A DNA stretch of 64,000 nucleotides from positions 5,325 to 69,324 of IMG/VR virus record IMGVR_UViG_3300014204_000179; one strand, given 5' to 3'. The position numbers and the translations under genes are program-made. Positions 1-64,000 of this stretch are shown here, piece after piece. Below the pieces are notes generated by a model. That model had not been told where the DNA came from, searched no databases, and was given only the letters and a program-made list of their open reading frames with translations. Within the stretch, counting starts at the first letter, position 1; every line of letters begins with the position of its first letter. The DNA is from a virus. Taxonomy: Duplodnaviria; Caudoviricetes.

Positions 1-22
1 TTCTGCCATATTATTTTCTTTA

Positions 23-1087
23 TTAACTTGCTATTATGCAATATGTTCCAGTTATTCTACTATCTGATCTTGCAATATAATATTCATTACTATAATTATT
101 TGCATTAACAAATGTCATAGTAAATAATGTACCTATAGAAAGATTTCCCCAAGCATTATTAGGTAAACCATTTACTGTAAATGATGGTGTTCCTAAAACT
201 GCAGGATATGCATAATAAAAAAATTCATTATTTAATGTATATGAAGTATTAAACGCTAAACTTGTACTAACAAATGATTGATTAGCAACACACATTAATG
301 CATCTACACCAATACAATTACCACAATAATATGCGAGATTATTAATAAAACAATATGCTTTATTTCTCCATAAAATTGATGCAGAAGTACTGCTTAATTC
401 ATTAGTTGTTGAAACAGCACTTAAACAATAATATGCTGTTGTTGAAGTACATGCAGATGCTGCCGGAACAGAACCACCAATAGAAGGATCAGCATATAAA
501 TATTCATTAAAAGTATATCCAATTGTTCCACCAGTACTAACATTTATTGTACCACCAGATAATAATGCTGTATCATAAATACCAGTACCATCAGTACTTA
601 TAATTATTCCACAAATATCGTTTGTGTTTTTAACTACACACCAACCTAAACAACCAAATGAAACATCACCAAATTGTCTAATACTTGCGCTTGTGCTACC
701 ACCACTATAATAATTAATAACACTTAAACTTGTTGATAATGGGATTGGTGGAACTAAAATACATTCAAGGATGCTTGTAATTGTACAACCAGTAATATTA
801 CTACCTGAAAGTAATCCACCAACAGTACATGTTGTAGGTGATGCACAATAATATCTACTTTCACCAGAAGTTGCCGATCCTTCTAAAGAAATTCTACCAC
901 CACGATAAGTTAAAACACTACCCGCAGTATTACCAGTAGCAATTATTGGAACAAATCCACCAATACCATTAGTCAAAGTTAAACCACTTGTTGTAGCAAT
1001 TCTGGTCTGACCAGATAATGTTAATAAACTGTCAGGTAATTGTTTAAAACTAATATCACTCAGGTCAGGTCTTGCAAAAAATCCCAT
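23..1087 (-). CDS. Hypothetical, probably virion-associated Ser/Thr/Gly/Cys-rich protein
   Basis: 354-aa ORF with composition typical of beta-rich phage structural proteins; no catalytic motif recognised. Confidence 0.6.
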   Translation of the reverse strand: MGFFARPDLSDISFKQLPDSLLTLSGQTRIATTSGLTLTNGIGGFVPIIATGNTAGSVLTYRGGRISLEGSATSGESRYYCASPTTCTVGGLLSGSNITGCTITSILECILVPPIPLSTSLSVINYYSGGSTSASIRQFGDVSFGCLGWCVVKNTNDICGIIISTDGTGIYDTALLSGGTINVSTGGTIGYTFNEYLYADPSIGGSVPAASACTSTTAYYCLSAVSTTNELSSTSASILWRNKAYCFINNLAYYCGNCIGVDALMCVANQSFVSTSLAFNTSYTLNNEFFYYAYPAVLGTPSFTVNGLPNNAWGNLSIGTLFTMTFVNANNYSNEYYIARSDSRITGTYCIIAS

Positions 1088-1098
1088 ATACTTAATTA

Positions 1099-2064
1099 TT
1101 AGACACTTATATTATTTTTTAATATTTCAGAAATATTATTTCTTTCAGTATATTTTATACGTAATAATATTAAATCATTATTTATTGCATATTCTGTTTT
1201 TATTTTATCATTTTGTTGAATTTTATTAAGTTTTAAATTACCACCAAAATGTTCAAATGCATAATAATGTTGAATACCATCATACTCTATTAACGTTTTT
1301 TTTTCAGGTAAATAAAAATCAAAATATAATTTATGTTTATTGTTTTTACAATTATCAAATCCTTTTTGATATTCAAAAATTATATGATTTTTTTTCAAAA
1401 ATTGAGTAATTTTTTCTTCACCCTTTGAATTATTACAAAATGGACAACCTTGACCACATAAATGTGAATTCGGTTTTTGTGAAAATTCACCATGTTTTTT
1501 ACAAAAAATTTTTATTTTTTTATGTGCATTAATATATTTTACAAATGAATAGTCATATACATTATTATGAACATTATTTGCCTTTTTAATAAATTCTTCT
1601 GTTGTTAATTTTTTACTTGGATGTGAACATTTGGGACAACAATGTCCGTTCAAGTGATCAGAAGCAATTTGTTCAAATATTCCATGTTCGAAACAAATAA
1701 TTTCTACTTTATTTCTACTACTACTATAATTTGTTATCGAATAATCATATTTATTGTTATGAATTTTATTTGCTTTATATTTAAAATTTTTATTTGCTTT
1801 TAATATTTTATCATTTCCTCTTTTTATAATTCCACATTTTGGACATCCTTGACCATTTAAATGTGAATTAGGCGTTTGTTTAAAATCACCATGAATATTA
1901 CAAGAAATTATTAATTTATCTAAACATTTACAATAAATCGATTTTGAATAATCATACTTATTTCTATGATATTTTTTTGCTCTTTCAATAAATTCTATTG
2001 TTGTTAAATTTCCCATAATTTTTATAATTATATAACCGTACCCCCAATTAGCAAATTCAAACAT
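1099..2064 (-). CDS. Putative homing endonuclease (CxxHGxF..GxGCPxC repeats plus C-terminal PD-(D/E)XK/Vsr-like domain)
   Basis: Three repeats of KYDYS...C..HG.F.Q....HL.G..CP.C followed by FDFYLPEKKTLIEYDGIQH. True start may be the second Met (about 2016). Confidence 0.8.
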   Translation of the reverse strand: MFEFANWGYGYIIIKIMGNLTTIEFIERAKKYHRNKYDYSKSIYCKCLDKLIISCNIHGDFKQTPNSHLNGQGCPKCGIIKRGNDKILKANKNFKYKANKIHNNKYDYSITNYSSSRNKVEIICFEHGIFEQIASDHLNGHCCPKCSHPSKKLTTEEFIKKANNVHNNVYDYSFVKYINAHKKIKIFCKKHGEFSQKPNSHLCGQGCPFCNNSKGEEKITQFLKKNHIIFEYQKGFDNCKNNKHKLYFDFYLPEKKTLIEYDGIQHYYAFEHFGGNLKLNKIQQNDKIKTEYAINNDLILLRIKYTERNNISEILKNNISV

Positions 2065-2136
2065 TTTAGTTTGAATTTATTTAATATAAATACAGAAAAA
2101 AATATATTAAATTTAATTATCTATACTATATATTAT

Positions 2137-2176
2137 AAAAAAACCCCGCAAATGCTGTTGCGGGGTTTTTATTTTT
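2137..2176. terminator. Intrinsic terminator ending the ARPP-1/vWA operon
   Basis: AAAAACCCCGCAA-atgctg-TTGCGGGGTTTTT: 13-bp stem with A/T tracts on both sides, just past the stop of 2188..3294. Confidence 0.85.
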
Positions 2177-2187
2177 TAATCTTTATA

Positions 2188-3294
2188 TTATAAAGTAAAC
2201 CTATTTTGTTTTTGTGCTTTACGTTTTAATTCATTTACATTACGATATGCTTCAGGATTAAAATTCTCCCTTTTTACTATTGAAACTAAGAAATTAAATT
2301 CATTTTGACAAATAACTTGACCAATATAATCATTATTCTCTGTCTTAAGAACATAACTTTTTGGTGCTCTACTTGTAGAAGAAGGATTACCTTCAACATC
2401 AATTGTTGCATCGAAAGTAAGATCAAGAACTTCCTGAATTTTTTCCTGAACATTTGCAGTCATCTTTTCTTTAGTTCTAATTAATGCTTTTTCAAGTAAA
2501 TCAACAATACTATCTTGATGATTTTTTTTAATTTCTTCATATGCCTGAGTAAATTCAGTGTTTGAAGTTTTCTGCTTCAATTCACTTATAATTGCAAGTG
2601 CACCATAACAGTCACGAATCATTAAATCCCAAACTTGTTCAGCATAAGTAAATGAAGGAAATTTATCAATTGCAACAATTTCACCATCAATTAATATAAC
2701 AACACCAATAAGGTTTTTGGGACGTTCAAAGTGAGCAATAAATTGTTCAAGTTTCTTATCATATTTTTCAAAATATACATTAAGATAACGACCAGTACCT
2801 GAATCGGTTTCACGACCTAATTTTTCAATAGCCGGATAAATTCTACCAAGATCAGATGGTTTTCCGATAGTATCAAATACCATTTCACGCATAGTTATCG
2901 GAAGCATACGAAATTCCTGAGTACCTCTAAATGTTCCACCCTGAGAACCTTGAACACAACCAGCATCATGGTAAGTAATGTTTGATTTACTTGCCATATA
3001 ACCTGCTTTGGTCATACCATGATTCTGAGCACTTTGTTTAGTAATTACCGCCATTTGTGTTGGTAAAATAATTTCCTTATCTTCTTTATTGGTAAAACTA
3101 ATCTGACCATATGTAGAATTACCAGCAACTAATGAAGTCAATGGATTAGCAAAACGTTCATCCATAGAATATTCTTTATCAGTCGTTAAACATACAACTT
3201 GCATATTTAATATGCTTTGTATTACTATGTTACCGTTTTTATCTTTAATTGGACGACAACCTTTTAATAGTTCAGTAAAATCTCTTGTATTCAT
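2188..3294 (-). CDS. ARPP-1 (DUF6569)-like protein
   Basis: Motifs AQNH...AGCVQGSQGG and GVVILIDGEIVAIDKFPS...VW..M.RDCYG resemble the ARPP-1/DUF6569 family (recognised from memory, needs HMM confirmation). Confidence 0.6.
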   Translation of the reverse strand: MNTRDFTELLKGCRPIKDKNGNIVIQSILNMQVVCLTTDKEYSMDERFANPLTSLVAGNSTYGQISFTNKEDKEIILPTQMAVITKQSAQNHGMTKAGYMASKSNITYHDAGCVQGSQGGTFRGTQEFRMLPITMREMVFDTIGKPSDLGRIYPAIEKLGRETDSGTGRYLNVYFEKYDKKLEQFIAHFERPKNLIGVVILIDGEIVAIDKFPSFTYAEQVWDLMIRDCYGALAIISELKQKTSNTEFTQAYEEIKKNHQDSIVDLLEKALIRTKEKMTANVQEKIQEVLDLTFDATIDVEGNPSSTSRAPKSYVLKTENNDYIGQVICQNEFNFLVSIVKRENFNPEAYRNVNELKRKAQKQNRFTL

Positions 3295-3710
3295 AATAAA
3301 TTAATTTTAATATTTATTTTTTCACATGCTAAATTATATACTTCAAACGCTAATTCTTCTGTTTCAAATCTACCTAAAAATTTTGTTTTATTACAAATTG
3401 TTATTCTTGATATCCAAGGTTTTTGAGAATTTTGTTTATCTTGCGATACACCAACATATTTACTACTACTTTTCATTCTTCTTCTCGCATGATGAGTATT
3501 CTCTCTTGAAGTACACCATTCCAAATTTAATAAAAAATTATTTTTTCTATTTCTATCCTTATGATTTACTTCATTTAAATTATTTAAATAAGGAATAAAA
3601 GCTTCAGCAACTAATCTATGTATAGTATGTGACTTATTTATATTATTTTTTGATAAAGTTACTAAAACATAACCTTCACTTATAAAAGTATTTTTCAATG
3701 AACCTTTCAA
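3291..3710 (-). CDS. HNH homing endonuclease with C-terminal AP2-like domain; NUMOD4 segment continues upstream in frame to about 3812
   Basis: IHRLVAEAF...EVNHKDRNRKNN...NLEWCTSREN (HNH) and SKYVGVS...W.SRI...K.KFLGRFETEE.A..VYN (AP2). The same frame upstream reads KNIVGYEGYYQISNFGRVRS (NUMOD4). Confidence 0.85.
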   Translation of the reverse strand: MKGSLKNTFISEGYVLVTLSKNNINKSHTIHRLVAEAFIPYLNNLNEVNHKDRNRKNNFLLNLEWCTSRENTHHARRRMKSSSKYVGVSQDKQNSQKPWISRITICNKTKFLGRFETEELAFEVYNLACEKINIKINLL

Positions 3711-3838
3711 TTTTCTATTAATACCATTAATATTAATTTCATTCCTATTTAAACTTCTTACCCTTCCAAAATTACTAATTTGATAATATCCTTCATATCC
3801 AACAATATTCTTAGATAGTTGAACATATTAATTAATTT

Positions 3839-5467
3839 TTAAACGTTAATACTAATTTTTTTTGACCTTTTAATTGGTATAGATTCAAGAACCAATACCT
3901 GATTTTCAAGCCACTTTTTGGTATCAATTTCAAGCAACCTTGCGTTAATCTGTGGTTGTAATGCTACTGGATTGTTAATTGCCATTGTAATAACCTTTGA
4001 ACCCAATTTTCTCACATTACCACCCATTTCAGCACTGGTAATTGGTGAAATTTGAAACATTGGAATATTTCTACCACTTTCTGCTGTCCAAATACCTATA
4101 ACTTCATTTGTTAATCCATCATAAGCATTTTCATAACCATCAGTTAAAATGAAAATTGCATCATATGGTTTTAAAGGATTTTCCCTTTTTAATAAATCAA
4201 TAAATGAAGTAGCTAAATCAGTAACTTCACCTTCAGTTCCGATTATAACACCTGTTTTTGTAGACTTCAAAAGAACTTTTGCTGTAAATTCTGCAATAGC
4301 TTTTGGGGTGTTTTTAGATTCTTGTTTATGACCAGTCATTGAATTACTATTATCAACAATAATACCAATATTTTGATAAAAGAATCCATCAATCTTCTTC
4401 TTTTCTGCAAGTTTATCAATTGCAGTTTTAATTTCATTAGTAAAACCATTTTCATAACCAGTTTTGTAAAGTGCTAAGAAATCAGTTGCCTTTTCCAAGT
4501 CAACATTTTTTTCAACACCTAACTTAGCTGTCGATTTTGTTTGACGTACCTGCTGGTTAATAGAAGTAACTTCAACATTTTTCCTAATTAAAGCTTTTGT
4601 TGTTTCTTTCTGAAGTTTTGTTGCCCACATTGAATGATATTGTGGATGTTTTACACTTGAAATTAAACCCAAAAGAACTTCTTCCGGTACAGTTTTAATT
4701 CCAGTAACATCTACTTTTGCTTTTTGATATTCACTCAAAAGAGGAAATTCTGTTACATCATAAGTGATATTATCATCCCTTTTGTAAATAAAAAGTAATA
4801 GTTTAAATGCTTTAATTGCATCACCATTAAAATACTTCAAAATTAATTCATTTGCAATATTTCCTTCCTTTTCATTACTAATTCCAGTAGGATATGTTAT
4901 CTGCTTACTTGCTATTGAAAGCAATACTGATGTCATTTTATTTCCATAAATATGTTTTAAAACCTGAGCAATCTTATTACGATATTTCATCGTATAAAAT
5001 TCAAGATTTGATTGACCCCAAATAAAACCAAGTGCAATCTTTCTTGATCTTTCATTATTTACTTTAGCACTTTTCAATCCCACAAATAAACGAAGAACAT
5101 ATGGAATACCATTTTCACCAAGATTATTTAATGCAGACAAAACTGCTTTATCACTTAATCCATTATCATACCAGTCAAGTGGATTAACAATATTACATGC
5201 TCCACCCCTTAAAGTACTTTTAAATTCATTAAGTAATACCTCTGAAATAAACAGACCTGTAGCACCTTTTTGATTTGCTACAATTAAAGGTAATTCTTTC
5301 GAAAGCATATACAAATTCCTAATTTGAGTTTGAATAGCTTTTGTTTGATCTTCTTTCTTATGGTAATAAGTAGCACTGCTCTTAGCACCACTTGCAACAG
5401 TTAAACCATCAATTAATGATTGTTTTACTATACTGAGCATTTTTTGTGTTAATACCAAATCTTTCAT
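3839..5467 (-). CDS. vWA-domain protein with ~360-aa helical N-terminal region (Ro60/TROVE-like architecture)
   Basis: C-terminal MIDAS motif IIVDNSNSM...TDLA...IFILTDGYEN. The 542-aa size and helical-N/vWA-C layout match Ro60/Rsr. The TROVE assignment is an inference. Confidence 0.65.
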   Translation of the reverse strand: MKDLVLTQKMLSIVKQSLIDGLTVASGAKSSATYYHKKEDQTKAIQTQIRNLYMLSKELPLIVANQKGATGLFISEVLLNEFKSTLRGGACNIVNPLDWYDNGLSDKAVLSALNNLGENGIPYVLRLFVGLKSAKVNNERSRKIALGFIWGQSNLEFYTMKYRNKIAQVLKHIYGNKMTSVLLSIASKQITYPTGISNEKEGNIANELILKYFNGDAIKAFKLLLFIYKRDDNITYDVTEFPLLSEYQKAKVDVTGIKTVPEEVLLGLISSVKHPQYHSMWATKLQKETTKALIRKNVEVTSINQQVRQTKSTAKLGVEKNVDLEKATDFLALYKTGYENGFTNEIKTAIDKLAEKKKIDGFFYQNIGIIVDNSNSMTGHKQESKNTPKAIAEFTAKVLLKSTKTGVIIGTEGEVTDLATSFIDLLKRENPLKPYDAIFILTDGYENAYDGLTNEVIGIWTAESGRNIPMFQISPITSAEMGGNVRKLGSKVITMAINNPVALQPQINARLLEIDTKKWLENQVLVLESIPIKRSKKISINV

Positions 5468-5538
5468 TATATAAAAATTTATTTAAATGGTTATTTAAAA
5501 TTTCACTTGGTAAATATATATAAAATTATCTAAATAAA

Positions 5539-5594
5539 AAATAAAATGGGCAGAGTAGGCATATTTCTATGCCTTGTCCCCACCCATTTTATTT
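5539..5594 (-). terminator. Long hairpin with GAAA tetraloop and U-rich tail between the RNA array and the vWA gene (terminator or processing site)
   Basis: Minus strand ATAAAATGGG-TGGGGACA-AGGCATA-GAAA-TATGCCT-ACTCTG-CCCATTTTAT, followed by TTTTTATTT. Confidence 0.6.
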
Positions 5595-5622
5595 AAGGAA
5601 TAACTTATCTTCTCAATAAAGA

Positions 5623-5693
5623 GAAGAAGTTCGACTGTATTGTTTAATAATTATTATATTTCAAATATTTACTGAAAACACAATCAGTTCTTC
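5623..5693 (-). ncRNA. Array unit A: conserved module closing an AT-rich loop (no tRNA part)
   Basis: 5' GAAGAACTGATTGTGTTTTCAGTA pairs with 3' ACAATACAGTCGAACTTCTTC (GAAGAA/TTCTTC and ATTGT/ACAAT). Confidence 0.7.
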
Positions 5694-5815
5694 CAAATAT
5701 TTTTGAAAAATATCACACTTCTGTGATTTAAAATCATTTTTAACCTACGAACTAAAAAGAACGTTTCAAATGTTAGGCGGTAATTTTTATATTCTGATAC
5801 CGACAGAAATAATGT

Positions 5816-5960
5816 TTGGGAACATTTTAAAAGTATTTTTTGTTATAAATGCAAGTTTAAGAGACTTGTGCCTTATCCAGCTTGGCTAATCGTTCAATTT
5901 TTGAAGAACAATATCGGATTCGAACCGATGAATTACTGTAAACACTTTTCGTTTTCCCAA
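5816..5960 (-). ncRNA. Array unit B: circularly permuted tRNA-Lys(CTT)-like RNA joined to the conserved module at the variable loop
   Basis: Order on minus strand: module 5' strand, T arm ATCGG-TTCGAAT-CCGAT, acceptor 3' ATTGTTC, 10-nt linker, acceptor 5' GAACGAT, TA, D arm GCC-AAGCTGGATAA-GGC, anticodon arm CAAGT-CTCTTAA-ACTTG, module 3' strand. Confidence 0.85.
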
Positions 5961-5964
5961 TTTG

Positions 5965-6098
5965 CGGGGAGAGTTGGAGTCGAACCAACATAAACTGTTT
6001 TCACACAATTATTTTACCTTTTTTACTGAAAACACCATTAGTTTTCCCATTTAAGGGAATATTGAGATAGTATTATTTTTCGATATTTCTATCTCCCC
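5965..6098 (-). ncRNA. Array unit C: tRNA-like RNA with the module inserted in place of the D-loop; degenerate 6-nt anticodon loop
   Basis: Acceptor GGGGAGA/TCTCCCC is perfect. T arm GTTGG-TTCGACT-CCAAC. Anticodon-like arm ATTGT-GTGAAA-ACAGT. Insert AATACTAT..TTCCC-ttaaat-GGGAA-AACTA-ATGGTGTT-TTCAGTA. Confidence 0.8.
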
Positions 6099-6128
6099 AT
6101 TTTAATATTTTAAAGAACTTTAAAAATT

Positions 6129-6205
6129 AGAAGAAGTTTGTTAGTTTTTGTTTTGTAATGATTCGATTTACCGTCAAATTTACTGAAAAAACTATCAGTT
6201 CTTCT
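6129..6205 (-). ncRNA. Array unit D: conserved module closing a short insert with a T-loop-like remnant
   Basis: AGAAGAACTGATAGTTTTTTCAGTA ... AAAAACTAACAAACTTCTTCT; core TAGTTTTT pairs 8/8 with AAAAACTA; the insert contains TCGAATC. Confidence 0.7.
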
Positions 6206-6212
6206 TTTTTAG

Positions 6213-6286
6213 TAGCGGGAGTGGGATTTGAACCCACGAACTTGTGGTTATGAGCCACACGAGATGACCATCTTCTCCATCCCGCA
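6213..6286 (-). tRNA. tRNA-Met (CAT), initiator-like 1:72 mismatch, CCA not encoded
   Basis: Full cloverleaf: TGCGGGA/TCCCGCT, D arm GAGA/TCTC, TGTGG-CTCATAA-CCACA, GTGGG-TTCAAAT-CCCAC. Confidence 0.9.
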
Positions 6287-6295
6287 ATATATTTT

Positions 6296-6423
6296 AAAAA
6301 GGATATTGTGTTTGTTGTGTTTGTTTAAGAATATGGGAATTGAACCCACGACATTCTGCTTACGAAGCGGATGCTCTACCAATTGAGCTAATTCATACTG
6401 AAACAACAATCAGTTTCCTTTTT
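6296..6423 (-). ncRNA. Array unit E: conserved module clamped around a complete tRNA-Thr(CGT)-like cloverleaf
   Basis: AAAAGGAAACTGATTGTTGTTTCAG precedes the tRNA and AAACACAACAAACACAATATCCTTTT follows it (AAAAGGA/TCCTTTT and TTGTTGT/ACAACAA). Confidence 0.8.
6325..6397 (-). tRNA. tRNA-Thr (CGT)-like cloverleaf embedded in unit E
   Basis: TATGAAT/ATTCTTA (one mismatch), GCTC-AATTGGTA-GAGC, TCCGC-TTCGTAA-GCAGA (one mismatch), GTGGG-TTCAATT-CCCAT; no CCA. Confidence 0.7.
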
Positions 6424-6425
6424 TG

Positions 6426-6560
6426 TGGGGAAGGTAGGAATCGAACCTACAATCAACTGTTCTAAAGACAATTTGCTGTACCTTTTACTGAAATCACAAT
6501 CAGTTCTCCAGCAGGAGTATGACGATTATAATCTTGTTTTTTATATTTGCATACTTCCCC
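6426..6560 (-). ncRNA. Array unit F: tRNA-like RNA with the module inserted in the D-loop; anticodon position reads TTA
   Basis: Acceptor GGGGAAG/CTTCCCC, D-stem TGC/GCA around a long insert ending GGTACAGCA, ATTGT-CTTTAGA-ACAGT, T arm GTAGG-TTCGATT-CCTAC. Confidence 0.8.
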
Positions 6561-6612
6561 ATTAATTTACTTCACAATAAGTGAAAGAACTTTTTTTATT
6601 ATAAAGACGATG

Positions 6613-6643
6613 CAAATGTATTTTAAAAAAATTTACTATGCAA
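6613..6643 (-). promoter_or_regulatory. Bacteroidota housekeeping-sigma promoter driving the RNA array
   Basis: Minus strand TTG (6643-6641), 20-nt spacer, TACATTTG(CA) (6620-6613); matches the TTG-N19..21-TAnnTTTG consensus. Confidence 0.75.
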
Positions 6644-6689
6644 GCTTTTTTTAATATATTTTAAAATATATTTTTGAACGTCTGAAAAA

Positions 6690-6697
6690 ATAAATAC
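6690..6697 (-). promoter_or_regulatory. GTATTTAT putative late-promoter motif upstream of the RNA array
   Basis: Same octamer as found upstream of many structural genes in this window. Confidence 0.45.
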
Positions 6698-6743
6698 TAT
6701 CAAGTTTTAAAAAAGACTGAATTTCAAAATTTTTTTTATTATT

Positions 6744-6796
6744 TAAGATGATTTTTTAAAATTCCTTTCAATACTGTGGGGAAAGTGTGGGTAATT
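6744..6796. repeat. Left arm of perfect 53-bp inverted repeat
   Basis: TAAGATGATTTTTTAAAATTCCTTTCAATACTGTGGGGAAAGTGTGGGTAATT is the exact reverse complement of 7098-7150. Confidence 0.95.
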
Positions 6797-7097
6797 ATTT
6801 TTAACCTTCAAAAATTTCAATCTTCTGAAAGTATTGATAAACCTCAAAAGTTGAAAAATCAATTCCTCTGAAAGTCAATACAGGTAACGTTTTAACACTT
6901 ATCATATTGAATATCAATAATTAGACCTTCATTTTTTTTTGTTTAAGCTAAAGTAAAATATAATATATTTTTTTATTATATAAAATTAATGATAGGGTAT
7001 TATTATTTTATTATTTATGCTAAGAGAAAAAAATTTTGATAGTCTAATTATTGATAATTAATGGATTAACTATAAAAACGTATTTCAGTAATTTGAA

Positions 7098-7150
7098 AAT
7101 TACCCACACTTTCCCCACAGTATTGAAAGGAATTTTAAAAAATCATCTTA
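7098..7150. repeat. Right arm of perfect 53-bp inverted repeat
   Basis: AATTACCCACACTTTCCCCACAGTATTGAAAGGAATTTTAAAAAATCATCTTA; 301-bp spacer to the left arm. Confidence 0.95.
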
Positions 7151-7167
7151 CTATTTTTTAAAAGTCT

Positions 7168-7455
7168 TTGAACTTAAATAAAACGACATTATATTTGTTA
7201 TTAATAATACAAACATTCATGAAAAAGAAAATATTGAGAAAATCTCGTGCTGTTAATATTCTTTTTACTGAAGAAGAATTTAAAATGATTGATGCAATTT
7301 CTAATATTTATGGTAACTCTTATTCTAAAATATTAAGAACATTAATAATTCCGAATTTACAAAAAGAATTTCAAAAATTATCTGATTTAGATTTATATAA
7401 TAAATATGAAGTTTGTAAGGCAATTAGTAAAGGTAATACTAATTTTTTAATATAA
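7168..7455 (+). CDS. Small ribbon-helix-helix-like DNA-binding protein (likely start ATG 7219)
   Basis: RKSRAVNILFTEEEFKMIDAISNIYGNSYSKILRTL fits the RHH/MobC/CopG pattern. Confidence 0.55.
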   Translation: MNLNKTTLYLLLIIQTFMKKKILRKSRAVNILFTEEEFKMIDAISNIYGNSYSKILRTLIIPNLQKEFQKLSDLDLYNKYEVCKAISKGNTNFLI

Positions 7456-7458
7456 AAT

Positions 7459-8835
7459 ATGAAAGATAATAATTTTCCAGTAAATGCATTTACTCCACAC
7501 ATTTCCGACTATATTCAATTACTTAGTAGAAATAATAAAATACATGAAAATGTTGTTGCAAGTTCAGTATTAAATGCTTGTGGTTTTGTTTTAAGTAATT
7601 TTTATGAAATTGAAATAAGTGGTGGATGGAAAGAAAGAAGTAATATATGGACAATTATTTCATTAAATTCAGGAATGGGTAAAAGTGTAATAATGCGAAC
7701 TGTTTATCAACCTATTATTGATTATCAAACAACGTTAATTAATGAAATAAAAAAAAGTAATAAATTAGTTTTTGAATGGAACTCATTAATTAAAGAAAAT
7801 AAAATTAAAATGGTTGGTAATTATTTAGATGATAATCCAATATTACGAAATTGGTTAAATAATCATAGTTTAAATAATACCCCACCGGAATTAAAAAAAC
7901 AAATAAATTTATTTAGTGATGATTTTACTTTTGAAAAATTATTAACAATGCTTGCTGATAATGATGGTCATTCATTTTTAATTCGTGCTGATGAAATTGG
8001 TGGTTTATTTAAAATGTTTAATCGTTATCGTCAAGGTAATGATGAAGAAACATTATTAAAATTATGGGGTTATGATGCTATTAAACGTGATAGAATAAGT
8101 AACGAAAGTGATTCATATATTACATTACCAATAGTTTCATTATTTGGTGCAACACAAAAACAAATGCTTTTTGATATGTACACTGATGATAGAATTTCAA
8201 ATGGTAATATATTTAGATTTTTATTTACTTTAGATGAAGATTTAAAAACTAAAAATGTCTTTGAACAAAAAGATATTTACAGTAATAAATTAATACCTTT
8301 TTTTGAACATTATTTATCAAAATTTAATGGTATTAAAGAAACTGAAACATTATTAATGGAAGAAGGTTGTAGAGAAACATTAGAAGAATGGCGAGAAAAT
8401 TGTAAAATAAAATATGTTGATATTAATAAAGTAAATATTGATAAATTTAATTCTATTATGGGTAAAATGGATTCATATATTTTCAGAATAGCTATTGTAT
8501 TAAATCGACTTGATTCATATTATAATAAACCTAATCAATTTATTAGAAATGAAGATATATTAAATTCTGCAAATATTATTGATTTTTATTTTAATGAAAT
8601 TATTAATGTATTAAATTTAACTTCAATTAAATATAGAAAATATTTAACAGATGAAAATGAAATAAATTTTTATGAAATGGAATTACAACCTCAACAACCA
8701 TATTTTGAGGTAATAAAATTAATGGAAAAAAAATTAAATATGACTACCATAAAAGCAAATAATTTATTATTAAAATGGTGTGAAATTGGTTTATTAAAAC
8801 GTAACGCTAAAGGTATACTTTATAAAAAAGTTTAA
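7459..8835 (+). CDS. DUF3987/YfjI-family P-loop protein (helicase-like)
   Basis: NIWTIISLNSGMGKS, DDFTFEKL, RADEIGGLF, LLKLW, VSLFGATQ and NGNIFRFLF match the DUF3987 pattern. Confidence 0.75.
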   Translation: MKDNNFPVNAFTPHISDYIQLLSRNNKIHENVVASSVLNACGFVLSNFYEIEISGGWKERSNIWTIISLNSGMGKSVIMRTVYQPIIDYQTTLINEIKKSNKLVFEWNSLIKENKIKMVGNYLDDNPILRNWLNNHSLNNTPPELKKQINLFSDDFTFEKLLTMLADNDGHSFLIRADEIGGLFKMFNRYRQGNDEETLLKLWGYDAIKRDRISNESDSYITLPIVSLFGATQKQMLFDMYTDDRISNGNIFRFLFTLDEDLKTKNVFEQKDIYSNKLIPFFEHYLSKFNGIKETETLLMEEGCRETLEEWRENCKIKYVDINKVNIDKFNSIMGKMDSYIFRIAIVLNRLDSYYNKPNQFIRNEDILNSANIIDFYFNEIINVLNLTSIKYRKYLTDENEINFYEMELQPQQPYFEVIKLMEKKLNMTTIKANNLLLKWCEIGLLKRNAKGILYKKV

Positions 8836-8836
8836 T

Positions 8837-9871
8837 GTGGGAAAATTTTTATATGAATTAGATTCAAAAGAAAAATTTGATTGTCCTTCTTGTGAACAAA
8901 ATAGTTGTTTTGTAAAATATAGAAACACAAGTACCGGAAGATACCTTGAAGGTGATTATGGTAGATGTGATAGGGAAAATCATTGTGGTTATCATAAAAG
9001 ACCAGAAAATAATAAAATCATAAATAATAAATTAGATATTGAAGAAGAATATTTAAGTATTCATGATTGTGATTTTATTCCTGATGGTTTTTATGAAACA
9101 ATGAGAAAAAATACATATAAGGCAGAAAATGTCTTATTAAGACAACTTGTTAAAATGTTTGGAAAAAAAAGAGTACTTGAAATATTTAATAAATATAAAC
9201 TTGGTACTTGGCATGATGGTGCAACTACTTTTCCTTATATTAGTTATGGTTTACATACTGCTAAAATTATTTGGTATGGAAATGATTTACATAGAATAAA
9301 AGAAGGACGAGGTAGTTATCCACAATGGTTACATAATTGTAGATATAAAGATAAAAACGATCAAGTACATACAATAGAATTTGAAGGTAGAAGACCAATA
9401 CCGTTTTTTGGTCATCATCTTCTTATGGAAGATTTTGATAAAGAAAATACTTTTATTTGTATTGTTGAAGCCGAAAAAACTGCTATTATAATGTCTATAT
9501 TATATCCACAATATATTTGGATTGCAACTGGTGGTTTGAGAAATTTAACTAAACGTAAATTTACATTTTTTCAACGTACTAAAATTCTTGTATTTGCTGA
9601 CATGGGAATTATAAAAGTCGAAAATATTAGTGTGAGAGATTTATGGTATCAAAAAATAACTGAAGCTGCACTTATAGTTGACATACGGTATGCTTTTGTA
9701 AATTATATTCCTTATTTTATGCCAACAATAATGAAAGAAAATTGGGAAGATCAAGGTAAAGATGTTCTTGATTTTATGTTTGATTTTAAACCTGATTGGA
9801 TGAATGATGGATATAATAATTATATGGAATATCTTAATGTAATGATAGAAGAAGCAAAAAAGAGAATATAA
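8837..9871 (+). CDS. DUF6371-like primase-type protein (Zn-binding N-terminus, Toprim-like domain)
   Basis: CPSC...YGRCDRENHCGYH N-terminus; IVEAEKTA...WIATGG...VFADMG...GKDVLD. Confidence 0.7.
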   Translation: MGKFLYELDSKEKFDCPSCEQNSCFVKYRNTSTGRYLEGDYGRCDRENHCGYHKRPENNKIINNKLDIEEEYLSIHDCDFIPDGFYETMRKNTYKAENVLLRQLVKMFGKKRVLEIFNKYKLGTWHDGATTFPYISYGLHTAKIIWYGNDLHRIKEGRGSYPQWLHNCRYKDKNDQVHTIEFEGRRPIPFFGHHLLMEDFDKENTFICIVEAEKTAIIMSILYPQYIWIATGGLRNLTKRKFTFFQRTKILVFADMGIIKVENISVRDLWYQKITEAALIVDIRYAFVNYIPYFMPTIMKENWEDQGKDVLDFMFDFKPDWMNDGYNNYMEYLNVMIEEAKKRI

Positions 9872-9897
9872 AAATGGGAGTTAACTCCCATTTTTTA
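9870..9897. terminator. Bidirectional intrinsic terminator between convergent genes
   Basis: AAAAATGGGAG-TTAA-CTCCCATTTTT. Confidence 0.85.
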
Positions 9898-10530
9898 TTT
9901 ATTTTTTTTTAATAATTCTTCTCTTCTTGCAGGAGAGAATTCTCTAATTTGGTTAATAGTATAACCTTTATTATTAATCAAATCATAATCATCCCACATA
10001 TTTTTCACATCAACAGTTTTTATTTTATTAAAAATAAGGTCAGCAATATCAGTAACCGCATTTATTAAATCTGTTGACCATCTTGCAACCGGATTAAAAC
10101 CATCAACATAAAATAATCTTTCAACTATTGGATTATCATTAATATAAAAACCAATTTTACACTCAACACCTTTAATAATTTTATCTTCAATTTGTTGGAT
10201 AATAGGTTGTGAATTATATTGTAAACCATTCCACAATTCCTTTGGATTTGAATGAAGAACTTCCTGATGGTATTGATAAAGATTTATAATACTATTTACA
10301 GAAACTGACATTGAAGTATCTTTTCTACCTGTTTCAACAATTACTTCATAACTTTTTTTTGAAAGTGTTTTTTGAAGTTTTGTTATTGCTTTGGGTAATA
10401 TGTCTCTAATATCAATCGAATATCTTGTATATGGATTGAATTGATCAGCATCAAATACTTTTTCACCTAACAAAATATTTTCTTGATAAAGTGAAAATTT
10501 AAATGCGTTTGAATATTCCTTTTCATTCAT
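9895..10530 (-). CDS. Hypothetical protein
   Basis: 211-aa ORF in the replication/recombination block; no motif recognised. Confidence 0.7.
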   Translation of the reverse strand: MNEKEYSNAFKFSLYQENILLGEKVFDADQFNPYTRYSIDIRDILPKAITKLQKTLSKKSYEVIVETGRKDTSMSVSVNSIINLYQYHQEVLHSNPKELWNGLQYNSQPIIQQIEDKIIKGVECKIGFYINDNPIVERLFYVDGFNPVARWSTDLINAVTDIADLIFNKIKTVDVKNMWDDYDLINNKGYTINQIREFSPARREELLKKNK

Positions 10531-10603
10531 AATATTTGGAAATTTAAATATTAATATTGTTCAATACAAATATACTTACAAGCACACAAAAATGAAAGGT
10601 TTT

Positions 10604-11656
10604 TTATAAATTACCTTTATTATTTTTTTTATATTCTTCAAATAAATTTTTTTCATTCATTATTACAGTATAAAAGGGTTCACAATAATTTGGAAAGGTA
10701 CTTTTATATATAGTTAAAAATTCATCTTCCATCATCATTTTATATAAATTTTTACTACCTCTATTGTTCGGTGATAACGGTATTTCTAATTGTAATAATT
10801 CTTCTCTGGCTTGATCATTTAAAATGGGTTTTTTTAAATTAATTAATTGATAATTTGTTTTTAAAATTTCTTTACCATTTATTAAATTTTCAAAAATTTT
10901 TAATGGTTTTTGTTTGTTTAGAATTCTTTCTTTATTAATTTCTTTTGCTTTATGATAAATCTCATTAACTGTAAATTGTTTAAATTGCATTTCAGGAAAA
11001 TGTTCTAATAATATTTTTTCTTTAATACCAGCAATTCCTTTAATATTATCAGAAACATCACCGCCAATTATTTTCATTATCAATGCATTTCCATAATGAT
11101 AATTAAATTGAAAAAAATAATTGTTTTTTGTTATTGGTTGTTCAATATTTGAAAAAATTATTGTAATATTTAAATCCAATAATTGTGCAAAATCTCTATC
11201 GTTGGAATATATAAAAATCTCTTCTTTATTATTATATTGTATACAATATGCTGCAATTAAATCATCACCTTCAATTTCATCAACTTCAATTTGTCTTAAA
11301 AATAATTCCTCTGCATATGCCTGTATTCTTTTTCTTTGTTTTAAAATGGATTCTTCTTTCATTTTTTCTTTCCGAATTTCCGCTTCGGTCATTTCAATTT
11401 TTTTATGCCACTCTTTTGATTTACGATTAGCTTTATATGCATTATCAATTCTATATCGATAGATACCACTATTCTGACCATCCCAAACCAACACAACTTT
11501 ATTGATCATATGATTCTTAATCATTTTACGAATAGTCGTTAAAAACGAATATAATGCACCACAATAACCAAAAGAATTAGTATAAATATCTTTTGCTCCA
11601 TGATATGATCTTTCTAATAAATAACTTGAATCAACTAATAACGTTCTTATTTTCAT
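10604..11656 (-). CDS. rnh: 5'-3' exonuclease / T4 RNase H-like flap nuclease
   Basis: LLVDSSYL, VWDG, YKANR, EGDDLIA, SNDRDFAQL, GGDVSDNIKGI.GI.EK (H3TH). Confidence 0.9.
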   Translation of the reverse strand: MKIRTLLVDSSYLLERSYHGAKDIYTNSFGYCGALYSFLTTIRKMIKNHMINKVVLVWDGQNSGIYRYRIDNAYKANRKSKEWHKKIEMTEAEIRKEKMKEESILKQRKRIQAYAEELFLRQIEVDEIEGDDLIAAYCIQYNNKEEIFIYSNDRDFAQLLDLNITIIFSNIEQPITKNNYFFQFNYHYGNALIMKIIGGDVSDNIKGIAGIKEKILLEHFPEMQFKQFTVNEIYHKAKEINKERILNKQKPLKIFENLINGKEILKTNYQLINLKKPILNDQAREELLQLEIPLSPNNRGSKNLYKMMMEDEFLTIYKSTFPNYCEPFYTVIMNEKNLFEEYKKNNKGNL

Positions 11657-11687
11657 TTTATTCTATGTTGAAGTAAACATCATTTAA

Positions 11688-11938
11688 TCATTTATTTCTT
11701 TCTTCAAAATTATATGTTAATCCAACATATACCGAATTATCTGTAAATTCATAAGCGTAGACACATTTATTATACCAATTCTTAACATGTGTGAACATAT
11801 TTCATCTAACCATTTATTTTTTCTTGCTATTTGATATCCTCGATTACAATTTTTACTAAATGAAGATATTGTTTGATATTTAAATGTTTCATATTTACAA
11901 TTTTCTTTATCTGACCAATATCGATATGGTTTTCTCAT
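11688..11938 (-). pseudogene. Frameshifted and truncated GIY-YIG homing endonuclease remnant
   Basis: ORF 11717..11938 encodes W..E.C...KY...GY..A.KNKWLDEICSHM. An alternative frame continues NKCVYAYEFTDNSVYVGLTYNFEERNK then TGA. Confidence 0.75.
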
Positions 11939-11994
11939 AACTAAATATTAAAATAAATAGAGGTGATTGAAATATATCACCTCTATAATTTTCA

Positions 11995-13155
11995 TTATTC
12001 ACTTTCAATTGTAAGAATATCAACAACTCCATTTATTACATTTCCATCATTATTCATTTCTTTTTCCTCCATTGAAATATCTTCGGGAGTTAATGTATCA
12101 TCTTCGAAAATATTACGAAAATGTAAAATATGTTTCTTTTTATATATATTAATACTTGCATCATCACCAAAAACAAAACCATGTGGTGTTGAAGCAATTT
12201 TTCCTTCTAATGAAATACCACCCTTTTCACCATCAATATGATTTTTGGCAATATTAACTTTATTACTAAATCCAAAATTAACATCACGACCTTTACTTGT
12301 AAAGGTTACTCTTGCTGTTCCGTGAGTAAGAATACCACCAAAATGATAAATAAGTCTTGCTCCAAAAAAATAAGTTTCACCACCTTTATGTTTAATAACT
12401 TTATTCATACTATCGTACCATATTTTTTGAACTGCACTAATAGTATTAGTGTATGGACTATCAATTCTTCTACTATTTGGAATCGTATTATTTAATATTG
12501 ACATAAATGATTTTTCATAAGCACCTGCATTCCACATGTTGTTATCACTGTCATTCTTTTCAAGAGCATTGATTGTTTTAATACAATTTAATGTACCAAT
12601 TGAATCAATCGCAAAATGTAAATCAAATGGTAGGTTACCAGCATCTTGTTGATCAAGAAAATAATATACAGCTTTAGCCATATCCTCAATACTTGCTTCT
12701 TTTCTTTCTTTATCTTGTTTTTTACCAAAATTATCAAGAAGAAATTTATTTTTAACCAGAATATAATCACCATTCCAATCAAAACCCATTAATGTTAGTC
12801 TTTCATTACCTTCATCAATATTATTCTCGGTATCAATAATAATCGGTAAAATTCCCATTTTTTGTGAATTAACTATTCCACGCATAAGTGCAGTTGATTT
12901 ACCAGTATTTGAATATCCACGAAAAAGTGTTACATATCCTTTAGGTATTCCGGGCATACCTGTTGCTTCTTCTAAAGCATCGTCAATTGGAATCCATATG
13001 AGTGGTTTTGATGGTATTTTTTCTGCACCTACCTTTTTTTTAAAATTATCAAGACTGAAATTTTTCTTTGGTGTTGGTTTTCTTACTGCAGGACTTGAAG
13101 GTGTATTATCAATAACTGCTTCAGTTTTTTCAATATTTTTATTATCTTTTGCCAT
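11995..13155 (-). CDS. uvsX: RecA/UvsX-like recombinase
   Basis: Walker A GYSNTGKST, IIIDTEN, FAIDSIG, HKGGETYFF.ARL. Confidence 0.9.
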   Translation of the reverse strand: MAKDNKNIEKTEAVIDNTPSSPAVRKPTPKKNFSLDNFKKKVGAEKIPSKPLIWIPIDDALEEATGMPGIPKGYVTLFRGYSNTGKSTALMRGIVNSQKMGILPIIIDTENNIDEGNERLTLMGFDWNGDYILVKNKFLLDNFGKKQDKERKEASIEDMAKAVYYFLDQQDAGNLPFDLHFAIDSIGTLNCIKTINALEKNDSDNNMWNAGAYEKSFMSILNNTIPNSRRIDSPYTNTISAVQKIWYDSMNKVIKHKGGETYFFGARLIYHFGGILTHGTARVTFTSKGRDVNFGFSNKVNIAKNHIDGEKGGISLEGKIASTPHGFVFGDDASINIYKKKHILHFRNIFEDDTLTPEDISMEEKEMNNDGNVINGVVDILTIESE

Positions 13156-13173
13156 AATATGATAAAGTTTAAG

Positions 13174-13202
13174 AAAAAAAAAGGGAAATAAATTCCCTTT
13201 TT
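13174..13202 (-). terminator. Intrinsic terminator after SSB gene
   Basis: AAGGGAA-ATAAA-TTCCCTT with a 9-nt A tract (U tract on the minus strand). Confidence 0.6.
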
Positions 13203-13220
13203 AATATATTTTATTAATTA

Positions 13221-14432
13221 TTAGAACGGAAGATCGTCTACTTCAGTATCATCTTCAATAGGATTTGAAGATACAACAGGAGTATCCTGTGTACTTGTAG
13301 GAGTAGATTCAGTCACATTTGTTACTTGTGATTGAATGTTTTGAGCAACAAAATTATTTGTTACTTGTGGAGTTTCATCATCTTCTAAATCTGAAGCATA
13401 TTCGAAATTTTCATCTGTATCTGCATCAAGATCACGATTACGAGTGTTTGCTGCTAATTCTAAATCAGGATGACCCGGAAATACCCAATGTTTTTTACTT
13501 GCATCAGTATCTTCCCAATAAGGACTATTACCTTCAACTATTAATTCAAGAAATTGATGAGAAGAAATTCCGGGAGCATTTTTTGGTTTAAAAACATTTC
13601 TCCAAGTAGTATTATCATTAATCCAATCATTTGCAATAACCTGATCAGCATGTAGTACTGATTTTCCTTTGGCAATAATAGCAGTAATAGCTTTATAAAC
13701 TCTATTATTAAAGCCTTTAGTATCAACCATTGTGATTTCAAGATCAGTACCGTTTATTGGGTCAGCAAAACTTACTTTATTTTGAGAAACAAAATTACTA
13801 AGAACAGGATATAATTGATCAAGAGTTCCTTGATTTTTAAAATTATGTTTAAATCTCCAAAATTTTACACCATCTTTTTCAGCACCTTTATCAATACCTT
13901 TAACGATGTAGAATTTTTTTGCTTCCCATTTATTTGCATCAATGAAAATTAATTTATTTTTTTCATTAATAATTTTTTGATTCTCATCCATATTTTCCTT
14001 CTTAATATATTTTATTGAAGAGTCTTGTGTTGCAAGAATTTTTTTATATTTATCACACAAAGGACAATGAGCAGGAATCATTACTTGTTTACCGTTTGCA
14101 TCAAAAACCGGATTACCAGTTTCATCCAATTTTGGAACTTTTGGATCATTGTGTGCAGGACAATAAATAATTGAATTGTGTTTTTTTAAACCACCAGCAA
14201 TGTTAGTAGTTACTACATGAAAGAATGCATCTGCATGAAATTTTTCAGTTTTGTAAGGTAAAATTCTAAATATTTCTTTAGAATTGCGAGGAACGAAATA
14301 TTTTGCTAATATTTCTGACTTAGATTGACGTTGACCTTTGTTTTGATTGTTTTGATAATCTTTAAACGCTTTGTTAAAGTTTAACAAATCACCACCTTGG
14401 GGATTTGTTTGTGTTACATTTTGATTTTCCAT
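13221..14432 (-). CDS. Single-stranded DNA-binding protein (T4 gp32-like)
   Basis: FRILP...FH, YCPAHND...CPLC, GVKFWRF...NGTDLEI, acidic tail ending DDLPF; adjacent to UvsX. Confidence 0.8.
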   Translation of the reverse strand: MENQNVTQTNPQGGDLLNFNKAFKDYQNNQNKGQRQSKSEILAKYFVPRNSKEIFRILPYKTEKFHADAFFHVVTTNIAGGLKKHNSIIYCPAHNDPKVPKLDETGNPVFDANGKQVMIPAHCPLCDKYKKILATQDSSIKYIKKENMDENQKIINEKNKLIFIDANKWEAKKFYIVKGIDKGAEKDGVKFWRFKHNFKNQGTLDQLYPVLSNFVSQNKVSFADPINGTDLEITMVDTKGFNNRVYKAITAIIAKGKSVLHADQVIANDWINDNTTWRNVFKPKNAPGISSHQFLELIVEGNSPYWEDTDASKKHWVFPGHPDLELAANTRNRDLDADTDENFEYASDLEDDETPQVTNNFVAQNIQSQVTNVTESTPTSTQDTPVVSSNPIEDDTEVDDLPF

Positions 14433-14552
14433 TGTTATTAAATTTACAGTTAAAATTATTTTTCAATATATAAATTTGCAATAATAAAATTACAATACAT
14501 TTCATATAAATACAAGACTTTTTAAAAATAAACATACTGTTTTAAAATATTT

Positions 14553-16019
14553 TTAAACATTTATAATATTTTCAGAAACAACCGTAAATGATAATGTTTG
14601 TTTATTTTCATAATAATCTCCATTTTTCAATCTTATTTGTAGATAATAGTCTTGTGGGATTAACCACGAAGTATCAAGATTAAATTCATATCCACTATTT
14701 GTACGATTTACTAATGTAAATGGAATAACATCAACTTCATATTTTTTACCTATTGTAGTAAATAATCGATATTCAATATTTAATGGTAAAAAATTATTTT
14801 GATTGGCATATAATTCTTTTATTGTTAATTTTATTTTTCTTATATTACCCGATCTAATATTTTCTTTTTCACTAATACCCCAAAAATAAAAGAAATAATT
14901 ATCTAAATTAATTTGACTTGAATTATCAAACGTATAATAATTATCTTGTGATATTAAATAAAATTCACCTGCATATTCAATATTTCTTCCATTAATTGTA
15001 ACTTTCCACACATCTTTAAATAAAACTGCATCAGGATAATCATCGGAACTAATATTTAATGTGATTTTATATATTCCTTTACCTACATTAATTATTGAAT
15101 CACCACTTAATATATCAAGTAATTTATCTTCATAGTCAAATATATCTACATTGTTTACTGTTATGTCTTGTGCAATCCCGCCAACATTAACATATAAATA
15201 AAGATCATTATTTTTATTTAAATAAAAATAATTTCTATCATCACTTATAATATCGTCAATAATTGTTTCAATATATGGTTCATACCATGTATTTGTATAT
15301 TTTGTGTGAAATGCAACTGCTTGTCTAAATTCAGTTTCAAGCTCTTCATATATTTCTGCAAACTTAATTCCTAAACCAAAAGAATTTCCAGTATAAACAG
15401 TTGTACCAGTATATTCTTCACTAAATAATCGTTGATTTATATAATTAGTAATATCAATATCAATATTTTCATTACCTTTTTCAAAAATTTGTGAATCTAT
15501 AATTTGTGTGATACCACTTTGATATGAACCACCACTATTATTCCAAGGAATGTTTGTTTTTCGATAATACCAATTAGAAGCTTGTTCATCATAATTTTGT
15601 AAAGGTGAACCATCACCATAAAAAAAGTCATAACCACCACCTTCGTCCCAATCTTCATTAATATTATATAAATCCAATTGAAAACTTGTTGCTCTATCAA
15701 TACTTAAAGAATATGATTTTTTACCTATATATTCTGATGAATAACTAATTGTATTAGTTAAGTGTAATACATGTTTAACAATTCTATTAGGATTAATAAA
15801 ACCCATTGAAATTCTATTTTGTAATTCACTTAGGTCAATATCAAATATAAATCTACTCGGTTGTTTATTGAAAGTACCATATGATACCTCAGTAACCGGA
15901 TTCTGAGAATTGTTATATAGATTATTATCTATTAACGTATTATTCTTGAGAAAATATGATCTAAATATTGACATATTAATTTTAATATAAATACCCCAAT
16001 AACAAAAAAGGACTTTCAA
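14553..16019 (-). CDS. Probable virion structural protein (likely start ATG 15974)
   Basis: Long beta-rich ORF; GTATTTAT motif at 15987-15994 sits just upstream of the MSIFRSYF start. Confidence 0.6.
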   Translation of the reverse strand: MKVLFCYWGIYIKINMSIFRSYFLKNNTLIDNNLYNNSQNPVTEVSYGTFNKQPSRFIFDIDLSELQNRISMGFINPNRIVKHVLHLTNTISYSSEYIGKKSYSLSIDRATSFQLDLYNINEDWDEGGGYDFFYGDGSPLQNYDEQASNWYYRKTNIPWNNSGGSYQSGITQIIDSQIFEKGNENIDIDITNYINQRLFSEEYTGTTVYTGNSFGLGIKFAEIYEELETEFRQAVAFHTKYTNTWYEPYIETIIDDIISDDRNYFYLNKNNDLYLYVNVGGIAQDITVNNVDIFDYEDKLLDILSGDSIINVGKGIYKITLNISSDDYPDAVLFKDVWKVTINGRNIEYAGEFYLISQDNYYTFDNSSQINLDNYFFYFWGISEKENIRSGNIRKIKLTIKELYANQNNFLPLNIEYRLFTTIGKKYEVDVIPFTLVNRTNSGYEFNLDTSWLIPQDYYLQIRLKNGDYYENKQTLSFTVVSENIINV

Positions 16020-16034
16020 TCGATAGTCCTTTTT
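16004..16034. terminator. Intrinsic terminator
   Basis: AAAAAGGACT-ttcaatcgat-AGTCCTTTTT. Confidence 0.7.
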
Positions 16035-16060
16035 ATAATTAATATTTAAAAATTAAATTA

Positions 16061-18259
16061 TTATTTTTTTAATAAATTTGATTTAAGATTATTTATTGTT
16101 TCAGTGAATTCATTGAGTTTTTTCATTAAACCTAAACTACTTGTGGCAATTTCTTTTTCACCGCCTTGACCTTTTAATGTTATTCCACCTTTTACTTTAT
16201 TTCTCACAGCAAATTCATTACCGTCAGCATCAGCATATCTATCACCAATATTACCATTATATTCTTCATAACCAATTTCTTCATCAACTTCATCACCAAC
16301 ATTTTTTGGTTGATAACCAAGTAAACGATCAGTTGTATCTTTATCACTATAACCCATTTTTTTAGCATGTTCTACTGGTGAACCCATATTTTTATCGGGA
16401 TTTGCGGGATTATATTCATCTTTTTTATCACCTTCTTCAGATTTTGCTTGATCTTCCATTGCTTTTAAACGAGTATAATAATCCGGAAATTCTGCAAGAT
16501 GATCCATAGCAATTTCAAATGCTATTAATGGATCATCAGTATGTTCATTTTCAACATCAACACCCATTGATAATTGTTCTAAATCAAATTCTAATGGTGA
16601 TTTATCATCAGCTTTTCCACCGGGAATCATATCACCAGCTTCTTCTTTTTCTTTTGCGAGTTGTTCAATATTATTCGATTGTTTTGTTGATGAATCCAGA
16701 TTAACATTGGTTAATTCTTCTTCATTTTCACCCAAATTAAAAACTTTTTCAGTATAATATTTTTTACCGTATTCATTAAATGATGGGTCGGCTTCGTGTC
16801 TTTTAAACACATAATATTTATTACCTTTAATATTTTTAATACCTAAAAATGTTCCTTTATTTTCATAAAATTCACCTTTTTTATATTTTACATTAATTTG
16901 ATTATCTAAATCATTTACTTGTTGATGAATTGAAGACATTGTTGTTTGTTGACTTGGTAATTCATCATAATTATTTTCTTTAATTTTAATTTTTTTAGAA
17001 TATTTTTTAGGTTTTTTATTATATTGTTTTTGAGGACTAAATTCCTTACCCAATTCTTTTGGATATGCACTTTTTTCTTCTTCTTCTTCAATGAATCTAT
17101 CAGCAAATTCGGGATACGTTCTTTGTCCAACCATATGTTGTCCCGGTTTATCTTCTTGTGATGGTTTAACAACACCAGTTAATTTTTTAATTTCTGCTTG
17201 TATTTGATCCATTGTTGGTGATTGATTACCACTGGTAATAAGATTATCATATGCCTGATTAATTATTTGTTTTTTTTCTTCAGGTACTTCTTCAATTGGT
17301 TCATCGTCAACTGGAAGTGGATCATGAATTCCCGGTAAAGTGTTAACATCATCATTATTATCTAAAACTGTTGATATTTCAGTATCATCATATTCTTGTG
17401 GTAATTCAAAATTATCTTCATTTACTTTTGCCATTTTTTCTATAAAAAATGCATTAGCAATTTTAGAAATTAAATTAATATATTCTTCTGAACCCATTGA
17501 TGTTATTTCATTACCAAAAAAATTTTTAATTTCATTTATTGCCAATTCAATATATTCCCTTTTACTCTCAGGAGAAAGTGATTTCAAATGTCCATCTTGT
17601 GCTTTTTGTATAATAATATCAGCAATTTTACTGATGTCAATAGTTTCATTAACTACCTTTTTCAATTCAGGGGCATTTACTCTAAGTTTAGGATTTGTTG
17701 GTTTTTCATCAGCATACTGAATTGGTTTTATCATTCCAACCCTATCTTTAGCACCATATGGGTATGAATCAATTTTTTTTATTGAATCTTCATATAATTC
17801 ATCAAATTCCGGTTCACCGTCTTCCACATCCATATATTTATCAATAACATCAAAAAATTCATTTTTATGTTTAGTGTTGAATTCTTTAAGTTCATTTTCA
17901 TCAACTTCTACCGATTCACCATCAGATGCGGAATCAAAACTAAATGTTATTAATGCCACATCTTGAATATCATAAACACCATCTTGATTATCTTCATTTA
18001 AAATTACTTTAAATGTAAATGTTATATTATTATTTTGTTTATCAAGACAAGTTAATTCAACAAAAGATTCATTATCACCAGTTTGAGTATTTGATCTTTC
18101 AATATTTAAAAGACCTGTTTTAAGATTATTAAAAGCTACTTCAAGAACACCAGATTTAGAATAATTCTGCATAATTCCTTCATTTAATTTAATTTTATTA
18201 ATACCCTGAAATATTTCAAGAAATCTTTCTTTACTACCAACTTTGTTATATATTTTCAT
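16061..18259 (-). CDS. Acidic multidomain protein with DUF5661-like domain; possible internal head protein
   Basis: LSMGVDVENEHTDDPLIAFEIAMDHLAEFPDYYTRL. The N-terminal 27 aa are shared with the neighbouring ORF. Confidence 0.6.
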   Translation of the reverse strand: MKIYNKVGSKERFLEIFQGINKIKLNEGIMQNYSKSGVLEVAFNNLKTGLLNIERSNTQTGDNESFVELTCLDKQNNNITFTFKVILNEDNQDGVYDIQDVALITFSFDSASDGESVEVDENELKEFNTKHKNEFFDVIDKYMDVEDGEPEFDELYEDSIKKIDSYPYGAKDRVGMIKPIQYADEKPTNPKLRVNAPELKKVVNETIDISKIADIIIQKAQDGHLKSLSPESKREYIELAINEIKNFFGNEITSMGSEEYINLISKIANAFFIEKMAKVNEDNFELPQEYDDTEISTVLDNNDDVNTLPGIHDPLPVDDEPIEEVPEEKKQIINQAYDNLITSGNQSPTMDQIQAEIKKLTGVVKPSQEDKPGQHMVGQRTYPEFADRFIEEEEEKSAYPKELGKEFSPQKQYNKKPKKYSKKIKIKENNYDELPSQQTTMSSIHQQVNDLDNQINVKYKKGEFYENKGTFLGIKNIKGNKYYVFKRHEADPSFNEYGKKYYTEKVFNLGENEEELTNVNLDSSTKQSNNIEQLAKEKEEAGDMIPGGKADDKSPLEFDLEQLSMGVDVENEHTDDPLIAFEIAMDHLAEFPDYYTRLKAMEDQAKSEEGDKKDEYNPANPDKNMGSPVEHAKKMGYSDKDTTDRLLGYQPKNVGDEVDEEIGYEEYNGNIGDRYADADGNEFAVRNKVKGGITLKGQGGEKEIATSSLGLMKKLNEFTETINNLKSNLLKK

Positions 18260-18270
18260 GTTATTTATTT

Positions 18271-18723
18271 TTATTCAAATATTATTGGATATAAATTACC
18301 AAATTCTCTCATAACTATACCTGCAAATGCATTAGCTTCATTTTCTACTTCACTGCCAGTTTCGTTTGAATTTTGATCTAACTTTCCTTTTTTATTTTGT
18401 TCATGATGTTTTAATTCATGTACTATTGTTCTACAACCATCAGCCAAATTTCTATTAGCTAATACAACCCTTAATTCATTTTTTTCTGGTGTATATTTAC
18501 CAAAAGATTTCATATTTGAAGCTTCTTTTTCATCATATGAAATTATTATTTTTGGTATATCATTTTCCAAATCAAGTTTTTTATTAACAAATTGAATTAA
18601 TTTCTCAATAATTTCTTCTTTTTTTTCTTTAGGTAACAAAGCTTCAGTTAAAACAACATTATTAATTTTTTGAAACATCTCTAAAAGTCGTTCCTTTGAA
18701 CCATATTGATGAAATATTTTCAT
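18271..18723 (-). CDS. Small HExxH zincin-like metallopeptidase
   Basis: SFGKY..EKNELRV...RTIVHELKHHEQ...EVENEANAFAG. Confidence 0.6.
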   Translation of the reverse strand: MKIFHQYGSKERLLEMFQKINNVVLTEALLPKEKKEEIIEKLIQFVNKKLDLENDIPKIIISYDEKEASNMKSFGKYTPEKNELRVVLANRNLADGCRTIVHELKHHEQNKKGKLDQNSNETGSEVENEANAFAGIVMREFGNLYPIIFE

Positions 18724-18757
18724 AATTAATCTTGTTGTTCTTCTCTACCTCTTAATT

Positions 18758-19492
18758 TTAAACTAAATCATTAAAACTATCAAGAACATCTGATTTAGAT
18801 TTTTGTGGTAAATCATCAAAATCCGCTATAAATGTTCCATCTGGTAATTCATTTATTCCTTTTTCTTTCTGTTCTTCTCTTTTTTCGTTAAACCAATTAC
18901 CTGACCAAAAATCATTAAGATTGAAATAGTATGGATATGACACATTGGTTTTACTCATCAATTTTTCAGAATTAGTTGGTTCACGAACTTCTTCAACTTC
19001 CGCATTCAATTTGGACATTTTATCGTTTAAACCATTAACAGTATTATTTAATGATTCCAATTCAGTATGAATACTTTTCATAGCTTCAATATTATGTTTA
19101 ATAATATCATTTTGAATATCATTAACTTCAGTACCAGTTCCCGGAGGTGGCGTTTCTCCACCCATAGATACAGGTGGTATATTAGTATCTTCAGCACCAG
19201 TTCCCGGAGGTGGCATTTCTCCACTCTGATCAAATGCTGGTGTAGGTGCTTCAGGAGTATCCATGCCAATTGGTTGATCATTACTTGGTGCAGGTGGTGT
19301 TTGACCTTCTGGTTTCGGAGCATCTTCTTGTTCACCAGCTTCATTTGTTAGCACAGGAACTTGATCAAATTCTTCAGAATCACCAATTAATGGTTGATAC
19401 CTTGGAGATTCATTTATTTGGTAATCAAAACGATGTTTAATTTTCCTTAAATGTTCTTCAAGGAGAACACCTTTTTTTTTATCATTTTTCAT
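18758..19492 (-). CDS. Pro-rich and coiled-coil protein (scaffold-like)
   Basis: Pro/Gly-rich middle containing a 36-nt duplication (19126-19161 and 19189-19224), followed by a heptad region. Confidence 0.6.
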   Translation of the reverse strand: MKNDKKKGVLLEEHLRKIKHRFDYQINESPRYQPLIGDSEEFDQVPVLTNEAGEQEDAPKPEGQTPPAPSNDQPIGMDTPEAPTPAFDQSGEMPPPGTGAEDTNIPPVSMGGETPPPGTGTEVNDIQNDIIKHNIEAMKSIHTELESLNNTVNGLNDKMSKLNAEVEEVREPTNSEKLMSKTNVSYPYYFNLNDFWSGNWFNEKREEQKEKGINELPDGTFIADFDDLPQKSKSDVLDSFNDLV

Positions 19493-19505
19493 TGAATGAA
19501 TGTTA

Positions 19506-19697
19506 TTAATATACTTCTCTTAATAATTGTTTACCATCTTTTGTAATAAGAATTTTATCAACACGCTCAATTATGCCTTCTCTTTCATCAAGAATAACTT
19601 TTTTTGTCGTATTAATTTTTTCTTTTTCTTCCAATTCTTCTATGGTTTCGGAAGTTCCTACAAAATCATTAAGGATTTTTTCTACATTTGTTTCCAT
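19506..19697 (-). CDS. Small hypothetical protein
   Basis: 63-aa ORF with GTATTTAT at 19719-19726 upstream. Confidence 0.65.
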   Translation of the reverse strand: METNVEKILNDFVGTSETIEELEEKEKINTTKKVILDEREGIIERVDKILITKDGKQLLREVY

Positions 19698-19813
19698 AGT
19701 ACTTATAATTTATTTCTTATAAATACTATGCAACATTCATTTTGACATTATGATAACCAGATATCTTTTAAGGTAGTAAAATTGAGGAAATTATTTATAT
19801 AAAATATAAATAA

Positions 19814-20245
19814 TTATAATGCTTTAATTTTGTTAATTATATTTGTTGTTGATCGTCCATCAGTTGGATAATAAATAACTCCACTTTTAGTATATTCAGC
19901 ACCAACTATAATTTTATCTTTATATTGATCACCAATTACCATATAATCAATTTTAAATTTATTTATAAAATATATAAGTTCTTTATCATCATGAAATGAA
20001 ACGACACTATCAACCATTTTAAGATTAGCAACCATTTTTACTCTGGAATAAATATCATTAATTGGTCGTTTATTTCCTTTTAACATTTTAACTCGATCAT
20101 CAGTATCAATACCAACATATAAATGATTCACAGTAACAGCATAATTCCGTGAATATCCTTTAGTATTATATAATTTAGCATACCAGAGCAAATCCATATG
20201 TCCTGTATGTAAAATATCAAAACATCCATTTACCCAAATATTCAT
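19814..20245 (-). CDS. Cytidylyl/adenylyltransferase (RfaE-bis/TagD-like)
   Basis: NGCFDILHTGH (HxGH), VGIDTDDRVK.LKG.KRPIN, STTNII.KI. Confidence 0.85.
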   Translation of the reverse strand: MNIWVNGCFDILHTGHMDLLWYAKLYNTKGYSRNYAVTVNHLYVGIDTDDRVKMLKGNKRPINDIYSRVKMVANLKMVDSVVSFHDDKELIYFINKFKIDYMVIGDQYKDKIIVGAEYTKSGVIYYPTDGRSTTNIINKIKAL

Positions 20246-20249
20246 AAAA

Positions 20250-20825
20250 TTATTTTTTTATAATATAATAACAATCATTATCTATTAATATTTTTTCTTC
20301 TTTTTTTTGAAGAAATTCATCAACTGCAATAGTTGCACCTTTACAATAATCTGAATTATAGTCATCTAATATTATATATCCACCAACAATCATTTTATCA
20401 TAAAAAAATTCTAATGCTAATTTATGTGACAAATATTGATCAACATCTAAATGAACTAAATTGAATTTAATATTTATAATATGTTTTCCAGTTTCTTCAG
20501 GAAAAATACCTTTAAATATTAGAACATTAATGTCAGGAAATAATTTACAAGTTTCATCATATGATGTATCGTAAAAATCACCAAGATTATGCCAATTATC
20601 ACAATCAGATTTATAAGGCATACCATTAAATGTATCAAATAAATATAAATTACTATTTTTATTCATTACATCATATATTACTTTTGCACTACCACCTTTA
20701 TAAACACCAACTTCAGCAATATTTGCTTCAATATCACCCAATTCAATTATTTTATTTTTAATAAAATTAATTTTTTTCTTTAAAACAATAGTTTCACCAA
20801 ATTTTAATGTATCGCATTTTTTCAT
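20250..20825 (-). CDS. TylF/MycF-family O-methyltransferase
   Basis: IAEVGVYKGGS, LFDTFNGMP, KGIFPET, VHLDVD.Y, GGYIILDDY. Confidence 0.85.
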   Translation of the reverse strand: MKKCDTLKFGETIVLKKKINFIKNKIIELGDIEANIAEVGVYKGGSAKVIYDVMNKNSNLYLFDTFNGMPYKSDCDNWHNLGDFYDTSYDETCKLFPDINVLIFKGIFPEETGKHIINIKFNLVHLDVDQYLSHKLALEFFYDKMIVGGYIILDDYNSDYCKGATIAVDEFLQKKEEKILIDNDCYYIIKK

Positions 20826-22495
20826 GTAAATTTTTCAATAATATTATAAATTCTTTCTGCAGCATGTCCATCACCAAACGGACAATCGTAATTAATTTCA
20901 TAATCATTAATATGTTTCAAAAATTCACCAAGTAATAATTCTGGTGATTCTATCATAAATGTACTCTGTCCTATTGCTTCAGGTCGTTCAGTAATAATTC
21001 TGCAAGTTAAACATTTTTTATTAAAAAAACTACATTCTTCTTGTAATCCACCACTATCAGTAATTACAAGTCTTGTTTTTATTAATAAATTAAGCATATC
21101 CTCATATGATAACGGATCAATTACTTTAACATATTTTAATAAATGTTTATGTTTTTGAACATTTGGATTTGGATGTATAGGCAAAATAAATTCATATTGA
21201 GGATATAACTTTGCAAGTGTGTTGATTACAGTAAACCACTGGTCAAGCCAGTGATGATTTTCACGTCTATGTAGAGTTATTAATATCTTATTTGTATATT
21301 CACATTTTTCCTTATACGGTAAAAGATTATCTATTACAGTATTTCCAACTACGAAAAATTCACCAAAACATCTTTCTCTTGTAAGATTTTTTAATGCTTC
21401 TTCAGTTGGACATAAATGAATATCGGCAATTTGCGAAATAAGTCTACGATTAATTTCTTCAGGATATGGATTTTGTTTATTGTATGTACGAAGTCCTGCT
21501 TCTAAATGAATTATTTTAATATTATTATGAAAAGCTGTTAATGCTACTGCAAATGCTGAAGTAGTATCCCCTTGAACCATAACATGAGTAATATATGGAT
21601 GTTTATTTAAAAATTTTCCAAAATTATTAATGTTTCCAACTACAATCGAATCTAATCTGTTTGATTCTTTATTTTCTTTAATGTTGAATGAAAAATCATA
21701 TTTGTTCCTATTTACTATATTTTTATGTTGTCCAGTAAATGCATATAAAACTGGAATAAAATTTTTTTCGAGGGTTTGTACTAACTTAAATGTTTTTAAT
21801 TCCTCTGGACGAGTTCCCGCAACTATTAATATACATTTTGTATAATCAACCGAATTCTTGAATTCATTTTTATATTCGATAGTTAATAATTTTCTTAATT
21901 TTTTTAAAAATCCATATGGTATTCTTATTAATCTAATATTATTCTCATTACAATATTTAGTTTTAATTATTTCATTTTCTTTTATTTTTTTCAATTTGTT
22001 TTGAAAAATACCCGTTTCCCTATAAATAAAATGTTGCTCACCATCATATTCAATACAGCAATTATAATCAGGTAAATAAAAATCAAATGGAAGGGGTCGC
22101 CTTTCACCCCTGCAATTATTAAATAAATATTCTTTAATAAAATTTATATTTAGTTCATTCAATATTCTTGAAATTTCCTTTTCTCCCTTAGATTCTTTAT
22201 TGCACACGGGACACCATGTACCATTTGATATATGTTTTGTTGTTGCAAGCCAAGTATGATTATTTTGACATTCCCATTCGTATTTATGATTAACTGATTG
22301 ATATCTTGATGATAGACAAATACCATTATTCTTTTTTGCTAAATTATTTAAATATTCAACACCAAAATATTCTTTCGATAAGAAATTTCCTCCCTTTTCT
22401 TTAATTATTTTCAGTAATTTATTATATATATTTACTTTTTTTAAACGCATATTATATATTTTATTGTTCCGTATACTAATATTATCATAATTCAA
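20822..22495 (-). CDS. wecB: Fusion of a PD-(D/E)XK homing-endonuclease-like module (N-terminal) and UDP-GlcNAc 2-epimerase (C-terminal)
   Basis: N-terminus WECQNNH.W...GTWCPVC...PFDFYLPDYNCCIEYDGEQH. C-terminus GTRPE, TGQH, VQGDTTSA, HLEAGLRT, PYPEEINR, TLHRREN, TDSGGLQEE, PFGDGHAAERI. Confidence 0.85.
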   Translation of the reverse strand: MNYDNISIRNNKIYNMRLKKVNIYNKLLKIIKEKGGNFLSKEYFGVEYLNNLAKKNNGICLSSRYQSVNHKYEWECQNNHTWLATTKHISNGTWCPVCNKESKGEKEISRILNELNINFIKEYLFNNCRGERRPLPFDFYLPDYNCCIEYDGEQHFIYRETGIFQNKLKKIKENEIIKTKYCNENNIRLIRIPYGFLKKLRKLLTIEYKNEFKNSVDYTKCILIVAGTRPEELKTFKLVQTLEKNFIPVLYAFTGQHKNIVNRNKYDFSFNIKENKESNRLDSIVVGNINNFGKFLNKHPYITHVMVQGDTTSAFAVALTAFHNNIKIIHLEAGLRTYNKQNPYPEEINRRLISQIADIHLCPTEEALKNLTRERCFGEFFVVGNTVIDNLLPYKEKCEYTNKILITLHRRENHHWLDQWFTVINTLAKLYPQYEFILPIHPNPNVQKHKHLLKYVKVIDPLSYEDMLNLLIKTRLVITDSGGLQEECSFFNKKCLTCRIITERPEAIGQSTFMIESPELLLGEFLKHINDYEINYDCPFGDGHAAERIYNIIEKFT

Positions 22496-23255
22496 ATTCT
22501 TTTAATACTTCAGGTAATTTTTCGGTATATTTAATTGCTTTATACCATGCAGTTGGGTATACTGGATGTAAATTTAACATTTCGGGTGTCCATTTTAACC
22601 AAATATTATCATACCATATATCAATATTAAAGTCATTATGATGACCCCATGTTTTTAATTTTTCTTTAAGTTCATTATCAGTTAAAACATATGAGGCGTG
22701 ATAACAAATAATATTAGGAATATTTATGATCTGACTTCCAGTTGGTTTTCTTTTTCTTTCAAATTTTACTCCTTTTTTTAAATTAATAACTATTTGTGGA
22801 TGACCAACCATTTTATTTGAAAGATTTGCAACAGTTATATATTTAAATGTTTTCCAGAAACTAATCCACCCACAAGTATAAATATCATAACTTGGTTGAT
22901 TAAAAATAAAATTTTTAATTTTTTCGAAATCATCATGAAAATAAAATTCGTCTGCATCATGTATCATTAGATAATCCATTCCATCTTCATTTGCTTTATT
23001 TACACAGGCATTTCTTTGAGCCTCTTCGGTTAACCAATCACCTTCAATAATACTTATTTTATTAATAAATTTTGATTGTTTTATAATATTTAAATTAAAC
23101 GAATTTTTATAAATATTTCTTGCATTTGGATTATAACCCCAAGGTTTTTCACTATATGCAATATAAATTTTATCAACATGTGGAAATGCATTTTCAATAT
23201 TTTTCATTATCCAATTATCTTGACCAAATAATACGATGTGTGTTGCTATTTTCAT
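22485..23255 (-). CDS. GT-A/GT2-like glycosyltransferase
   Basis: HVDKIYIAYSE...QRN...DYLMIHDADEFY (DxD). Confidence 0.7.
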   Translation of the reverse strand: MKIATHIVLFGQDNWIMKNIENAFPHVDKIYIAYSEKPWGYNPNARNIYKNSFNLNIIKQSKFINKISIIEGDWLTEEAQRNACVNKANEDGMDYLMIHDADEFYFHDDFEKIKNFIFNQPSYDIYTCGWISFWKTFKYITVANLSNKMVGHPQIVINLKKGVKFERKRKPTGSQIINIPNIICYHASYVLTDNELKEKLKTWGHHNDFNIDIWYDNIWLKWTPEMLNLHPVYPTAWYKAIKYTEKLPEVLKEFEL

Positions 23256-24193
23256 GTTAAAAATACTTCTTTGAATTTATTCATTACAATTTCGGGAACA
23301 TAATCTCGATATGCATTCCAATCAATCTCTGGTTTAGGTGTAAAATCATTAATAATTTTCTTTAAATCCTTATCATAAAAGTATTTTATTGCTTTATTAC
23401 CCAACATTTGAAGATGAGCTGATTCTCTTTGTAAACCACCAAATGTTATTATCGGTTTATTTCTTATTGAGAATTCTGCAACTGCCAAACCAAAAGTTTC
23501 ACCAGCAGTTCTTGCATGTAACATAGCATCACAAGTGTTAATAAATCTTGTTTTATATTCTAAATCCTGATTACCATCCAAATGAATTACTTTTGATGAA
23601 TCTACGAACTTATTAGTATACATGAAAAGAAAATAAATATCATTTCGAGTCTTAATAATTTCTTTGACGACATTTTTTACAAATAAAATATCAAAAGTTT
23701 CAGCACCACCATGACGACCAAAAACAATAGCATTTTCAGGTATTCCAAGTTCTTGTCTTAAATTTCCTTCAATATTTGGCAAGTCTAACATATATGGTAC
23801 ATAAGGAATATTAAATCTATTACCTAACCATTTAGATATTGCTGCATATACATCACCATGTGGTTGATAATTTTGAAAAACCATATGTATTACTGTTTTT
23901 CTACCTAATGAAACAATTCCATCATTTATTCCTGTTTTTTGGGCATAAAAAACATCCACTTGCTCTTTATTTAAAAATGGTTCTACATCTAAAAAATTTT
24001 TATATTGTAAAACCTTAAATCTATCTTTAAATTTTTTTTCTGCAAGAGGATGTGAATAGTTCCAAATTGAAGGGTCTTTTGAAATTATAATACTTTCATT
24101 TTTAAGAATTTCTTCATTATATTTAGCATAGTCATACATTGCTACTTCAGTACCACGTAAACTAAGTTGATTTGTGTGAAACGCTATTTTCAT
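23252..24193 (-). CDS. GT-B (GT4-like) glycosyltransferase
   Basis: RGTEVAMYDYA...FGRHGG.ETF...CDAMLHAR..GETFGLAVAEF...KPIIT. Confidence 0.8.
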   Translation of the reverse strand: MKIAFHTNQLSLRGTEVAMYDYAKYNEEILKNESIIISKDPSIWNYSHPLAEKKFKDRFKVLQYKNFLDVEPFLNKEQVDVFYAQKTGINDGIVSLGRKTVIHMVFQNYQPHGDVYAAISKWLGNRFNIPYVPYMLDLPNIEGNLRQELGIPENAIVFGRHGGAETFDILFVKNVVKEIIKTRNDIYFLFMYTNKFVDSSKVIHLDGNQDLEYKTRFINTCDAMLHARTAGETFGLAVAEFSIRNKPIITFGGLQRESAHLQMLGNKAIKYFYDKDLKKIINDFTPKPEIDWNAYRDYVPEIVMNKFKEVFLT

Positions 24194-24810
24194 TATTTGT
24201 GTGCATAAATTATTTGAAATTTATAATTATCATAAAATAATATAATTTCATCAACTAATAATGGATAAAATTGTTTTTCCAGCCATTTCATATTTGGATT
24301 AATTACATGTTGTCCACCATCAATTATTTCATTTTCACTCTTTTGTATTATTTCGTGTCCAAAATAAAAACCATCTTTTGTTAATATCCTTTTAAATTCA
24401 TTAATTGCTTTAATTTTATCATCTACAGGTAAATGCATTAATACTGCACCAGTATAAATTACATCAAAAAATGAATCATCATACGGTAAATTTTTTAAAT
24501 CCCCAATTTGAAAATTAATATTATTTCCATATTTATCAATACAATATTTTATACGATGTTCTTGAAAATCAATACCATAATATTCATCCCAAAGTCCAGT
24601 ATTTTTAAATTCATTAATACAATAACCTGAACCACAACCAGCATCTAAAATATTTCCACCAGCAGTCTTTTTTAATTCAGTAATTTTAGGAATTACTACT
24701 GTTTTAATTCTAACTATGGATTTAAAAATATTAATTGATGTATTAGCATCATGTTTCCACAAATCAACACCACCCAATTCATTTTTCCAATATTCTTTTG
24801 GATTATACAT
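24193..24810 (-). CDS. Class I SAM-dependent methyltransferase
   Basis: ILDAGCGSG, GIDF, GDLKNLPY.DSFFDVI...VLMH. Confidence 0.85.
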   Translation of the reverse strand: MYNPKEYWKNELGGVDLWKHDANTSINIFKSIVRIKTVVIPKITELKKTAGGNILDAGCGSGYCINEFKNTGLWDEYYGIDFQEHRIKYCIDKYGNNINFQIGDLKNLPYDDSFFDVIYTGAVLMHLPVDDKIKAINEFKRILTKDGFYFGHEIIQKSENEIIDGGQHVINPNMKWLEKQFYPLLVDEIILFYDNYKFQIIYAHK

Positions 24811-25438
24811 ATTTATCTTTTTTAACTATTGAACATCCACAATCACTTATTGAGTCTTTAAAATCTTCAAATTTATCAAATTTATGTTTCATTTCATCCC
24901 ATGCAATCCAAACACTGCATACTTTAGGTTTACTTCTTTGCCAATAATCATGTGCCCAAATACAATAACTATTTAAAAGATTGTTTTGTAATATTAATTC
25001 AATTTCATTTTTTACATGTTGATAAGTATGATCACCATCTTGAATTATTAAATCAAATTCAAATGATTTAGATAAATAAATTAAAGAATCTTGAAGTATT
25101 CTTGTAAAAATTTTTGAATGTAATTTATTATATTCAAGTCTTTCTTGAATATCTAATAAAGTTACTTCTCCAATTCTATTCATTTCAACTGCTTGTAAAA
25201 TATGATTAGAACTTTTACCTAAAAAATTACCAATTTCTAAAATTCTTTTTGGTTTTAAAATTCTAATTAATACATATATAGATTTCCCTTCACTTTCCCA
25301 TATACTACCTCCGGGTTCTTCCGGATAACCACCATATATTGACTCATTATAATAATTTGTAAAGTCTACTAAATTAACACCAGTTAGTTTTTGAAAACCA
25401 TCGTAATATGATTTTATAAAATCTTCTTTTTTATTCAT
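24803..25438 (-). CDS. Class I SAM-dependent methyltransferase (Methyltransf_24-like)
   Basis: KPKRILEIGNFLGKSS, FDLIIQDGDHTY, WAHD. Confidence 0.8.
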   Translation of the reverse strand: MNKKEDFIKSYYDGFQKLTGVNLVDFTNYYNESIYGGYPEEPGGSIWESEGKSIYVLIRILKPKRILEIGNFLGKSSNHILQAVEMNRIGEVTLLDIQERLEYNKLHSKIFTRILQDSLIYLSKSFEFDLIIQDGDHTYQHVKNEIELILQNNLLNSYCIWAHDYWQRSKPKVCSVWIAWDEMKHKFDKFEDFKDSISDCGCSIVKKDKYV

Positions 25439-25448
25439 TTTATTAATT

Positions 25449-26117
25449 TTAATCTGTCCATCCTCTTTTACCAGTATTTAAATGATGATATCCCAAATTT
25501 TCTGCTAATACTTTATTATAATTTCTTTTAATAGCTTCTTGGGCGTTTCTTATTTTAAGTGGAAATCTTATTTCATTAATTTTTAAATCGCTATTATTAA
25601 ATAAATTATATAACCATACTTCAGGAGAAATACTACCGTTAAGGTCTTTAGGTATTAAATTTTCATCTTTTAATGGTTCAATTTTAGAAAATAATTTCAT
25701 TGCTGCCTTTTTTGATAAATAAAATACTTCCATCATATAATAATTATCACCCCATTCTTCAGGCATTCTACAAATAATATCATATCTACCAGTTATAATA
25801 TCATTAATATGTCCTTGAACAGTTTTAATAAAATTTTCATTAATTCTAACATCATCATGAGAAAAAACAATAACATCAAAATCAGTATTTAATATTTCTT
25901 TTATTGATAAAATACATCCATTAATACATCCAATTTTATGTGATTTTTCACCAAATTCTATTATAGAAAAATTAGAAATTTCTTGAAAAATATTAATAAA
26001 TTTATCATTATATGCAACACTTATTATTGCATTTGGATAATATTTTTTTTCAATTAATATTGTATCTTTTAATGTTTTAAATCTATTATAAACATTATGT
26101 GTAAAAACAATTTTCAT
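25449..26117 (-). CDS. Putative GT-A-like glycosyltransferase
   Basis: VIVFSHDDV motif and position inside the glycosylation cluster. Confidence 0.5.
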   Translation of the reverse strand: MKIVFTHNVYNRFKTLKDTILIEKKYYPNAIISVAYNDKFINIFQEISNFSIIEFGEKSHKIGCINGCILSIKEILNTDFDVIVFSHDDVRINENFIKTVQGHINDIITGRYDIICRMPEEWGDNYYMMEVFYLSKKAAMKLFSKIEPLKDENLIPKDLNGSISPEVWLYNLFNNSDLKINEIRFPLKIRNAQEAIKRNYNKVLAENLGYHHLNTGKRGWTD

Positions 26118-26686
26118 ATATTCAATACTTTATATGCTGTTATATGTTGGAAATCTACCCTATCTTTTACTACAATAGTTTTATACCCTAAAAATTCCCA
26201 ATCTATTGGTTGCCATTCAGATAAATGAATTTCATATTTATTATTATATACAATATTTTGTGGTTCAAAACCTAATGGCATTCCAAATATTATTAATTTA
26301 TTAACCTTTTTTTCTATTTTTGAAAGCGTGTTTATAAAAACATCTTTTTTTATGTGTTCAGGACCGTGCCAAAATAACATACAATCTGTAGTTGGATAAT
26401 TATTTATATCTAAAATATTACCCAAAATTATTTTATCTTCTGGACATCCCTTTTGAATTGCATCTAAAATATTTGGTTTGAAAATTTCAAGAATTTTCCA
26501 ATTTACATTATTTTCATTACAAATTCTAATCCACCAATGTCTACGAAAATCTTCCCAATTATGAAAACCAACATTTAAAAATGATTTCAATTCTAAATTT
26601 TGATTTTCGGTTAATATATTAACGACCGATAATTCTCTTTCTGAATAATTGTGTGGGGGTATTTTAAAAATATTTACCATATACAA
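26114..26686 (-). CDS. Putative methyltransferase-fold protein
   Basis: FLNVG, ILEIF.PN, GNILD, WHGPEH, H.S.W motifs; cluster context. Confidence 0.45.
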   Translation of the reverse strand: MYMVNIFKIPPHNYSERELSVVNILTENQNLELKSFLNVGFHNWEDFRRHWWIRICNENNVNWKILEIFKPNILDAIQKGCPEDKIILGNILDINNYPTTDCMLFWHGPEHIKKDVFINTLSKIEKKVNKLIIFGMPLGFEPQNIVYNNKYEIHLSEWQPIDWEFLGYKTIVVKDRVDFQHITAYKVLNI

Positions 26687-27399
26687 ACTTTATTTAATGT
26701 TGAAGCACCTAAATGATATCCTCTTGTTAATTTTAATTGTAAATATGGGTCTAAAATTGATCCAATATCTATATATGTATTTTCTTTACTACAAAATTCC
26801 CATAACTCAAATGTAAGTACGTTTGCAAGAGGACCTGCAGCAAAAAGAAATAATTCATTTTTTATTTTTTTAGATAAAATATATTTTGCAATTTCAATAA
26901 ATAATAAATAATTTTCATACCATGCATCTGTACCAACATACCATACTTTATTAGGTATAATAGGTAATTTATCAAGTTTTGAATTTTCATTAATAACTAA
27001 ATTAACAACATTATTGTTTAATTCAGGTATTAATTCGGAAATTGTTTTAATATAATTAGCATTAACAAAAATATTTGCCCATGTTAAATGTTCTTCATCC
27101 TGACCAGATTTTTCTTTCATATATAAATATTTTTCCTGTCCAACACAACATGGGCATGCAATTCCAATATAATAATTATTATCAATATGTGTATATGATG
27201 TTTTTAATCTATTTTTTACTTGATCATATTGTGATAAATTAGGGTCATATCTAAATTCACCATTACCTTTTGAACGAATGTCAATATATTTACCTTCAAG
27301 TATTGATAATTCACCATCACCCCAACGAGATAAAGAAAAATGTTCACCAGACTTAATCTTATTTAAAAATTTATAAAAATCACCTTCAAATGTTTTCAT
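26674..27399 (-). CDS. GT-D-fold (DUF1792)-like glycosyltransferase
   Basis: FSLSRWGDGE...LFAAGPLAN...YIDIGSILD. Confidence 0.65.
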   Translation of the reverse strand: MKTFEGDFYKFLNKIKSGEHFSLSRWGDGELSILEGKYIDIRSKGNGEFRYDPNLSQYDQVKNRLKTSYTHIDNNYYIGIACPCCVGQEKYLYMKEKSGQDEEHLTWANIFVNANYIKTISELIPELNNNVVNLVINENSKLDKLPIIPNKVWYVGTDAWYENYLLFIEIAKYILSKKIKNELFLFAAGPLANVLTFELWEFCSKENTYIDIGSILDPYLQLKLTRGYHLGASTLNKVCIW

Positions 27400-27400
27400 A

Positions 27401-28135
27401 TTATTTTAGATCATTAACTGTTTTCCAACCATTATCTATACAATATTTACATACATTTCCTCTTTCTTCATAATGTGATCCTTTTTTCCATGAAGCATTT
27501 ATATCGTTACCAATTTCATTTCCGGTTTTAAAATCTGAACTCCATAAATCTTTATTATTTTCAGGGTGTGGGGGAACAAACGTATTAATATTTCCATATT
27601 TTTGTGTGAGAAATGAAAACATAATATCTTCACCATTGTCCCAAGTAAATGGTTTTTCATACCATAAATATTTTATCCATTCTTGTCTAAAAAACCAAGC
27701 ATGACCGACTAAATCAACTCTTTTAGTATTTGGTAAATGTTGACCATTCCAACCAACCTTTTCAAAAGGTATATATGATTTTTCTTTAAGTATTACACCA
27801 CTACCCCCAAGAATACCATTTGTTTCTGATTTTTCAATTGTTTCCATACAATTTTTAAACCAGTCTTTTTGTGGAATAGTATCATCATCAAATATTGCAA
27901 TAAATGGGGTTTTAATTAAAAGTGGTATAGTAAATCTTCCAAAAAATTTAGTATTCCAATTACAAGCATATGTTTTAATTTCTTTATCAATTGGAAAATA
28001 TTGTGCAACATCACTTTTATTATACCAAACATGAATATTTTCACTTTTAATTAATATTGATTGATTTCTTATTGCCTCAATTTGTTTTTCAAGCATATGA
28101 GGTCTTTTATAGACATTTAATATTATACTTATCAT
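27401..28135 (-). CDS. GT2-family glycosyltransferase
   Basis: ILNVYKR, FIAIFDDD, VDLVGHAWFF, GEDI. Confidence 0.8.
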   Translation of the reverse strand: MISIILNVYKRPHMLEKQIEAIRNQSILIKSENIHVWYNKSDVAQYFPIDKEIKTYACNWNTKFFGRFTIPLLIKTPFIAIFDDDTIPQKDWFKNCMETIEKSETNGILGGSGVILKEKSYIPFEKVGWNGQHLPNTKRVDLVGHAWFFRQEWIKYLWYEKPFTWDNGEDIMFSFLTQKYGNINTFVPPHPENNKDLWSSDFKTGNEIGNDINASWKKGSHYEERGNVCKYCIDNGWKTVNDLK

Positions 28136-29097
28136 AATTTACCAATATATTTTTGAGTATAAACACCACCTTTACCGTTTTTTCTTACATCACAATGTAA
28201 TTTCGAATCATCATTTCCATCATGATAAACCAAAGATTTATCCGTTCTATATATTGAACCACACATGCTTTTAATCGCTGCACCTATTTGTGTCCATGCT
28301 TGAACAGGAGTTCCCGGTTTACTTACAATTTCAGCATCTACTGGTTTCATTTCATAATTCATAAATTTAATTACATTATCATCAATTAATGCAATTCCGT
28401 CTACAAAATCATTTCTTTTCCACCAACTTTCATATTCACTTTCTTTATTGAATGACCATAAATGTGGTGATATTACCATAACATATTCTTGGGTTTCTTT
28501 TATTTGAAAATATAAATCAACTATATTATCTAAAAAATTATCTGATAATATAAAATCATCATCCATTTGTAATACAGTATGACATTGGATGTTTTTTAAA
28601 TGTTCCCACATTTGATTATAACAATACCAATGTAATACTTTTCCATTTGGTTTATCATTACTTAAATAAATTATATTTGGAAATTCTTTTGTTAATGATT
28701 TATACTTTAGATTGGTAGAACCATCATTTAATAAAATAATTTTAAAGGTATATTTCGTTGGTTGTTGATAAAATTGTTTAATTAATCTTTTTACTTTTTC
28801 ATATCGATTAAAAGAAGGAATACAAATTACTACATCATAATCAACAAATGCCTTTTTTTGATAAATTATTGATTTATCTACACCATGTGAAATTCTAATA
28901 TTAACAATTTGTGGATTTTTACCATAAATTCGCAACCTTTCCCTATCAATATGATTCATATTATTAATTATTAAATTCTTATTTTGTTTAAATTTATTAA
29001 ACTTATTTATATTTTTTTCAAGAAAAATTTGTTTAGTTAATATAATTTCATTTCTTTTTTTTATTAATTTTTTTATGTCAATATTTTTTCTCTTCAT
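28132..29097 (-). CDS. GT2-family glycosyltransferase
   Basis: VVICIPSFNR, ILLNDGST, LQMDDDF. Confidence 0.8.
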   Translation of the reverse strand: MKRKNIDIKKLIKKRNEIILTKQIFLEKNINKFNKFKQNKNLIINNMNHIDRERLRIYGKNPQIVNIRISHGVDKSIIYQKKAFVDYDVVICIPSFNRYEKVKRLIKQFYQQPTKYTFKIILLNDGSTNLKYKSLTKEFPNIIYLSNDKPNGKVLHWYCYNQMWEHLKNIQCHTVLQMDDDFILSDNFLDNIVDLYFQIKETQEYVMVISPHLWSFNKESEYESWWKRNDFVDGIALIDDNVIKFMNYEMKPVDAEIVSKPGTPVQAWTQIGAAIKSMCGSIYRTDKSLVYHDGNDDSKLHCDVRKNGKGGVYTQKYIGKL

Positions 29098-29815
29098 ATT
29101 GATTGTAATTAGTTGTATTATAATTAACTTTATTTTTTCCGTCTTGTCTGTTTTGTGTATAATAAGAGTATTTTTTTGTTTGAAGATTTAAATTTAATTC
29201 AGGAAATATATCAATATGCACTACTCTAATATTTTCTATTTTTTTTAATTCATATCCACGTTCTCTCATTTTATTATTCAACATAAAATCCCAATATGTT
29301 GATTCATCTACTATCCAAAAATTAATGTCTTCAACTACTTTTCTTCTTTGCATATTTACACATGTTACTATATCACTATCACCAAATTTAATTCCCTCAA
29401 ATTCAATTATGTTTGAAATAGGTAATTTTCCACCAACACCGTTTCTTTTTAACATTAATTGACCAATTTTTGGAAATTTATCCATAATTTTAACCATGTC
29501 ACGCAAAAAAAATTCAGTAATTGGAGGACAATCATTATCAAGTTGAACTACGTATTCACAATCTTCGTCTAAATTTTCATATCCAAGTTTAGTTCCACCA
29601 AAATCACCAAGATTTATATCTGAATAAATTGGTTTAATTTTATAATAACCTTCTTTTACTAAAGATTTTATCCATTCTTTTGTTCCATCAGTTGATGCTT
29701 GATCAATCATAATTACTTTATAGTTATCATAACCTGCTAACCTATCTACTTCTCTTAATGTTAAAACGCTGTATTCCAGTCTGTTACAACACCTCATAAT
29801 AAAATTAACTCTCAT
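29078..29815 (-). CDS. GT2-family glycosyltransferase
   Basis: IMIDQASTDGT, NLG, VVQLDND. Confidence 0.8.
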   Translation of the reverse strand: MRVNFIMRCCNRLEYSVLTLREVDRLAGYDNYKVIMIDQASTDGTKEWIKSLVKEGYYKIKPIYSDINLGDFGGTKLGYENLDEDCEYVVQLDNDCPPITEFFLRDMVKIMDKFPKIGQLMLKRNGVGGKLPISNIIEFEGIKFGDSDIVTCVNMQRRKVVEDINFWIVDESTYWDFMLNNKMRERGYELKKIENIRVVHIDIFPELNLNLQTKKYSYYTQNRQDGKNKVNYNTTNYNQYEEKKY

Positions 29816-29828
29816 ATATTTTTATGTA

Positions 29829-30719
29829 TTAAATAATTATAATGTTTTTCAAATTTATTTTTTTGCGGGGTAATCCAATTCCATTCTTATTTAAATAGAT
29901 TAATTCATAAAAATTTTTTATTGATTTTTGTTTATTAATAGTTAAAATGGAACAATTACCTCTTTTACTTGTTTTATTCTTTATAATGTGTTCTATATTA
30001 TTTTTAGTTAAATATTTAACAAATGTTGACCAATCATAATTATATGTAGAACTAAATTCAATTCTTGCTTTAATATTTTTATTTGTTATATAATTTATAT
30101 TTATACAACCGTCACCGTCAAAATATCCCAAAATAAAAAAAGATTTTAAATGAGATGGAATAATATTAAAATTAGTTTTTGATTTAATATCATAATCCAT
30201 TTCTTTTAAAAAATTAAATAATTCAATTGAATATGATTTAATTAATTTTTGATTTTTAACTTGTTTTTTATTATTAAATTTATCAATAGAATAAACTGAA
30301 ATTGAATTACTTATTCTCCAAACATTACCTCTTATATTTTTAATGATGTTATTAAATAAATATTCTGCATCTTCTTCAACTAAAGATATTGATGATTTAT
30401 GTGTATTTCTTTTAATTATATTACCGTCTGCCCAAAAATATCCTAAAAAATATGCAACTTCAGGAGTATTAGGGTTTATATATTCAAATGGATTATAATT
30501 TTTTATGTTATTTTCTTGTTGTGATTTAGATTGTAATTCCCGTGATTTTTCCTTTGAAACTTTAAGTCCTAATGATTTTGCTTTTAAAAATGTTGAGCTT
30601 TTAGGTTTTTTTAACTTATTAAAAGAAAATTTCAATCCTTCATCAGAATAATTTTCTTTCAAAAAATCAATTTCCTTTTCAGTCCATATTTTTCCTTTGT
30701 TATTATCCATAAATAACAT
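29829..30719 (-). CDS. LAGLIDADG homing endonuclease
   Basis: Two motifs, AYFLGYFWADG and FILGYFDGDGC; N-terminal WTEKEIDFLKENY. Confidence 0.85.
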   Translation of the reverse strand: MLFMDNNKGKIWTEKEIDFLKENYSDEGLKFSFNKLKKPKSSTFLKAKSLGLKVSKEKSRELQSKSQQENNIKNYNPFEYINPNTPEVAYFLGYFWADGNIIKRNTHKSSISLVEEDAEYLFNNIIKNIRGNVWRISNSISVYSIDKFNNKKQVKNQKLIKSYSIELFNFLKEMDYDIKSKTNFNIIPSHLKSFFILGYFDGDGCININYITNKNIKARIEFSSTYNYDWSTFVKYLTKNNIEHIIKNKTSKRGNCSILTINKQKSIKNFYELIYLNKNGIGLPRKKINLKNIIII

Positions 30720-30732
30720 TTATTATATTTAC

Positions 30733-31365
30733 TTACAAATTATGTTTTATTCTTATTGCATTTATAGCGTCAATCTCGCTGTTTGTATTTGAAGTGATAC
30801 CAGAATCAAGGTAATATGCATAAAATGTCTGATTCTGCACCAAAATGCCCTTAGTGCCATTTTTTACAATAGTTAACCAAAGATCATAATCTTGAAGTCT
30901 TTTTAATTTTTCATCAAATCCGGGAAATAATTCTCTACGAATTAGACTCATTGTTGAAATATAATTTCCCCGCATTAATATACTTACATTAAAATCAACC
31001 GCAGGTATTTCAAAATTACCATGCATGGGATGTGATTCGGGATGTAAAACAATACCTCGATATCCCGTGTATGCAAAACCAATTCCCGGATTTTTAATTA
31101 AAACATTATATAGTGATTCAATATAATTTGCAGGAAGAAGAATATCATCATCACAGAAGAAAATAAATGGTTGTGTTGATTTTTTAAAACCAGCATTTCT
31201 TTTTTTAGGTGCACTACCTTCATCATCATTAATTATTATTTCATTAATATTATTTGCTTCGATTAATGGTAATACCATATTTTCAAAAAAATCTTTTCTG
31301 TTTTTACTTAACGGAATAATTACACTAATTGGTAATCCATCATCAATACTATCTATTTTTATCAT
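30733..31365 (-). CDS. GT2-family glycosyltransferase
   Basis: ISVIIP, APKKRNAG, FIFFCDDD, RLQDYDLWL. Confidence 0.85.
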   Translation of the reverse strand: MIKIDSIDDGLPISVIIPLSKNRKDFFENMVLPLIEANNINEIIINDDEGSAPKKRNAGFKKSTQPFIFFCDDDILLPANYIESLYNVLIKNPGIGFAYTGYRGIVLHPESHPMHGNFEIPAVDFNVSILMRGNYISTMSLIRRELFPGFDEKLKRLQDYDLWLTIVKNGTKGILVQNQTFYAYYLDSGITSNTNSEIDAINAIRIKHNL

Positions 31366-31366
31366 A

Positions 31367-32215
31367 TTAATAAAAAAATTTATCTTTTTCGGTTATTTTA
31401 TCTCTTAAATTCATTATTCTTTGACTAAAACATGAATTCCAAGATGGAATGAAACGTGTTGAATATATTAAATGATACATATCAATCAAAGCATCTGTTA
31501 TTACTTCATCTTTATTAATATTCCCATAATGTATGTTTGTTTTTCCTGTAGGTATTTTACAAGGTTTTGTGTATTGAATTATGTTAAATTTATTACTTAG
31601 TGCTCCATAAAATTTATCATAAGCATAATAATCATCAGTAGCTAAATAAACAGTATCGAATTTAGCAAATAGTTTTAATATTTCTGGAATAAAATTACAA
31701 AAATCATGTTTCATATCAGTATTTCTATAATGAACACCAATATAATTATAATAAATTTTATTTTTCGAAATCATATTAACAATATTTTCATTTACTTTTA
31801 TATACCAAGGAGCATATAATCCATCCCAAACCCAACTACCACCATTATCAATCCAACTACAATATATTATTTTTTTATTACTTTTTAATATATTATTGTC
31901 ACAGGCATTAATATTAATTATTTTATCATTTAACCAATAACTGTCTTGAGAATCTGCATAGTTTTTACAATTTGCTTTAATATATGGTTCAAAAATATCT
32001 TTATTTAAAGTACTGTCTTGATATAAACAATCATAATTAGTCGAATAATTAAAATTTGGTATATTAATATATTTATTAAAATCATTTTCAAATGGAAAAT
32101 AATTACAATCAATAATAAGAAATCTATTTAATGTTTTACTTAAATGTATTGCATTATTAATTTGACCTAACATATGATTCAAACCACCTGAAACCTTATA
32201 AATTAAATATTTCAT
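31367..32215 (-). CDS. Fucosyltransferase-like (NodZ/GT23-like) glycosyltransferase
   Basis: SGGLNHML, IGVHYRNTD, VYLATDD, ALIDMY.L...S.FS. Confidence 0.65.
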   Translation of the reverse strand: MKYLIYKVSGGLNHMLGQINNAIHLSKTLNRFLIIDCNYFPFENDFNKYINIPNFNYSTNYDCLYQDSTLNKDIFEPYIKANCKNYADSQDSYWLNDKIININACDNNILKSNKKIIYCSWIDNGGSWVWDGLYAPWYIKVNENIVNMISKNKIYYNYIGVHYRNTDMKHDFCNFIPEILKLFAKFDTVYLATDDYYAYDKFYGALSNKFNIIQYTKPCKIPTGKTNIHYGNINKDEVITDALIDMYHLIYSTRFIPSWNSCFSQRIMNLRDKITEKDKFFY

Positions 32216-32898
32216 TCTTCAAACACAATAGGTAATTCTTCTTTATATTTTTCTGTAAATTGTTGTCGATTTAATTCCCATTCTTGATTTGTAATTCCAA
32301 CCGATTTATGTAAAATTCTAAAATCAGTAGTGACACCAATATTACAACCAGCTAAATAATTTGGAACACAAAAACTTAAATCATAAAAATGAAATCCTTT
32401 AAATTCTTCATCGAATTGTGTTTCAATATTATTACAATCAACTGCCATGAATACTCCATCCACCAAAACTACAGGTACAATAAATCCTTTTTTTGGTTTT
32501 GAATATTCATTTACCCAAGTATTATAACCATCTGTGTGTTCTACAATACCAAACATTTTTAATCTATCATGCCACCAACAACCATTTTCATGAAGAAATG
32601 TTGTTCCCGCAACACCAATTATACTATAATTAGTATTATTAAATTTTGTTAATAATAATTTACCCCAATTTTTAGTTCTGAAAATAATATCATTATGGCA
32701 AAACACCATAATTGAATTAGTATCATTATGTTCACGAATTGCTTGGTTATAAATTTGTGGAAGGCTGAATTGATTAAAATTCGTATAGAAAACTATTTTA
32801 TTTTTTACTCCAATAGTATCATTAACATGTTTAATGAATTTTTGATTTTCTTTTTCAGATAAATGTGAGGAAAAAACAACAATAATTTTATTTTTCAT
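32212..32898 (-). CDS. Glycosyltransferase-like family 2 protein
   Basis: YNQA, MVFCHNDI, IGVAG, VLVDGVFMA, FDE.FKGFHFYDLSFC. Confidence 0.8.
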   Translation of the reverse strand: MKNKIIVVFSSHLSEKENQKFIKHVNDTIGVKNKIVFYTNFNQFSLPQIYNQAIREHNDTNSIMVFCHNDIIFRTKNWGKLLLTKFNNTNYSIIGVAGTTFLHENGCWWHDRLKMFGIVEHTDGYNTWVNEYSKPKKGFIVPVVLVDGVFMAVDCNNIETQFDEEFKGFHFYDLSFCVPNYLAGCNIGVTTDFRILHKSVGITNQEWELNRQQFTEKYKEELPIVFEE

Positions 32899-32969
32899 TA
32901 ATTTAAAATTGGTATGTTTAGAATTTAAATAACTGTAAACATACCAATTTTAAATAAAAGATGCAAGGA

Positions 32970-33284
32970 TTATTGATTTTGGTAGTTAGTTAATTTTGCT
33001 TCATAGTCAGCTTTTGCTTTAGATATTGGAAAGGGAATTCTAATTACTGCACCGTCCGGAATATCAAATTCATTTAAATATTCTGGATTTGCATATAAAA
33101 TTATAAAATCATAAAATGGATTACCATAATATTTTTGTGAAAATTTATCCATTCTACTAAAATTTGTGTTCCAATTTTCAAATTTATCACTTGGATTAAT
33201 TGGTATTGAAACAAATGGCATCATACTCGATGTACCATCGTTATTTTTTAAAATTGTATATCTTTTATAATCAGTATATGGCAT
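32970..33284 (-). CDS. LysM-like baseplate wedge / tail X-type protein
   Basis: RMDKFSQKYYGNP....IILYANP....IPDGAVIRIP. Confidence 0.55.
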   Translation of the reverse strand: MPYTDYKRYTILKNNDGTSSMMPFVSIPINPSDKFENWNTNFSRMDKFSQKYYGNPFYDFIILYANPEYLNEFDIPDGAVIRIPFPISKAKADYEAKLTNYQNQ

Positions 33285-33296
33285 AATTTTTATGTT

Positions 33297-36200
33297 TTAT
33301 CTTTCAGGATTTTTCTTTTTATCTTCCACTTTTAATGTTGCAACTTTTGTTGCTAAAACACCTTCCATATATGCTGCTTGATTTTCAGCAGCTTTAGAAG
33401 GTAATGCGTAAACACCTTCATTTGAATAAGTTGAGTTTGCATAATAATTGTAAGATACTGCATTTTGTAGTGCATCAATAGGTCCTTTTAATGATTGACC
33501 ACCAATAATTTTAATATTTAAAGTAATATTTGCAAGCATTGGTTGCATACCAAAACCTTCAGGGTTCAAATCCCAAGTAGTATCAGTATAATCAATATTT
33601 AAAGTTTCAATTATAATTTTAGTATACATAAAATCAGCAATTCTTAAAATACAAATTGGTTGACGACCAAATACTGAATTTTTTGCTCTATATGTTCCAT
33701 TTTCTTCGATTGTACTATATTTTTTAGCTGCACCTTGTCTTAAACATTGATGTAAAAATGTTAATCTTTTATGAAAATCTTCTGGTGTTTGTGAATGAAA
33801 AGCGGATTGAAAATAATTACCACTTATTGCTTTAAAACCGTTTAATATTCCAGTATTAATTGTTTTTTCTTCATAAACTAATGAATTGTCATTTATAGAA
33901 TTTGTTTGAATCGGATTATTTTGTACAATAACTTCATCTTGATTAGTTTTTGGTAATTTTGGTGTATATGGTTTAGAATTTCTTTTAAAATGTATTGTTG
34001 CATATCTTTCTTCTTTAGTTACTTTTTCCGGAATTGCTGCTTTAGTTGCATTATCTATACTTGCTTCAGAACCCCCTTTACTTCCTTTAACAATAGTCCC
34101 ATTAGATTTTTTTGAGGTAATGGTATCATCAGCTTTAATAGTAATTTTATCTGCAATTGTTTGACCAAAAATTGCTGTTAATCTTTTTTTAACTAAAATT
34201 ATTGTAGCATCTACTCTACGTTTAGCAAGATCAATATTATAATCATTACCTGCAACAACATCTTTAGAATTTAATTCAGTATATAATTTTGATGTACCTG
34301 CCCAAACAGTAACATCATAATATTCTCTTGCTTCTTCATTATCATATAAATCTTTAAGAGAATTATTTAAAATATTTTTACCAAATTGATCTTCAATATT
34401 ACCAATATTATATTGTGAAATATATGTACTTGCACTTAATGTATATGGTGGATTATTTATTTCAGTTAATCCTGATATTATATAAATTAATTCATTAATA
34501 CCAAATGTTTTGTCTCCATTTTTTGGTATTACATCTTTAGCAATTTCATATGCCATATCATTATACATTCTATCAAAAATAGTGGCATCGTTATTTATTT
34601 TTGGTTCGTCATTCGGAAATGATATATTAATATCATTTTGTTTATTAAAATTAGGTTCAGGTGTTGATAATTCTGGATTTTTATTTTCAGTTTCTTTCTT
34701 TTTTAATGGAGGTTTAATATATGGATCACCACCAAAAGCAAAAAAATTAGCAATCTCTTTTTGTTTATTTGTTCCTTTAAATTTTTTATTTTTTAATTGT
34801 TCCGGATAATCAATAAGTAACGTGAAAGTAAGCGTAGCACTTCTTTCAGAATTCATATAATTATACATTGGTTCATTCCTACCAATCATAACCGTTGATT
34901 CGAATTTTGCAATTGCAGTTTCTTGAATATTAATACCATATGGTGGAAACCACATAACACGACCATTAAAAGCACCTAATTCACTTACTGGAATTTGTGT
35001 ACCATATTCATCATCCATTATTGCATAATCATCATTTGGATCATTTGCAAAAACACCTACAGCAAGATTTTCAATAGAGAACATTAAATTCCTATTATTA
35101 ATAATATTTTTATTTGATGTTGTATCTATTGTTGGATGAATTCTTGGTAAAACCGATTTATAAATTACGGAATTTTCATTACCATTATATAATTCATTTC
35201 CATTAAATCTAATTGCTTTAGCAAATCTATCATATTGATCTAAAGCACTGTGTTGACGTATACCTGATTTACCAGCATTATCACCAATATATTTACTATC
35301 ATTTGCTGTCCAAAGTGCAGAACCATTATAACCAACAAATTTATCCCCTTTTTTAAATGCTTTTTTTGTGATATCAATAGATTCACCACCAGATGCTGTT
35401 AATAAATTTCTTGTATATTCCAATAAACCCTTTCTTACGTCAAATTTAGTTGTTATATTTCTTTTTGTGGATTCAAAATTATTTTTAACTTCATCTGTAT
35501 CACCACGCAATTCTTTATTTGTTTTATCAATTAAATCATTAACCCCGGTAGAACCCCAAATAAATTTATCTAACAAATTATCATTACTAAATTCGGTTGT
35601 TGTATTTTCATCAACCCATTCATTAATTTCTGTTTTATTTTTTAGTGAAAAAGTTTTACCTAAATTTTTAATATAATCAACATCAGCAGCATATTCTTGT
35701 ATAGTATTACCATCTAAATTAAATGAATTATACATACCTTTATTTGCTCTATCAACAAAATTCGATAATGCAGTTGAATTATATAAGTAAGGATAGAATT
35801 TTTTGTTATCAAAAGTAAAAAATGTTGTTTTACCTAACGAAATTCTTGGTTTTATTGATTCATTAGCTTTGTCAGCATAAGTAATAAAAACATTATTTTC
35901 AGTATTATTATTAGGTTTAAATATATTTTTATTAACAGCTTGAAATAAAAAGCTTAATTGTCCAGTACCTGTTTTTTTAATATAATCATTGTTTGTTGAT
36001 TGACTATCAAAATCATTATCTTTTTTTGGATACCAAAATTTTAATCTATCAATAAAGTTACTAAATGTTCCAATATCTGCTCTGGTAGTTACCCGATAAT
36101 CTTTATTTGCTGTAAATAATTTAGTTTTTGGATTTCCATCAAATAAATTAGAAATTTTAATAACTGGAAGTGTTTGTTGGGAAATATGTGATGACGCATT

Positions 36201-36515
36201 ATATGCTAATTGTGTTCCCAACATTGCCAATCCAATTTTAGTTAATGGTGTTGGATTATCTATAAGTCTTCCATATACAGTATTTTCTAAATTAAATGAT
36301 TTAAATGGTGCAACAATTGTAGCAATACTATTAATTGAATCAACAATTTTTGATCCGGTTGTAGGATTTGAAAGATTATATTCTTTATCAAGATCATAAA
36401 GATTACGAGAAATCAATACTTCTCTAAAATCATTTGAATTAGTTAATAATCTTGAGTTTGTAACACCTTGAGTATTATTATTACCATTTACACTACCAGC
36501 AAATATTGTTGACAT
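33297..36515 (-). CDS. Large tail/baseplate structural protein
   Basis: 1072-aa ORF directly downstream of the tape measure gene and preceded by GTATTTAT (36532-36539). Confidence 0.55.
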   Translation of the reverse strand: MSTIFAGSVNGNNNTQGVTNSRLLTNSNDFREVLISRNLYDLDKEYNLSNPTTGSKIVDSINSIATIVAPFKSFNLENTVYGRLIDNPTPLTKIGLAMLGTQLAYNASSHISQQTLPVIKISNLFDGNPKTKLFTANKDYRVTTRADIGTFSNFIDRLKFWYPKKDNDFDSQSTNNDYIKKTGTGQLSFLFQAVNKNIFKPNNNTENNVFITYADKANESIKPRISLGKTTFFTFDNKKFYPYLYNSTALSNFVDRANKGMYNSFNLDGNTIQEYAADVDYIKNLGKTFSLKNKTEINEWVDENTTTEFSNDNLLDKFIWGSTGVNDLIDKTNKELRGDTDEVKNNFESTKRNITTKFDVRKGLLEYTRNLLTASGGESIDITKKAFKKGDKFVGYNGSALWTANDSKYIGDNAGKSGIRQHSALDQYDRFAKAIRFNGNELYNGNENSVIYKSVLPRIHPTIDTTSNKNIINNRNLMFSIENLAVGVFANDPNDDYAIMDDEYGTQIPVSELGAFNGRVMWFPPYGINIQETAIAKFESTVMIGRNEPMYNYMNSERSATLTFTLLIDYPEQLKNKKFKGTNKQKEIANFFAFGGDPYIKPPLKKKETENKNPELSTPEPNFNKQNDINISFPNDEPKINNDATIFDRMYNDMAYEIAKDVIPKNGDKTFGINELIYIISGLTEINNPPYTLSASTYISQYNIGNIEDQFGKNILNNSLKDLYDNEEAREYYDVTVWAGTSKLYTELNSKDVVAGNDYNIDLAKRRVDATIILVKKRLTAIFGQTIADKITIKADDTITSKKSNGTIVKGSKGGSEASIDNATKAAIPEKVTKEERYATIHFKRNSKPYTPKLPKTNQDEVIVQNNPIQTNSINDNSLVYEEKTINTGILNGFKAISGNYFQSAFHSQTPEDFHKRLTFLHQCLRQGAAKKYSTIEENGTYRAKNSVFGRQPICILRIADFMYTKIIIETLNIDYTDTTWDLNPEGFGMQPMLANITLNIKIIGGQSLKGPIDALQNAVSYNYYANSTYSNEGVYALPSKAAENQAAYMEGVLATKVATLKVEDKKKNPER

Positions 36516-36554
36516 TAATTAATCTTTTTAAATAAATACTTACGGAATAATTTT

Positions 36555-39071
36555 CTAAGTATTTTGATCACCTTTACCATGCATTAATGATTGGTGTTTT
36601 TGAATTGCTAAATTCACATTATATGATTTTTGCATAAATTTTTGTCCATCAAGTGTAAGAGTAATTTCATTTACCATCGCAACTCGACCTTGTGTAAATT
36701 CAACTTTTAATGGTTTACTTAAAATATTTGCTAATTCTGAAAACATGCCACCACCTTTAACATTTAGTTTTGATAAACTTGCAACTGTTTGTTGAACAGC
36801 AAGCAAATCTTCTTTAGCACCTGTCATTACTGTTCTAATTTCTTTAAAAGCATTACCAACAACTGCCATAGCTGGAGCATTTTTAGCAAGTGTTCTCATT
36901 ACTCCCGCAAAAACTAAAAATCCTGCAGCACCTGCTGTGAATCCCAACATTGAAGCTGCTATAAAACCAATACCAGCACCTACTTGTAACATCGCAGGAC
37001 CAGCATCTTTTGAGGATTCTACAAGTTTACCAAGTCCCATTCCCATTTGACCAATACCCCATGATGCAATACCAATAGCACCACCCATCATTAATAATGC
37101 AGCACCTAATGCTAATAATGGTACAGCAGCAGGTGCAGCAACTGCTGCAACGATACCAATACCAATAGCTGCAAGAGGAAATGTTATTGCAAGTGTCATT
37201 GCAATAGATTTTAATGTTTTTGCTTGTTCAGGTGTTAATTTTGACATTGAATCCGCAAGTTTACTAATACCTGTAGCAGCAAGTCCAACACCCTCACCCA
37301 TACCCACTGCTGCAAGACCTATACCTGCACCCGCACCTAAAGATTTCATTCCTGCACCCGCACCAGAACCAAAACTTGGAGCAGCACCCGCACCACCAGA
37401 AGTAGGAATCCTACCACTTGTACCACCACCTAATTTACTTCTAATTAATCCACCAAGACCAGCAGCACCTTTACTTGAACCAAAAATTTTAGCTCCAGCC
37501 ATAAATGCTTTATTAAGTATAAATCCACCAGCTAATATACCACCAGCCACTTTAAGACCAGTAGCCATCCATTCTTTTTGTGAAAATGCTTCAATTGCTT
37601 TAGTAACTGTTTCAGCAATTGGTCTAACTGATTTTAATACAGCATCAACCCCTCTAAGCATTGGTAATAGGACAGCTTTTAATTCATTTATTGTTGCTTT
37701 AAATGCTTCATCAAAGGTTTGTGCTTGTTTTGCACGTTCTTCTAAAGATTTTCTTTCTTCAATAAATTTATCTGCTTGTGCACTTGTTAATGTAGTAACA
37801 TCACGCATTTGTCCGGCAATCATTGCTTCAAAACGTCCAGTTTTTGCATTAAAAACAGCAGCACCTTCAATTAAGTCTTTTTGTTCGCTACTAAGACCCA
37901 TACCAGACATTTGTTGACGCATTCTTTGAATTTCTGCTTGTCGTAAACTCATTTCGGTTAATTGTTCATTACTCATACCTAATGATTTTGCTACAGAAGC
38001 AAGTCTATCACGATCAGCAGGACTTATAAATTTTTCAAATGAACCATCTGCCATTTTTCTAAAAGTAACTACACCTTTAGTCATATCTGCAATTTTTTCG
38101 GTAAATTTTGCAGGATCATTACGTGATAAGAAAAGCATTTGAAATGGATCAGTTTTTGCAAATTCTCCACCCATTACTTGTAATTGTGCAGCTAAATCAA
38201 TTGCACCTTCAAGACTTCTTGCAACAGTTGCAGAATCAAGAGCAGCACCAATATCAATTTTAAATTTTTCAGCATACATTGCCATCTGAGCAAAACCTTT
38301 AACACCTTGCTGAAAAGTATATGTTTGTAATTTTTTAAAATTATCTCCAATATTTTTTAATACTTTAGTGGTATTAACACCCATTCTTTCTGATGTATCA
38401 ACAACACCTTGAACATATTCCATTGTTGTTTTAGCATCATACCCCATTAATTCAAATTGTGCACCAAGTCTTGTTGCTGATTCAATACCCAATCCAGTAC
38501 CTTTTCCAATTAATTCAATATCTTTAACCATTTCGGCAGATAATGCACGTGCTCTACCTGTTTCATCTGCATATCCGGTCATTATAGTTTGAATGTCACC
38601 AAGATCACCACCCAATTTTGCAACAAAAACTGCAGATTGTTCAAATGATGATCGCATTATTTCAGCTTTAGCACCAGATATACCAAGATTAAGAATGGTA
38701 CTACGAATTATTTTATCATTTTGATTTAAATATGTCCATAAATTCTTAGCTAAACCACCAATTTCCTGATATAATTTTTTACTTTTAGCTAAATTATCAT
38801 TATATGATTTTTGTTCTTTTGTTAAATTTCTTAATGTAATATATTCTTCATTTTGCTGTTTAATAATATCATTTAAATAATCTTTTTGACTTTTAGTTAA
38901 TTCATTATAATTTCTTTGTAATTCATTAATAGTCATTTGCCTATCACTTCTAACTTGTTGTAATTCAGCAATTTGTTTTTCATTACTTAAATTGTCCCTA
39001 TATTGACCTTGCAAATCTTTCATCATATCGATAAGAGATTGCATATTTTTTTGTTTATCAGTTAAAGCCAT
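36555..39071 (-). CDS. Tail tape measure protein
   Basis: Long helical Ala/Gly-rich protein downstream of the tail chaperone pair. Confidence 0.8.
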   Translation of the reverse strand: MALTDKQKNMQSLIDMMKDLQGQYRDNLSNEKQIAELQQVRSDRQMTINELQRNYNELTKSQKDYLNDIIKQQNEEYITLRNLTKEQKSYNDNLAKSKKLYQEIGGLAKNLWTYLNQNDKIIRSTILNLGISGAKAEIMRSSFEQSAVFVAKLGGDLGDIQTIMTGYADETGRARALSAEMVKDIELIGKGTGLGIESATRLGAQFELMGYDAKTTMEYVQGVVDTSERMGVNTTKVLKNIGDNFKKLQTYTFQQGVKGFAQMAMYAEKFKIDIGAALDSATVARSLEGAIDLAAQLQVMGGEFAKTDPFQMLFLSRNDPAKFTEKIADMTKGVVTFRKMADGSFEKFISPADRDRLASVAKSLGMSNEQLTEMSLRQAEIQRMRQQMSGMGLSSEQKDLIEGAAVFNAKTGRFEAMIAGQMRDVTTLTSAQADKFIEERKSLEERAKQAQTFDEAFKATINELKAVLLPMLRGVDAVLKSVRPIAETVTKAIEAFSQKEWMATGLKVAGGILAGGFILNKAFMAGAKIFGSSKGAAGLGGLIRSKLGGGTSGRIPTSGGAGAAPSFGSGAGAGMKSLGAGAGIGLAAVGMGEGVGLAATGISKLADSMSKLTPEQAKTLKSIAMTLAITFPLAAIGIGIVAAVAAPAAVPLLALGAALLMMGGAIGIASWGIGQMGMGLGKLVESSKDAGPAMLQVGAGIGFIAASMLGFTAGAAGFLVFAGVMRTLAKNAPAMAVVGNAFKEIRTVMTGAKEDLLAVQQTVASLSKLNVKGGGMFSELANILSKPLKVEFTQGRVAMVNEITLTLDGQKFMQKSYNVNLAIQKHQSLMHGKGDQNT

Positions 39072-39116
39072 ATTAAATTATTATTCTATAGATATAAATA
39101 CAAAAGACCAAGAATT

Positions 39117-39296
39117 TTATCTTCTTGATCTCGAATTGTATTTATTTTTTGCTTGGTCTTGAAGTTTTTCTATTTCTTCATTTTCTTTTTGTAGTAAATA
39201 TAAATAATGTCGTCTTTTATAAATTGGTATTTTTTCAATATAATCAGCATCAAAGTTAGCATGTTTGGTTAGAATGAAGACTTCCTCATCAATCAT
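39117..39296 (-). CDS. Small ORF missed by the track; probable C-terminal extension of the tail assembly chaperone
   Basis: MIDEEVFILTKHANFDADYIEKIPIYKRRHYLYLLQKENEE... (59 aa). Its frame is open back to the T9 run at 39327-39335. Confidence 0.7.
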   Translation of the reverse strand: MIDEEVFILTKHANFDADYIEKIPIYKRRHYLYLLQKENEEIEKLQDQAKNKYNSRSRR

Positions 39297-39313
39297 TTTC
39301 TTATACTCACCTG

Positions 39314-40213
39314 CTAACTGTTTGGGAAAAAAAAATCTATTCCGATTGATAATGTTGCTTCAAAAGTATAACCATCTTTAGCATTAAATTGATATCTCAT
39401 ATCAATATCCGGGGAAACTTCCATAATTTTTTTACGAATGGTAAGTGCATCCAATGCTGGCATTGCATCTACAAATTTATCAATATATGATCGATCAGTT
39501 TTTTCATTAATTGAAACAATATGTGCTTTTATTTTTAATGTTGAATATTGACTAAATTCTTCACTATATGCTTCTTGAATTGCTTGTGCTTTTTTAAATA
39601 TTTGATTTTCTTCACCTGTTGTTAAAAGTCTTAGTTTTGCAATTTTTTTACGCATTGGTAATTCAACAACATAATAACCTTGTTCATCAGGCATTTCCGT
39701 AACTTCTTTATATTTTAATTTAGTTAAATCAACAGTGTTTTTAAAAGGTATATTAGTTCTTGGATCATTTACTTGAACAGTATAATCAGTACCATAACTT
39801 GAAGTACGTAAAAATAAAATAATTGCACTTCTATCACCAATTAATAAATCTTCAGGATTAACTCCCGGTGTTTTAATTTTTCTTTTTAATAAAACATCAA
39901 TAACAGTACCATTCTCAATTAAGGAAGGAGTAGTTAATAAATCTTCATCTCTGGAAGTCATATATTCAACATTGACTTCTGAAAGTTTATTTTCATAAAA
40001 AATTCCTTTTGATGGTAATTTAACTTCTTCATAAACTGTCATTAAATCGGGATCAGTTTCCCTTGACATAGTTTTTTCAAATTCATTTTGATTAAATGAT
40101 GTTGGTTTTGGAATTGCAGTTCCTGTAGCCATATTAGTTGATTCTTTATATTTTTTTAAAGCATCTGCTACTGATTCTTTTTGTGGAAATGATGTTTGTC
40201 CTTCGTTATCCAT
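39314..40213 (-). CDS. Tail assembly chaperone / baseplate hub assembly protein (T4 gp26-like)
   Basis: VKLPSKG.FY, EYMT.RDED.L, LL.GDR.AI..FLR..SYG, ends IDFFFPNS; upstream of the tape measure gene. Confidence 0.75.
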   Translation of the reverse strand: MDNEGQTSFPQKESVADALKKYKESTNMATGTAIPKPTSFNQNEFEKTMSRETDPDLMTVYEEVKLPSKGIFYENKLSEVNVEYMTSRDEDLLTTPSLIENGTVIDVLLKRKIKTPGVNPEDLLIGDRSAIILFLRTSSYGTDYTVQVNDPRTNIPFKNTVDLTKLKYKEVTEMPDEQGYYVVELPMRKKIAKLRLLTTGEENQIFKKAQAIQEAYSEEFSQYSTLKIKAHIVSINEKTDRSYIDKFVDAMPALDALTIRKKIMEVSPDIDMRYQFNAKDGYTFEATLSIGIDFFFPNS

Positions 40214-40364
40214 TTTATAAAAATTTATATTTTATTATTGTTTTTTGATAAATACTGTGAAAAATATTTTTTAAAAAATTCAAGATTTTTAATTTATTAA
40301 CGTATTAATATATATAACTAATTATATTTTTAAAAACAGTAACTAAATTAAAATTTTTTAAAAA

Positions 40365-40646
40365 ATGGAAAAAAAAATATTAGTAATGTATATTGGAGTA
40401 GCAGGTGTTCGATCAGAAGATATTGAAAATTTTGTACATAAACTTTTAAATAAGATAGCACCAACAACATTTGATGGTGAAGTAATTGTTATTCCAACAC
40501 AATCTTTAGATACAAGAGTTGAATGTATTGATCCTAAATATATTACTGAAGATGAATTAATTAAAGAGCACACAGAAATGATGAAAATTTTACAGAATGA
40601 ACTTCAATTTCAATTAGAAGAATTAAAAAAAGAAAATAATGAGTAA
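40365..40646 (+). CDS. Hypothetical protein
   Basis: 93-aa ORF, first of a plus-strand block. Confidence 0.65.
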   Translation: MEKKILVMYIGVAGVRSEDIENFVHKLLNKIAPTTFDGEVIVIPTQSLDTRVECIDPKYITEDELIKEHTEMMKILQNELQFQLEELKKENNE

Positions 40647-41379
40647 AATTAGAGTAGGAATCGACATAAATGAGATTTTAAGAGCAAAATGGTTACAATT
40701 TGATCGATTTTATTCTCAAGAATTTGGTGAAGAAGGTGCACCACAACCACAACCATATGTTTATGATTATTTTAAATATTATAGGTGGAATGATATGGTT
40801 GAAAAACAAAAAGAATTAAAAGAACCGGACGAAATACCAGAAAATATTAATCCAATCGAATATCAAATAGATGATAAAACAGGTGAATCACCTGCGGATG
40901 TTTTTTTATTTAAAAAGGATGAAGAAATAAAACTTACTGCAAGAGAAGTTTATAATCGTTTTATGTATGAAGATTATGTTTTTGAAATTCATGCAAGTGC
41001 TACAATGATGTATAAAGGCATGGATTTACATATTAATAAATTTCTTTTAAAATATAGTAATACTGCTGAATTTACTGCATTGTCAGTAGAAAATATATTT
41101 AGTATTCCACCAACATTATTTTTTTTAAGTAAAATAACAAGTCGTTTTAAAAATTATCGATTTGTTAATAAATCAATTGATATGTGGAAAGATGTTGATG
41201 TCCTAATCACTACTGATCCTGAAATATTAGAATTAGGTGTTCCTTGGGGTAAAAAACTAATAAAATTAATCAGACCATATAATGAAAAAATTAAATCTGG
41301 TTCATTAGAAGTATTACAAATTAATGATTTAAATGAAAATAAAGAATTTGAAAAAATAATTAAATATAAAAACAAATAA
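40639..41379 (+). CDS. HAD-like (5'-nucleotidase-fold) protein
   Basis: RVGIDINEILR N-terminus and DVLITTDP...KLIRPYN C-terminus resemble the NT5C/HAD layout. Confidence 0.4.
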   Translation: MSKIRVGIDINEILRAKWLQFDRFYSQEFGEEGAPQPQPYVYDYFKYYRWNDMVEKQKELKEPDEIPENINPIEYQIDDKTGESPADVFLFKKDEEIKLTAREVYNRFMYEDYVFEIHASATMMYKGMDLHINKFLLKYSNTAEFTALSVENIFSIPPTLFFLSKITSRFKNYRFVNKSIDMWKDVDVLITTDPEILELGVPWGKKLIKLIRPYNEKIKSGSLEVLQINDLNENKEFEKIIKYKNK

Positions 41380-41381
41380 AA

Positions 41382-42542
41382 ATGAGCGAAGAAATTTTAA
41401 ATAATGAAGCACGTGATGCTGAAATTCGTAAAGCAGAAGAAGAAAAAATTTTAAAAATAAAAACTTCTTTAAAAAACATCATAAATAAAAAATCAAAATT
41501 TATATTCTGTGTACCAGAATCCCAATCACCAGCAGCAAGTGTATATGAAATTTATTTTCATGCAACTGTTGTAAAAAATATGGGTTATGAAGTTGTTGTT
41601 ATGGTTGAAAAGGGTGATTATATTCCACCAATTTGGATTGAAAAAGAATTAACTGATCACAAACATATGGCATTTAGTGATTCTAAAATGACGGTAGGAC
41701 CTGAAGACATTATGATTATTCCTGAAGTATTTTCAAACATTATGGAACAAACAAAAAATCTTCCATGTATGAGAATTGGATTACTACAATCAGTAGATTA
41801 TATGGTTAATTCATTAATTCCGGGAACTGATTGGAGAAGTTTTGGGATTAGTGATATTATTACTACATCTAAAACGATTAAAGAATGGGTTGAAACATAT
41901 TACGGAAATAAATTTAATATTAAATTTTATAATATTGGAATTCCAGATTATTTTGCAAAATCAAATGTTCCACAAAAACCAATAATTTCAATAGTTGGTA
42001 GAAATCCAAATGAGATTTCAAAATTTGTAAAACTTTTTTTTAATCGACATCCTCAATACAATTGGATCACTTTTGATCCAATGCTTACAAAAAGTAAACC
42101 ACCACAACCAATGAGAAGAATTGATTTTGCAAAAAGATTACAAAATAATTTTGCTGCAGTTTGGATTGACAGAATTTCAAGTTTTGGTACTTTTCCACTT
42201 GAATGTATGAAATCTGGTGTTATACCAATTTGTTTAAAACCAGACATTATGCCAGATTTTATGCTTGAAAAAGATGAAGAAGGAAATACAATTAAAATTG
42301 TTGAAGGTGGTGGTGTTTGGACGGATAATTATTATGATCTTCCAATTATTACAAGTGAAGTATTAGTTAAATTTTTGGATGATAATATTTTACCTACACT
42401 ATATGAATCAATGGATAAAATCGTTGAAAAATATACACAAAAAAATGCTGAACTAATGTTAATTAATATTTATCAAGAATATATTAATCAGAGAATTAAT
42501 CTTTTAAATGCTGCATTAATTCCACAAACAGAACAAAAATAA
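41382..42542 (+). CDS. GT-B glycosyltransferase
   Basis: IMIIPE, VWIDRISSFGTFPLECMKSG. Confidence 0.7.
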   Translation: MSEEILNNEARDAEIRKAEEEKILKIKTSLKNIINKKSKFIFCVPESQSPAASVYEIYFHATVVKNMGYEVVVMVEKGDYIPPIWIEKELTDHKHMAFSDSKMTVGPEDIMIIPEVFSNIMEQTKNLPCMRIGLLQSVDYMVNSLIPGTDWRSFGISDIITTSKTIKEWVETYYGNKFNIKFYNIGIPDYFAKSNVPQKPIISIVGRNPNEISKFVKLFFNRHPQYNWITFDPMLTKSKPPQPMRRIDFAKRLQNNFAAVWIDRISSFGTFPLECMKSGVIPICLKPDIMPDFMLEKDEEGNTIKIVEGGGVWTDNYYDLPIITSEVLVKFLDDNILPTLYESMDKIVEKYTQKNAELMLINIYQEYINQRINLLNAALIPQTEQK

Positions 42543-42566
42543 TTTTTAAATTAATTTATATTAAAA

Positions 42567-43394
42567 ATGAACAACTTATCAATAATAATACCAATTCATG
42601 AATATAATGATAAATTATCAAGTTATTTAGATAAAGCTATTGAATCAATTATAGCACAAGAAGAAATTGTAAAAATACCAATGATAATTTTGGTGTTTCC
42701 GAATACGCTTGAAAATGAAATTAAAGGATTTGTTGAATCACAGATTCAAAAATATCAGGATAAAGGAATAACATATCAAAATTTTTATCTTGTTAATAAT
42801 TTTGATACTTCAGATTATCAAACACAAGTTAATCTTGCAGTCAAATCAATAAATACTGAATATTTCACTGTACTTGAATTCGATGATGAATTCAGTAAAA
42901 CTTTTATAAAAAATGCCGAAAATTATATTAATTCATATTCTGACATAGATGTGTTTTTAACTATGATGATTGAGGTAAATAATAAAAATGAAGGAATTAA
43001 ATTAACCAATGAAACTGTATGGGCACAACAATTTGTTGGTGAAAATGGCGAAATGGGTTATTTGAATCTCAACGCATTAAAGCAATATACTGATTTTAAA
43101 TTAAGTGGTGCGGTAATCAAAAAATCTGAATTTGAATTCCTTGGTGGTTATAAACCAAACATTAAATTAACTTTTATGTATGAATTTTTACTTAGAGCAT
43201 TAAATAATGCAAATAAAATATTCAGCATACCTAAAATCGGATATAAACATCTTATTGGAAGAGAAGAAAGTTTATTCGATACGTATCAAAAAATAATGTC
43301 AGTTAATGAAAGAAAATTCTGGTTCGAAACCGCAATTAAAGAATCTAACTTTTTAAATGATAGAGTAATTGATATGTCAATGTTAGAAAAATAA
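42567..43394 (+). CDS. GT2-family glycosyltransferase
   Basis: LSIIIPIH, YFTVLEFDD, FLLRA.N, GYKH. Confidence 0.75.
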   Translation: MNNLSIIIPIHEYNDKLSSYLDKAIESIIAQEEIVKIPMIILVFPNTLENEIKGFVESQIQKYQDKGITYQNFYLVNNFDTSDYQTQVNLAVKSINTEYFTVLEFDDEFSKTFIKNAENYINSYSDIDVFLTMMIEVNNKNEGIKLTNETVWAQQFVGENGEMGYLNLNALKQYTDFKLSGAVIKKSEFEFLGGYKPNIKLTFMYEFLLRALNNANKIFSIPKIGYKHLIGREESLFDTYQKIMSVNERKFWFETAIKESNFLNDRVIDMSMLEK

Positions 43395-43415
43395 TTTTAT
43401 GTTTTGTTATGAAAA

Positions 43416-44285
43416 ATGAAAGAAAATGAAATTAGTGCTCCGTATTTCGCTGAAAGGGAAGAAAAAGCCGTTATAGATTATATTAATTCAAATTCATTAG
43501 AAGAAAAAAATAAAATTTATAATCAAATTTTAATTGAACCCTTCCGAAAAATGATACAAAGTATTTTAAGAAGATATCCCATTCATATTGGTAATTATGA
43601 TATGAGTGAGATTGAATCCAATGCTCTTACTCATTTAATTGAACATATGATTAAATACAGACCGTTTATTATTGAATATAATAAAAGTGATTCAGATAAA
43701 TGGATTAAAATGGATGTTAATTATAAATTTTGGGATATTGAAGAAGCAAACGAAAAATTAAATTTTTTAATTAAAGAAAATAAAAATATTAATTATAGAA
43801 TATTTAATTCTAAAGCATTTAGTTATTGTCAAACAATTATTAGAAACTACTATAAAGATCATAGTAAGAAAAGTTATACTGAAAAGAAAATTAATTTATC
43901 TTTTGATGATTATATTGATGAAATTAATGAAAATATTGAATATTCGTATGAAATAGAAAGTGAAACTCAAAATAGTCTTGATAAACTTATTGATAATGTT
44001 GTTAATAAAATCGAAAATAAAATCGATCAAGACATATTAATGAAAAAAAATGAGATTATTGTTGGTGATGCAATTGCAAACGTATTAAAAAATTGGCATA
44101 TTTTATTTATGGAAGATACTCCAGATGGGAAATATAATAAAAGGATTACAAATAAATTTGCAAAAAATAAAATTTTATTGTTTTTAAAAGAACAAACTGG
44201 TCTATCAACAAAAGAAATTAGATTAGCTATTAAGCCATTTAAAGAAATATATTTTTTAGAAAAAATAACATTTATGGATGATTAA
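43416..44285 (+). CDS. Phage sigma factor (T4 gp55-like late sigma)
   Basis: YFAEREEKAV..Y, F.KMI.SI..RY, KAFSYCQTIIRNYY resemble the region-2 motif of phage late sigmas. Confidence 0.6.
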   Translation: MKENEISAPYFAEREEKAVIDYINSNSLEEKNKIYNQILIEPFRKMIQSILRRYPIHIGNYDMSEIESNALTHLIEHMIKYRPFIIEYNKSDSDKWIKMDVNYKFWDIEEANEKLNFLIKENKNINYRIFNSKAFSYCQTIIRNYYKDHSKKSYTEKKINLSFDDYIDEINENIEYSYEIESETQNSLDKLIDNVVNKIENKIDQDILMKKNEIIVGDAIANVLKNWHILFMEDTPDGKYNKRITNKFAKNKILLFLKEQTGLSTKEIRLAIKPFKEIYFLEKITFMDD

Positions 44286-44288
44286 ATT

Positions 44289-44498
44289 ATGTTATTTTTT
44301 TGTGATAATAATCGACATATTGTTTGTACACCATATTCAGAAGAGAATCTCCATAAAATGGCAAAAATATTAAAAATAAAAAAATATTGGTTTCATAAAA
44401 ATCATTATGATATCCCAAAAAAGAGAATTGAAGAAATTAAATCAAAATGTATAATTGTATCAAGTAGAGATATTGTTAATATCATAAAAAATGTATAA
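44289..44498 (+). CDS. Small protein with HYD motif (DUF4031-like)
   Basis: LHKMAK.L.IKKYWFHKNHYDI. Confidence 0.5.
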   Translation: MLFFCDNNRHIVCTPYSEENLHKMAKILKIKKYWFHKNHYDIPKKRIEEIKSKCIIVSSRDIVNIIKNV

Positions 44499-44985
44499 AA
44501 TATATCAAACCATTATTGATAAAGATTATGGTAATTGTATGCAAGCTGCGGTTGCCAGTTTATTTGAATTATCATTAAATGATGTTCCAAATTTTAATCT
44601 CTTAGGTCAAGATTGGTTTCGTGAATTTTATGCATTAATTAAAAAACATGGTTATGATTATGATGGTTGTCTTTATAATTATAATAAATATCGAATTATT
44701 AATAAAAGAAAAGGTTTATCAACTGTACATTTAAAAACCAGATTTAATAAAATAAAACAAATGAAAGGGGTTAAGGGTTATTTCTTTGCATCGGTTTATT
44801 CTCCAAAATATTATAATTCTAATGAAGACCCTGCGATAACACATGCAGTTATAATTGATAAAAATCTTAATATAGTACATGATGTTAATCCTAAAAATAC
44901 TAATATTATAAGTTATCCTGAAAGTAAATTACTTAAATATAATGGAATTCTTGATATATTTATGATAAATCCTATTTCTAATTAA
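44491..44985 (+). CDS. Hypothetical protein (possible papain-like C...H pair)
   Basis: GNCMQAAVASLF...VPNF and THAVI. Confidence 0.5.
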   Translation: MYKIYQTIIDKDYGNCMQAAVASLFELSLNDVPNFNLLGQDWFREFYALIKKHGYDYDGCLYNYNKYRIINKRKGLSTVHLKTRFNKIKQMKGVKGYFFASVYSPKYYNSNEDPAITHAVIIDKNLNIVHDVNPKNTNIISYPESKLLKYNGILDIFMINPISN

Positions 44986-45038
44986 TTTGTATTTACAAAA
45001 TAATAAATTTTTTGTAAAATTTAAGTATTTATGGGAGA

Positions 45039-46247
45039 ATGAAATTTATTTATAAATCATATAAATTTAAAATTATCCCCAATAATGAGCAAAAAGTTCT
45101 TTTTGCTAAACATTTTGGAGCTTGTAGATTTGTGTTTAACCATTATTTAAATCTTAGAAAAGAAACTTATTTAGAAGAAAAAAAATCACTTAACTATTAT
45201 GATAACGCAAATGACCTGACTATTTTAAAAAAGAATGAACAGTTTGTATGGCTAAAAGAAATTAACTCACAAAGTTTACAGTCATCACTTAGAAATTTAG
45301 ATACGGCATATAATAAATTTTTTAGAAGACAAACTCAATTTCCAAAATTTAAAAACAAATACAACAAACAAAGTTTTACCATACCACAGTCAGTATATAT
45401 CGAAAAAGATAAACTTTATATACCAAAATTTAAAAAAGGAATTAAAATAAATATTCACAAACAAATTAAAGGTAAAATTCTTTCTACAACAATATCTATG
45501 TCAACAACGGGTAAATACTATGTAAGTTTTACTTGTGAAGTTGAATATACCCCATTTGAAAAAACAAATTCAAATATTGGTATTGATACAGGTATAAAGG
45601 ATTTAGCAATACTTTCAGACGGTAAAGTCTATAAAAACATTAAGACACTTAAAACCAATTTAAAAAAGTTAAAATATAATCAAAGACAATTATCTAAAAA
45701 AGTAAAAGGAAGTAATTCCAAATTAAAACAAAAATCAAAACTTGCAATAGTACACGAAAAAATAAGTAATATTAGAAAAGACTATTTACATAAAGTCAGT
45801 ACAGAAATCATCAAAAACCACGATGTAATTTGTATTGAAGATTTGACAGTAAAAAATATGATGAAGAATCATAAGTTAGCACAAGCATTTTTGGATGTTT
45901 CGTTGGGAACTTTTTACACTATGCTTGAATATAAAGCTAATTGGAATGACAAAATAATCGTTAAGATTGATAGATTTTTTCCAAGTAGTAAAACATGTAA
46001 TGTTTGTAATTATATTAATCAAAACTTAACTCTAAAAGATAGAAAATGGACTTGTCCAAGTTGTAATACAATACACGATAGAGATTTTAATGCAAGTATA
46101 AATATTAAGAAACAAGGTTTAAAAATACTATCTGGTTCAGGAACTGAATCGGATATAAAACAAAAACATGATGAGGCATTATCAATTGATAAGTCAATGA
46201 AGCATGAAACCAATTTAATTGGTAGTTCATATGTACTAAAACTATAA
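45039..46247 (+). mobile_element. tnpB: IS200/IS605-family TnpB RNA-guided nuclease, no TnpA nearby
   Basis: FGACRFVFN, RuvC residues GIDTG / IEDL / HDRDFNA, Zn finger CNVC..CPSC; right-end-like hairpin ACCAATT-T-AATTGGT-AGTTCAT ending at 46230. Confidence 0.9.
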
Positions 46248-46287
46248 TTATATTTATTAATAAAAGTATTTATGTAAAAATAATAAT

Positions 46288-46677
46288 ATGAGACCAACCA
46301 GAAAAAAACTAAAATTTGATGAAGAAAGTGTAAATAATTTATTACAAGAAATTTACAACGAATCACATAACATCAAAGCTAAGATTACCAGATTGTTTAC
46401 AAAATGGGAACTTAAAGTAAAAGAAAATGCTGAAATTGCTGGAATTGGTGATCATATTGTTAAACTTATTGCTGCGGAAGCAAAAAATCAAGATCAAAAA
46501 ATTATGCTTCTTCGATATTTAAAAGAAGTTGTTTTTGATGAAAAAAATTCGAAAAATGTTCCAGAAGAAACAGGTATTAATTTTGGTGATAAAAAGAAAG
46601 TCACTGATGAAAGAAGAACCGAATTATTAAATTTAGTTCAGGAAGAATTGGATAAAAAGGATAAACTTAAAAACTAA
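46288..46677 (+). CDS. Hypothetical protein
   Basis: 129-aa ORF with GTATTTAT at 46266-46273. Confidence 0.7.
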   Translation: MRPTRKKLKFDEESVNNLLQEIYNESHNIKAKITRLFTKWELKVKENAEIAGIGDHIVKLIAAEAKNQDQKIMLLRYLKEVVFDEKNSKNVPEETGINFGDKKKVTDERRTELLNLVQEELDKKDKLKN

Positions 46678-46679
46678 AA

Positions 46680-47978
46680 ATGAATATTAAGGACAGTAAA
46701 AGAAACGTTTTTACTACAATTGGTGCATATACTTCATATATTCAAAACACGAATAATAAGTCACCAAAATCTATTGATACTTTTACTTCTATCAATAATA
46801 AAAATGATATTGTCCCTTTTTTACTCGATATTTTAAAATCACTTGTTGGATCGGTAGGGTTAAAAGATTTAATCGGTAATTTATTTACTGAATTTATTAA
46901 TAATGTTGAACCACAATTAAAAAATCTATTAAAAAAACAAATGATTCAATATAATTCCAGCGATCCATTACCTAATAATTTTAAAAGTACGGGTTCTGGA
47001 ATTATAATACCATTAAAAAAAATTGATATTTATGGAAAATTAAAAACAAGTCCAAATTCTGAAGTTGGTAAATTATTATACAATAATTCAAAACCAAATT
47101 TTGATAGCATTGTTTATAATGCCATTAAAAATGGTTCAACCGAAACATATTTAGGTTTTTTAGAAGTCAGATATGATTCATCAACTGATGGTGTTATATT
47201 AAAATCGTCTTCTACTGCTTCATCTAAAACAATTGGTAATTGGTATAATGATTATATTGATGACACATCAATAATTCATAAAAAAGAATTTATGACAAAT
47301 GTTATGAATTCAATTTATGGTACTACAACTAATATTCAAAAAAAATCTATTGATGAGGTATTTAAAGAATTACAAGTAGATAAAACTCTTGAAAATTTAA
47401 TTGATAATGATGATGATAGTTTTGATTTATCCCAAAAAGATATTGATGATTTATTACAGAAATCAAAAGAAATGGTTGAGGGAGTTGTTTATTATGATAT
47501 GGGGTGTGGATTAATAAGTGCATCTCTTCCAATGAGTGGAATGACAAACGTTATTAATCAAATATCTAATTCAAATGATCCATATGCTGTCGGAAATGCT
47601 GTTGATGCCACTGTTGATCAAAGTACTGCAAGTGATGCAGTAGCTAAAGAAAATAAACAAACAATTAAAGATGGTTTTTTTCAAAGATTAATTAAAATAA
47701 TCACTTTGATGTTAACTAAAATTATGACAACATCAATAGAAATTAAAACACTTATGATTATTAATTCAATTCTACAAGGTGGTGATGGTTCTGGTGATTT
47801 TAAAAACAATAAAGCCGTTATTAAATGTCTTGTTAAAGAAGCAATGAAATTAATTATTGAATATATATTTAAAATAGTTGTAACATTAATGGTAGCATTT
47901 CTTGTACCAATAGTTAAAAAAATAATAATAGAAAAAATAAATCAATATATTGGTGTAATTAAAAGTCTAATTGCGTAA
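46680..47978 (+). CDS. Hypothetical, probably virion protein
   Basis: 432-aa ORF in a block leading to the gp5-like gene. Confidence 0.6.
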   Translation: MNIKDSKRNVFTTIGAYTSYIQNTNNKSPKSIDTFTSINNKNDIVPFLLDILKSLVGSVGLKDLIGNLFTEFINNVEPQLKNLLKKQMIQYNSSDPLPNNFKSTGSGIIIPLKKIDIYGKLKTSPNSEVGKLLYNNSKPNFDSIVYNAIKNGSTETYLGFLEVRYDSSTDGVILKSSSTASSKTIGNWYNDYIDDTSIIHKKEFMTNVMNSIYGTTTNIQKKSIDEVFKELQVDKTLENLIDNDDDSFDLSQKDIDDLLQKSKEMVEGVVYYDMGCGLISASLPMSGMTNVINQISNSNDPYAVGNAVDATVDQSTASDAVAKENKQTIKDGFFQRLIKIITLMLTKIMTTSIEIKTLMIINSILQGGDGSGDFKNNKAVIKCLVKEAMKLIIEYIFKIVVTLMVAFLVPIVKKIIIEKINQYIGVIKSLIA

Positions 47979-48004
47979 TATTAAGAATAAAAAAATAGTT
48001 AATT

Positions 48005-48406
48005 ATGGATTATAGTAGTATTAATGCAATCATTGGTGGTTTTGATAAAATATTAAAACTATCTACAGTTGGAGGTACTCCAAAAGTTCCAACACCATTA
48101 ATTTTAATTGGTGCTCCAAGACGACCCGGATTATCACCAACAAAAATCGCATCACGTATAATTTCCAGAAAAAGTGAAGCAGGATTACCTGTTGGTGTTT
48201 TACCATCTGGTGAAGTTAATCCAGATGAAATAATGGAAAGAATAAGAATTGAAGAAATAGTAAAAGCAATTCAACAAGATATGATCATTAGTGTTGCTAT
48301 TCCTCCGGGAACTACACTTTCTGCTGCTGGTATATCACCAACAGGTCCTGTTTCGGTATTTGGTTCAACAATAATGTATTCAAGTGGATATGGAGTAGCA
48401 CAATAA
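48005..48406 (+). CDS. Hypothetical baseplate-region protein
   Basis: 133-aa Gly/Pro-rich ORF. Confidence 0.55.
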   Translation: MDYSSINAIIGGFDKILKLSTVGGTPKVPTPLILIGAPRRPGLSPTKIASRIISRKSEAGLPVGVLPSGEVNPDEIMERIRIEEIVKAIQQDMIISVAIPPGTTLSAAGISPTGPVSVFGSTIMYSSGYGVAQ

Positions 48407-48615
48407 TGGAAAATTTAACAGGACACACACCAACAGAATTGCTTAAAATGATTAATGATTCTAAATTAATACATGAAACATTAATACAAGAAATTATTGA
48501 TGATACTTTTATTATTGATAATCTTGAAAAGAAAATTAATGAAAAATTAGAAAATTTAATGAAAGTTGAAGCATCTTATGTTAATTTAATCGAAGAATTA
48601 AATAGTAGAAAATAA
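48406..48615 (+). CDS. Small coiled-coil hypothetical protein
   Basis: 69-aa ORF translationally coupled to both neighbours. Confidence 0.6.
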   Translation: MENLTGHTPTELLKMINDSKLIHETLIQEIIDDTFIIDNLEKKINEKLENLMKVEASYVNLIEELNSRK

Positions 48616-49505
48616 TGTCATACGATAAACCAATAATACAGACAAGTAATCCGTATAAAAAAACAGATACTTATCAAGTAACAAGAACAATTTATTACGG
48701 TGAAGTTATTTCAATTGATGATCCTACAGATGGTGGTAGAATTAAAGTTAGTATTCCCGATTTAGATCATAAAACAATAGGTAAAGATTTACCTTGGTGT
48801 TATCCAATGTTACCTAAATTTTTTCATGTCTATCCACAAGTTGGTGAAGTAGTTAGAATTTTTATTGAAGATATTAAACAACCACAAAGAAGTAGATTTT
48901 GGCTTGGGAATATAGTATCACAAATACAAAGAATTGAATATGATAATATTTATACTGCACTTTCAACTACAAATGTTGGATTAATACAACCAGAAAAATC
49001 GATTTCAACATATCCGGATGCAGAGGGTGTATTTCCAACAAAAAATGATATTGCAATAATTGGTAAAGTAAATACTGATGTTATTTTACGTTTAAATGAA
49101 GTACATATTCGTGCAGGTAAACATGAAAACGGTAATCCATTAAAGTTAAATAATAAAAATCCTGCAGAAATTAGTCTTATTTATGAATCAAAGGGTGCAG
49201 AATCAAAAGAATTTTATAGTAATACTATAATTGAAAGTGACAAAATTGGAATAATATCACATATTGGAAACCCTCAATTTAAACCAGCTAAATTAAATGC
49301 TGAAGATAGAAAAAGAATTTTTGATGAAGGTCATCCACTTGGTAGAGGGGATATTATTGTTCAAGTATTTGAAATTTTTCGTAAAGCAATAATTACACAT
49401 ATTCATGGTTATTCAGTATTACCAGCAGATAAAACTGCAATAATTAATGATTTAGAAAAAATTAATTTAGATGCAATTTTACAAAAAAATATTGTAATTA
49501 ATTAA
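48615..49505 (+). CDS. Baseplate hub/central spike protein (gp5/VgrG OB-fold N-terminus)
   Basis: YGEVISIDDPTDGGRIKV.IP...PWCYPM.P...PQVGEVV.I. Confidence 0.75.
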   Translation: MSYDKPIIQTSNPYKKTDTYQVTRTIYYGEVISIDDPTDGGRIKVSIPDLDHKTIGKDLPWCYPMLPKFFHVYPQVGEVVRIFIEDIKQPQRSRFWLGNIVSQIQRIEYDNIYTALSTTNVGLIQPEKSISTYPDAEGVFPTKNDIAIIGKVNTDVILRLNEVHIRAGKHENGNPLKLNNKNPAEISLIYESKGAESKEFYSNTIIESDKIGIISHIGNPQFKPAKLNAEDRKRIFDEGHPLGRGDIIVQVFEIFRKAIITHIHGYSVLPADKTAIINDLEKINLDAILQKNIVIN

Positions 49506-49528
49506 TTAAATCATTAGTTTTGTTATGA

Positions 49529-50317
49529 ATGAAACATCCACTAATAATACCGGGAGAACTTTTTACAACGTTTAACGATATTACGTTTTTCGATGAACCC
49601 CATAAATATTATTTACATAATAATGAATTAATTTCTGTTACTACATTAATTCATCGCTATCAGGAAGAATTTAACGAAGATTATTGGTCAAATTATAAAG
49701 CCGATCAATTTCATGTATCTCAAGATGAAATATTGGCTGCGTGGAAATTTATTAATAAAAAAGGAACAATTAAAGGTTCTGCAATTCATGATTATACCGA
49801 AAATCTTTTCCAAAATAAAAAATATGAATATCCAAAAGAATTAATATTAAAAGAATTTGGTTTTGATCCTGTTTATAATGAATATCAAATAACAAAAAAA
49901 CATGTAGATAATTTTTATAAAGATGTTCATAATAAATTAATTCCAATTCGTACTGAATTTGTGGCATATGATAAAGAATCTATGATTGCCGGAATGATGG
50001 ATATTTTATTTTATAATATTAAAATGAAAGAATTTCAAATTTGGGATTGGAAAACTAATAAAGATTTTACTTTTGAAATAATCAGTAGACATTTATTAAA
50101 TGATCTTTATCTATTGGAAGATTGTGATTTAGAAATATATTCATTACAATTGGAATTATATAAACAAATTATTGAAAAAAATATAAATATTAAACTTGGT
50201 AAATCATATATAGTATGGTTTTCACATAATAATGATAATTATCAAATAATTGAATGTAAAGATAGAAGTTTCTACGTGAAAAAAATTATTGAAAATAGAA
50301 TTGCTGAATTAAATTAA
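49529..50317 (+). CDS. PD-(D/E)XK exonuclease
   Basis: SVTTLI, GSAIH, IAGMMDIL, IWDWKTNK, YSLQL..Y. Confidence 0.85.
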   Translation: MKHPLIIPGELFTTFNDITFFDEPHKYYLHNNELISVTTLIHRYQEEFNEDYWSNYKADQFHVSQDEILAAWKFINKKGTIKGSAIHDYTENLFQNKKYEYPKELILKEFGFDPVYNEYQITKKHVDNFYKDVHNKLIPIRTEFVAYDKESMIAGMMDILFYNIKMKEFQIWDWKTNKDFTFEIISRHLLNDLYLLEDCDLEIYSLQLELYKQIIEKNINIKLGKSYIVWFSHNNDNYQIIECKDRSFYVKKIIENRIAELN

Positions 50318-50318
50318 T

Positions 50319-50377
50319 GGTGGTTCATTGGCTTGGAAGCAGCCATCTGATTAAAGTATACGTAACAGTTCGCCACC
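50319..50377 (+). ncRNA. Mimic of the 23S rRNA L11-binding domain / GTPase-associated centre (H43-H44)
   Basis: GGTGGTTCATTGGCTTGGAAGCAGCCATCTGATTAAAGTATACGTAACAGTTCGCCACC aligns to E. coli 23S nt 1051-1108; loops are conserved and stems are changed compensatorily. Confidence 0.8.
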
Positions 50378-50398
50378 TTTAAATAAAAATCGAATTAA

Positions 50399-51043
50399 TT
50401 AAACACATAACCAAGTTTTTCTTGTAATTATTTTATTTATTGTAGTATAACTTACATTATATTCTAATGCAATTTTAGGTTGTGAAATAAATTCATTAAA
50501 AAATTTATTACGAATATCAATAATATCTTCTTTACATAATTTAACGTTAGTTTGTCTATTTGTTGGAATTCCTTTATGACTTATAGACATTTTAAGTCTA
50601 CTTTCAATTGACATTTTTTTGTTAAATTTTGGGTGCTTTATTCCACACTTACCAAACATTGGATTTTTATTTCCTAATTTTTGGTATGATAATATTTGTT
50701 TTGTTTTTTCAGTATGTTTTCTATTTAAAAATTTATGTTCAGGATCATTAACATTATAACCATAATTTTTATTAAAAGAATTGTATTTTTTAATTTCTTC
50801 TTTTTCTAAAATTAATAATTGATCAACAGTACATTCTAATAATATTGAAAATTCAAATGAATTCTCTCCATATTTATTCCATGATGATTGTAAATGTAAA
50901 TTATGGTGTTTATTTTTTTTAAGATACCATTTATGGTCTCGCCATCTTTTTTTAATGTCAATAGCACTACCAATATATATTTTATTGTTGATAGTGTTTA
51001 AAATTTTATAAATTCCAGTTTTCATATAAAAAATAAACCACAA
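50399..51043 (-). CDS. GIY-YIG homing endonuclease with NUMOD3-type repeats
   Basis: TGIYKI.N.INNKIYIGSA..IKKRW..H, HTEKTKQILS, KLCKEDI..IR. Confidence 0.9.
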   Translation of the reverse strand: MWFIFYMKTGIYKILNTINNKIYIGSAIDIKKRWRDHKWYLKKNKHHNLHLQSSWNKYGENSFEFSILLECTVDQLLILEKEEIKKYNSFNKNYGYNVNDPEHKFLNRKHTEKTKQILSYQKLGNKNPMFGKCGIKHPKFNKKMSIESRLKMSISHKGIPTNRQTNVKLCKEDIIDIRNKFFNEFISQPKIALEYNVSYTTINKIITRKTWLCV

Positions 51044-51092
51044 ATATATAAAATATTTGCGGTTTATAATTATTTTATTTGTAAGTAATTGA

Positions 51093-51584
51093 TTACATGT
51101 TAAGTATACACCTCCAAGGTTGGACCTCCAAGGTTATGTTGGTTAATTCGTCATTACCATAATCTTTATCACCAAAATCAATTGATGTGATCATACATTG
51201 TTCCAAAAACCATTTTTCAACCTCAATACCTGTAGGGTCTAATGCTTTTAATAAAATATTTTTCTTATATCCTGCAGCATAACCCATACGACCAGTAAGT
51301 GATTCTGCATGTAATCGAACCCATTCCATAAGTTGTTGTGATGTGGAAGGTCCGATTGGATCAATAAATGTAATCGACATTGTATCCCAAGTATATCGAC
51401 CAGCAACATAGTTCTGTTCATTCATATATGGAATAGGAACGCTATTAATTTTCATTGAAGGACTTTTAAATTTTAGAATTTTCCATACTTCAATTCCTAA
51501 TTCATCGGCAAATTCAGCAAAGAATCGATTAACTCTTTTTGGTTCGTATTCGAATGGGATACCCCTTATCATTTCTCCAGCCAT
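51093..51584 (-). CDS. Tail tube protein (T4 gp19-like)
   Basis: YVAGRYTWDTMSITFID...GYKK...L..LDP.G..VEKW.L. Confidence 0.85.
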   Translation of the reverse strand: MAGEMIRGIPFEYEPKRVNRFFAEFADELGIEVWKILKFKSPSMKINSVPIPYMNEQNYVAGRYTWDTMSITFIDPIGPSTSQQLMEWVRLHAESLTGRMGYAAGYKKNILLKALDPTGIEVEKWFLEQCMITSIDFGDKDYGNDELTNITLEVQPWRCILNM

Positions 51585-51703
51585 GTTCTGTTTTATTTAA
51601 TATTTAATTTTATTTTTATAATAAATACTCGTTTTTAAAAAAATATATTAAAGATTCGGTAAAATACTTATTCTTTGATATTCTCTTAATTTATGAATGT
51701 TAA

Positions 51704-54409
51704 TTACGCACCAACATCGGCAAATGATGCACCAGATGGTGTAATTGTAAATGTGATACCAATGAATTCAAGAGCACGTGTTGGTTTCAAGAATATTTCA
51801 CCAAATAATTCGTTTCTATCACGAGATTCATTAGAATTATTACTATCATCCATTTTAATATTAAATTCCTGTAAACCTCTTTCTCTTTTAATTGTATCAA
51901 GAATTGGTGTAGTTTTTGAAATAAATTGATCAATGGTTGCTTGATCATTTTGATCAAATACAAGTCTAATTGCAATATTTGCAATAAGAACTTTAATTTG
52001 AAGCAATAATCTACGAACATTAATTCTATCAAGTGCACTTTCTTTTACTTGAAGAGTTTTTTGTCCAAAAATTGCAGTTCCTGCATCAGCAAAATCTGCC
52101 ATTGGATTTATTCTACCAGCATAAAGAGCATCTCGTGCTTCAAGGCTTAATTTATATTTCGATTTCCTTGCATCTGTTACACCACGAGTTAAACCTGCAG
52201 GTGCAAACCAAGGGAATTTTGTATTATCTGTAAATGCCATTGCTTTTACAACTTCACCAGTTGGTGGAATGTAAATGTTAACATTATTTTGAGTATCCCT
52301 CATTTGAATCCAAGGAAAATATGTACAAGCATAGTTTGAATCAATATCTGCTGAATCAAGTAAGTCAACAATTTCATTTGCAGCTAAAACATCAGATTTT
52401 GATTCACCAATTACAACCGGAATATTACTATCTGGAGAATCAATAATGTATAAAGTATCGGTTCTTTGGTCTTCAAGCATTTCAATTGTTTCTTTAACTA
52501 AAGTATTTTGATCACTCCAATTAATACCCGGAGTTGCAAATAAGTTAATTGTAACTTCTTCTGGATTTGAAAAAGTATTGATTGCTGTTTGCCATGCTTG
52601 ATAATCATTTACTGGACTTCCGTTAGGACTAACACCATCATATATTTTATTAAGTGAATATAAATCACCATATGAACGTGATAATCTATTAACGTCCCAA
52701 CCATCAAAACCACCAGAAGGAACTAAAGTAAATTTCCTTGTTATCATTTCATAATAAGGATTGGTTGGATCAACAACGTCTTCAATGGTTCTGAATTTAC
52801 CAGCACCAACTTCAAACATATAACCATCATAAGTTCCAGTAGCACCAGAATCCATATGGAAACCATCGGTTTTAATATGTGTACCTGTACTAATTTGACC
52901 ATTAAAATTAAACATGTTTTGATTTACGCCAGTTCCAATTAAACCAGTTGCATCATATGCATTTTCAGAAACACCCAAATAAACTTTTTTAGGTCTTTCA
53001 TCATCATTATATTCGGTTTTGTAATAAATTTTTGGTGCAACACCAGTAAATCCACTATATTGATTGAAAAAATATCCTTCAAAACCAGCAGGAAATACAT
53101 CTGGAGCAATTTCACCCACCATTTCAATCATAATATATTTACTTTGGAGATCGTATTCACCATCAGATGTACCAATACGTTGCGCTATATAACCATTTGT
53201 TCCAAGAATTAAATTACATCTTGAGAACGTTTCAAGTATTCTTACATTATCATCTGAATCATTAAAATCACGAATAATAACATCAAATTCAAATGAAATA
53301 GGATTTATGTTAGTAATTGATATTTTAATTTCCTGATTTGCAGCATTACCGTCTGATATACTAATAAATTTGAACAATTTATCTACTTTATTACCTTTTA
53401 ATTGAGATACAATCCAAGGAGTCTCAGGAGTTTTAAATTGTGTTTTATAATTAGTGAAAGCATCAGAAGTACAATTAAGTATAGTGGTATTAACACCATA
53501 ACCAATTCCTTCAGCATCTAATTTTTTAATTAAGTCTGGATAAACTGCTTCTACCCAAATTTTAGTAGCTTTGTCTTTTGGTTCTAAACCAACAACACTT
53601 GTAATAAAACTACTTGCATTTGGATTTAATGTCACAGTATATGTTTCAGTACTTGCAGTACTATATGTCCTTAATATAAATTGACCGAACATATCACCAG
53701 TATCAATTATTGTAGTATTTCCACTCATTGTAAGTGATGTTGTGTCAAATATGGTTGTTGCAGGAGCATTTACATTATCTTTAACATAACCCCTACTTCT
53801 TATTACAGCAAGTACCATACCTTCATATTCACTATATGACTCACCACTTAATGTGGTTGCAATCACATTAACAGTACCACTTGTACCTGTCATGGTTATA
53901 GCACTAAATGCGTAAGAAATTCCTTCAAATTCAGTTGCACTTATTTTAGTATAACCACTAAACGAAACACCAGTATCTCCAACTAAATTTAATGAAACAC
54001 CTAAATACGACCCACCACTAAAACTTGCAGTAAATGCACTTACTGTAGTCGTACCAGTTGTTTCAGGATCAACACCAGCACTTAAAGTAAGTGCCCATGC
54101 AGTACCTGCATCATATCCCGATAAACCTAAAACTCTGGTTACCCATAACTGATTAGTTTCTTCCAAATATGCATTTGCTACATATGGTAATTGATATTGA
54201 AGTAAACCACTTGAAAATCTTTTTGTGCTTTGAGTACCAAATCTTGATGAAAATTGTCCTTTATCTTCAATGAATACAGGTTCAAAAGCTGCACCTTTTA
54301 ATGTTTCACCAACAAGACCCAAAGTTGTTATACCTACATTACGTGTAACGAATGTTAAATCACGTTCTCTAAATTTATAACCCGGAGAGGTAAATACAAA
54401 TTCTGCCAT
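51704..54409 (-). CDS. Tail sheath protein (T4 gp18-like)
   Basis: FTSPGYKFRERD N-terminus; PWFAPAG..RG, RINPM, FGQKTLQ..SALDRINVRRLL, I.LKPTRALEFI. Confidence 0.95.
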   Translation of the reverse strand: MAEFVFTSPGYKFRERDLTFVTRNVGITTLGLVGETLKGAAFEPVFIEDKGQFSSRFGTQSTKRFSSGLLQYQLPYVANAYLEETNQLWVTRVLGLSGYDAGTAWALTLSAGVDPETTGTTTVSAFTASFSGGSYLGVSLNLVGDTGVSFSGYTKISATEFEGISYAFSAITMTGTSGTVNVIATTLSGESYSEYEGMVLAVIRSRGYVKDNVNAPATTIFDTTSLTMSGNTTIIDTGDMFGQFILRTYSTASTETYTVTLNPNASSFITSVVGLEPKDKATKIWVEAVYPDLIKKLDAEGIGYGVNTTILNCTSDAFTNYKTQFKTPETPWIVSQLKGNKVDKLFKFISISDGNAANQEIKISITNINPISFEFDVIIRDFNDSDDNVRILETFSRCNLILGTNGYIAQRIGTSDGEYDLQSKYIMIEMVGEIAPDVFPAGFEGYFFNQYSGFTGVAPKIYYKTEYNDDERPKKVYLGVSENAYDATGLIGTGVNQNMFNFNGQISTGTHIKTDGFHMDSGATGTYDGYMFEVGAGKFRTIEDVVDPTNPYYEMITRKFTLVPSGGFDGWDVNRLSRSYGDLYSLNKIYDGVSPNGSPVNDYQAWQTAINTFSNPEEVTINLFATPGINWSDQNTLVKETIEMLEDQRTDTLYIIDSPDSNIPVVIGESKSDVLAANEIVDLLDSADIDSNYACTYFPWIQMRDTQNNVNIYIPPTGEVVKAMAFTDNTKFPWFAPAGLTRGVTDARKSKYKLSLEARDALYAGRINPMADFADAGTAIFGQKTLQVKESALDRINVRRLLLQIKVLIANIAIRLVFDQNDQATIDQFISKTTPILDTIKRERGLQEFNIKMDDSNNSNESRDRNELFGEIFLKPTRALEFIGITFTITPSGASFADVGA

Positions 54410-54546
54410 TTTATTAATTATTTAAATTTTTTATTATTTTTTCTATTCAATAAGCAATGCTTAATCTTTTTCAATAAATACTAAAAAAATATCGAAAAGG
54501 CGTTTTAGTTTAATTAATATCAAGCTGTAATTCTTAGTCATAAAAT

Positions 54547-54627
54547 CAAATTTTCAATTTTTTTCAATTTTTTGATCTGGATTTTTTCAAATTTTCAATT
54601 TTTTTCAATTTTTTGATCTGGATTTTT
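54547..54627. repeat. Tandem 41-bp direct repeat (two copies) with internal TTTTCAATTT subrepeats
   Basis: CAAATTTTCAATTTTTTTCAATTTTTTGATCTGGATTTTT(T) at 54547 and 54588, in a divergent intergenic region. Confidence 0.9.
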
Positions 54628-54708
54628 CGAAAAAAATTTTTAATAATTTTCAATTTTTTTAAATTAATATGTATTTCTGAGTTTTAGTATTTATAAAAAA
54701 ACTTTTTT

Positions 54709-56850
54709 ATGAATAGTTCACAACAAATTTATTTAAATACGAATGATGTAAATACCGATAAATACGTAAAGGTTAGACTTGAACAAAACATCGATACATT
54801 AGAATTTCTTTCAATGAGTATTGATGTTAAAGACATTTATAATAATTTTAATGCAGATTATGGTGTTTTGGTTGGTAGAGTTACTGCTAATGATAGTATT
54901 GGTATACCTAATGCCAAAATAAGTGTTTTTATTCCAATTAGTGATGAAGATGCAACAAATGGTGAAATATATGGAATATATCCTTATCGAACACCAAGAG
55001 ATAAAAATTTTGAAGGTAAAAGATATAATTTATTACCACGTGTTAGTAAGAAAGACCCTATAACAAAAATTATTAGTCCAAAACAACCATTTGGTTCATT
55101 TCCAATTAAAGAAGAAATTGTTACAAATGAAATATATTTAAACATATATAAAAAATATTATAAACATATCGCAATAACAAATAATAGTGGTGATTATATG
55201 ATATATGGTGTTCCAATTGGGACACAAACTATACATTTAAGTGTGGATATAACAGATATTGGAAAATATAGTATGTCACCTGCTGCTATGGTAACTAATT
55301 TAGGATATTCACCCAATTTTTTTACCGATAATAATACGAAAATAAAATCAAGTGATGATTTAAATGATTTACCACATATAGAAACTCAAGAAATTAGCGT
55401 AGAAATAATACCTTTTTGGGGTGATTCAGAAAATTTTGAAATTGGTATAACACAACAAAACTTTAGAATTCGTTCTGTATTAAAAAATACTTTTATTATT
55501 TTTGGGAGTGCTTTTACTGATGGTGCAGAATCTATGTGGGGAAGTGTGTATGATACAGCAAGAAATTTTAGAGAATTATATCATATAACCGGAACAAATC
55601 CCAATGACTATATTAATAGGGGTATTCAATCAAAAAGACTCGCAAAAGTGACGGAAAAAATTTATTATTATCCATCAACAATATCGGATAATCAGATAAT
55701 TTCTGGAAATGTTGATCCAGATAAAGATATGTTAGTATTAGATTCAACAGAATATTCTTCATATAAAAGAGACGGTGATTTTGTTTTTATTATTAATTGT
55801 AATAGAAATAAAGTAATTATTGATGAGGGGGGTAATGAAATAGCCGTACCAGATTCATCTTCAAACGGAATTTACACTAAATTTAGAGGATTTATGACTC
55901 TTGAAATTTCTGAAGATGACCTTCCATTAAATAATATTAGTCCAATAGATAACGATAAAAATTTTAAACAATTAAGATATAAATTTAAATTTCCACAACA
56001 TGGTGATTATTATGGTTTATCAAATAATTATAATATTTTAAATTTATATGATCTTGGAAATGTTTTTTGGAAAAATCAACATTTTATTTTTAGCGGTGGT
56101 GGATTATATAGTATTTCAAGATTTCATGGGGTTTTATATAATAATGGTGATGCACCAAGAATACCACGTAACCCAACAGAAGGATTTTATTTCAATCCTC
56201 AAGATAATATTAATGATGTTTTTGGTATTATTGATAATAATGTTGGTCTCATTGAGACATCTAATACTTATATTACTGGAAATACTAAATATGGATTAGT
56301 TCCTAATGTTTTATATGGTGGTAGTAAACAACACTTTGGTGCGAATTGGTTAAATTTATCTGTTTATTTTCCACAAATTAGTTATGTTAATAGAATCAAT
56401 CCAAGTGGAACATTAATATATGGTGGAGCATATTCTAACTATAATTTTACACCATCACCATATTTTATTAATATGTATGTTGATAATAATGATCCTATTG
56501 CTGCTGGTCAAGTTAATACAAAATGGTATGCCCGTTCTGATTTACATTGGACTGATTTTATTAACGTACCTAAAGAAGATATAAAAGAAATGAATAATAT
56601 TGAATCTAAAGGTTTCACTAATAATTATTTTGATATTCCATTAAAAGGTATATATCGTAATGGTATTAATATACCACAAAATGGCTTAAATAATAATTTA
56701 TATATTAATATTTGGTCAAAACCATGTCCTGACAATGGTGGAAAGGAAGGTGGATATGGTCTTGCTGAACCAGATACTCAAACATATTTTTATAAGGGAT
56801 TTGATACTGCAAATTGTATTGAATATTTAATTTCTTTGGGATTAGTATAA
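54709..56850 (+). CDS. Probable virion structural protein with N-terminal carboxypeptidase-regulatory/prealbumin-like Ig fold
   Basis: GVLVGRV..N..IGIPNAKISVF...TNNSGDYMI.GVP.G; GTATTTAT at 54687-54694. Confidence 0.6.
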   Translation: MNSSQQIYLNTNDVNTDKYVKVRLEQNIDTLEFLSMSIDVKDIYNNFNADYGVLVGRVTANDSIGIPNAKISVFIPISDEDATNGEIYGIYPYRTPRDKNFEGKRYNLLPRVSKKDPITKIISPKQPFGSFPIKEEIVTNEIYLNIYKKYYKHIAITNNSGDYMIYGVPIGTQTIHLSVDITDIGKYSMSPAAMVTNLGYSPNFFTDNNTKIKSSDDLNDLPHIETQEISVEIIPFWGDSENFEIGITQQNFRIRSVLKNTFIIFGSAFTDGAESMWGSVYDTARNFRELYHITGTNPNDYINRGIQSKRLAKVTEKIYYYPSTISDNQIISGNVDPDKDMLVLDSTEYSSYKRDGDFVFIINCNRNKVIIDEGGNEIAVPDSSSNGIYTKFRGFMTLEISEDDLPLNNISPIDNDKNFKQLRYKFKFPQHGDYYGLSNNYNILNLYDLGNVFWKNQHFIFSGGGLYSISRFHGVLYNNGDAPRIPRNPTEGFYFNPQDNINDVFGIIDNNVGLIETSNTYITGNTKYGLVPNVLYGGSKQHFGANWLNLSVYFPQISYVNRINPSGTLIYGGAYSNYNFTPSPYFINMYVDNNDPIAAGQVNTKWYARSDLHWTDFINVPKEDIKEMNNIESKGFTNNYFDIPLKGIYRNGINIPQNGLNNNLYINIWSKPCPDNGGKEGGYGLAEPDTQTYFYKGFDTANCIEYLISLGLV

Positions 56851-56853
56851 CAT

Positions 56854-56885
56854 AAAAAAACCCGTTCAATTGAACGGGTTTTTTT
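56854..56885. terminator. Bidirectional intrinsic terminator
   Basis: AAAAAAACCCGTTCA-AT-TGAACGGGTTTTTTT between convergent genes. Confidence 0.85.
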
Positions 56886-56897
56886 ATTTTTTTATTA

Positions 56898-57419
56898 TTA
56901 TTTTCGAAGGGTATATGTTCCACCAACCGGATATTTTGAATTAATACCTTCAGTAAGTTTCAATTTTAATTCTGCTCCATTAAAAACATTCGCATTAATA
57001 ATTTCAAATTTCATTTGTACTATACCAACAAGACTAAGTGTAATTGTGTTATTTGCTACAGTAAAATCACATTCTTTTTTCAAATTTTTCGAAGGATCAC
57101 CACTATATGTACAATCACTAAATGTTGTAATAATATCATTGGTTATATTCAAATTAAGTGTAATATATAAATAACCACCATTTGGATTTTGTGCATCATA
57201 ACAAAGACTTTGATTACACTCAGTAATTATATCACCATTAAAATCAAGTGATACAAAATTCCAATCACCAACTAAATCAGCAGCAGTTATTCCATGTGCA
57301 ACTGTAGTTGTATCAACAGGCACATCAGGAGTTCCAATTTCTTCTTTTTCACATGATGTATTTAAAAACATCAGAGAAAATAATAATACTATTAAATAAT
57401 TTACTTTTTTCATATTCAT
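56898..57419 (-). CDS. Lipoprotein with lipocalin-like domain
   Basis: Signal MKKVNYLIVLLFSLMFLNTS-C, then EKEE, then LVGDWNFVS. Confidence 0.8.
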   Translation of the reverse strand: MNMKKVNYLIVLLFSLMFLNTSCEKEEIGTPDVPVDTTTVAHGITAADLVGDWNFVSLDFNGDIITECNQSLCYDAQNPNGGYLYITLNLNITNDIITTFSDCTYSGDPSKNLKKECDFTVANNTITLSLVGIVQMKFEIINANVFNGAELKLKLTEGINSKYPVGGTYTLRK

Positions 57420-57507
57420 AATTTTTTAGTTAAACATATTTGATAATACGAACAAAAAATAAAATGGTTACAAATTTTATAAAAAAAATTTAAGGTATTT
57501 ATATTAT

Positions 57508-58677
57508 ATGGATAATTCAGTTAAAATATTACTTAACAGTCATAAAAATATCAATAGTGTTGATATTGATAATTACGAAAAAGTGGAATTGTTAAATAAA
57601 AGTTCCAATATTATTGAATATGATATTAAAAATGTATTAAGTGCTACTGAAATATTTGATGCTGAAAGAGAAGCAAATCCAATATATAGAATCTATGGTG
57701 GTTTTGAATATTTATCATTATTAAATGGTTTAAGTTTAAATTATCAATATTTTGAAGATTTTTTTATTCCCTTATCAGGTAATTGTAAAACCATTGAAAA
57801 TTCATTTAGGTTTTATTTATTAAAACCAGCAACTGGATATACAAAAATTACCACAAAATCAACACAATATATCAGATATTATGAAGTAATTGCAGTTCCA
57901 AGCCAATTTGAATTATATCCTGCAGGTTTTTCTAAAAATATATATGGTGAACAAACATATGCATTTAATTTTCTTACTGACATTGATGTTTCAAATTATT
58001 TTGACGCTTTTGGATTTCCAATAACAGAATTATTTCTATATGCACAATATGTACCAACAATTGGAAAGGATGAATCACTTCAAATCAAATCATTTAATAG
58101 TATATATGGTGATTCTGCAGTAACTACAAGAAGTACTTTAAATAATGATATTTTAAATATTGGTGATTTAATTTATGGGGATTTAATTGAATATTCTAAA
58201 TCTGATTATTATCAAACACAATTAATAGAACAAACATATTATATTATAACAAAAGTAAAAATAAAGACCAATTTATCGATAACAAAAACTATAGTTTGGA
58301 AATATAATCCATTTATTCCATTTAAATTAAGATATTTAAGTGATAATTTAAGTAAAGCAAATAGCAGTAACACTTCATATGAAATAGCTTCAAATATTCC
58401 AATCTATGCAACAAATTTAGATAATAATGGTAATTTTGTTTGGAGAGAAATATTAGAACAGGGATATATTGATCCATTATCTGGAATTGGTGTTAATTAT
58501 CCTTTTGTTAATAAACGAAGATATTTATTTTCTAATATAATATTAGATGTTGCACCTGATTTAGAAAGTGGTGATACTTATGAGATGTTTAATACAATTA
58601 ATTTTACAATAAACTCAGAATCTATTAAAATTACACCATTGAGTGATCCAAATAATATAGGAAGTCCATGTCAATAA
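57508..58677 (+). CDS. Probable virion structural protein
   Basis: 389-aa ORF with GTATTTAT at 57495-57502. Confidence 0.6.
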   Translation: MDNSVKILLNSHKNINSVDIDNYEKVELLNKSSNIIEYDIKNVLSATEIFDAEREANPIYRIYGGFEYLSLLNGLSLNYQYFEDFFIPLSGNCKTIENSFRFYLLKPATGYTKITTKSTQYIRYYEVIAVPSQFELYPAGFSKNIYGEQTYAFNFLTDIDVSNYFDAFGFPITELFLYAQYVPTIGKDESLQIKSFNSIYGDSAVTTRSTLNNDILNIGDLIYGDLIEYSKSDYYQTQLIEQTYYIITKVKIKTNLSITKTIVWKYNPFIPFKLRYLSDNLSKANSSNTSYEIASNIPIYATNLDNNGNFVWREILEQGYIDPLSGIGVNYPFVNKRRYLFSNIILDVAPDLESGDTYEMFNTINFTINSESIKITPLSDPNNIGSPCQ

Positions 58678-59498
58678 TTAAACAAAGAATTAAATTTAAT
58701 GAACAAGATTTGTTTATTAAATTCCCATTAAATATTTATGATAGTTTTGTTGGATATCAACAAGAAATTGATAGTTTAACACAAGTAACTGGAATTGATT
58801 TAATTAATCCTGTTATTGATGGTGAAATTTATAGATTTATATATAATAAAAGTATTAGTGATACTACAATACAATTTTATTTTTTACAAAATGATTTATT
58901 ACAATTAAATTTTTTTACAAATCTTGTAAGTAACATAAATAATACCACATATAATGATATGACATTAAATAGTTTTTTTATTTTAGATTTTTACGACACT
59001 TATGATATAAATAAACAAAGAAAAATATTTACAACATATTTAACAAAAATATTGGAAGGGGAAAAATCGGGTATTGTGCCATTACCAAAATATATAATAT
59101 CACCAACGAAAAAAAATCAACTATATTATTGGAATGTACCTTTATCATATATTAATTCAATTACGGGTTCTTCAATAGTAAATTGTTATGTTAAATTTAG
59201 TTTTTATAGTGCTGCTGAAGGAAAAGTATTACTTTATTATAATTATGATAATAGAATGCTAAAAACACCTGAAAAACTATTTGTAAAAGCCGAATTAAAT
59301 CTATCAAATAGAATGTGGCGATTTTTAACCCCAACATATACAATTAAATTATATCAATTGAATGAAACTACAGATAATATGTTTGAAGAAAAGGTTAATA
59401 ATGCAATTGAGAAATTTGATCTAAAAAAACAAATATTTCCACCTAATAATGTTTTTGATTATCAAACTGGTGTATATATTAGTGGTGCAACAACTTAA
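58668..59498 (+). CDS. Probable virion structural protein
   Basis: 276-aa ORF coupled to the upstream gene. Confidence 0.6.
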   Translation: MSIIKQRIKFNEQDLFIKFPLNIYDSFVGYQQEIDSLTQVTGIDLINPVIDGEIYRFIYNKSISDTTIQFYFLQNDLLQLNFFTNLVSNINNTTYNDMTLNSFFILDFYDTYDINKQRKIFTTYLTKILEGEKSGIVPLPKYIISPTKKNQLYYWNVPLSYINSITGSSIVNCYVKFSFYSAAEGKVLLYYNYDNRMLKTPEKLFVKAELNLSNRMWRFLTPTYTIKLYQLNETTDNMFEEKVNNAIEKFDLKKQIFPPNNVFDYQTGVYISGATT

Positions 59499-60358
59499 AT
59501 TAAATTATAACCAATTTTTGGTTTTCTAATAGTTTTAACTATTTCAAATTCTTTTTCATCTTGAATGAAAGCTAATGCTTTTAATGCATATTTAGAAACA
59601 AAAAATCTATCACCATCAATATTTTCAATAGGATTTGATTCAGCAAAACCTTCAAAATGTAAAGGTATTGGATTTCCTTTAATATTCAAATAGTCTTGAC
59701 GTGAAGCAAAATTTTTAAGTACTTGTTCATCATATTGATTCACATCAACTCTATATTTTGTAAATAAAACTGCTTCATATGTTAAATCAACATTTACAGG
59801 TTCGGGCATTCTAAATTGTAAATATATTATTTCTCCCTCATCAAGAATTGGAACATTCATATATCTAAATTTACGTGGTTGCGGAATACGATATTTTGAT
59901 CCAAGACGAGTTCCGGGTTGTTTATCAATACGTCTAACAGTAATATATGGAGTTGGAACATTATTATCATTATCCATAAATTTCCATGTTTTACTAAATT
60001 CACCCCAACGATCATTATCAAGATAAAATGTTGGTACAATTCTTCCATCAATAACTGCTTTCATATTATCTTGATTAACATAATCAAAAACTGCTTGATC
60101 AATATCTTCAAGTATAATAGTTCTTGGTAGATATTTTGTTTTACTATCTGTCAAACGCATTAATTCTTCAATTCTTTCCATACCATATTTGAGATATTCC
60201 GTCCCAACCTTTGGTGGATTAACATCAAGAGTAAGTTTTACTTTTTTTGGAAGTGCCATTAAAATGTTTTTATATAAATACTCTTGCAGTTTAATTGTTA
60301 AATTATTACATTTGTGTGTTAATAACATTTTTATATGATAGTTGAAAGGAAAGAACAC
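59495..60358 (-). CDS. Probable neck/tail-terminator-type protein (likely start ATG 60259)
   Basis: MALPKK start follows GTATTTAT at 60274-60281; P.P.I.V.R...PEPVNVDLTY pattern. Confidence 0.5.
   Translation of the reverse strand: MFFPFNYHIKMLLTHKCNNLTIKLQEYLYKNILMALPKKVKLTLDVNPPKVGTEYLKYGMERIEELMRLTDSKTKYLPRTIILEDIDQAVFDYVNQDNMKAVIDGRIVPTFYLDNDRWGEFSKTWKFMDNDNNVPTPYITVRRIDKQPGTRLGSKYRIPQPRKFRYMNVPILDEGEIIYLQFRMPEPVNVDLTYEAVLFTKYRVDVNQYDEQVLKNFASRQDYLNIKGNPIPLHFEGFAESNPIENIDGDRFFVSKYALKALAFIQDEKEFEIVKTIRKPKIGYNLI
60284..60314 (+). promoter_or_regulatory. Bacteroidota housekeeping-sigma promoter
   Basis: TTG (60284-60286), 20-nt spacer, TACATTTG (60307-60314), upstream of the KTSC gene. Confidence 0.65.
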
Positions 60359-60679
60359 AAAGAAAATGACAATAATGTTGGTTACATTGAATGTGTGTTT
60401 GAGTCAGAGAATATTTTAAAAACCACTTATTTTCCTAATATTCAAAGACTCTACATTGCTTTTAGTAGAGGACACACATATTCATATGGTAATGTTTCTC
60501 TCGAAAAATACAAAGAATTTGAAGAAGCAGATTCTCAAGGAAAATTTTTTCACCAACAAATAAATAATAAAACTAAATATCCTGTCCGTAAAGAATTTAC
60601 TTTATATCCAAATGAAATAAATGATTTAAAAATTATTATTGAAAATAATAAATTAGATAATGACGAAGACGATGAATGA
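60335..60679 (+). CDS. KTSC-domain protein
   Basis: SENI....Y....QRLYIAFSRG.TYSY.NV....Y.EF..ADSQGKFFH..I. Confidence 0.8.
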   Translation: MIVERKEHKENDNNVGYIECVFESENILKTTYFPNIQRLYIAFSRGHTYSYGNVSLEKYKEFEEADSQGKFFHQQINNKTKYPVRKEFTLYPNEINDLKIIIENNKLDNDEDDE

Positions 60680-60983
60680 TATTAATCAATATAAAAATGT
60701 TGTTGAATTATTAAAACAAGCTCTTTTATTCTATGGAAATAAAAATAATTATTTTGGTGAAATGAAAAATGCTTCAATGATTGATTTAGATGAACATGGT
60801 TCACAAGCCAGATTTGCTCTTGATCAATTAAAAAAGTTAGAAGATTTAAATGAAAAAATGGAAAATAATTATGAAAACATTATTAATAGTTTTGATGAAA
60901 CTAAAAATCAAGAAGAATTATTAAAAACCATAGATAATTTAAAAAATTTTACCACTAAAATTATAATTGAAACACAAAAGTAG
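60660..60983 (+). CDS. Hypothetical protein
   Basis: 107-aa ORF; LKQALLFYG...D.HG..AR.AL. Confidence 0.6.
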   Translation: MTKTMNDINQYKNVVELLKQALLFYGNKNNYFGEMKNASMIDLDEHGSQARFALDQLKKLEDLNEKMENNYENIINSFDETKNQEELLKTIDNLKNFTTKIIIETQK

Positions 60984-61046
60984 TATTGGTTATAACATAG
61001 AGTATATCACATGGAGTAATTAAAAAATTATTTATTAAAATATAAT

Positions 61047-62162
61047 ATGAAATCATATCAAACACAATATGCAGAAATATTGGAAAACCTAATAAGATTT
61101 CCGCATAAACAAAGACCATCACGTATTGGTACAACACGTAGCCGATTTGTTGAAGTTATTAGAATTGATTTACAAAAAGAATTTCCTTTAATGGAAATCA
61201 AAAAAATTCAATTTAGTAATATATTACATGAATTATTATGGTTTATTCATGGTAATACTTGTAATAAATATTTAATTGATAACAGATGTAACATTTGGAC
61301 TGATGATTCTTGGAGATATTATAATGAAAAATATGTGTCATTGGGGGCTCCTAAAATTAGTAAAGATGAATTTATTGAAAATACAAAAAATAGTAAAAGT
61401 ATTTCCATTTTTGATCCAACAAATTCACAACATTCACAACTATATTATCATTATGGTGATTTAGACCGTGTTTATGGTAAACAATGGAGAAATTTTAATG
61501 GAAAAACTGACCAACTTCAAAATTGTATTAATTTATTAATAAAAAATCCAGATGACCGTAGAATAATTGTAACCGCACATAATTCTTCAGATATTGAAGA
61601 TAATGTAGTTGGTCTACCATCTTGTCACAATATGTTTCAATTTTATACAATTCCATTAACACGTAAAGAAAGAATTAATCTTCTTACTATTGACGATCTT
61701 TCAATTTCGGATATTGTAGATGATAGTGATGAAAATATTGAAAAATATTTAGATAATGCAGAAATACCGAAATTTTATTTAAATATTTGGTTTAATATTA
61801 GAAGTAATGATTTTTTTCTTGGAAATCCTTATAACATTGCAAGTTATGCTTTATTAAATCATATAATTGCAAACATTGTTAATATGATACCCAATGAATT
61901 AGTTTGTACAGCAATTGATTGTCATTTATATGAAGCACACATACTTGCAGCAGAAGAATGGGTTAATAGATATATAAAAATTATTGAAGAAAATTATATT
62001 GGTGAAACTGGTGTTGAAGAATCTCCTAATGATGTTACATTTTGTCAATCAAAAATTAAGATTAATAGAAATTTAACATCTATTGATAATATTGAAGCTG
62101 ATGATTTTGAATTAATTAATTATAATCCACAGTCATATATTAAAGCACCATTATTAACATAA
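61047..62162 (+). CDS. thyA: Thymidylate synthase
   Basis: ELLWFI.G, IW, VYGKQWR, DRRIIV, LPSCH (catalytic Cys), RSND.FLGNPYNIASYA, DCHLYE.H. Confidence 0.95.
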   Translation: MKSYQTQYAEILENLIRFPHKQRPSRIGTTRSRFVEVIRIDLQKEFPLMEIKKIQFSNILHELLWFIHGNTCNKYLIDNRCNIWTDDSWRYYNEKYVSLGAPKISKDEFIENTKNSKSISIFDPTNSQHSQLYYHYGDLDRVYGKQWRNFNGKTDQLQNCINLLIKNPDDRRIIVTAHNSSDIEDNVVGLPSCHNMFQFYTIPLTRKERINLLTIDDLSISDIVDDSDENIEKYLDNAEIPKFYLNIWFNIRSNDFFLGNPYNIASYALLNHIIANIVNMIPNELVCTAIDCHLYEAHILAAEEWVNRYIKIIEENYIGETGVEESPNDVTFCQSKIKINRNLTSIDNIEADDFELINYNPQSYIKAPLLT

Positions 62163-62205
62163 AACTAATATTCTTGAATGATATTTATATATATTAATAG
62201 TATTA

Positions 62206-62448
62206 TTGATAATAATTATTTTAATATTATTGTCGGTAATATATCGTATGAGAAAAAAATATTTCAATGATTTTGAGAAAAATCTTATCATTTTTATAAT
62301 TAACATGTATTTAGATTATGGAGAAAGTATCGATATTTTTCCGAATAAAGAAAAAAAAGAAATATTACTTCATAAAATAATTGAATTAAAAAATAAAATT
62401 GAAAATGATAAGACACACAGAAAAGTGCATAAAAAGAATAAACCCTGA
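62206..62448 (+). CDS. Hypothetical protein
   Basis: 80-aa ORF; start uncertain (ATG near 62248 is plausible). Confidence 0.4.
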   Translation: MIIIILILLSVIYRMRKKYFNDFEKNLIIFIINMYLDYGESIDIFPNKEKKEILLHKIIELKNKIENDKTHRKVHKKNKP

Positions 62449-63727
62449 ATTATATTTAGGAATATTAAAATTTTCAACAAACATTAATTTAAAAAATTTT
62501 ACTCAAAAATATTATAATTATATTAATAACTTAAAAGAAATTCCTAAATGTTTAAATTGTGATAATGATTGTAATTTTTCGGGAAACCTAAAAAAAGGAT
62601 ATTATACATATTGTTCAGTAAAATGTATGTCAAATTCTATTATAGAAAAAAATAAAATAAAGGAAACTAATCTTAAAAAATATGGTGTTGAACATCATTT
62701 AAAATTAAAATCTCAAAAAAATAAAATAAAGGAAACTAATCTTAAAAAATATGGTGTTGAATGTGTTTCGCAGGTTGATGAATTTAAAGAAAAAACAAAA
62801 CAAACTAATTTAAAAAAATATGGAGTTAATTCATATACTCAAACTAAAGAATATGATAAAAAAGCTAAAGAAACCAATTTAAAAAAATATGGAGTTGAAC
62901 ATCATTTAAAATTAAAATCTCAGGTAAATAAACAGAAAGAAACTAATTTAAAGAAATATGGTGTTGATTCATTTTTAAAAACAACCGAAGGAAAGAATAA
63001 TTTAAAAGAAAAAATATTAGAAAAATATGGATATGAATATTCATCTCAATGTCCAGAAATTAAAGAAAAAATAAAACAAACCAACATAAAAAAATATGGA
63101 GTTAATAGTCATAATCAATCAGAAGAAATAAAAAAAAAGAAGAAAAAAACATCATTAGAACATTATGGTGTTGAAAATCCTTCACAATGTTTAGATATTA
63201 TAAAAAAAATAAAAAGAACTAAATTTGAAAAATATGGTGATGAAAATTATAATAACAGAAAAAAATCTAAAGAAACGACATTAAAAAATTATGGTGTTGA
63301 AAACCCAACCCAAAATAAAGAAATAATGAAAAATATTATAAATACCATGATAGAAAGATATGGAGAGGTTTGGTTAAAACATATTCCAGCTTATAATCCA
63401 AATTCAATCATATATTTAGATTTAATTTCAAATAAAATGGGATTATCAATACAACATGCATTAAATGGTGGTGAGAAAAAATTTGTTAGATATTGGGTTG
63501 ATGGTTATATTGAAAAATATAACATTTGTATTGAATGGGACGAAAATAAACACAATAATAAAAAACAAAAAGAAAAGGATTTAAAACGAGAACTTTTTAT
63601 AAAGGAAAATTTTAATTGCCATATTATTAGAATTTTTGAAAAAGATTTTTTTAATAATATTAGTAATAATATTGATATCATTTGCAATAAAATTAATTTA
63701 ATTATAAAACAAAATTTTAATAACTAA
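62399..63727 (+). CDS. Putative homing endonuclease with KETNLKKYGV repeats and C-terminal PD-(D/E)XK domain
   Basis: About ten K.TNLKKYGV..-type repeats; YWVDGY...NICIEWDE..H...RE..I. Confidence 0.8.
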   Translation: MKMIRHTEKCIKRINPELYLGILKFSTNINLKNFTQKYYNYINNLKEIPKCLNCDNDCNFSGNLKKGYYTYCSVKCMSNSIIEKNKIKETNLKKYGVEHHLKLKSQKNKIKETNLKKYGVECVSQVDEFKEKTKQTNLKKYGVNSYTQTKEYDKKAKETNLKKYGVEHHLKLKSQVNKQKETNLKKYGVDSFLKTTEGKNNLKEKILEKYGYEYSSQCPEIKEKIKQTNIKKYGVNSHNQSEEIKKKKKKTSLEHYGVENPSQCLDIIKKIKRTKFEKYGDENYNNRKKSKETTLKNYGVENPTQNKEIMKNIINTMIERYGEVWLKHIPAYNPNSIIYLDLISNKMGLSIQHALNGGEKKFVRYWVDGYIEKYNICIEWDENKHNNKKQKEKDLKRELFIKENFNCHIIRIFEKDFFNNISNNIDIICNKINLIIKQNFNN

Positions 63728-63733
63728 AAATAT

Positions 63734-64000
63734 ATGAGTTGGGGGACAAATTTTCAAACTAATATTTATTTATCAAGACAAACATTTTTTTCAAAATATG
63801 AAATTGAAGAAAAAATAAATGAATATAATAAAACTATTAATAATATTGAAGCAACATTTAAAATGTTTGCATCTTCTACACCAAAAGATATTATACCTAC
63901 TGAATGGTGTGAAGAACCAATGAGTTGGTTAAATAATAACCTTGATGAATTGTATGAAATTTATCAAGAAACATTGATTGAACGATATAAACTTTATTTA
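63734..64000 (+). CDS. Hypothetical protein, truncated by window end
   Basis: Open frame MSWGTNFQTNIYLSRQ... of 89 codons with no stop; absent from the ORF track. Confidence 0.65.
   Translation, partial: MSWGTNFQTNIYLSRQTFFSKYEIEEKINEYNKTINNIEATFKMFASSTPKDIIPTEWCEEPMSWLNNNLDELYEIYQETLIERYKLYL

What the first reader, a model, noticed from the sequence alone, without database searches (positions are those of the whole stretch)
5623..6560. Six-copy RNA handle whose variable core covaries with its partner strand
Minus-strand 5' strands: A GGAAGAACTGATTGTGTTTTCAGTA; B GGGAAAACGAAAAGTGTTTACAGTA; C GGGAAAACTAATGGTGTTTTCAGTA; D AGAAGAACTGATAGTTTTTTCAGTA; E AAGGAAACTGATTGTTGTTTCAGTA; F TGGAGAACTGATTGTGATTTCAGTA. 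AAC and CAGTA are invariant. The purine-rich start pairs with a matching pyrimidine strand in every copy (TTCTTC, TTCCC, TCC, CTCC). The central core differs per copy but keeps its own complement: D TAGTTTTT/AAAAACTA, B AAGTGTTT/AAATACTT, E TTGTTGT/ACAACAA, F GATTGTGAT/ATTATAATC, C ATGGTGTT/AATACTAT, A ATTGT/ACAAT. This gives helix, internal loop, helix, with sequence conservation concentrated at the loop and junction, as expected for a protein-binding site.
Basis: seen in the sequence. Interest (0 to 1): 0.85.

Follow-up and report, generated by a model that had tools for sequence, protein, structure and literature searches.

The report
Ro60-partner handle on phage tRNA-like RNAs
The six repeats are one strand of a conserved two-helix stem built into six small tRNA-shaped RNAs that lie just upstream of a very divergent Ro60-type RNA-binding protein gene in an uncultured giant phage. 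This makes them most likely a new branch of the known Ro60/Y-RNA partnership, not a new kind of tRNA splicing signal.

Summary
All six minus-strand copies exist as written and are the only six in the 69-kb virus record. Each pairs with its own partner strand to give P1, an AAC bulge, P2 and a single-stranded UCAGUA junction.

- F and C carry it as a hairpin inside the D-loop of a cloverleaf.
- B is a circularly permuted tRNA with the stem at the variable-arm position.
- E is a linear tRNA-Thr(CGT) bracketed by the stem.
- D carries an anticodon-arm-like hairpin, and A a degenerate one.

The cluster ends in a terminator about 70 nt before a 542-aa ORF with no Pfam hit. Its high-confidence model matches Ro60/TROVE (Z 18.5 over 406 residues, MIDAS motif kept).

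At least 41 of 43 related loci long enough to show it keep this RNA-then-protein order. Homologues at 27-28% identity keep it too, with an ARPP-1/2 gene after the Ro60-like gene. Covariation supports every helix.

Best reading (about 0.65): a Ro60-binding handle of Y-RNA-like tRNA mimics. It is not a member of Rfam YrlA, and binding is untested.

The scan reached the same reading earlier on other DNA. Side finding: anticodon loops with G34-U35 never carry U33.

The parts
6426..6560 (-). Unit F: cloverleaf tRNA-like RNA (7-bp acceptor stem, T arm, anticodon arm with nominal UUA). The handle hairpin (partner, P1 loop, handle; 6486-6535) is inserted in the D-loop.
   Evidence: MFE fold. Rfam tRNA partial hit of 25 bits at 6432-6489. 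Alignment and covariation of 12 homologues.
6296..6422 (-). Unit E: the handle 5' strand, then tRNA-Thr(CGT) at 6325-6397, then the A/C-rich linker and partner strand.
   Evidence: ARAGORN and Rfam tRNA, 62 bits. RNAduplex. Alignment A5.
6212..6286 (-). Plain tRNA(CAT) without a handle, lying between units E and D. It serves as an internal control.
   Evidence: ARAGORN and Rfam, 61 bits. The CAT anticodon is kept in 12 related loci.
6128..6207 (-). Unit D: handle, then a 5-bp stem with the 7-nt loop CGGUAAA (an anticodon-arm-like hairpin), then the partner strand.
5965..6098 (-). Unit C: cloverleaf tRNA-like RNA (nominal GAA) with the handle hairpin (6024-6075) in the D-loop region. The D-stem is degenerate in this copy.
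5815..5960 (-). Unit B: circularly permuted tRNA. Order: handle, T arm, acceptor 3' strand, linker, acceptor 5' strand, D arm, anticodon arm (CUU), A/C-rich linker, partner. The stem sits at the variable-arm position.
   Evidence: MFE fold. Alignment and covariation. ARAGORN calls tRNA-Lys(CTT) after in-silico re-permutation.
5621..5696 (-). Unit A: handle, a short AT-rich cargo, then the partner strand. Relatives carry a GC-rich hairpin at this position.
5539..5594 (-). Strong hairpin followed by a U-run: the likely terminator of the RNA cluster.
   Evidence: MFE -30.7 kcal/mol, z -5.6, 0 of 200 shuffles as stable.
6598..6627 (-). Promoter-like site (TTTAAA, 18 nt, TATAAT) about 40 nt upstream of unit F.
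   Evidence: Consensus scan only, and not above the chance level for this AT-rich region.
3839..5467 (-). 542-aa Ro60-like protein: helical-repeat ring plus a vWA domain with a DxSxS MIDAS motif.
   Evidence: AF2 pLDDT 92.7. The Foldseek top 12 are all Ro60/TROVE. VIA Z 18.5, rmsd 4.2, 406 residues aligned to 2i91_A; Z 14.9 to Thermus phage phiLo Ro60. D372, S374 and S376 are conserved. No Pfam, PHROG or PDB sequence hit.
2188..3294 (-). ARPP-1 domain protein, the conserved gene after the Ro60-like gene.
   Evidence: PF20208, E 3e-13. Syntenic in relatives and in 27-28% identity clades, where it is called ARPP-1/ARPP-2. No structural match.
3291..3710 (-). HNH endonuclease ORF between the Ro60-like and ARPP-1 genes in this genome.
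   Evidence: PHROG HNH families. In relatives the two flanking genes lie about 55 nt apart.

Best explanation
The six repeats are the 5' strands of one conserved bipartite stem. The stem consists of P1, a 5' bulge that begins with AAC, P2, a single-stranded (U/A)CAGUA junction, and an A/C-rich linker on the opposite strand.

This stem is the shared module of six small RNAs. The cluster lies directly upstream of a very divergent Ro60 (TROVE plus vWA) gene in an uncultured jumbo myophage and ends in its own terminator.

By analogy with Y RNAs, whose bulged 5'/3' stem is the Ro60 binding site, the stem most likely docks each RNA on the phage Ro60-like ring. The variable payload is then displayed:
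- a whole cloverleaf with the stem in the D-loop (F, C);
- a permuted tRNA with the stem in place of the variable arm (B);
- a linear tRNA (E);
- an anticodon-arm mimic (D);
- a degenerate hairpin (A).

Shown here: the RNA structure, the tRNA wiring, the Ro60-like fold of the neighbouring protein, and the conserved RNA-then-Ro60-like-then-ARPP gene order.

Inferred: that the Ro60-like protein binds the stem, and what the particle does. My guess for its role is tRNA quality control, repair, or protection against host enzymes that act on anticodon loops.
For: 1. Structure: P1 and P2 are present in all six copies. Compensatory changes in homologues exceed both controls.

2. The same stem appears in permuted connectivity, closed at P1 in F and C and open at P1 in A, B, D and E. 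This fits a two-strand recognition module.

3. The downstream ORF folds as Ro60. The Foldseek top 12 hits are all Ro60/TROVE, VIA gives Z 18.5 over 406 residues, and the MIDAS motif is kept.

4. Linkage: 38 of 55 handle clusters have the Ro60-like gene 220-1730 nt downstream on the same strand. Twelve loci are cut off too soon and three more carry the gene, which leaves 2 of 43 informative loci without it.

5. In homologues at 27-28% identity (L155, L158) the upstream region again holds units of the form P1, AAC or ACU, P2, ACAG(U/A)A with tRNA-like or permuted modules. The 31% homologue L117 has permuted tRNA-like units upstream, with a related handle read by eye.

6. Precedent: YrlA-type tRNA-like Y RNAs lie within 4 kb of Ro60 on the same strand in bacteria and phages (PMC4201824). 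Thermus phage phiLo Ro60 binds two stem-bulge-stem RNAs encoded upstream of its gene (PMC12135203).
Against: The published bacterial Ro60 motif GNCGAAN0-1G is absent from five of six copies, and only B has a partial ACGAAAAG. Rfam YrlA does not recognise the units.

Pfam TROVE does not hit the protein, so homology rests on fold.

The ARPP-1 gene is equally linked and could be the binder instead.

Most payload anticodon loops look like working tRNA loops. U33 is present in 36 of 38 B/E-type loops without G34-U35. This fits real tRNAs that need maturation better than inert mimics do.
Confidence: 0.65

Rival explanations
1. The handle binds another partner, either the equally conserved ARPP-1/ARPP-2 protein or a host factor. 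The Ro60-like protein would then act on other RNAs in the same pathway.
For: The ARPP-1/2 gene follows the Ro60-like gene in the window's clade and in the 27-28% identity clades. The handle lacks the published Ro60 motif.
Against: Ro60 proteins are the only members of this gene neighbourhood with a known habit of binding bulged stems of adjacent tRNA-like RNAs (PMC4201824, PMC12135203). The ARPP protein has no recognisable RNA-binding fold: pLDDT is 70.5 and Foldseek found no PDB match.
Confidence: 0.12
2. The stem is an intron-like processing element. An endonuclease cuts both strands at the junction and a ligase rejoins the tRNA side. This would splice F and C and circularise B, as in permuted tRNA genes of red algae and in archaeal bulge-helix-bulge introns.
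For: F and C keep full cloverleaves with 7-bp acceptor stems. B is a genuine permuted tRNA, and several B-type relatives encode CCA after the discriminator. ARAGORN accepts re-permuted B units as tRNAs.
Against: No bulge-helix-bulge can be drawn at any junction. The strands next to P2 are unpaired UCAGUA and A/C-rich runs.

The stem also brackets an already complete tRNA (E) and tiny hairpins (D, A), where splicing has no purpose.

No EndA or RtcB family was found in the 69-kb record, but only 23% of the genome is held, so this is weak.

Linkage to a Ro60-like gene is not predicted by this model.
Confidence: 0.08
3. The stems are RNase III-type punctuation signals that cut a polycistronic precursor into units, like the bulged hairpins between phage T7 early genes.
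For: There are about 16-19 bp of helix with an asymmetric internal loop. The units lie in tandem between a promoter-like site and a terminator.
Against: In F and C the stem lies inside the tRNA body, where cleavage would destroy it. The invariant single-stranded AAC and CAGUA are not explained. Linkage to the Ro60-like gene across 27-100% identity is not predicted.
Confidence: 0.05
4. The repeats are scars or copies of a small selfish repeat, or the product of recombination between tRNA genes, and have no function of their own.
For: They are direct repeats of 70-95% identity in a region that also carries homing-endonuclease ORFs.
Against: Partner strands co-vary copy by copy. The unit order is syntenic in dozens of contigs at 60-84% protein identity. 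The motif persists at 27% protein identity in GC-rich genomes.
Confidence: 0.03

Closest known systems
YrlA-type bacterial and phage Y RNAs with Ro60/Rsr (Rfam RF02553; Chen et al. 2014, PMC4201824)
   Same: - A small RNA gene next to and on the same strand as a Ro60-type gene.
- A 5'/3' stem with a bulge carrying a conserved 5'-strand motif.
- A permuted tRNA-like domain with T arm, D arm and an acceptor stem closed by a loop (unit B).
- CCA encoded or addable at the acceptor end.
   Different: - The motif is AAC...(U/A)CAGUA, not GNCGAAN0-1G.
- The Rfam model scores 23 bits against a gathering score of 69.
- The stem sits at the variable-arm position and the anticodon arm is kept, whereas in YrlA the stem replaces the anticodon arm.
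- Two further wirings exist: a D-loop insertion and bracketing of a linear tRNA.
- There are six units per locus.
- The protein is not detectable by Pfam TROVE.
Thermus phage phiLo Ro60 with Yrl1 and Yrl2 (PMC12135203; PDB 9KOP, 9L5Y)
   Same: A phage Ro60 with stem-bulge-stem RNAs encoded directly upstream. The protein fold matches (Z 14.9).
   Different: The phiLo RNAs were picked by a CGAA bulge and are not described as tRNA-like. Here there are six modular RNAs with tRNA payloads, plus an ARPP-1 partner gene.
Circularly permuted and bulge-helix-bulge intron tRNA genes (Cyanidioschyzon merolae, nucleomorphs, archaea)
   Same: In B the 3' half lies before the 5' half, with leader and trailer pairing. 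F and C carry an insertion at a non-canonical D-loop position.
   Different: There is no bulge-helix-bulge motif. No splicing endonuclease was found. The host is a bacteriophage, and the same stem also occurs on non-tRNA cargos.
Two-piece tmRNA from permuted ssrA genes (Rfam RF04321 and relatives)
   Same: A permuted gene in which an acceptor-stem loop could be removed. That would leave a two-piece tRNA-like molecule held together by a helix.
   Different: There is no mRNA-like module. The Rfam permuted-tmRNA hit is noise at 16 bits.

Membership tests
Y RNA / YrlA (Ro60-bound RNA) | Encoded within about 4 kb of a Ro60 orthologue on the same strand | tested here: met
   The cluster ends about 70 nt before the Ro60-like ORF start at 5467. 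The same order holds in at least 41 of 43 informative loci.
Y RNA / YrlA (Ro60-bound RNA) | Stem-bulge-stem formed by distant strands, with a conserved motif in the 5' strand | tested here: met
   P1, AAC bulge, P2 in all six copies, with covariation.
Y RNA / YrlA (Ro60-bound RNA) | Bacterial Ro60 motif GNCGAAN0-1G (vertebrate GGUCCGA) | tested here: not met
   Five copies read RAACUGAU or RAACUAAU. Only B reads AACGAAAAG, a partial match.
Y RNA / YrlA (Ro60-bound RNA) | Rfam RF02553 covariance model at or above its gathering score (69 bits) | tested here: not met
   The best hit is 23 bits and spans two different units.
Y RNA / YrlA (Ro60-bound RNA) | Physical binding to Ro60 | not testable with these tools
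   No protein-RNA docking or expression data were available.
Ro60 / TROVE protein | Helical-repeat ring followed by a vWA domain with a MIDAS motif | tested here: met
   Model pLDDT 92.7. Z 18.5 with 406 residues aligned to Xenopus Ro60, spanning model residues 16-511. DxSxS is conserved.
Ro60 / TROVE protein | Sequence match to Pfam TROVE or to solved Ro60 chains | tested here: not met
   No Pfam family at E up to 10. phmmer and a 69-sequence profile against PDB find no Ro60.
Bulge-helix-bulge tRNA intron / permuted tRNA pathway | Two 3-nt bulges separated by a 4-bp helix at the exon-intron junctions | tested here: not met
   The junction strands are unpaired UCAGUA and A/C-rich runs of 8-15 nt.
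Bulge-helix-bulge tRNA intron / permuted tRNA pathway | Splicing endonuclease and RtcB-type ligase encoded or available | tested here: inconclusive
   PF01974 and PF01139 are absent from the 69-kb record, which is only about 23% of the genome. The host is unknown.
tRNA (RF00005) | Cloverleaf recognised by tRNA models | tested here: met
   E scores 62 bits. F and C give partial hits of 25 and 17.5 bits, interrupted by the insert. B is recognised by ARAGORN only after re-permutation.

The most novel reading that the evidence does not exclude
The payloads are working or near-working tRNAs, not inert mimics. On this reading the locus is a phage toolkit of quickly re-targeted anticodon arms carried on a Ro60-like ring.

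B-type RNAs would be cut at the acceptor loop into two-piece tRNAs whose split long variable arm is the handle.

The loops are under selection to escape a host enzyme that reads U33-G34-U35. That enzyme could be tRNA-guanine transglycosylase or an anticodon nuclease of similar specificity.

Evidence that does not exclude this:
- Orthologous modules switch anticodon (at least 14 kinds in B, 9 in E), while the plain tRNA(CAT) never does.
- U33 is kept in 47 of 52 loops without G34-U35 and in 0 of 14 with it. The roughly ten D-type C-N-G-U-A-A-A loops also lack U33.
- A34 versions (AUU, AUG, AUC) occur.
Probability: 0.2. Interest if true: 0.85.

Novelty: new variant of a known kind. Interest (0 to 1): 0.62.

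Why it matters
Ro60 and Y RNAs are conserved from bacteria to humans, yet the role of the tRNA-like part of bacterial Y RNAs is still unknown.

This phage family offers a natural series in which one docking stem carries very different payloads: whole tRNAs, permuted tRNAs and bare anticodon arms. Their loops obey a sharp sequence rule. That makes it directly testable what a Ro60 particle does with tRNA shapes.

It also shows that standard tRNA finders miss most tRNA-type genes at such loci. ARAGORN found 2 of the window's 5 cloverleaf-type genes.

Finally, Pfam misses a large Ro60 clade: about 300 clusters at 50% identity.

Tried and rejected
- Rfam at gathering and at E up to 10 gave only tRNA hits and noise: YrlA 23 bits, permuted tmRNA 16 bits.
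- Self-cleaving ribozyme cores (hammerhead CUGANGA...GAAA, twister, hairpin) and a kink-turn were checked by eye against the six copies. They were rejected because the required GA or GAAA positions are absent or vary in B and C.
- A bulge-helix-bulge was rejected.
- RtcB and the tRNA-intron endonuclease were not found in the record.
- The 542-aa protein had no hit in Pfam, PHROGs, or PDB by sequence or profile. The profile gave only a weak vWA hit, 6pyo, E 0.41.
- The ARPP-1 protein model found no PDB fold match by Foldseek.
- In the cultured and deposited phage collection, the DNA region matches only through its tRNA(CAT). The protein matches one uncultured 462-kb phage at 27% identity.
- The promoter scan was not above chance.
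- The first pattern scan of viral contigs returned mostly chance hairpins, because the ACUGA..UCAGU part is near-palindromic. True members were separated by the purine-rich P1 and by clustering.
- Literature searches for permuted or D-loop-interrupted tRNAs in phages found no description.

Full report
**Observation.** Their AAC...CAGTA spans are F 6505-6486, E 6415-6396, D 6200-6181, C 6043-6024, B 5953-5934 and A 5689-5670. The window is part of a 69,324-base IMG/VR virus record estimated at 23% complete. A degenerate pattern finds exactly these six copies in it and none with the control pattern.

Each handle has a partner strand. RNAduplex gives a purine-rich P1 of 4-7 bp, a 5' bulge beginning with AAC, and a P2 of 8-12 bp, at -11.4 to -17.3 kcal/mol. 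Five of the six P2 cores pair best with their own partner in a 6x6 cross test.

**What the units are.**

- F (6560-6426) and C (6098-5965) are cloverleaves with 7-bp acceptor stems, T arms and anticodon arms. Partner, P1 loop and handle form a roughly 50-nt hairpin inserted between the 5' strand of the D-stem and G18-G19.
- B (5960-5815) is a circularly permuted tRNA. Its order is handle, T arm, acceptor 3' strand, 10-nt linker, acceptor 5' strand, D arm, anticodon arm (CUU), A/C-rich linker, partner. The stem therefore stands where a long variable arm would.
- E (6422-6296) is a normal tRNA-Thr(CGT), 62 bits in Rfam, bracketed by handle and partner.
- D (6207-6128) carries only a 5-bp stem with the 7-nt loop CGGUAAA.
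- A (5696-5621) carries an AT-rich remnant.
- A plain tRNA(CAT) lies between E and D.

The same stem is thus used in permuted connectivity, closed at P1 in F and C and open at P1 elsewhere. The cluster is followed by a strong hairpin plus U-run at 5594-5539 (z -5.6).

**Relatives.** Two pattern scans of viral contigs brought in 55 loci with at least two true handles. The unit order F, E, tRNA(CAT), D, C, B, A is largely syntenic.

Covariation is strong. For the D-loop-insert type, 96.5% of cells pair and 16 of 31 pairs have changes on both sides. No shuffle in 500 reaches this, and slid controls pair at about 50%. For the permuted type the figures are 95.1%, 22 of 36 pairs, and 0 of 500. P1, P2, acceptor, T, D and anticodon stems are all supported.

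**The neighbour.** The ORF starting at 5467 (542 aa) has no Pfam, PHROG or PDB sequence match. About 300 clusters at 50% identity are related to it. A 69-sequence alignment shows a conserved DxSxS motif.

The AlphaFold model has pLDDT 92.7. Its 12 best Foldseek hits are all Ro60/TROVE structures. VIA-align gives Z 18.5, rmsd 4.2 A and 406 aligned residues to Xenopus Ro60, and Z 14.9 to the Ro60 of Thermus phage phiLo. The protein is therefore a very divergent Ro60-like protein.

An ARPP-1 domain gene follows it. In this genome an HNH endonuclease ORF lies between the two.

**Linkage.**
- In 38 of 55 handle loci the Ro60-like gene lies 220-1730 nt downstream on the same strand.
- Twelve loci end too early to tell.
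- Three more carry the gene, and two do not.
- Homologues at only 27-28% identity (L155 at 48% GC, L158) again have upstream units built as purine-rich P1, AAC or ACU, P2, ACAG(U/A)A. These carry tRNA-like or permuted modules, and an ARPP-1/ARPP-2 gene lies downstream of the Ro60-like gene.
- The 31% homologue L117 has permuted tRNA-like units upstream, with a related handle that I read by eye.

**Interpretation.** Y RNAs are defined by a bulged stem, formed by their ends, that Ro60 binds. Bacterial and phage YrlA RNAs add a permuted tRNA-like domain and lie within 4 kb of Ro60 on the same strand (PMC4201824). Phage phiLo Ro60 binds two stem-bulge-stem RNAs encoded upstream of its gene (PMC12135203). 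Jumbo phages were already noted to carry TROVE proteins (PMC7824862).

The locus fits this pattern, so I read the handle as the Ro60-docking stem of Y-RNA-like RNAs (confidence about 0.65). It is not a member of Rfam YrlA. The model scores 23 bits, the GNCGAAN0-1G motif is missing in five copies, and the stem occupies other positions of the tRNA. Binding is inferred, not shown.

**Rivals.**
- A splicing or permuted-tRNA pathway is disfavoured. There is no bulge-helix-bulge, and the stem also brackets a complete tRNA and tiny hairpins. No endonuclease or RtcB was seen, but that last point is weak because the record is a fragment.
- RNase III punctuation does not explain stems inside tRNA bodies.
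- The ARPP-1 protein cannot be excluded as the binder.

**Unexpected extra.** The plain tRNA keeps CAT in 12 loci. The handle-bearing modules at orthologous positions change anticodon freely: at least 14 kinds in 38 distinct B-type modules and 9 kinds in 12 E-type modules.

Their loops nonetheless obey a rule.
- Loops with G34-U35 never have U33: B 0 of 10, E 0 of 2, D-loop type 0 of 2. About ten D-type loops read C-N-G-U-A-A-A.
- Other loops almost always have U33: B 26 of 28, E 10 of 10, D-loop type 11 of 14.
- Position 33 in the G34-U35 loops is A, C or G.

UGU is the minimal element for E. coli tRNA-guanine transglycosylase, and YGU is the element for colicin E5 (PMC1635277). C33 is frequent here, so avoidance of UGU fits better than avoidance of YGU. 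This suggests that something reads the payload loops, and it keeps open the reading that they are working tRNAs.

**Earlier scan notes.** Notes e1-4043237 and e1-5346388 reached the same Ro60-handle reading on other genomes. I used them as a lead and tested the fold, the linkage and the structure here.

Noticed in passing
window 6128-6207 (loop CGGUAAA of unit D); loci L008-L154: In handle-bearing tRNA modules, anticodon loops with G34-U35 never have U33, which is A, C or G instead. Counts are B 0 of 10, E 0 of 2, D-loop type 0 of 2, plus about ten D-type CNGUAAA loops. Loops without G34-U35 have U33 in 47 of 52. A34 forms (ATT, ATG, ATC) also occur. The UGU element read by tRNA-guanine transglycosylase is therefore avoided.
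   Followed up: partly
window 6325-6397 against 6212-6286, and orthologous positions in 12 loci: The plain tRNA keeps anticodon CAT everywhere. The handle-bracketed tRNA just upstream changes anticodon between relatives: cgt, caa, tat, tca, atc, tga, cct, tta, cga, ttc, gtc, taa. Nominal stop-reading anticodons appear several times (UUA in unit F; TTA or TCA in relatives), although long ORFs read normally under code 11.
   Followed up: partly
window 6744-6796 and 7098-7150: A perfect 53-nt inverted repeat with 301 nt between the arms. It lies in the divergent intergenic region between the RNA cluster and the DUF3987 helicase gene.
   Followed up: no
window 5756-5762, 6112-6118, 6584-6590 (minus strand): GTTCTTT lies about 15-70 nt upstream of units A, C and F, and is kept at the same places in L105 and L095. 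It is not enriched window-wide (14 found against 15 expected). It could be a promoter or processing element.
   Followed up: partly
window 6089-6095 and 6064-6070 (minus strand): In C-type units the acceptor 5' strand GAGAUAG can pair with CUAUCUC, which overlaps the P2 partner and the internal loop. This is an alternative fold that competes with both the acceptor stem and the handle. It is conserved in several relatives, but there is no covariation with which to test it.
   Followed up: no
window 5621-5696; L105, L073, L121, L129 and others: The A-type cargo in relatives is a GC-rich hairpin with a loop such as CAUGAGA or CGUGAGA. In this window it has decayed to AT-rich sequence.
   Followed up: no
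window 3291-3710 and 1099-2064 (minus strand): Two HNH/homing-endonuclease ORFs lie within the Ro60-like, ARPP-1, p354 gene row. In relatives these genes are close-set.
   Followed up: partly
window 45039-46247 (+): A TnpB-type ORF (OrfB_IS605, Cas12f1-like TNB, HTH) inside the phage genome.
   Followed up: no
window 61047-62162 (+): A thymidylate synthase of 371 aa matches a 266-position profile end to end. It therefore carries about 100 extra residues, which may be an insertion.
   Followed up: no
window 20822-22495 (-): A UDP-GlcNAc 2-epimerase domain is preceded by about 250 residues that include a treble-clef zinc finger (DUF4379). The same finger occurs in the HNH ORF at 1099-2064.
   Followed up: no

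What the first reader, a model, noticed from the sequence alone, without database searches (positions are those of the whole stretch)
5816..5960. Circularly permuted tRNA-Lys(CTT) with a complete anticodon arm
The 3' half of the tRNA (T arm, acceptor 3' strand ATTGTTC) precedes the 5' half (GAACGAT, D arm, anticodon arm CAAGT-CTCTTAA-ACTTG). The acceptor stem is sealed by a 10-nt loop and the break is at the variable loop, where the module attaches. YrlA RNAs are also permuted but replace the anticodon arm; here the anticodon arm is kept. Inference: this is a non-chargeable Lys anticodon display. tRNA-Lys is a known target of anti-phage nucleases such as PrrC and PARIS AriB, though PrrC prefers the UUU isoacceptor. 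An alternative is a precursor matured by circularisation and reopening, like permuted tRNAs in algae and archaea.
Basis: partly seen in the sequence, partly recalled or inferred. Interest (0 to 1): 0.85.

Follow-up and report, generated by a model that had tools for sequence, protein, structure and literature searches.

The report
Permuted tRNA mimic on Ro60-type handle
A jumbo phage encodes a small RNA shaped like a back-to-front tRNA mounted on a conserved stem, next to a very diverged Ro60 ring protein; it looks like a new variant of the known Y-RNA tRNA mimics, not a lysine tRNA, because its anticodon changes freely between related phages.

Summary
On the minus strand (5960..5816) the order is T arm, acceptor 3' strand, 10-nt closing loop, acceptor 5' strand, D arm, complete anticodon arm. 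All of this is enclosed by a stem formed from the RNA's two ends.

- **Conservation:** one copy sits upstream of the same gene in all 59 related phage loci. 98.5% of base-pair cells are paired and 23 of 35 pairs show compensatory changes. The tertiary Levitt pair 15:48 covaries perfectly.
- **tRNA test:** ARAGORN calls a tRNA in 31 of 33 re-ordered homologues and in 0 of 960 shuffles.
- **Lys reading fails:** the anticodon is CTT in only 9 of 41 distinct members. It changes about as often as four-fold synonymous sites, and U33 is missing in 13 of 41.
- **Neighbouring gene:** the 542-aa protein has the Ro60 fold (Z 18.6 over 407 residues) but no Pfam TROVE match. An ARPP-1 gene always follows it, and a model supports their binding (0.67 against a best control of 0.00).
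- **Deep linkage:** the same RNA recurs upstream of homologues that are only 24% identical.

Best reading: a Y-RNA-like (YrlA-like) tRNA mimic of an undescribed Ro60-like/ARPP-1 particle. It differs from YrlA in keeping the anticodon arm and in carrying the handle at the variable-arm position. This scan has found the family before on other DNA.

The parts
5816..5960 (-).
   Evidence: Covariance model R1 scores 155 bits here and 119-162 bits once in each of 59 related loci. Structure supported.
5940..5958 (-). Handle, 5' strand: P1 GGGAA, internal loop AACG, P2 AAAAGUGUUU. It is followed by the conserved ACAGUAA (5939..5933).
   Evidence: P1 and P2 pair with 5818..5838. 6 of their 15 pairs show compensatory changes. 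In the distant L062 copy P1 is GUCGG/CCGAC while AAC and ACAG are kept.
5818..5838 (-). Handle, 3' strand: P2 AAAUACUUUU, internal loop AAAAUG, P1 UUCCC
5913..5929 (-). T arm AUCGG-UUCGAAU-CCGAT, preceded by C48 (5930)
   Evidence: GGTTCRANTCC is invariant and 3 of 5 stem pairs covary. Levitt pair: G15:C48 in 37 members, A15:U48 in 4, no exceptions.
5889..5912 (-). Acceptor stem closed by a loop: 3' strand AUUGUUC, loop UUCAAAAAUU, 5' strand GAACGAU
   Evidence: 7 of 7 pairs carry compensatory changes. Relatives carry GCCA or ACCA at the start of the loop in 28 of 41; the window copy has UUCA.
5870..5888 (-). U8-A9 and D arm GCC-AAGCUGGAUAA-GGC (3-bp stem, class-II-like)
   Evidence: U8, A9, G10 and A14 are invariant; G15, G18 and G19 are invariant or nearly so. 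The D stem covaries GCC/GGC with GAC/GUC, 17:16.
5852..5868 (-). Anticodon-like arm CAAGU-CUCUUAA-ACUUG (CUU at 5861..5859)
   Evidence: 5 of 5 stem pairs covary. Loop positions 32-36 are not conserved; A37-A38 are conserved.
3839..5467 (-). 542-aa Ro60-fold protein: helical ring plus vWA domain with a MIDAS motif (DxSxS at residues 372-376)
   Evidence: AF2 model pLDDT 93.5. Foldseek top 12 hits are all Ro60/TROVE, TM 0.31-0.50. VIA Z 17-18.6, rmsd 4.1-4.6 A, 406-412 residues. No Pfam TROVE match.
2188..3294 (-). ARPP-1-domain protein, the constant partner gene
   Evidence: Pfam PF20208, E 3e-13. It follows the Ro60-like gene in 55 of 59 loci; the other 4 are truncated. It is fused to the Ro60-like protein in P0150. 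Complex model 0.67 against a best control of 0.00.
3291..3710 (-). HNH endonuclease gene inserted between the two partner genes
   Evidence: Pfam HNH_3. Present in the window and 7 of 59 loci only.
5545..5593 (-). Long hairpin followed by a U run, between the RNA array and the Ro60-like gene (terminator-like)
   Evidence: MFE -30.7 kcal/mol, z -5.8
5619..5696 (-). Handle-only unit (no tRNA body)
   Evidence: R1 31 bits; motif match
5965..6098 (-). Colinear tRNA-like unit (GGGGAGA/UCUCCCC) with the handle as a closed hairpin in the D region
   Evidence: Read from the sequence; motif match; Rfam tRNA partial hit of 17.5 bits
6126..6207 (-). Handle-only unit after tRNA-Met
   Evidence: R1 41 bits
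6296..6422 (-). tRNA-Thr(CGT) (6397..6325) enclosed by a handle formed from its leader and trailer
   Evidence: ARAGORN and Rfam tRNA, 62 bits. R1 25 bits over the whole unit.
6426..6560 (-). Colinear tRNA-like unit (GGGGAAG/CUUCCCC-A) with the handle hairpin in the D region; anticodon loop CUUUAGA
   Evidence: Read from the sequence; Rfam tRNA partial hit of 25 bits

Best explanation
The element is a non-coding Y-RNA-like RNA, closest to the YrlA class. Its two ends pair into a conserved handle: P1, an AAC-containing internal loop, P2, and an ACAG junction. Its middle folds into a complete L-shaped tRNA mimic in circularly permuted order.

- **Inferred:** the handle docks on the diverged Ro60-fold ring protein encoded about 350 nt downstream. 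That protein in turn holds an ARPP-1 enzyme-like partner on the MIDAS face of its vWA domain. The tRNA-shaped body is the displayed, effector-facing part, as proposed for YrlA.
- **Shown:** selection keeps the tRNA elbow, U8-A9, the Levitt pair, all helices, the loop length and A37-A38. It does not keep the anticodon triplet or the acceptor-stem sequence. So the RNA is read by its shape, not as tRNA-Lys.
- **Inferred for relatives:** most relatives have a 7-bp acceptor stem followed by an encoded NCCA and a short leader. RNase P could nick them into a two-piece mimic with a free CCA end, as shown experimentally for M. smegmatis YrlA. The window copy (UUCA) has lost the CCA and probably stays closed.
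- **Unknown:** what the particle does. My best guess is surveillance of, or interference with, tRNA-directed enzymes during infection.
For: **Structure**
- Six helices are supported: 98.5% of pair cells paired, 23 of 35 pairs compensatory, and slid controls at 37-55%.
- The Levitt pair 15:48 covaries without exception, 37 G:C and 4 A:U.

**Linkage to the protein**
- There is exactly one strong R1 hit (119-162 bits) in the window and in each of 59 loci, always on the gene's strand and upstream of it.
- There is one per genome in five 299-365-kb relatives that are 91-100% complete.
- The same RNA architecture lies upstream of homologues that are only about 24% identical: L062, 71.8 bits, with P1 fully changed but still paired; and L061, 41.5 bits, at 57% GC.
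- Weaker handle units lie upstream of bacterial homologues, with 15 of 15 hits on the gene's strand.

**Protein fold**
- The model has pLDDT 93.5.
- The 12 best Foldseek hits are all Ro60/TROVE, with TM 0.44-0.50 for the animal Ro60 chains and 0.31-0.37 for the bacterial, phage and apo human ones; the next family is near TM 0.2.
- VIA-align gives Z 17-18.6, rmsd 4.1-4.6 A over 406-412 residues spanning both domains.

**ARPP-1 partner**
- It is adjacent in 55 of 59 loci and in L062, and fused in P0150.
- The complex model scores ipSAE 0.67 against a best control of 0.00. That mark was reached by 58 of 80 solved complexes and 2 of 110 mismatched pairs. The three runs agree in at least 80% of contacts and the partner's pLDDT is at least 83. 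The interface includes the MIDAS serines 374/376 and the invariant DGYEN segment.

**Not a generic tRNA-processing signal**
- 44 ordinary tRNAs in three arrays of complete relatives carry no handle motif.

**Published precedent**
- Y RNAs lie within 4 kb of Ro60 on the same strand, YrlA mimics tRNA, and M. smegmatis YrlA is cut by RNase P and receives CCA (PMC4201824).
- Phage Ro60 binds Y-like RNAs encoded upstream of its gene (PMC12135203).
Against: - No experiment or RNA-seq shows that the RNA is made, or where its ends lie.
- Binding of the handle to the Ro60-like protein is inferred from linkage and analogy only.
- The protein has no sequence-level match to TROVE. Ro60 membership therefore rests on a predicted structure.
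- The Rfam YrlA model does not hit this element at all.
- The YrlA motif GNCGAAN0-1G is absent as such. Its CGAA core is present in the window copy and in 14 of 33 orthologues.
- A hairpin with a U run lies between the array and the protein gene, so RNA and protein may be expressed separately.
Confidence: 0.7

Rival explanations
1. Bait or decoy for host enzymes that attack tRNAs (anticodon nucleases, tRNA-modifying toxins). The mimic displays the identity elements of a tRNA, and the Ro60-like/ARPP particle senses, absorbs or reverses the damage.
For: - The anticodon loop (positions 32-36: 4, 9, 12, 5, 7 changes) and the acceptor stem (mean 7.1, up to 14) change as fast as or faster than four-fold sites (mean 6.3, maximum 12), while remaining structurally intact.
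- These are the parts of a tRNA that identity-reading enzymes contact.
- The handle-clamped tRNA at the neighbouring array position also changes anticodon between phages.
- ARPP is predicted in the literature to act on ribose or ADP-ribose moieties in conflict systems (PMC9503650).
Against: - The rates are compatible with plain absence of constraint. Four-fold sites in a 25% GC genome may understate the neutral rate.
- No nuclease or defence gene is linked.
- The anticodon is not fixed on Lys or on any other known nuclease target.
- This rival is compatible with the best explanation rather than exclusive of it.
Confidence: 0.2
2. A true permuted (or split) tRNA gene. The transcript is processed, either by RNase P plus 3' trimming into a two-piece tRNA held together by the handle, or by circularisation and reopening. 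It is then charged and used in translation.
For: - The re-ordered sequence is a good cloverleaf.
- 28 of 41 members encode NCCA after a 7-bp acceptor stem.
- All tertiary-contact nucleotides are kept.
- The D arm and the G73 discriminator resemble class-II (Ser-type) tRNAs, whose synthetase ignores the anticodon. This comparison was made by eye only.
Against: - The anticodon differs between orthologues, with 15 different triplets.
- U33 is absent in 13 of 41.
- The window copy and 12 others lack CCA, and 8 of those have a tight 4-5-nt closing loop.
- Complete relatives already carry dozens of ordinary tRNAs.
- No bulge-helix-bulge motif and no splicing endonuclease is evident.
- The junction strands (10 and 13 nt) would not give a normal variable loop.
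Confidence: 0.07
3. The handle is only a processing or stability stem (for example an RNase III site) for a small tRNA operon. The permuted unit is then a by-product of rearranged tandem tRNA genes, unrelated to the neighbouring protein.
For: - Long leader-trailer stems are common processing sites.
- The array contains two ordinary tRNAs.
- A terminator-like hairpin separates it from the protein gene.
Against: - The RNA stays linked to the Ro60-like/ARPP pair down to 24% protein identity and across phages and bacteria.
- The large ordinary tRNA arrays of the same phages lack the handle.
- Single-stranded AAC and ACAG are invariant, as expected of a protein-binding site.
- The permuted fold itself is under strong purifying selection.
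Confidence: 0.05

Closest known systems
YrlA (Y RNA-like A; Rfam RF02553), partner of bacterial and phage Rsr/Ro60 (Chen et al. 2014, PMC4201824; structure bioRxiv 10.1101/312249)
   Same: - Encoded just upstream of a Ro60-fold gene on the same strand.
- The 5' and 3' ends form a bulged stem.
- The T arm precedes the D arm, with the acceptor stem as a closed hairpin between them.
- U8-A9, the D/T-loop contacts and the Levitt pair are kept.
- M. smegmatis YrlA, with a 7-bp acceptor stem, is cut by RNase P and receives CCA. Most members here encode that CCA.
   Different: - Here a full anticodon arm is retained, and the handle leaves from the variable-arm position instead of replacing the anticodon stem.
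- The handle has its own signature (AAC ... ACAG) rather than GNCGAAN0-1G.
- The Rfam YrlA model does not match.
- The protein partner has no TROVE sequence match and is always coupled to ARPP-1.
D. radiodurans Yrn1
   Same: A Y RNA with a T arm and a stem-loop that can be drawn as an anticodon arm (PMC4201824).
   Different: Yrn1 has a 6-nt loop, no clear D arm and no acceptor hairpin. Here all four tRNA arms are present, and the anticodon loop is exactly 7 nt in all 41 members.
Circularly permuted tRNA genes of Cyanidioschyzon merolae and some archaea (PMC3978253)
   Same: The 3' half is encoded before the 5' half, and the acceptor stem is initially closed by an intervening sequence.
   Different: Those genes mature through a bulge-helix-bulge cut, ligation to a circle and reopening, and they have conserved, used anticodons. 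Here there is no BHB, no linked endonuclease, a free-drifting anticodon and a conserved protein-type handle.
Thermus phage phiLo Ro60 with Yrl1/Yrl2 (PMC12135203)
   Same: A phage Ro60-fold protein with Y-like RNAs encoded directly upstream. That structure is among the fold matches (9l5y, Z 15.0).
   Different: The phiLo RNAs are simple stem-bulge-stem RNAs with a CGAA motif and no tRNA body. No ARPP partner is described.

Membership tests
YrlA / bacterial Y RNA | Encoded within about 4 kb of a Ro60 orthologue, on the same strand | tested here: met
   The element ends about 350 nt upstream of the Ro60-fold ORF 3839..5467 on the same strand. The same holds in all 59 loci.
YrlA / bacterial Y RNA | 5' and 3' ends pair into a bulged stem (the Ro60-binding module) | tested here: met
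   P1 (5 bp), a 4/6-nt internal loop and P2 (10 bp); 97-99% of cells paired, and 6 pairs with compensatory changes.
YrlA / bacterial Y RNA | GNCGAAN0-1G motif near the 5' end | tested here: not met
   The window copy has AACGAAAAG: the CGAA core is present but the leading G is not. CGAA is present in 14 of 33 orthologues; the others have CGTA, CTTA, CTGA or CTAA.
YrlA / bacterial Y RNA | tRNA-like domain in the order T arm, closed acceptor stem, D arm, with tRNA tertiary nucleotides | tested here: met
   (Levitt pair covariation)
YrlA / bacterial Y RNA | The anticodon stem is continuous with the Ro-binding stem, and there is no anticodon loop | tested here: not met
   A separate 5-bp/7-nt anticodon arm is present in all 41 members. 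The handle sits between the anticodon arm and the T arm.
YrlA / bacterial Y RNA | Scores at or above the Rfam RF02553 gathering threshold (69 bits) | tested here: not met
   No YrlA match on 5816-5960 even at E <= 10. The only weak hit (23 bits) is at 6342-6479.
YrlA / bacterial Y RNA | Bound by the Ro60 orthologue | not testable with these tools
   Needs EMSA or immunoprecipitation.
Functional tRNA-Lys(CUU) | Colinear cloverleaf recognised by tRNA finders | tested here: not met
   ARAGORN finds nothing in native order. Rfam tRNA gives 20.6 bits, below the 29-bit threshold. It is recognised only after re-ordering.
Functional tRNA-Lys(CUU) | Anticodon and U33 conserved among orthologues | tested here: not met
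   CTT in 9 of 41, with 15 different triplets; U33 in 28 of 41. The rate is close to that of four-fold sites.
Functional tRNA-Lys(CUU) | Free 3' NCCA end | tested here: not met
   In the window copy the acceptor is closed by UUCAAAAAUU. 28 of 41 relatives do encode NCCA. Actual processing is not testable here.
Permuted pre-tRNA (C. merolae type) | 3' half upstream of 5' half | tested here: met
Permuted pre-tRNA (C. merolae type) | Bulge-helix-bulge at the leader-trailer junction, giving a canonical tRNA after ligation | tested here: not met
   The junction is a 5-bp plus 10-bp helix with an asymmetric 4/6-nt internal loop and 10- and 13-nt joining strands. There is no 3-4-3 BHB. This was judged by inspection only.
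Ro60 / TROVE protein (for ORF 3839..5467) | HEAT-repeat ring plus C-terminal vWA domain with MIDAS | tested here: met
   Z 17-18.6, rmsd 4.1-4.6 A, 406-412 aligned residues spanning residues 15-511, against Ro60 chains. DxSxS and TDG motifs are invariant.
Ro60 / TROVE protein (for ORF 3839..5467) | Sequence match to Pfam TROVE (PF05731) or to solved Ro60 sequences | tested here: not met
   No Pfam family for the ORF or for 9 sampled homologues. No hit to PDB sequences with a single sequence or with profiles.

The most novel reading that the evidence does not exclude
The handle-mounted, complete tRNA mimic is a bait whose identity elements (anticodon loop and acceptor stem) are under diversifying selection in an arms race with host tRNA-targeting defence enzymes. 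The diverged Ro60 ring with its ARPP-1 partner would then form a phage (and bacterial) particle that detects, soaks up or chemically reverses tRNA damage. That would be a new functional branch of Ro60/Y-RNA biology. In members with an encoded CCA, the bait would be a nicked, possibly chargeable, two-piece tRNA.
Probability: 0.2. Interest if true: 0.85.

Novelty: new variant of a known kind. Interest (0 to 1): 0.66.

Why it matters
Y RNAs and Ro60 are conserved from bacteria to humans, yet what the tRNA-like half of bacterial Y RNAs is for remains unknown.

This family has a full cloverleaf: anticodon arm, usually an encoded CCA, and a handle at the variable-arm position. It therefore shows that the mimicry extends to the whole tRNA.

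The family is tied to a Ro60-fold protein that sequence profiles did not link to TROVE, and to a constant enzyme-like partner, ARPP-1. Together these give a concrete three-part particle to purify.

It occurs in jumbo phages and in cultured bacteria (Planctomycetes, Myxococcota), so it can be tested experimentally.

The free drift of the anticodon and the acceptor sequence against a rigidly kept shape is a clear, testable clue to what reads the RNA.

Tried and rejected
- **RNA evidence:** no RNA holder is listed for this stretch. Only four DNA runs hold all or part of it, two of which may be its source.
- **Sequence-level links of the 542-aa protein to Ro60:** none from Pfam, PHROGs, or PDB phmmer and profile searches.
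- **First structure model:** the first AF2 model, from 24 close sequences, was poor (pLDDT 68). It was replaced by one from 106 diverse sequences.
- **blastn against 50,697 phage records:** matched only the ordinary tRNA-Met.
- **Base-pairing partner for the variable anticodon loop:** a search within 2.5 kb on either side gave no consistent position across phages.
- **Promoter and terminator scan:** promoter-like sites are not above shuffles (16 against 11.6). The only 'terminator' it found is the T arm itself.
- **Weak R1 hits elsewhere in complete relatives:** these are tandem ordinary tRNAs without the handle.
- **R1 on bacterial loci:** it gave only 25-30-bit hits. The model is too specific to the phage clade to delimit the bacterial RNAs.
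- **Ser-type (class II) origin of the body:** this rests on comparing the D arm and G73 by eye. It was not tested.

Full report
**1. The observation**

The window is part of a 69-kb IMG/VR viral contig, estimated at 23% of a jumbo-phage genome, with about 25% GC.

The finding lies on the minus strand, in a 1.7-kb gene-free stretch (5468-7168) that also holds tRNA-Thr(CGT) and tRNA-Met(CAT).

Read 5' to 3' from 5960 to 5816, the sequence contains:
- a T arm (AUCGG-UUCGAAU-CCGAU);
- the acceptor 3' strand AUUGUUC;
- a 10-nt loop;
- the acceptor 5' strand GAACGAU;
- U8-A9;
- a D arm;
- a 5-bp/7-nt anticodon arm with CUU.

All of this is enclosed by two helices (P1 GGGAA/UUCCC and P2 AAAAGUGUUU/AAAUACUUUU) formed from the two ends. 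The single sequence folds into exactly this structure (z -3.1, 0 of 200 shuffles).

**2. More than chance**

The neighbouring 542-aa protein retrieved 59 related viral loci. The element is present in all of them.

A covariance model built from 33 distinct copies (A2, R1) gives one hit of 119-162 bits per locus, always upstream of the gene on its strand. It gives one such hit per genome in five relatives of 299-365 kb that are 91-100% complete.

RNAalifold recovers all six helices. On the stated structure:
- 98.5% of pair cells are standard pairs, against 37-55% with slid partners;
- 23 of 35 pairs have compensatory changes;
- no shuffle out of 500 reaches any measure.

In 41 distinct members the tertiary Levitt pair is G15:C48 in 37 and A15:U48 in 4, with no exception. 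This points to a real L-shaped fold.

ARAGORN calls a tRNA in 31 of 33 re-ordered sequences. It calls none in 960 shuffles and none in native order.

**3. Not tRNA-Lys**

The anticodon triplet is CTT in 9 of 41 members. The others carry GTT, ATT, ATG, TGA, GCT, CGT and eight more triplets. U33 is present in 28 of 41. Only the 7-nt loop length and A37-A38 are kept.

On the tree of the adjacent gene (29 phages):
- loop positions 32-36 change 4, 9, 12, 5 and 7 times;
- 61 four-fold synonymous sites change 6.3 times on average, with a maximum of 12;
- acceptor-stem columns change 7.1 times on average, up to 14, while staying paired.

So the two classical identity regions of a tRNA are unconstrained in sequence or diversifying, while the shape is strictly kept.

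**4. The acceptor end**

In 28 of 41 members the acceptor 3' strand is followed directly by GCCA or ACCA. In the long-loop class the leader pairs with CCAA. Eight members have a tight 4-5-nt loop. The window copy has UUCA.

M. smegmatis YrlA, which also has a 7-bp acceptor stem, is cleaved by RNase P and receives CCA in vivo (PMC4201824). The same is a reasonable inference for the CCA-encoding members here. It is untested.

**5. The neighbours**

ORF 3839..5467 has no Pfam, PHROG or PDB sequence match. It has a C-terminal vWA/MIDAS signature.

A profile search of 1.8 billion representatives found 359 homologues. With 106 of them, AlphaFold gives pLDDT 93.5 and pTM 0.91.

- Foldseek's 12 best PDB hits are all Ro60/TROVE (TM 0.44-0.50 for the animal Ro60 chains, 0.31-0.37 for the bacterial, phage and apo human ones), with a sharp drop afterwards.
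- VIA-align gives Z 17-18.6, rmsd 4.1-4.6 A and 406-412 aligned residues across both domains. vWA-only hits stop at Z 12.

The next gene is an ARPP-1 domain protein:
- It follows the Ro60-like gene in 55 of 59 loci; the other four are truncated. An HNH gene is inserted between them in the window and 7 loci.
- It follows a 24%-identical homologue in L062.
- It is fused to the Ro60-like protein in P0150.

A complex model supports binding but does not show it:
- ipSAE is 0.67 against a best control of 0.00.
- That mark was reached by 58 of 80 solved complexes and 2 of 110 mismatched pairs.
- The runs agree in at least 80% of contacts, and the partner's pLDDT is at least 83.
- The interface lies on the MIDAS face.

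**6. RNA-protein linkage over deep divergence**

R1 finds the same architecture upstream of the distant homologues:
- L062:125-261 scores 71.8 bits. P1 is now GUCGG/CCGAC, while AAC, P2 and ACAG are kept. A second permuted unit lies beside it.
- L061:918-1054 scores 41.5 bits at 57% GC.

The protein family is also present in bacterial genomes, including Pirellulaceae with cultured strains, Myxococcota and Bacteroidota. There, weaker handle units lie upstream on the same strand.

Within the window the handle recurs six times, only in this array. It appears:
- alone;
- as a hairpin in the D region of two colinear tRNA-like RNAs;
- around tRNA-Thr.

The array order is conserved among the phages. 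Ordinary tRNA arrays of complete relatives (44 tRNAs inspected) lack the handle. That argues against a generic processing signal and against any need for this RNA as a decoder.

**7. Interpretation**

The anatomy and context match the Ro60/Y-RNA paradigm:
- a bulged terminal stem;
- a tRNA-like effector domain in the order T arm, acceptor hairpin, D arm;
- a location just upstream of the Ro60-fold gene on the same strand (PMC4201824; bioRxiv 10.1101/312249; PMC12135203).

It is not a member of Rfam YrlA:
- the CM does not match;
- the GNCGAAN0-1G motif is absent as such;
- the anticodon arm is retained, with the handle at the variable-arm position.

I therefore file it as a new variant of a known kind.

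What is shown: the fold, its conservation, the linkage, and the protein fold (by prediction). What is inferred: handle-protein binding, RNase P nicking, and any biological role.

**8. Relation to earlier notes**

Before consulting earlier notes I had already reached the Y-RNA/Ro60 reading. They also show that follow-up agents reached the same conclusion for this RNA/Ro60-like/ARPP family on other phage genomes. This does not change the scores.

Noticed in passing
window 6296-6422 (-) and the same array position in L002-L060: The ordinary-looking tRNA enclosed by a handle is Thr(CGT) here. At the orthologous position in relatives it is Asp(GTC), Ser(TGA), 'SeC'(TCA), Leu(CAA), Glu(TTC), Ile(TAT) or Asn(GTT). 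Only tRNA-Met(CAT) is constant.
   Followed up: partly
window 6426-6560 (-) and 5965-6098 (-): There are two colinear tRNA-like RNAs with perfect G-rich acceptor stems. In each, the handle is a closed hairpin replacing most of the D arm. The first has the anticodon loop CUUUAGA (UUA, which would read the UAA stop codon) and the second GUGAAAA.
   Followed up: partly
window 6342-6479 (-): The only Rfam YrlA signal (23 bits) spans the T arm of one unit and the D arm of the next tRNA. This arrangement resembles the published 'dimeric tRNA' model for the origin of YrlA.
   Followed up: no
window 3291-3710 (-): An HNH endonuclease gene sits between the Ro60-like and ARPP-1 genes in the window and 7 of 59 loci only. 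It looks like a mobile insertion.
   Followed up: partly
L063 (JBAZIW010000001.1) versus L030: A 362,763-bp contig deposited as a 'Candidatus Paceibacterota' MAG has the same length as the IMG/VR phage contig of L030 and carries the same operon. This is either a mis-binned phage or a hint at the host.
   Followed up: no
L125, L126, L127 (complete relatives G002-G004): There are very large ordinary tRNA arrays (for example 24 tRNAs in 9 kb), several of them 84-96 nt long. ARAGORN reads one with a 4-nt anticodon (taag).
   Followed up: no
window about 6750-6800 and 7090-7140: A long inverted repeat (…CCACACTTTCCCCACAGTATTGAAAGG…) flanks an AT-rich spacer at the strand switch between the RNA array and the rightward DUF3987/primase-like genes.
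   Followed up: no
L061 (P0150, 884 aa): A natural fusion of the Ro60-like protein with ARPP-1/ARPP-2 domains, in a 57% GC organism. A permuted tRNA-like RNA and a tRNA-like element lie just upstream.
   Followed up: partly

What the first reader, a model, noticed from the sequence alone, without database searches (positions are those of the whole stretch)
5965..6560. Two paralogous tRNA-like RNAs (units C and F, 134 and 135 nt) with the handle inserted into the D-loop
Both have perfect G-rich acceptor stems (GGGGAGA/TCTCCCC and GGGGAAG/CTTCCCC), intact T arms and the same anticodon stem ATTGT/ACAGT, but different loops (GTGAAA and CTTTAGA). Both carry a long D-loop insert in which the module is itself permuted: its partner strand comes first and a small loop closes the helix. 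The same handle therefore occurs in two connectivities within one array, which points to structure-level selection rather than simple duplication. The insert is not at the canonical 37/38 intron position.
Basis: seen in the sequence. Interest (0 to 1): 0.8.

Follow-up and report, generated by a model that had tools for sequence, protein, structure and literature searches.

The report
tRNA-shaped partner RNAs of phage Ro60
Two small RNA genes of a huge phage fold like tRNAs but carry, inside their D loop, the same conserved hairpin that marks every RNA in an array placed just upstream of a very diverged Ro60-type RNA-binding protein, so they are most likely a new wiring of Ro60 partner ("Y-like") RNAs, not working tRNAs.

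Summary
On the minus strand, unit F (6560-6426) and unit C (6098-5965) each have a perfect 7-bp acceptor stem, a canonical T arm, G18G19, a 5-bp ATTGT/ACAGT stem with different loops, and a ~62-nt D-loop insert. The insert has two helices, and its 3' strand is the array-wide "handle".

A covariance model found 58 distinct full-length copies in related phage contigs. In them 96.3% of cells pair, against 45-56% for slid controls, and 26 of 32 pairs show compensatory changes.

The same handle also pairs with a downstream partner in the "open" units, and this too is supported by covariation.

The 542-aa gene downstream folds as Ro60 (Z 18.4; the ten best PDB matches are all Ro60), although Pfam TROVE misses it. 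An ARPP-like gene follows it in 134 of 141 loci.

The RNA co-occurs with this protein family down to 27-48% protein identity. In five complete relatives it lies only beside that gene.

Only 12 of 58 loops look like anticodon loops, and 43 of 52 long ORFs end in TAA. These are therefore probably tRNA-mimic Ro60 partner RNAs rather than decoding or intron-bearing tRNAs.

Binding, processing and function are inferred; no RNA data could be obtained. Earlier notes of this scan describe similar Ro60-like/handle-RNA arrays on other DNA. I rate this a new variant of a known kind.

The parts
6426..6560 (-). Unit F: tRNA-shaped RNA with the D-loop module (134 nt plus discriminator A)
   Evidence: Sequence; MFE fold; R1 score 127.8 bits; perfect 7-bp acceptor found by the scanner.
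5965..6098 (-). Unit C: paralogue of F (133 nt plus discriminator G). A somewhat degenerate copy.
   Evidence: Sequence; MFE fold; R1 score 104.2 bits; weak D stem and 6-nt loop.
6486..6509 (-). Handle strand inside F (GGAGAACTGATTGTGATTTCAGTA): helix II 3' strand, AAC link, helix I 3' strand, then the CAGTA motif
   Evidence: Repeat family; pairing; the post-handle motif is the most conserved region, 0.41 bits.
6523..6534 (-). Partner strand of helix I in F. It lies 5' of the handle, which is the permuted connectivity.
   Evidence: 12-bp helix in the MFE fold; covariation of helix I.
6506..6517 (-). Helix II of F (CTCC, loop TGCT, GGAG), the small capped hairpin that closes the module
   Evidence: The innermost pair switches between C-G (29 sequences) and U-A (23) across copies.
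6024..6048 (-). Handle strand inside C (GGGAAAACTAATGGTGTTTTCAGTA)
6067..6074 (-). Partner strand of helix I in C
   Evidence: Alignment to the model; fold.
6456..6472 (-). Anticodon-like arm of F: ATTGT, loop CTTTAGA (would read UUA), ACAGT
   Evidence: Only 12 of 58 copies have a loop with the tRNA signature. 43 of 52 long ORFs end in TAA.
5994..6009 (-). Anticodon-like arm of C: ATTGT, 6-nt loop GTGAAA, ACAGT
3839..5467 (-). Ro60-like protein gene (542 aa; helical-repeat ring plus vWA domain with a DxSxS motif), downstream of the RNA array on the same strand
   Evidence: AF2 model pLDDT 92.4, pTM 0.90. The 13 Foldseek matches at E <= 0.001 are all Ro60. VIA Z 18.4, rmsd 4.2 A over 408 residues. 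D372, S374 and S376 are conserved.
2188..3294 (-). ARPP-like gene, the conserved partner of the Ro60-like gene. In this window an HNH gene (3291-3710) separates the two.
   Evidence: Pfam PF20208, E 3e-13. It follows the Ro60-like gene in 134 of 141 loci.
5623..6428 (-). Other array units that bear the handle in the 'open' connectivity: E (handle + tRNA-Thr, 6428-6296), tRNA-Met (6286-6212), D (6212-6118), B (permuted tRNA-Lys-like, 5967-5816), A (5712-5623)
6598..6627 (-). Promoter-like site about 35 nt upstream of unit F (consensus match only)
   Evidence: The region gave 16 sites against 10.4 expected, so this is weak evidence.
5534..5587 (-). Long hairpin followed by a T run at the end of the array, terminator-like by eye
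   Evidence: Sequence. It is conserved in 33 nhmmer hits. The terminator scanner did not call it.

Best explanation
C and F are two paralogous members of a conserved family of phage small RNAs. These RNAs serve as partner RNAs (Y-RNA-like, tRNA-mimic) of the diverged Ro60-type protein encoded just downstream.

Architecture. Each RNA is a tRNA-shaped scaffold:
- a 7-bp open acceptor stem;
- U8/A9;
- a 2-3-bp D stem with G18G19;
- a 5-bp anticodon-like stem;
- a roughly 5-nt variable loop;
- a canonical T arm.
D-loop positions about 15-17 are replaced by a two-helix module of about 62 nt.

The module. Its 3' strand is the handle GAACU-nn-UnGUGUUU-(U/A)CAGUA, which all units of the array share. 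In C and F the partner strand comes first and a small hairpin caps the module. In units A, B, D and E the same handle is the 5' strand of a terminal stem, as in classical Y RNAs.

Inferred mechanism:
1. The array is transcribed leftward as one precursor.
2. Host RNase P and 3' processing cut at the tRNA-like ends.
3. The Ro60-like ring binds the module, reading mainly the conserved handle strand.
4. The L-shaped tRNA body with its variable loop is displayed to a tRNA-recognising factor. This could be a processing, repair or modification enzyme, or a host tRNA-targeting nuclease.
5. The ARPP-like enzyme works in the same particle.

Shown here: the RNA structure, its conservation, its exclusive linkage to the Ro60-like/ARPP-like gene pair, and its poor fit to a decoding tRNA.
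Inferred: expression, processing, protein binding, and the identity of the factor that the tRNA body engages.
For: Structure:
- 58 distinct copies; 96.3% of cells pair against 45-56% slid; 26 of 32 pairs show compensatory changes.
- The architecture persists with wholly different sequence in distant lineages. L140 has acceptor GCCCCCG/CGGGGGC, a 4-bp D stem and a covarying helix I.

Linkage to the protein:
- Copies lie upstream of the Ro60-like gene in related loci.
- The same holds at 58%, 48%, 40% and 27% protein identity.
- In 5 complete genomes of 328-365 kb, hits above 120 bits occur only beside that gene. Ordinary tRNAs cluster elsewhere.

Protein: Ro60 fold; ARPP-like partner in 134 of 141 loci.

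Parallel with Y RNAs: only one strand of the module helix is conserved in sequence, and the other covaries. This matches the published observation that Ro60 reads mainly one strand of the Y RNA helix (10.1101/312249). Phage Ro60 genes with Y-like RNAs directly upstream are known (PMC12135203, PMC4201824).

Not a decoding tRNA:
- Only 12 of 58 loops are 7 nt with Y32-U33-R37, and there are 32 distinct loops.
- F's UUA would read TAA, which ends 43 of 52 long ORFs.
- ARAGORN and Rfam do not call either unit.

The module is functional: the post-handle motif is the most conserved part, 0.41 bits. The same module occurs in units with no tRNA cargo.
Against: - There is no RNA-level evidence.
- No test of protein-RNA binding was possible.
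- The Ro60-like protein is recognised by fold only. Pfam TROVE and sequence searches against the PDB find nothing.
- Classical Y RNAs hold the Ro60 site in the terminal 5'/3' stem, and C and F do not.
- The handle has no evident sequence similarity to known Ro60-binding helices.
- If the insert were removed, a plausible D arm would remain in F, so splicing is not excluded by structure.
- F itself does have a canonical-looking loop.
- The module could be bound by the ARPP-like protein or by a host factor instead.
Confidence: 0.65

Rival explanations
1. C and F are real decoding tRNAs interrupted by a D-loop intron, with the handle as the splicing signal. After excision they would act as ordinary or suppressor tRNAs.
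For: The acceptor stem, T arm, G18G19 and a 5-nt variable loop are intact. Removing the insert would leave a plausible D arm in F. F's loop CTTTAGA has U33 and R37. The same loop occurs in a normal-looking tRNA body in L057. The relatives encode a CCA-adding-type enzyme in 5 of 5 genomes and RNA ligases in 3 of 5.
Against: - 46 of 58 loops lack the 7-nt Y32-U33-R37 signature, and some have 6 or 8 nt.
- A UUA anticodon would read through TAA, the stop of 43 of 52 long ORFs. 86% of the window is in long ORFs under table 11, so TAA is not recoded.
- The 5' junction lies in a 15-20-nt unpaired A-rich linker, so there is no bulge-helix-bulge motif.
- No tRNA splicing endonuclease was found in 5 complete relatives.
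- The insert is the best conserved part of the RNA, and the same module occurs in units without any tRNA.
- The phages carry a separate ordinary tRNA cluster.
Confidence: 0.07
2. The tRNA-like bodies of C and F are mainly processing punctuation. They recruit RNase P and RNase Z to cut the polycistronic array into units, and the body has no function of its own.
For: C and F directly abut the handle of the next unit (F|E and C|B), with 3-6 nt between them, in the window and in relatives. A 7-bp acceptor plus a T arm is a good RNase P substrate. Mycobacterium smegmatis YrlA, which has a 7-bp stem, is cut by RNase P (10.1101/312249).
Against: Punctuation needs neither a conserved anticodon-like stem (0.5-0.6 bits) nor an embedded handle module. 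The D-loop module would be pointless if the unit were only a cleavage signal. This idea is compatible with the best explanation as an added role.
Confidence: 0.12
3. The handle module is the binding site of another protein rather than of the Ro60-like ring. Candidates are the ARPP-like enzyme, a host factor or a phage RNA-processing enzyme. Under this reading the Ro60-like protein engages the RNAs differently, for example through single-stranded ends in its central hole.
For: The ARPP-like gene is linked as tightly as the Ro60-like gene, in 134 of 141 loci. The handle has no sequence likeness to known Ro60 sites. Ro60 also binds misfolded RNAs by their 3' ends (PMC4201824, introduction).
Against: In every characterised Ro60 system the adjacent small RNAs carry the Ro60 site in a helix with one conserved strand (10.1101/312249, PMC12135203), and the open units have exactly that layout. 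ARPP has no known RNA-binding role (PMC9503650).
Confidence: 0.13
4. C and F are decaying tRNA pseudogenes, or remnants of integration sites that happen to contain a repeated sequence.
For: Window unit C has a weakened D stem and a 6-nt loop.
Against: 58 distinct copies keep all six helices through compensatory changes. The length is held at 131-139 nt. The family persists to 27-48% identity of the neighbouring protein.
Confidence: 0.01

Closest known systems
Bacterial and phage YrlA Y RNAs with Rsr/Ro60 (Rfam RF02553; Chen et al. 2014, PMC4201824; structure preprint 10.1101/312249)
   Same: Small RNAs encoded next to a Ro60-type gene. They are modular: a protein-binding helix with one sequence-conserved strand, plus a tRNA-like domain with T arm, D-arm features and the tRNA elbow. 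Several Y RNAs per locus is common.
   Different: YrlA has a closed acceptor stem and no anticodon loop, and its Ro60 site lies in the terminal 5'/3' stem that replaces the anticodon arm. C and F have an open 7-bp acceptor and a complete anticodon-like arm, and the module is a capped hairpin grafted into the D loop. There is no significant Rfam match; the only YrlA hit is a 23-bit artefact spanning two units, against a threshold of 69. The protein is not recognised by Pfam TROVE.
Thermus phage phiLo Ro60 with Yrl1/Yrl2 (PDB 9KOP, 9L5Y; PMC12135203)
   Same: A phage-encoded Ro60 homologue with Y-like RNA genes directly upstream. The phiLo structures are among the ten best structural matches of the window's protein (Z 14.7-14.9).
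   Different: Yrl1 and Yrl2 are described as stem-bulge-stem RNAs with a CGAA motif, not tRNA-shaped. There are two of them rather than a six-unit array. No ARPP-like partner gene is reported.
Archaeal and eukaryotic tRNAs with non-canonical introns, and permuted tRNA genes
   Same: An insertion in the D loop of a tRNA-shaped RNA. A permuted tRNA-like unit (B) lies in the same array.
   Different: There is no bulge-helix-bulge motif and no splicing endonuclease. The insert sequence is conserved and shared with non-tRNA units. Most loops are not anticodon loops. The context is a phage, not an archaeon or a eukaryote.
Dictyostelid Class I RNAs (PMC7919456)
   Same: A short stem followed directly by a conserved unpaired motif of about 11 nt. 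The paper reports T, C, C, A, A as near-invariant at motif positions 3, 6, 9, 10 and 11. The handle's GUUUACAGUAA matches 4 of these 5, and the L140 copy (…UUCAGCAA) has the C at position 9. This lead came from earlier notes of the scan.
   Different: The resemblance rests on one short motif only. No Rfam match was found in the region at E <= 10. The organisms, the length and the RNA body are all different. I treat it as an untested resemblance.

Membership tests
Decoding tRNA (Rfam RF00005) | 7-bp acceptor stem and canonical T arm (T54-Psi55-C56, G53-C61) | tested here: met
   Perfect 7-bp stems in C, F and all copies the scanner found. T-loop consensus TTCGATT, 0.61 bits. A subset of F-type copies has the non-canonical loop CTCGAAA.
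Decoding tRNA (Rfam RF00005) | Normal D arm (3-4-bp stem, 7-11-nt loop) | tested here: not met
   The D stem has 2-3 bp. G18G19 are kept, but about 62 nt are inserted into the loop.
Decoding tRNA (Rfam RF00005) | 7-nt anticodon loop with Y32, U33 and R37 | tested here: not met
   Met in 12 of 58 copies. F meets it and C does not (6-nt loop).
Decoding tRNA (Rfam RF00005) | Detected by tRNA finders at their thresholds | tested here: not met
   ARAGORN finds only tRNA-Met and tRNA-Thr. Rfam tRNA scores are 25.1 bits (F) and 17.5 bits (C), against a gathering score of 29.
Y RNA / YrlA (Ro60 partner RNAs) | Encoded adjacent to a Ro60 (TROVE + vWA) gene | tested here: met
   The array is directly upstream of a protein with the Ro60 fold. 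The linkage is kept in related and distant loci.
Y RNA / YrlA (Ro60 partner RNAs) | Ro60 site in a long stem formed by the RNA's 5' and 3' ends | tested here: not met
   In C and F the ends form the acceptor stem, and the module is an internal capped hairpin. Units A, B, D and E of the same array do have the terminal-stem layout.
Y RNA / YrlA (Ro60 partner RNAs) | tRNA-like effector domain with a closed acceptor stem and no anticodon loop (YrlA) | tested here: not met
   C and F have an open acceptor and a complete anticodon-like stem-loop.
Y RNA / YrlA (Ro60 partner RNAs) | Match to the Rfam YrlA model | tested here: not met
   Best match is 23 bits against a gathering score of 69, and it spans parts of two units.
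Y RNA / YrlA (Ro60 partner RNAs) | Physical binding to Ro60 | not testable with these tools
   Needs gel-shift, RNA immunoprecipitation or a structure.
Ro60 / TROVE protein (for the neighbouring gene 3839-5467) | Helical-repeat ring plus C-terminal vWA domain with a MIDAS motif | tested here: met
   VIA Z 18.4, rmsd 4.2 A over 408 residues to 2i91_A; the ten best matches are all Ro60. DxSxS at 372-376 is conserved in 58 relatives.
Ro60 / TROVE protein (for the neighbouring gene 3839-5467) | Match to Pfam TROVE (PF05731) | tested here: not met
   No Pfam match for the protein or for 10 distant relatives. The profile against PDB sequences finds nothing.
Intron-containing tRNA (bulge-helix-bulge type) | Bulge-helix-bulge motif at the exon-intron junctions | tested here: not met
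   The 5' junction lies in a 15-20-nt unpaired A-rich linker. No helix joins the two junctions apart from the 2-3-bp D stem.
Intron-containing tRNA (bulge-helix-bulge type) | A splicing endonuclease is available | tested here: inconclusive
   PF01974 is absent from 5 complete related phage genomes, while the archaeal control genomes are detected. The host is unknown.
Dictyostelid Class I RNA | Short terminal stem plus the conserved 11-nt motif | tested here: inconclusive
   4 of the 5 near-invariant motif positions match in the window's handle, and 5 of 5 in L140 (PMC7919456). No Rfam match in the region at E <= 10.

The most novel reading that the evidence does not exclude
The array is a display library. 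One protein-binding handle is grafted onto tRNA-shaped bodies at different sites: the D loop in C and F, the variable loop in L057, the acceptor end in E, and a permuted body in B. The anticodon-like loops of these bodies change rapidly between related phages. The Ro60-like/ARPP-like particle would use these mimics as decoys or sensors for host enzymes that attack tRNA anticodon loops (anticodon nucleases, tRNA-modifying toxins). It would either soak them up or bring a repair or reversal enzyme to them. That would be an RNA-based counter-defence built on Ro60.
Probability: 0.2. Interest if true: 0.85.

Novelty: new variant of a known kind. Interest (0 to 1): 0.68.

Why it matters
Ro60 and its Y RNAs are conserved from bacteria to humans, yet what the RNA's effector domain recruits is known in only a few cases.

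This family shows that a Ro60-type binding module can be moved as a cassette. It sits in the terminal stem, the D loop or the variable loop of tRNA-shaped bodies, with each wiring maintained by compensatory changes. That gives a natural set of topological variants for asking what the protein recognises and what the tRNA body is for.

The family also extends Ro60 biology to a large group of uncultured 330-365-kb phages, whose protein escapes Pfam, and it adds a fixed enzyme-like partner (ARPP-like). If the variable loops prove to be baits for host tRNA-targeting defences, this would be a new type of phage counter-defence.

For annotation, these ~135-nt genes are missed by tRNA finders and by Rfam.

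Tried and rejected
- Sequence-level recognition of the protein failed: Pfam and PHROGs, phmmer against the PDB, Pfam on 10 distant relatives, and the profile against PDB sequences. Only the fold search identified Ro60. A protein-language-model look-up pointed to TROVE/vWA_Ro60 clusters at 0.94-0.95, which is a lead only.
- Rfam: no family at gathering thresholds apart from the two true tRNAs. At E <= 10 there were only sub-threshold tRNA hits and a spurious YrlA hit spanning F's T arm and tRNA-Thr's D arm.
- Handle as a local hairpin (ACUGA/UCAGU): rejected. The base after AACU varies (G, A, U or C) while CAGU is invariant, so the hairpin does not covary. Pairing with the partner strand does covary.
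- TAA recoding as an explanation for F's UUA loop: rejected. 86% of the window is in ORFs of at least 150 aa under table 11, and 43 of 52 of them end in TAA.
- Integration-site or tRNA-fragment remnants: rejected by covariation and conserved length.
- Link to RtcB, as in the Salmonella rsr-yrlBA-rtcBA operon: RtcB is in only 1 of 5 complete relatives.
- P0121 (46% identity) sits on a 3.6-kb contig with a gene directly upstream and no RNA detected. The contig is too short to interpret.
- MAFFT mis-registered the acceptor of F-type copies by one base, and model R1 inherited this. That explains the 12-13 'not paired' cells at two acceptor pairs. My own scanner shows these stems are perfect.
- I did not run complex prediction, because I do not claim that the Ro60-like and ARPP-like proteins bind each other.
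Full report
**What the window is.** The window is a fragment of an IMG/VR virus record (69 kb, about 23% complete, 25% G+C). Relatives of the key protein lie on contigs of 320-365 kb. Five of these are rated 100% complete, and two have terminal repeats. A tail-sheath gene and many homing endonucleases are present. This is therefore a huge tailed phage from metagenomes. Its host is unknown.

**The observation.** The RNA genes read on the minus strand, the same strand as tRNA-Thr and tRNA-Met and as the downstream protein genes.

Unit F runs from 6560 to 6426:
- acceptor GGGGAAG/CTTCCCC;
- TA at positions 8-9;
- a 3-bp D stem (TGC/GCA);
- an unpaired A-rich linker;
- helix I, 12 bp in the MFE fold;
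- helix II (CTCC, loop TGCT, GGAG);
- the conserved CAGTA motif;
- AAAAGG, holding G18G19;
- ATTGT-CTTTAGA-ACAGT;
- a 5-nt variable loop;
- GTAGG-TTCGATT-CCTAC.

Unit C (6098-5965) has the same plan, with GGGGAGA/TCTCCCC, loop GTGAAA and T arm GTTGG-TTCGACT-CCAAC. Both fold better than any of 200 shuffles (z -3.0 and -3.4). The handle occurs five times within three mismatches where none is expected, and there is a sixth degenerate copy.

**Conservation and covariation.** nhmmer found full-length matches to C and F upstream of the homologous protein gene in nearly all of 59 related loci, often two or three per locus. A scanner for T arm plus complementary 7-mers showed perfect acceptor stems with different sequences: GGGCGAG/CTCGCCC, GGGGAGT/ACTCCCC, GGAGAAG/CTTCTCC, GGAGGGT/ACCCTCC, GGGAAGA/TCTTCCC. 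Total length was held at 131-139 nt in most copies.

I built covariance model R1 with six helices. It found 46 copies at 81-148 bits, and 58 once more distant loci were added. On the 58 distinct sequences:

| Measure | Result |
|---|---|
| Cells forming standard pairs | 96.3% |
| Same, with partners slid 1-3 columns | 45-56% |
| Pairs with changes on both sides | 26 of 32 (247 cells) |
| Shuffles reaching any measure | 0 of 500 |
| Helix I pairs with compensatory changes | 7 of 9 |
| Helix II pairs with compensatory changes | 3 of 4 |
| T-stem pairs with compensatory changes | 5 of 5 |

The alignment was fitted to the model, which inflates the percentage paired. However, RNAalifold recovered the same helices on an independent MAFFT alignment.

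The 12-13 unpaired cells at two acceptor pairs are a one-base register slip of F-type copies, inherited from MAFFT. The scanner shows that those stems are perfect.

Distant copies keep the plan with quite different letters. L140 has GCCCCCG/CGGGGGC, a 4-bp D stem GATC/GATC, and helix I GGTTTACCTGT/ACGGGTAAATT followed by CAGCA and AAGG.

**Two connectivities.** In units A, D, E and B the handle is the 5' strand of a terminal stem, and its partner lies downstream of the cargo. For unit D (23 distinct orthologues) the proposed pairing gives 95.9% paired cells against 38-65% slid. One helix I pair switches between G-C (12 sequences) and A-U (10), and the outermost helix II pair switches between A-U (16) and U-A (5).

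In C and F the order is reversed: partner strand, capped helix II, then handle.

A third wiring appeared in L057:3033-3173. It has a normal D arm and anticodon arm, whose loop CTTTAGA is identical to F's, with the module in the variable-loop position.

A local hairpin within the handle (ACUGA/UCAGU) is not supported, because the base after AACU varies while CAGU does not.

**The neighbouring genes.** The 542-aa product of 3839-5467 has no Pfam, PHROG or PDB sequence match. Ten relatives at 24-41% identity have no TROVE match either.

Folded with 58 relatives, the model has pLDDT 92.4 and pTM 0.90. All 13 Foldseek matches at E <= 0.001 are Ro60 structures, aligned over the full length. VIA-align gives Z 18.4 with rmsd 4.2 A over 408 residues. 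The ten best entries are all Ro60 or Rsr, including the Thermus phage phiLo protein; the next matches are isolated vWA domains at Z below 10. A DxSxS metal-site motif (D372, S374, S376) is conserved. The protein is Ro60-like by fold but far diverged in sequence.

An ARPP-like gene (PF20208) follows it in 134 of 141 loci, including those at 27-31% identity. In this window an HNH endonuclease gene has been inserted between the two.

**Linkage of RNA and protein.**
- In five complete relatives, R1 hits above 120 bits occur only beside the Ro60-like gene. The 28-45-bit hits are ordinary tRNAs, most of them clustered elsewhere in the genome; the tRNA-Met of the array itself also scores in this range.
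- C/F-type RNAs also lie upstream of Ro60-like genes at 58%, 48%, 40% and 27% protein identity.
- At 31% identity (L067), a 700-nt gene-free stretch upstream holds three copies of a recognisably related handle. Two are on permuted tRNA-like units and one clamps a tRNA-Val.

The association is therefore old and specific.

**Why these are probably not working tRNAs.**
- Only 12 of 58 loops are 7 nt with Y32, U33 and R37. There are 32 distinct loops, some of 6 or 8 nt.
- F's loop would read UUA, but TAA ends 43 of 52 long ORFs, and 86% of the window is in long ORFs under table 11.
- Loop entropy (1.13 bits) is twice that of its stem (0.50-0.61). It equals that of the T stems (1.03-1.05) and the variable loop (1.13). 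The loop is therefore unconstrained or diversifying, which a true anticodon loop would not be.
- The most conserved stretch of the RNA is the motif after the handle (0.41 bits), inside the supposed intron.
- There is no bulge-helix-bulge motif, and no tRNA splicing endonuclease in five complete relatives.
- Splicing still cannot be excluded without RNA data, which I could not obtain.

**Mechanism, with its status.**

Shown:
- a conserved, structured ~135-nt RNA family with a tRNA-like L-shape signature (U8, G18G19, T54-C56, 7-bp acceptor) and a D-loop module;
- exclusive linkage to a Ro60-fold protein and an ARPP-like protein.

Inferred from established knowledge of Ro60 systems:
- Y RNAs are encoded next to Ro60.
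- They are modular.
- They hold the Ro60 site in a helix of which mainly one strand is read and conserved (10.1101/312249; PMC4201824; PMC12135203).

By this analogy the handle helix is the protein's binding site and the tRNA body is the effector or bait domain.

Also inferred:
- RNase P and 3' processing release the units. C and F abut the next unit's handle with 3-6 nt between, and M. smegmatis YrlA, which has a 7-bp stem, is an RNase P substrate (10.1101/312249).
- The relatives encode a CCA-adding-type enzyme (5 of 5) and Rnl2-type ligases (3 of 5), but RtcB in only 1 of 5.

**Comparison with the known, and novelty.** The closest known kind is the Ro60-YrlA pair. C and F work like YrlA in that they are tRNA mimics tied to Ro60. 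They fail its defining layout: the Ro60 site in a terminal stem, a closed acceptor, no anticodon loop, and a match to the Rfam model. I found no paper describing this family.

Earlier notes of this scan describe Ro60-like genes with handle-bearing tRNA-mimic arrays on other genomes, including one with the same TROVE-like/ARPP-like pair. The kind has therefore been seen before in this scan. The D-loop wiring of C and F is documented here by covariation.

Those notes also gave a lead to dictyostelid Class I RNAs. The paper's near-invariant motif positions match 4 of 5 in the window's handle (PMC7919456). That is a resemblance only.

**Verdict.** This is a new variant of a known kind, and it is worth experimental follow-up, above all a binding test and RNA-end mapping.

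Noticed in passing
window 6296-6428 (-), and 37 orthologues in loci L007-L065: Unit E is a whole tRNA clamped at its acceptor end by the handle and its partner. Across related phages one conserved tRNA body carries very different anticodons: CGT, TAA, TCA (opal-reading, frequent), TAT, TTT, CAA, TTC, TCT, GTC, ATC, GTT, TTA.
   Followed up: partly
L057:3033-3173: A third wiring: a tRNA-like RNA with a normal D arm and anticodon arm, whose loop CTTTAGA is identical to unit F's, and with the handle module in the variable-loop position.
   Followed up: partly
L067:1795-2487: Upstream of a Ro60-like gene at 31% identity lie three copies of a related handle (AAAGAYACYRG..RTAGATTTTCCG). Two are on permuted tRNA-like units: one has acceptor GGGGAAG/CTTCCCC and one has loop CTTCAAA. 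The third clamps a tRNA-Val(GAC). A further tRNA-like RNA there has a long variable arm.
   Followed up: partly
window 5816-5967 (-): Unit B is a circularly permuted tRNA-Lys(CTT)-like RNA. The order is T arm and 3' acceptor strand, a 10-nt closing loop, then the 5' acceptor strand, D arm and a complete anticodon arm. A degenerate handle and its partner clamp the variable-loop break.
   Followed up: partly
window 6744-6796 and 7098-7150: A perfect 53-bp inverted repeat encloses 301 bp of AT-rich non-coding DNA. It lies at the strand switch between the RNA array and the rightward DUF3987/primase-like genes.
   Followed up: no
window 3291-3710 (-): An HNH endonuclease gene is inserted between the Ro60-like and ARPP-like genes. 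Most relatives have the two genes about 55 bp apart, while L013-L016, L029/L030 and L060 also show a gap of about 600 bp.
   Followed up: partly
L035, L038, L040, L041, L044 (F-type copies): A subgroup of F-type RNAs has a non-canonical T arm (GGTGA-CTCGAAA-TCACC) together with a changed D-loop GG region (GGTT). This hints at co-variation of the elbow contacts.
   Followed up: no
window 45039-46247 (+); 1099-2064 (-); 20822-22495 (-); 62399-63727 (+): A transposase-like ORF (phrog_506, E 3e-131) and at least three further homing/HNH endonuclease genes lie in the window, in addition to the HNH gene at 3291-3710 inside the Ro60 operon. The genome carries many selfish elements.
   Followed up: no
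complete relatives G001-G005 (records of L009, L016, L024, L035, L055): All five encode a CCA-adding-type nucleotidyltransferase domain, some inside very long open frames (up to 2259 aa). Three encode Rnl2-type RNA ligases, and only one encodes RtcB.
   Followed up: no
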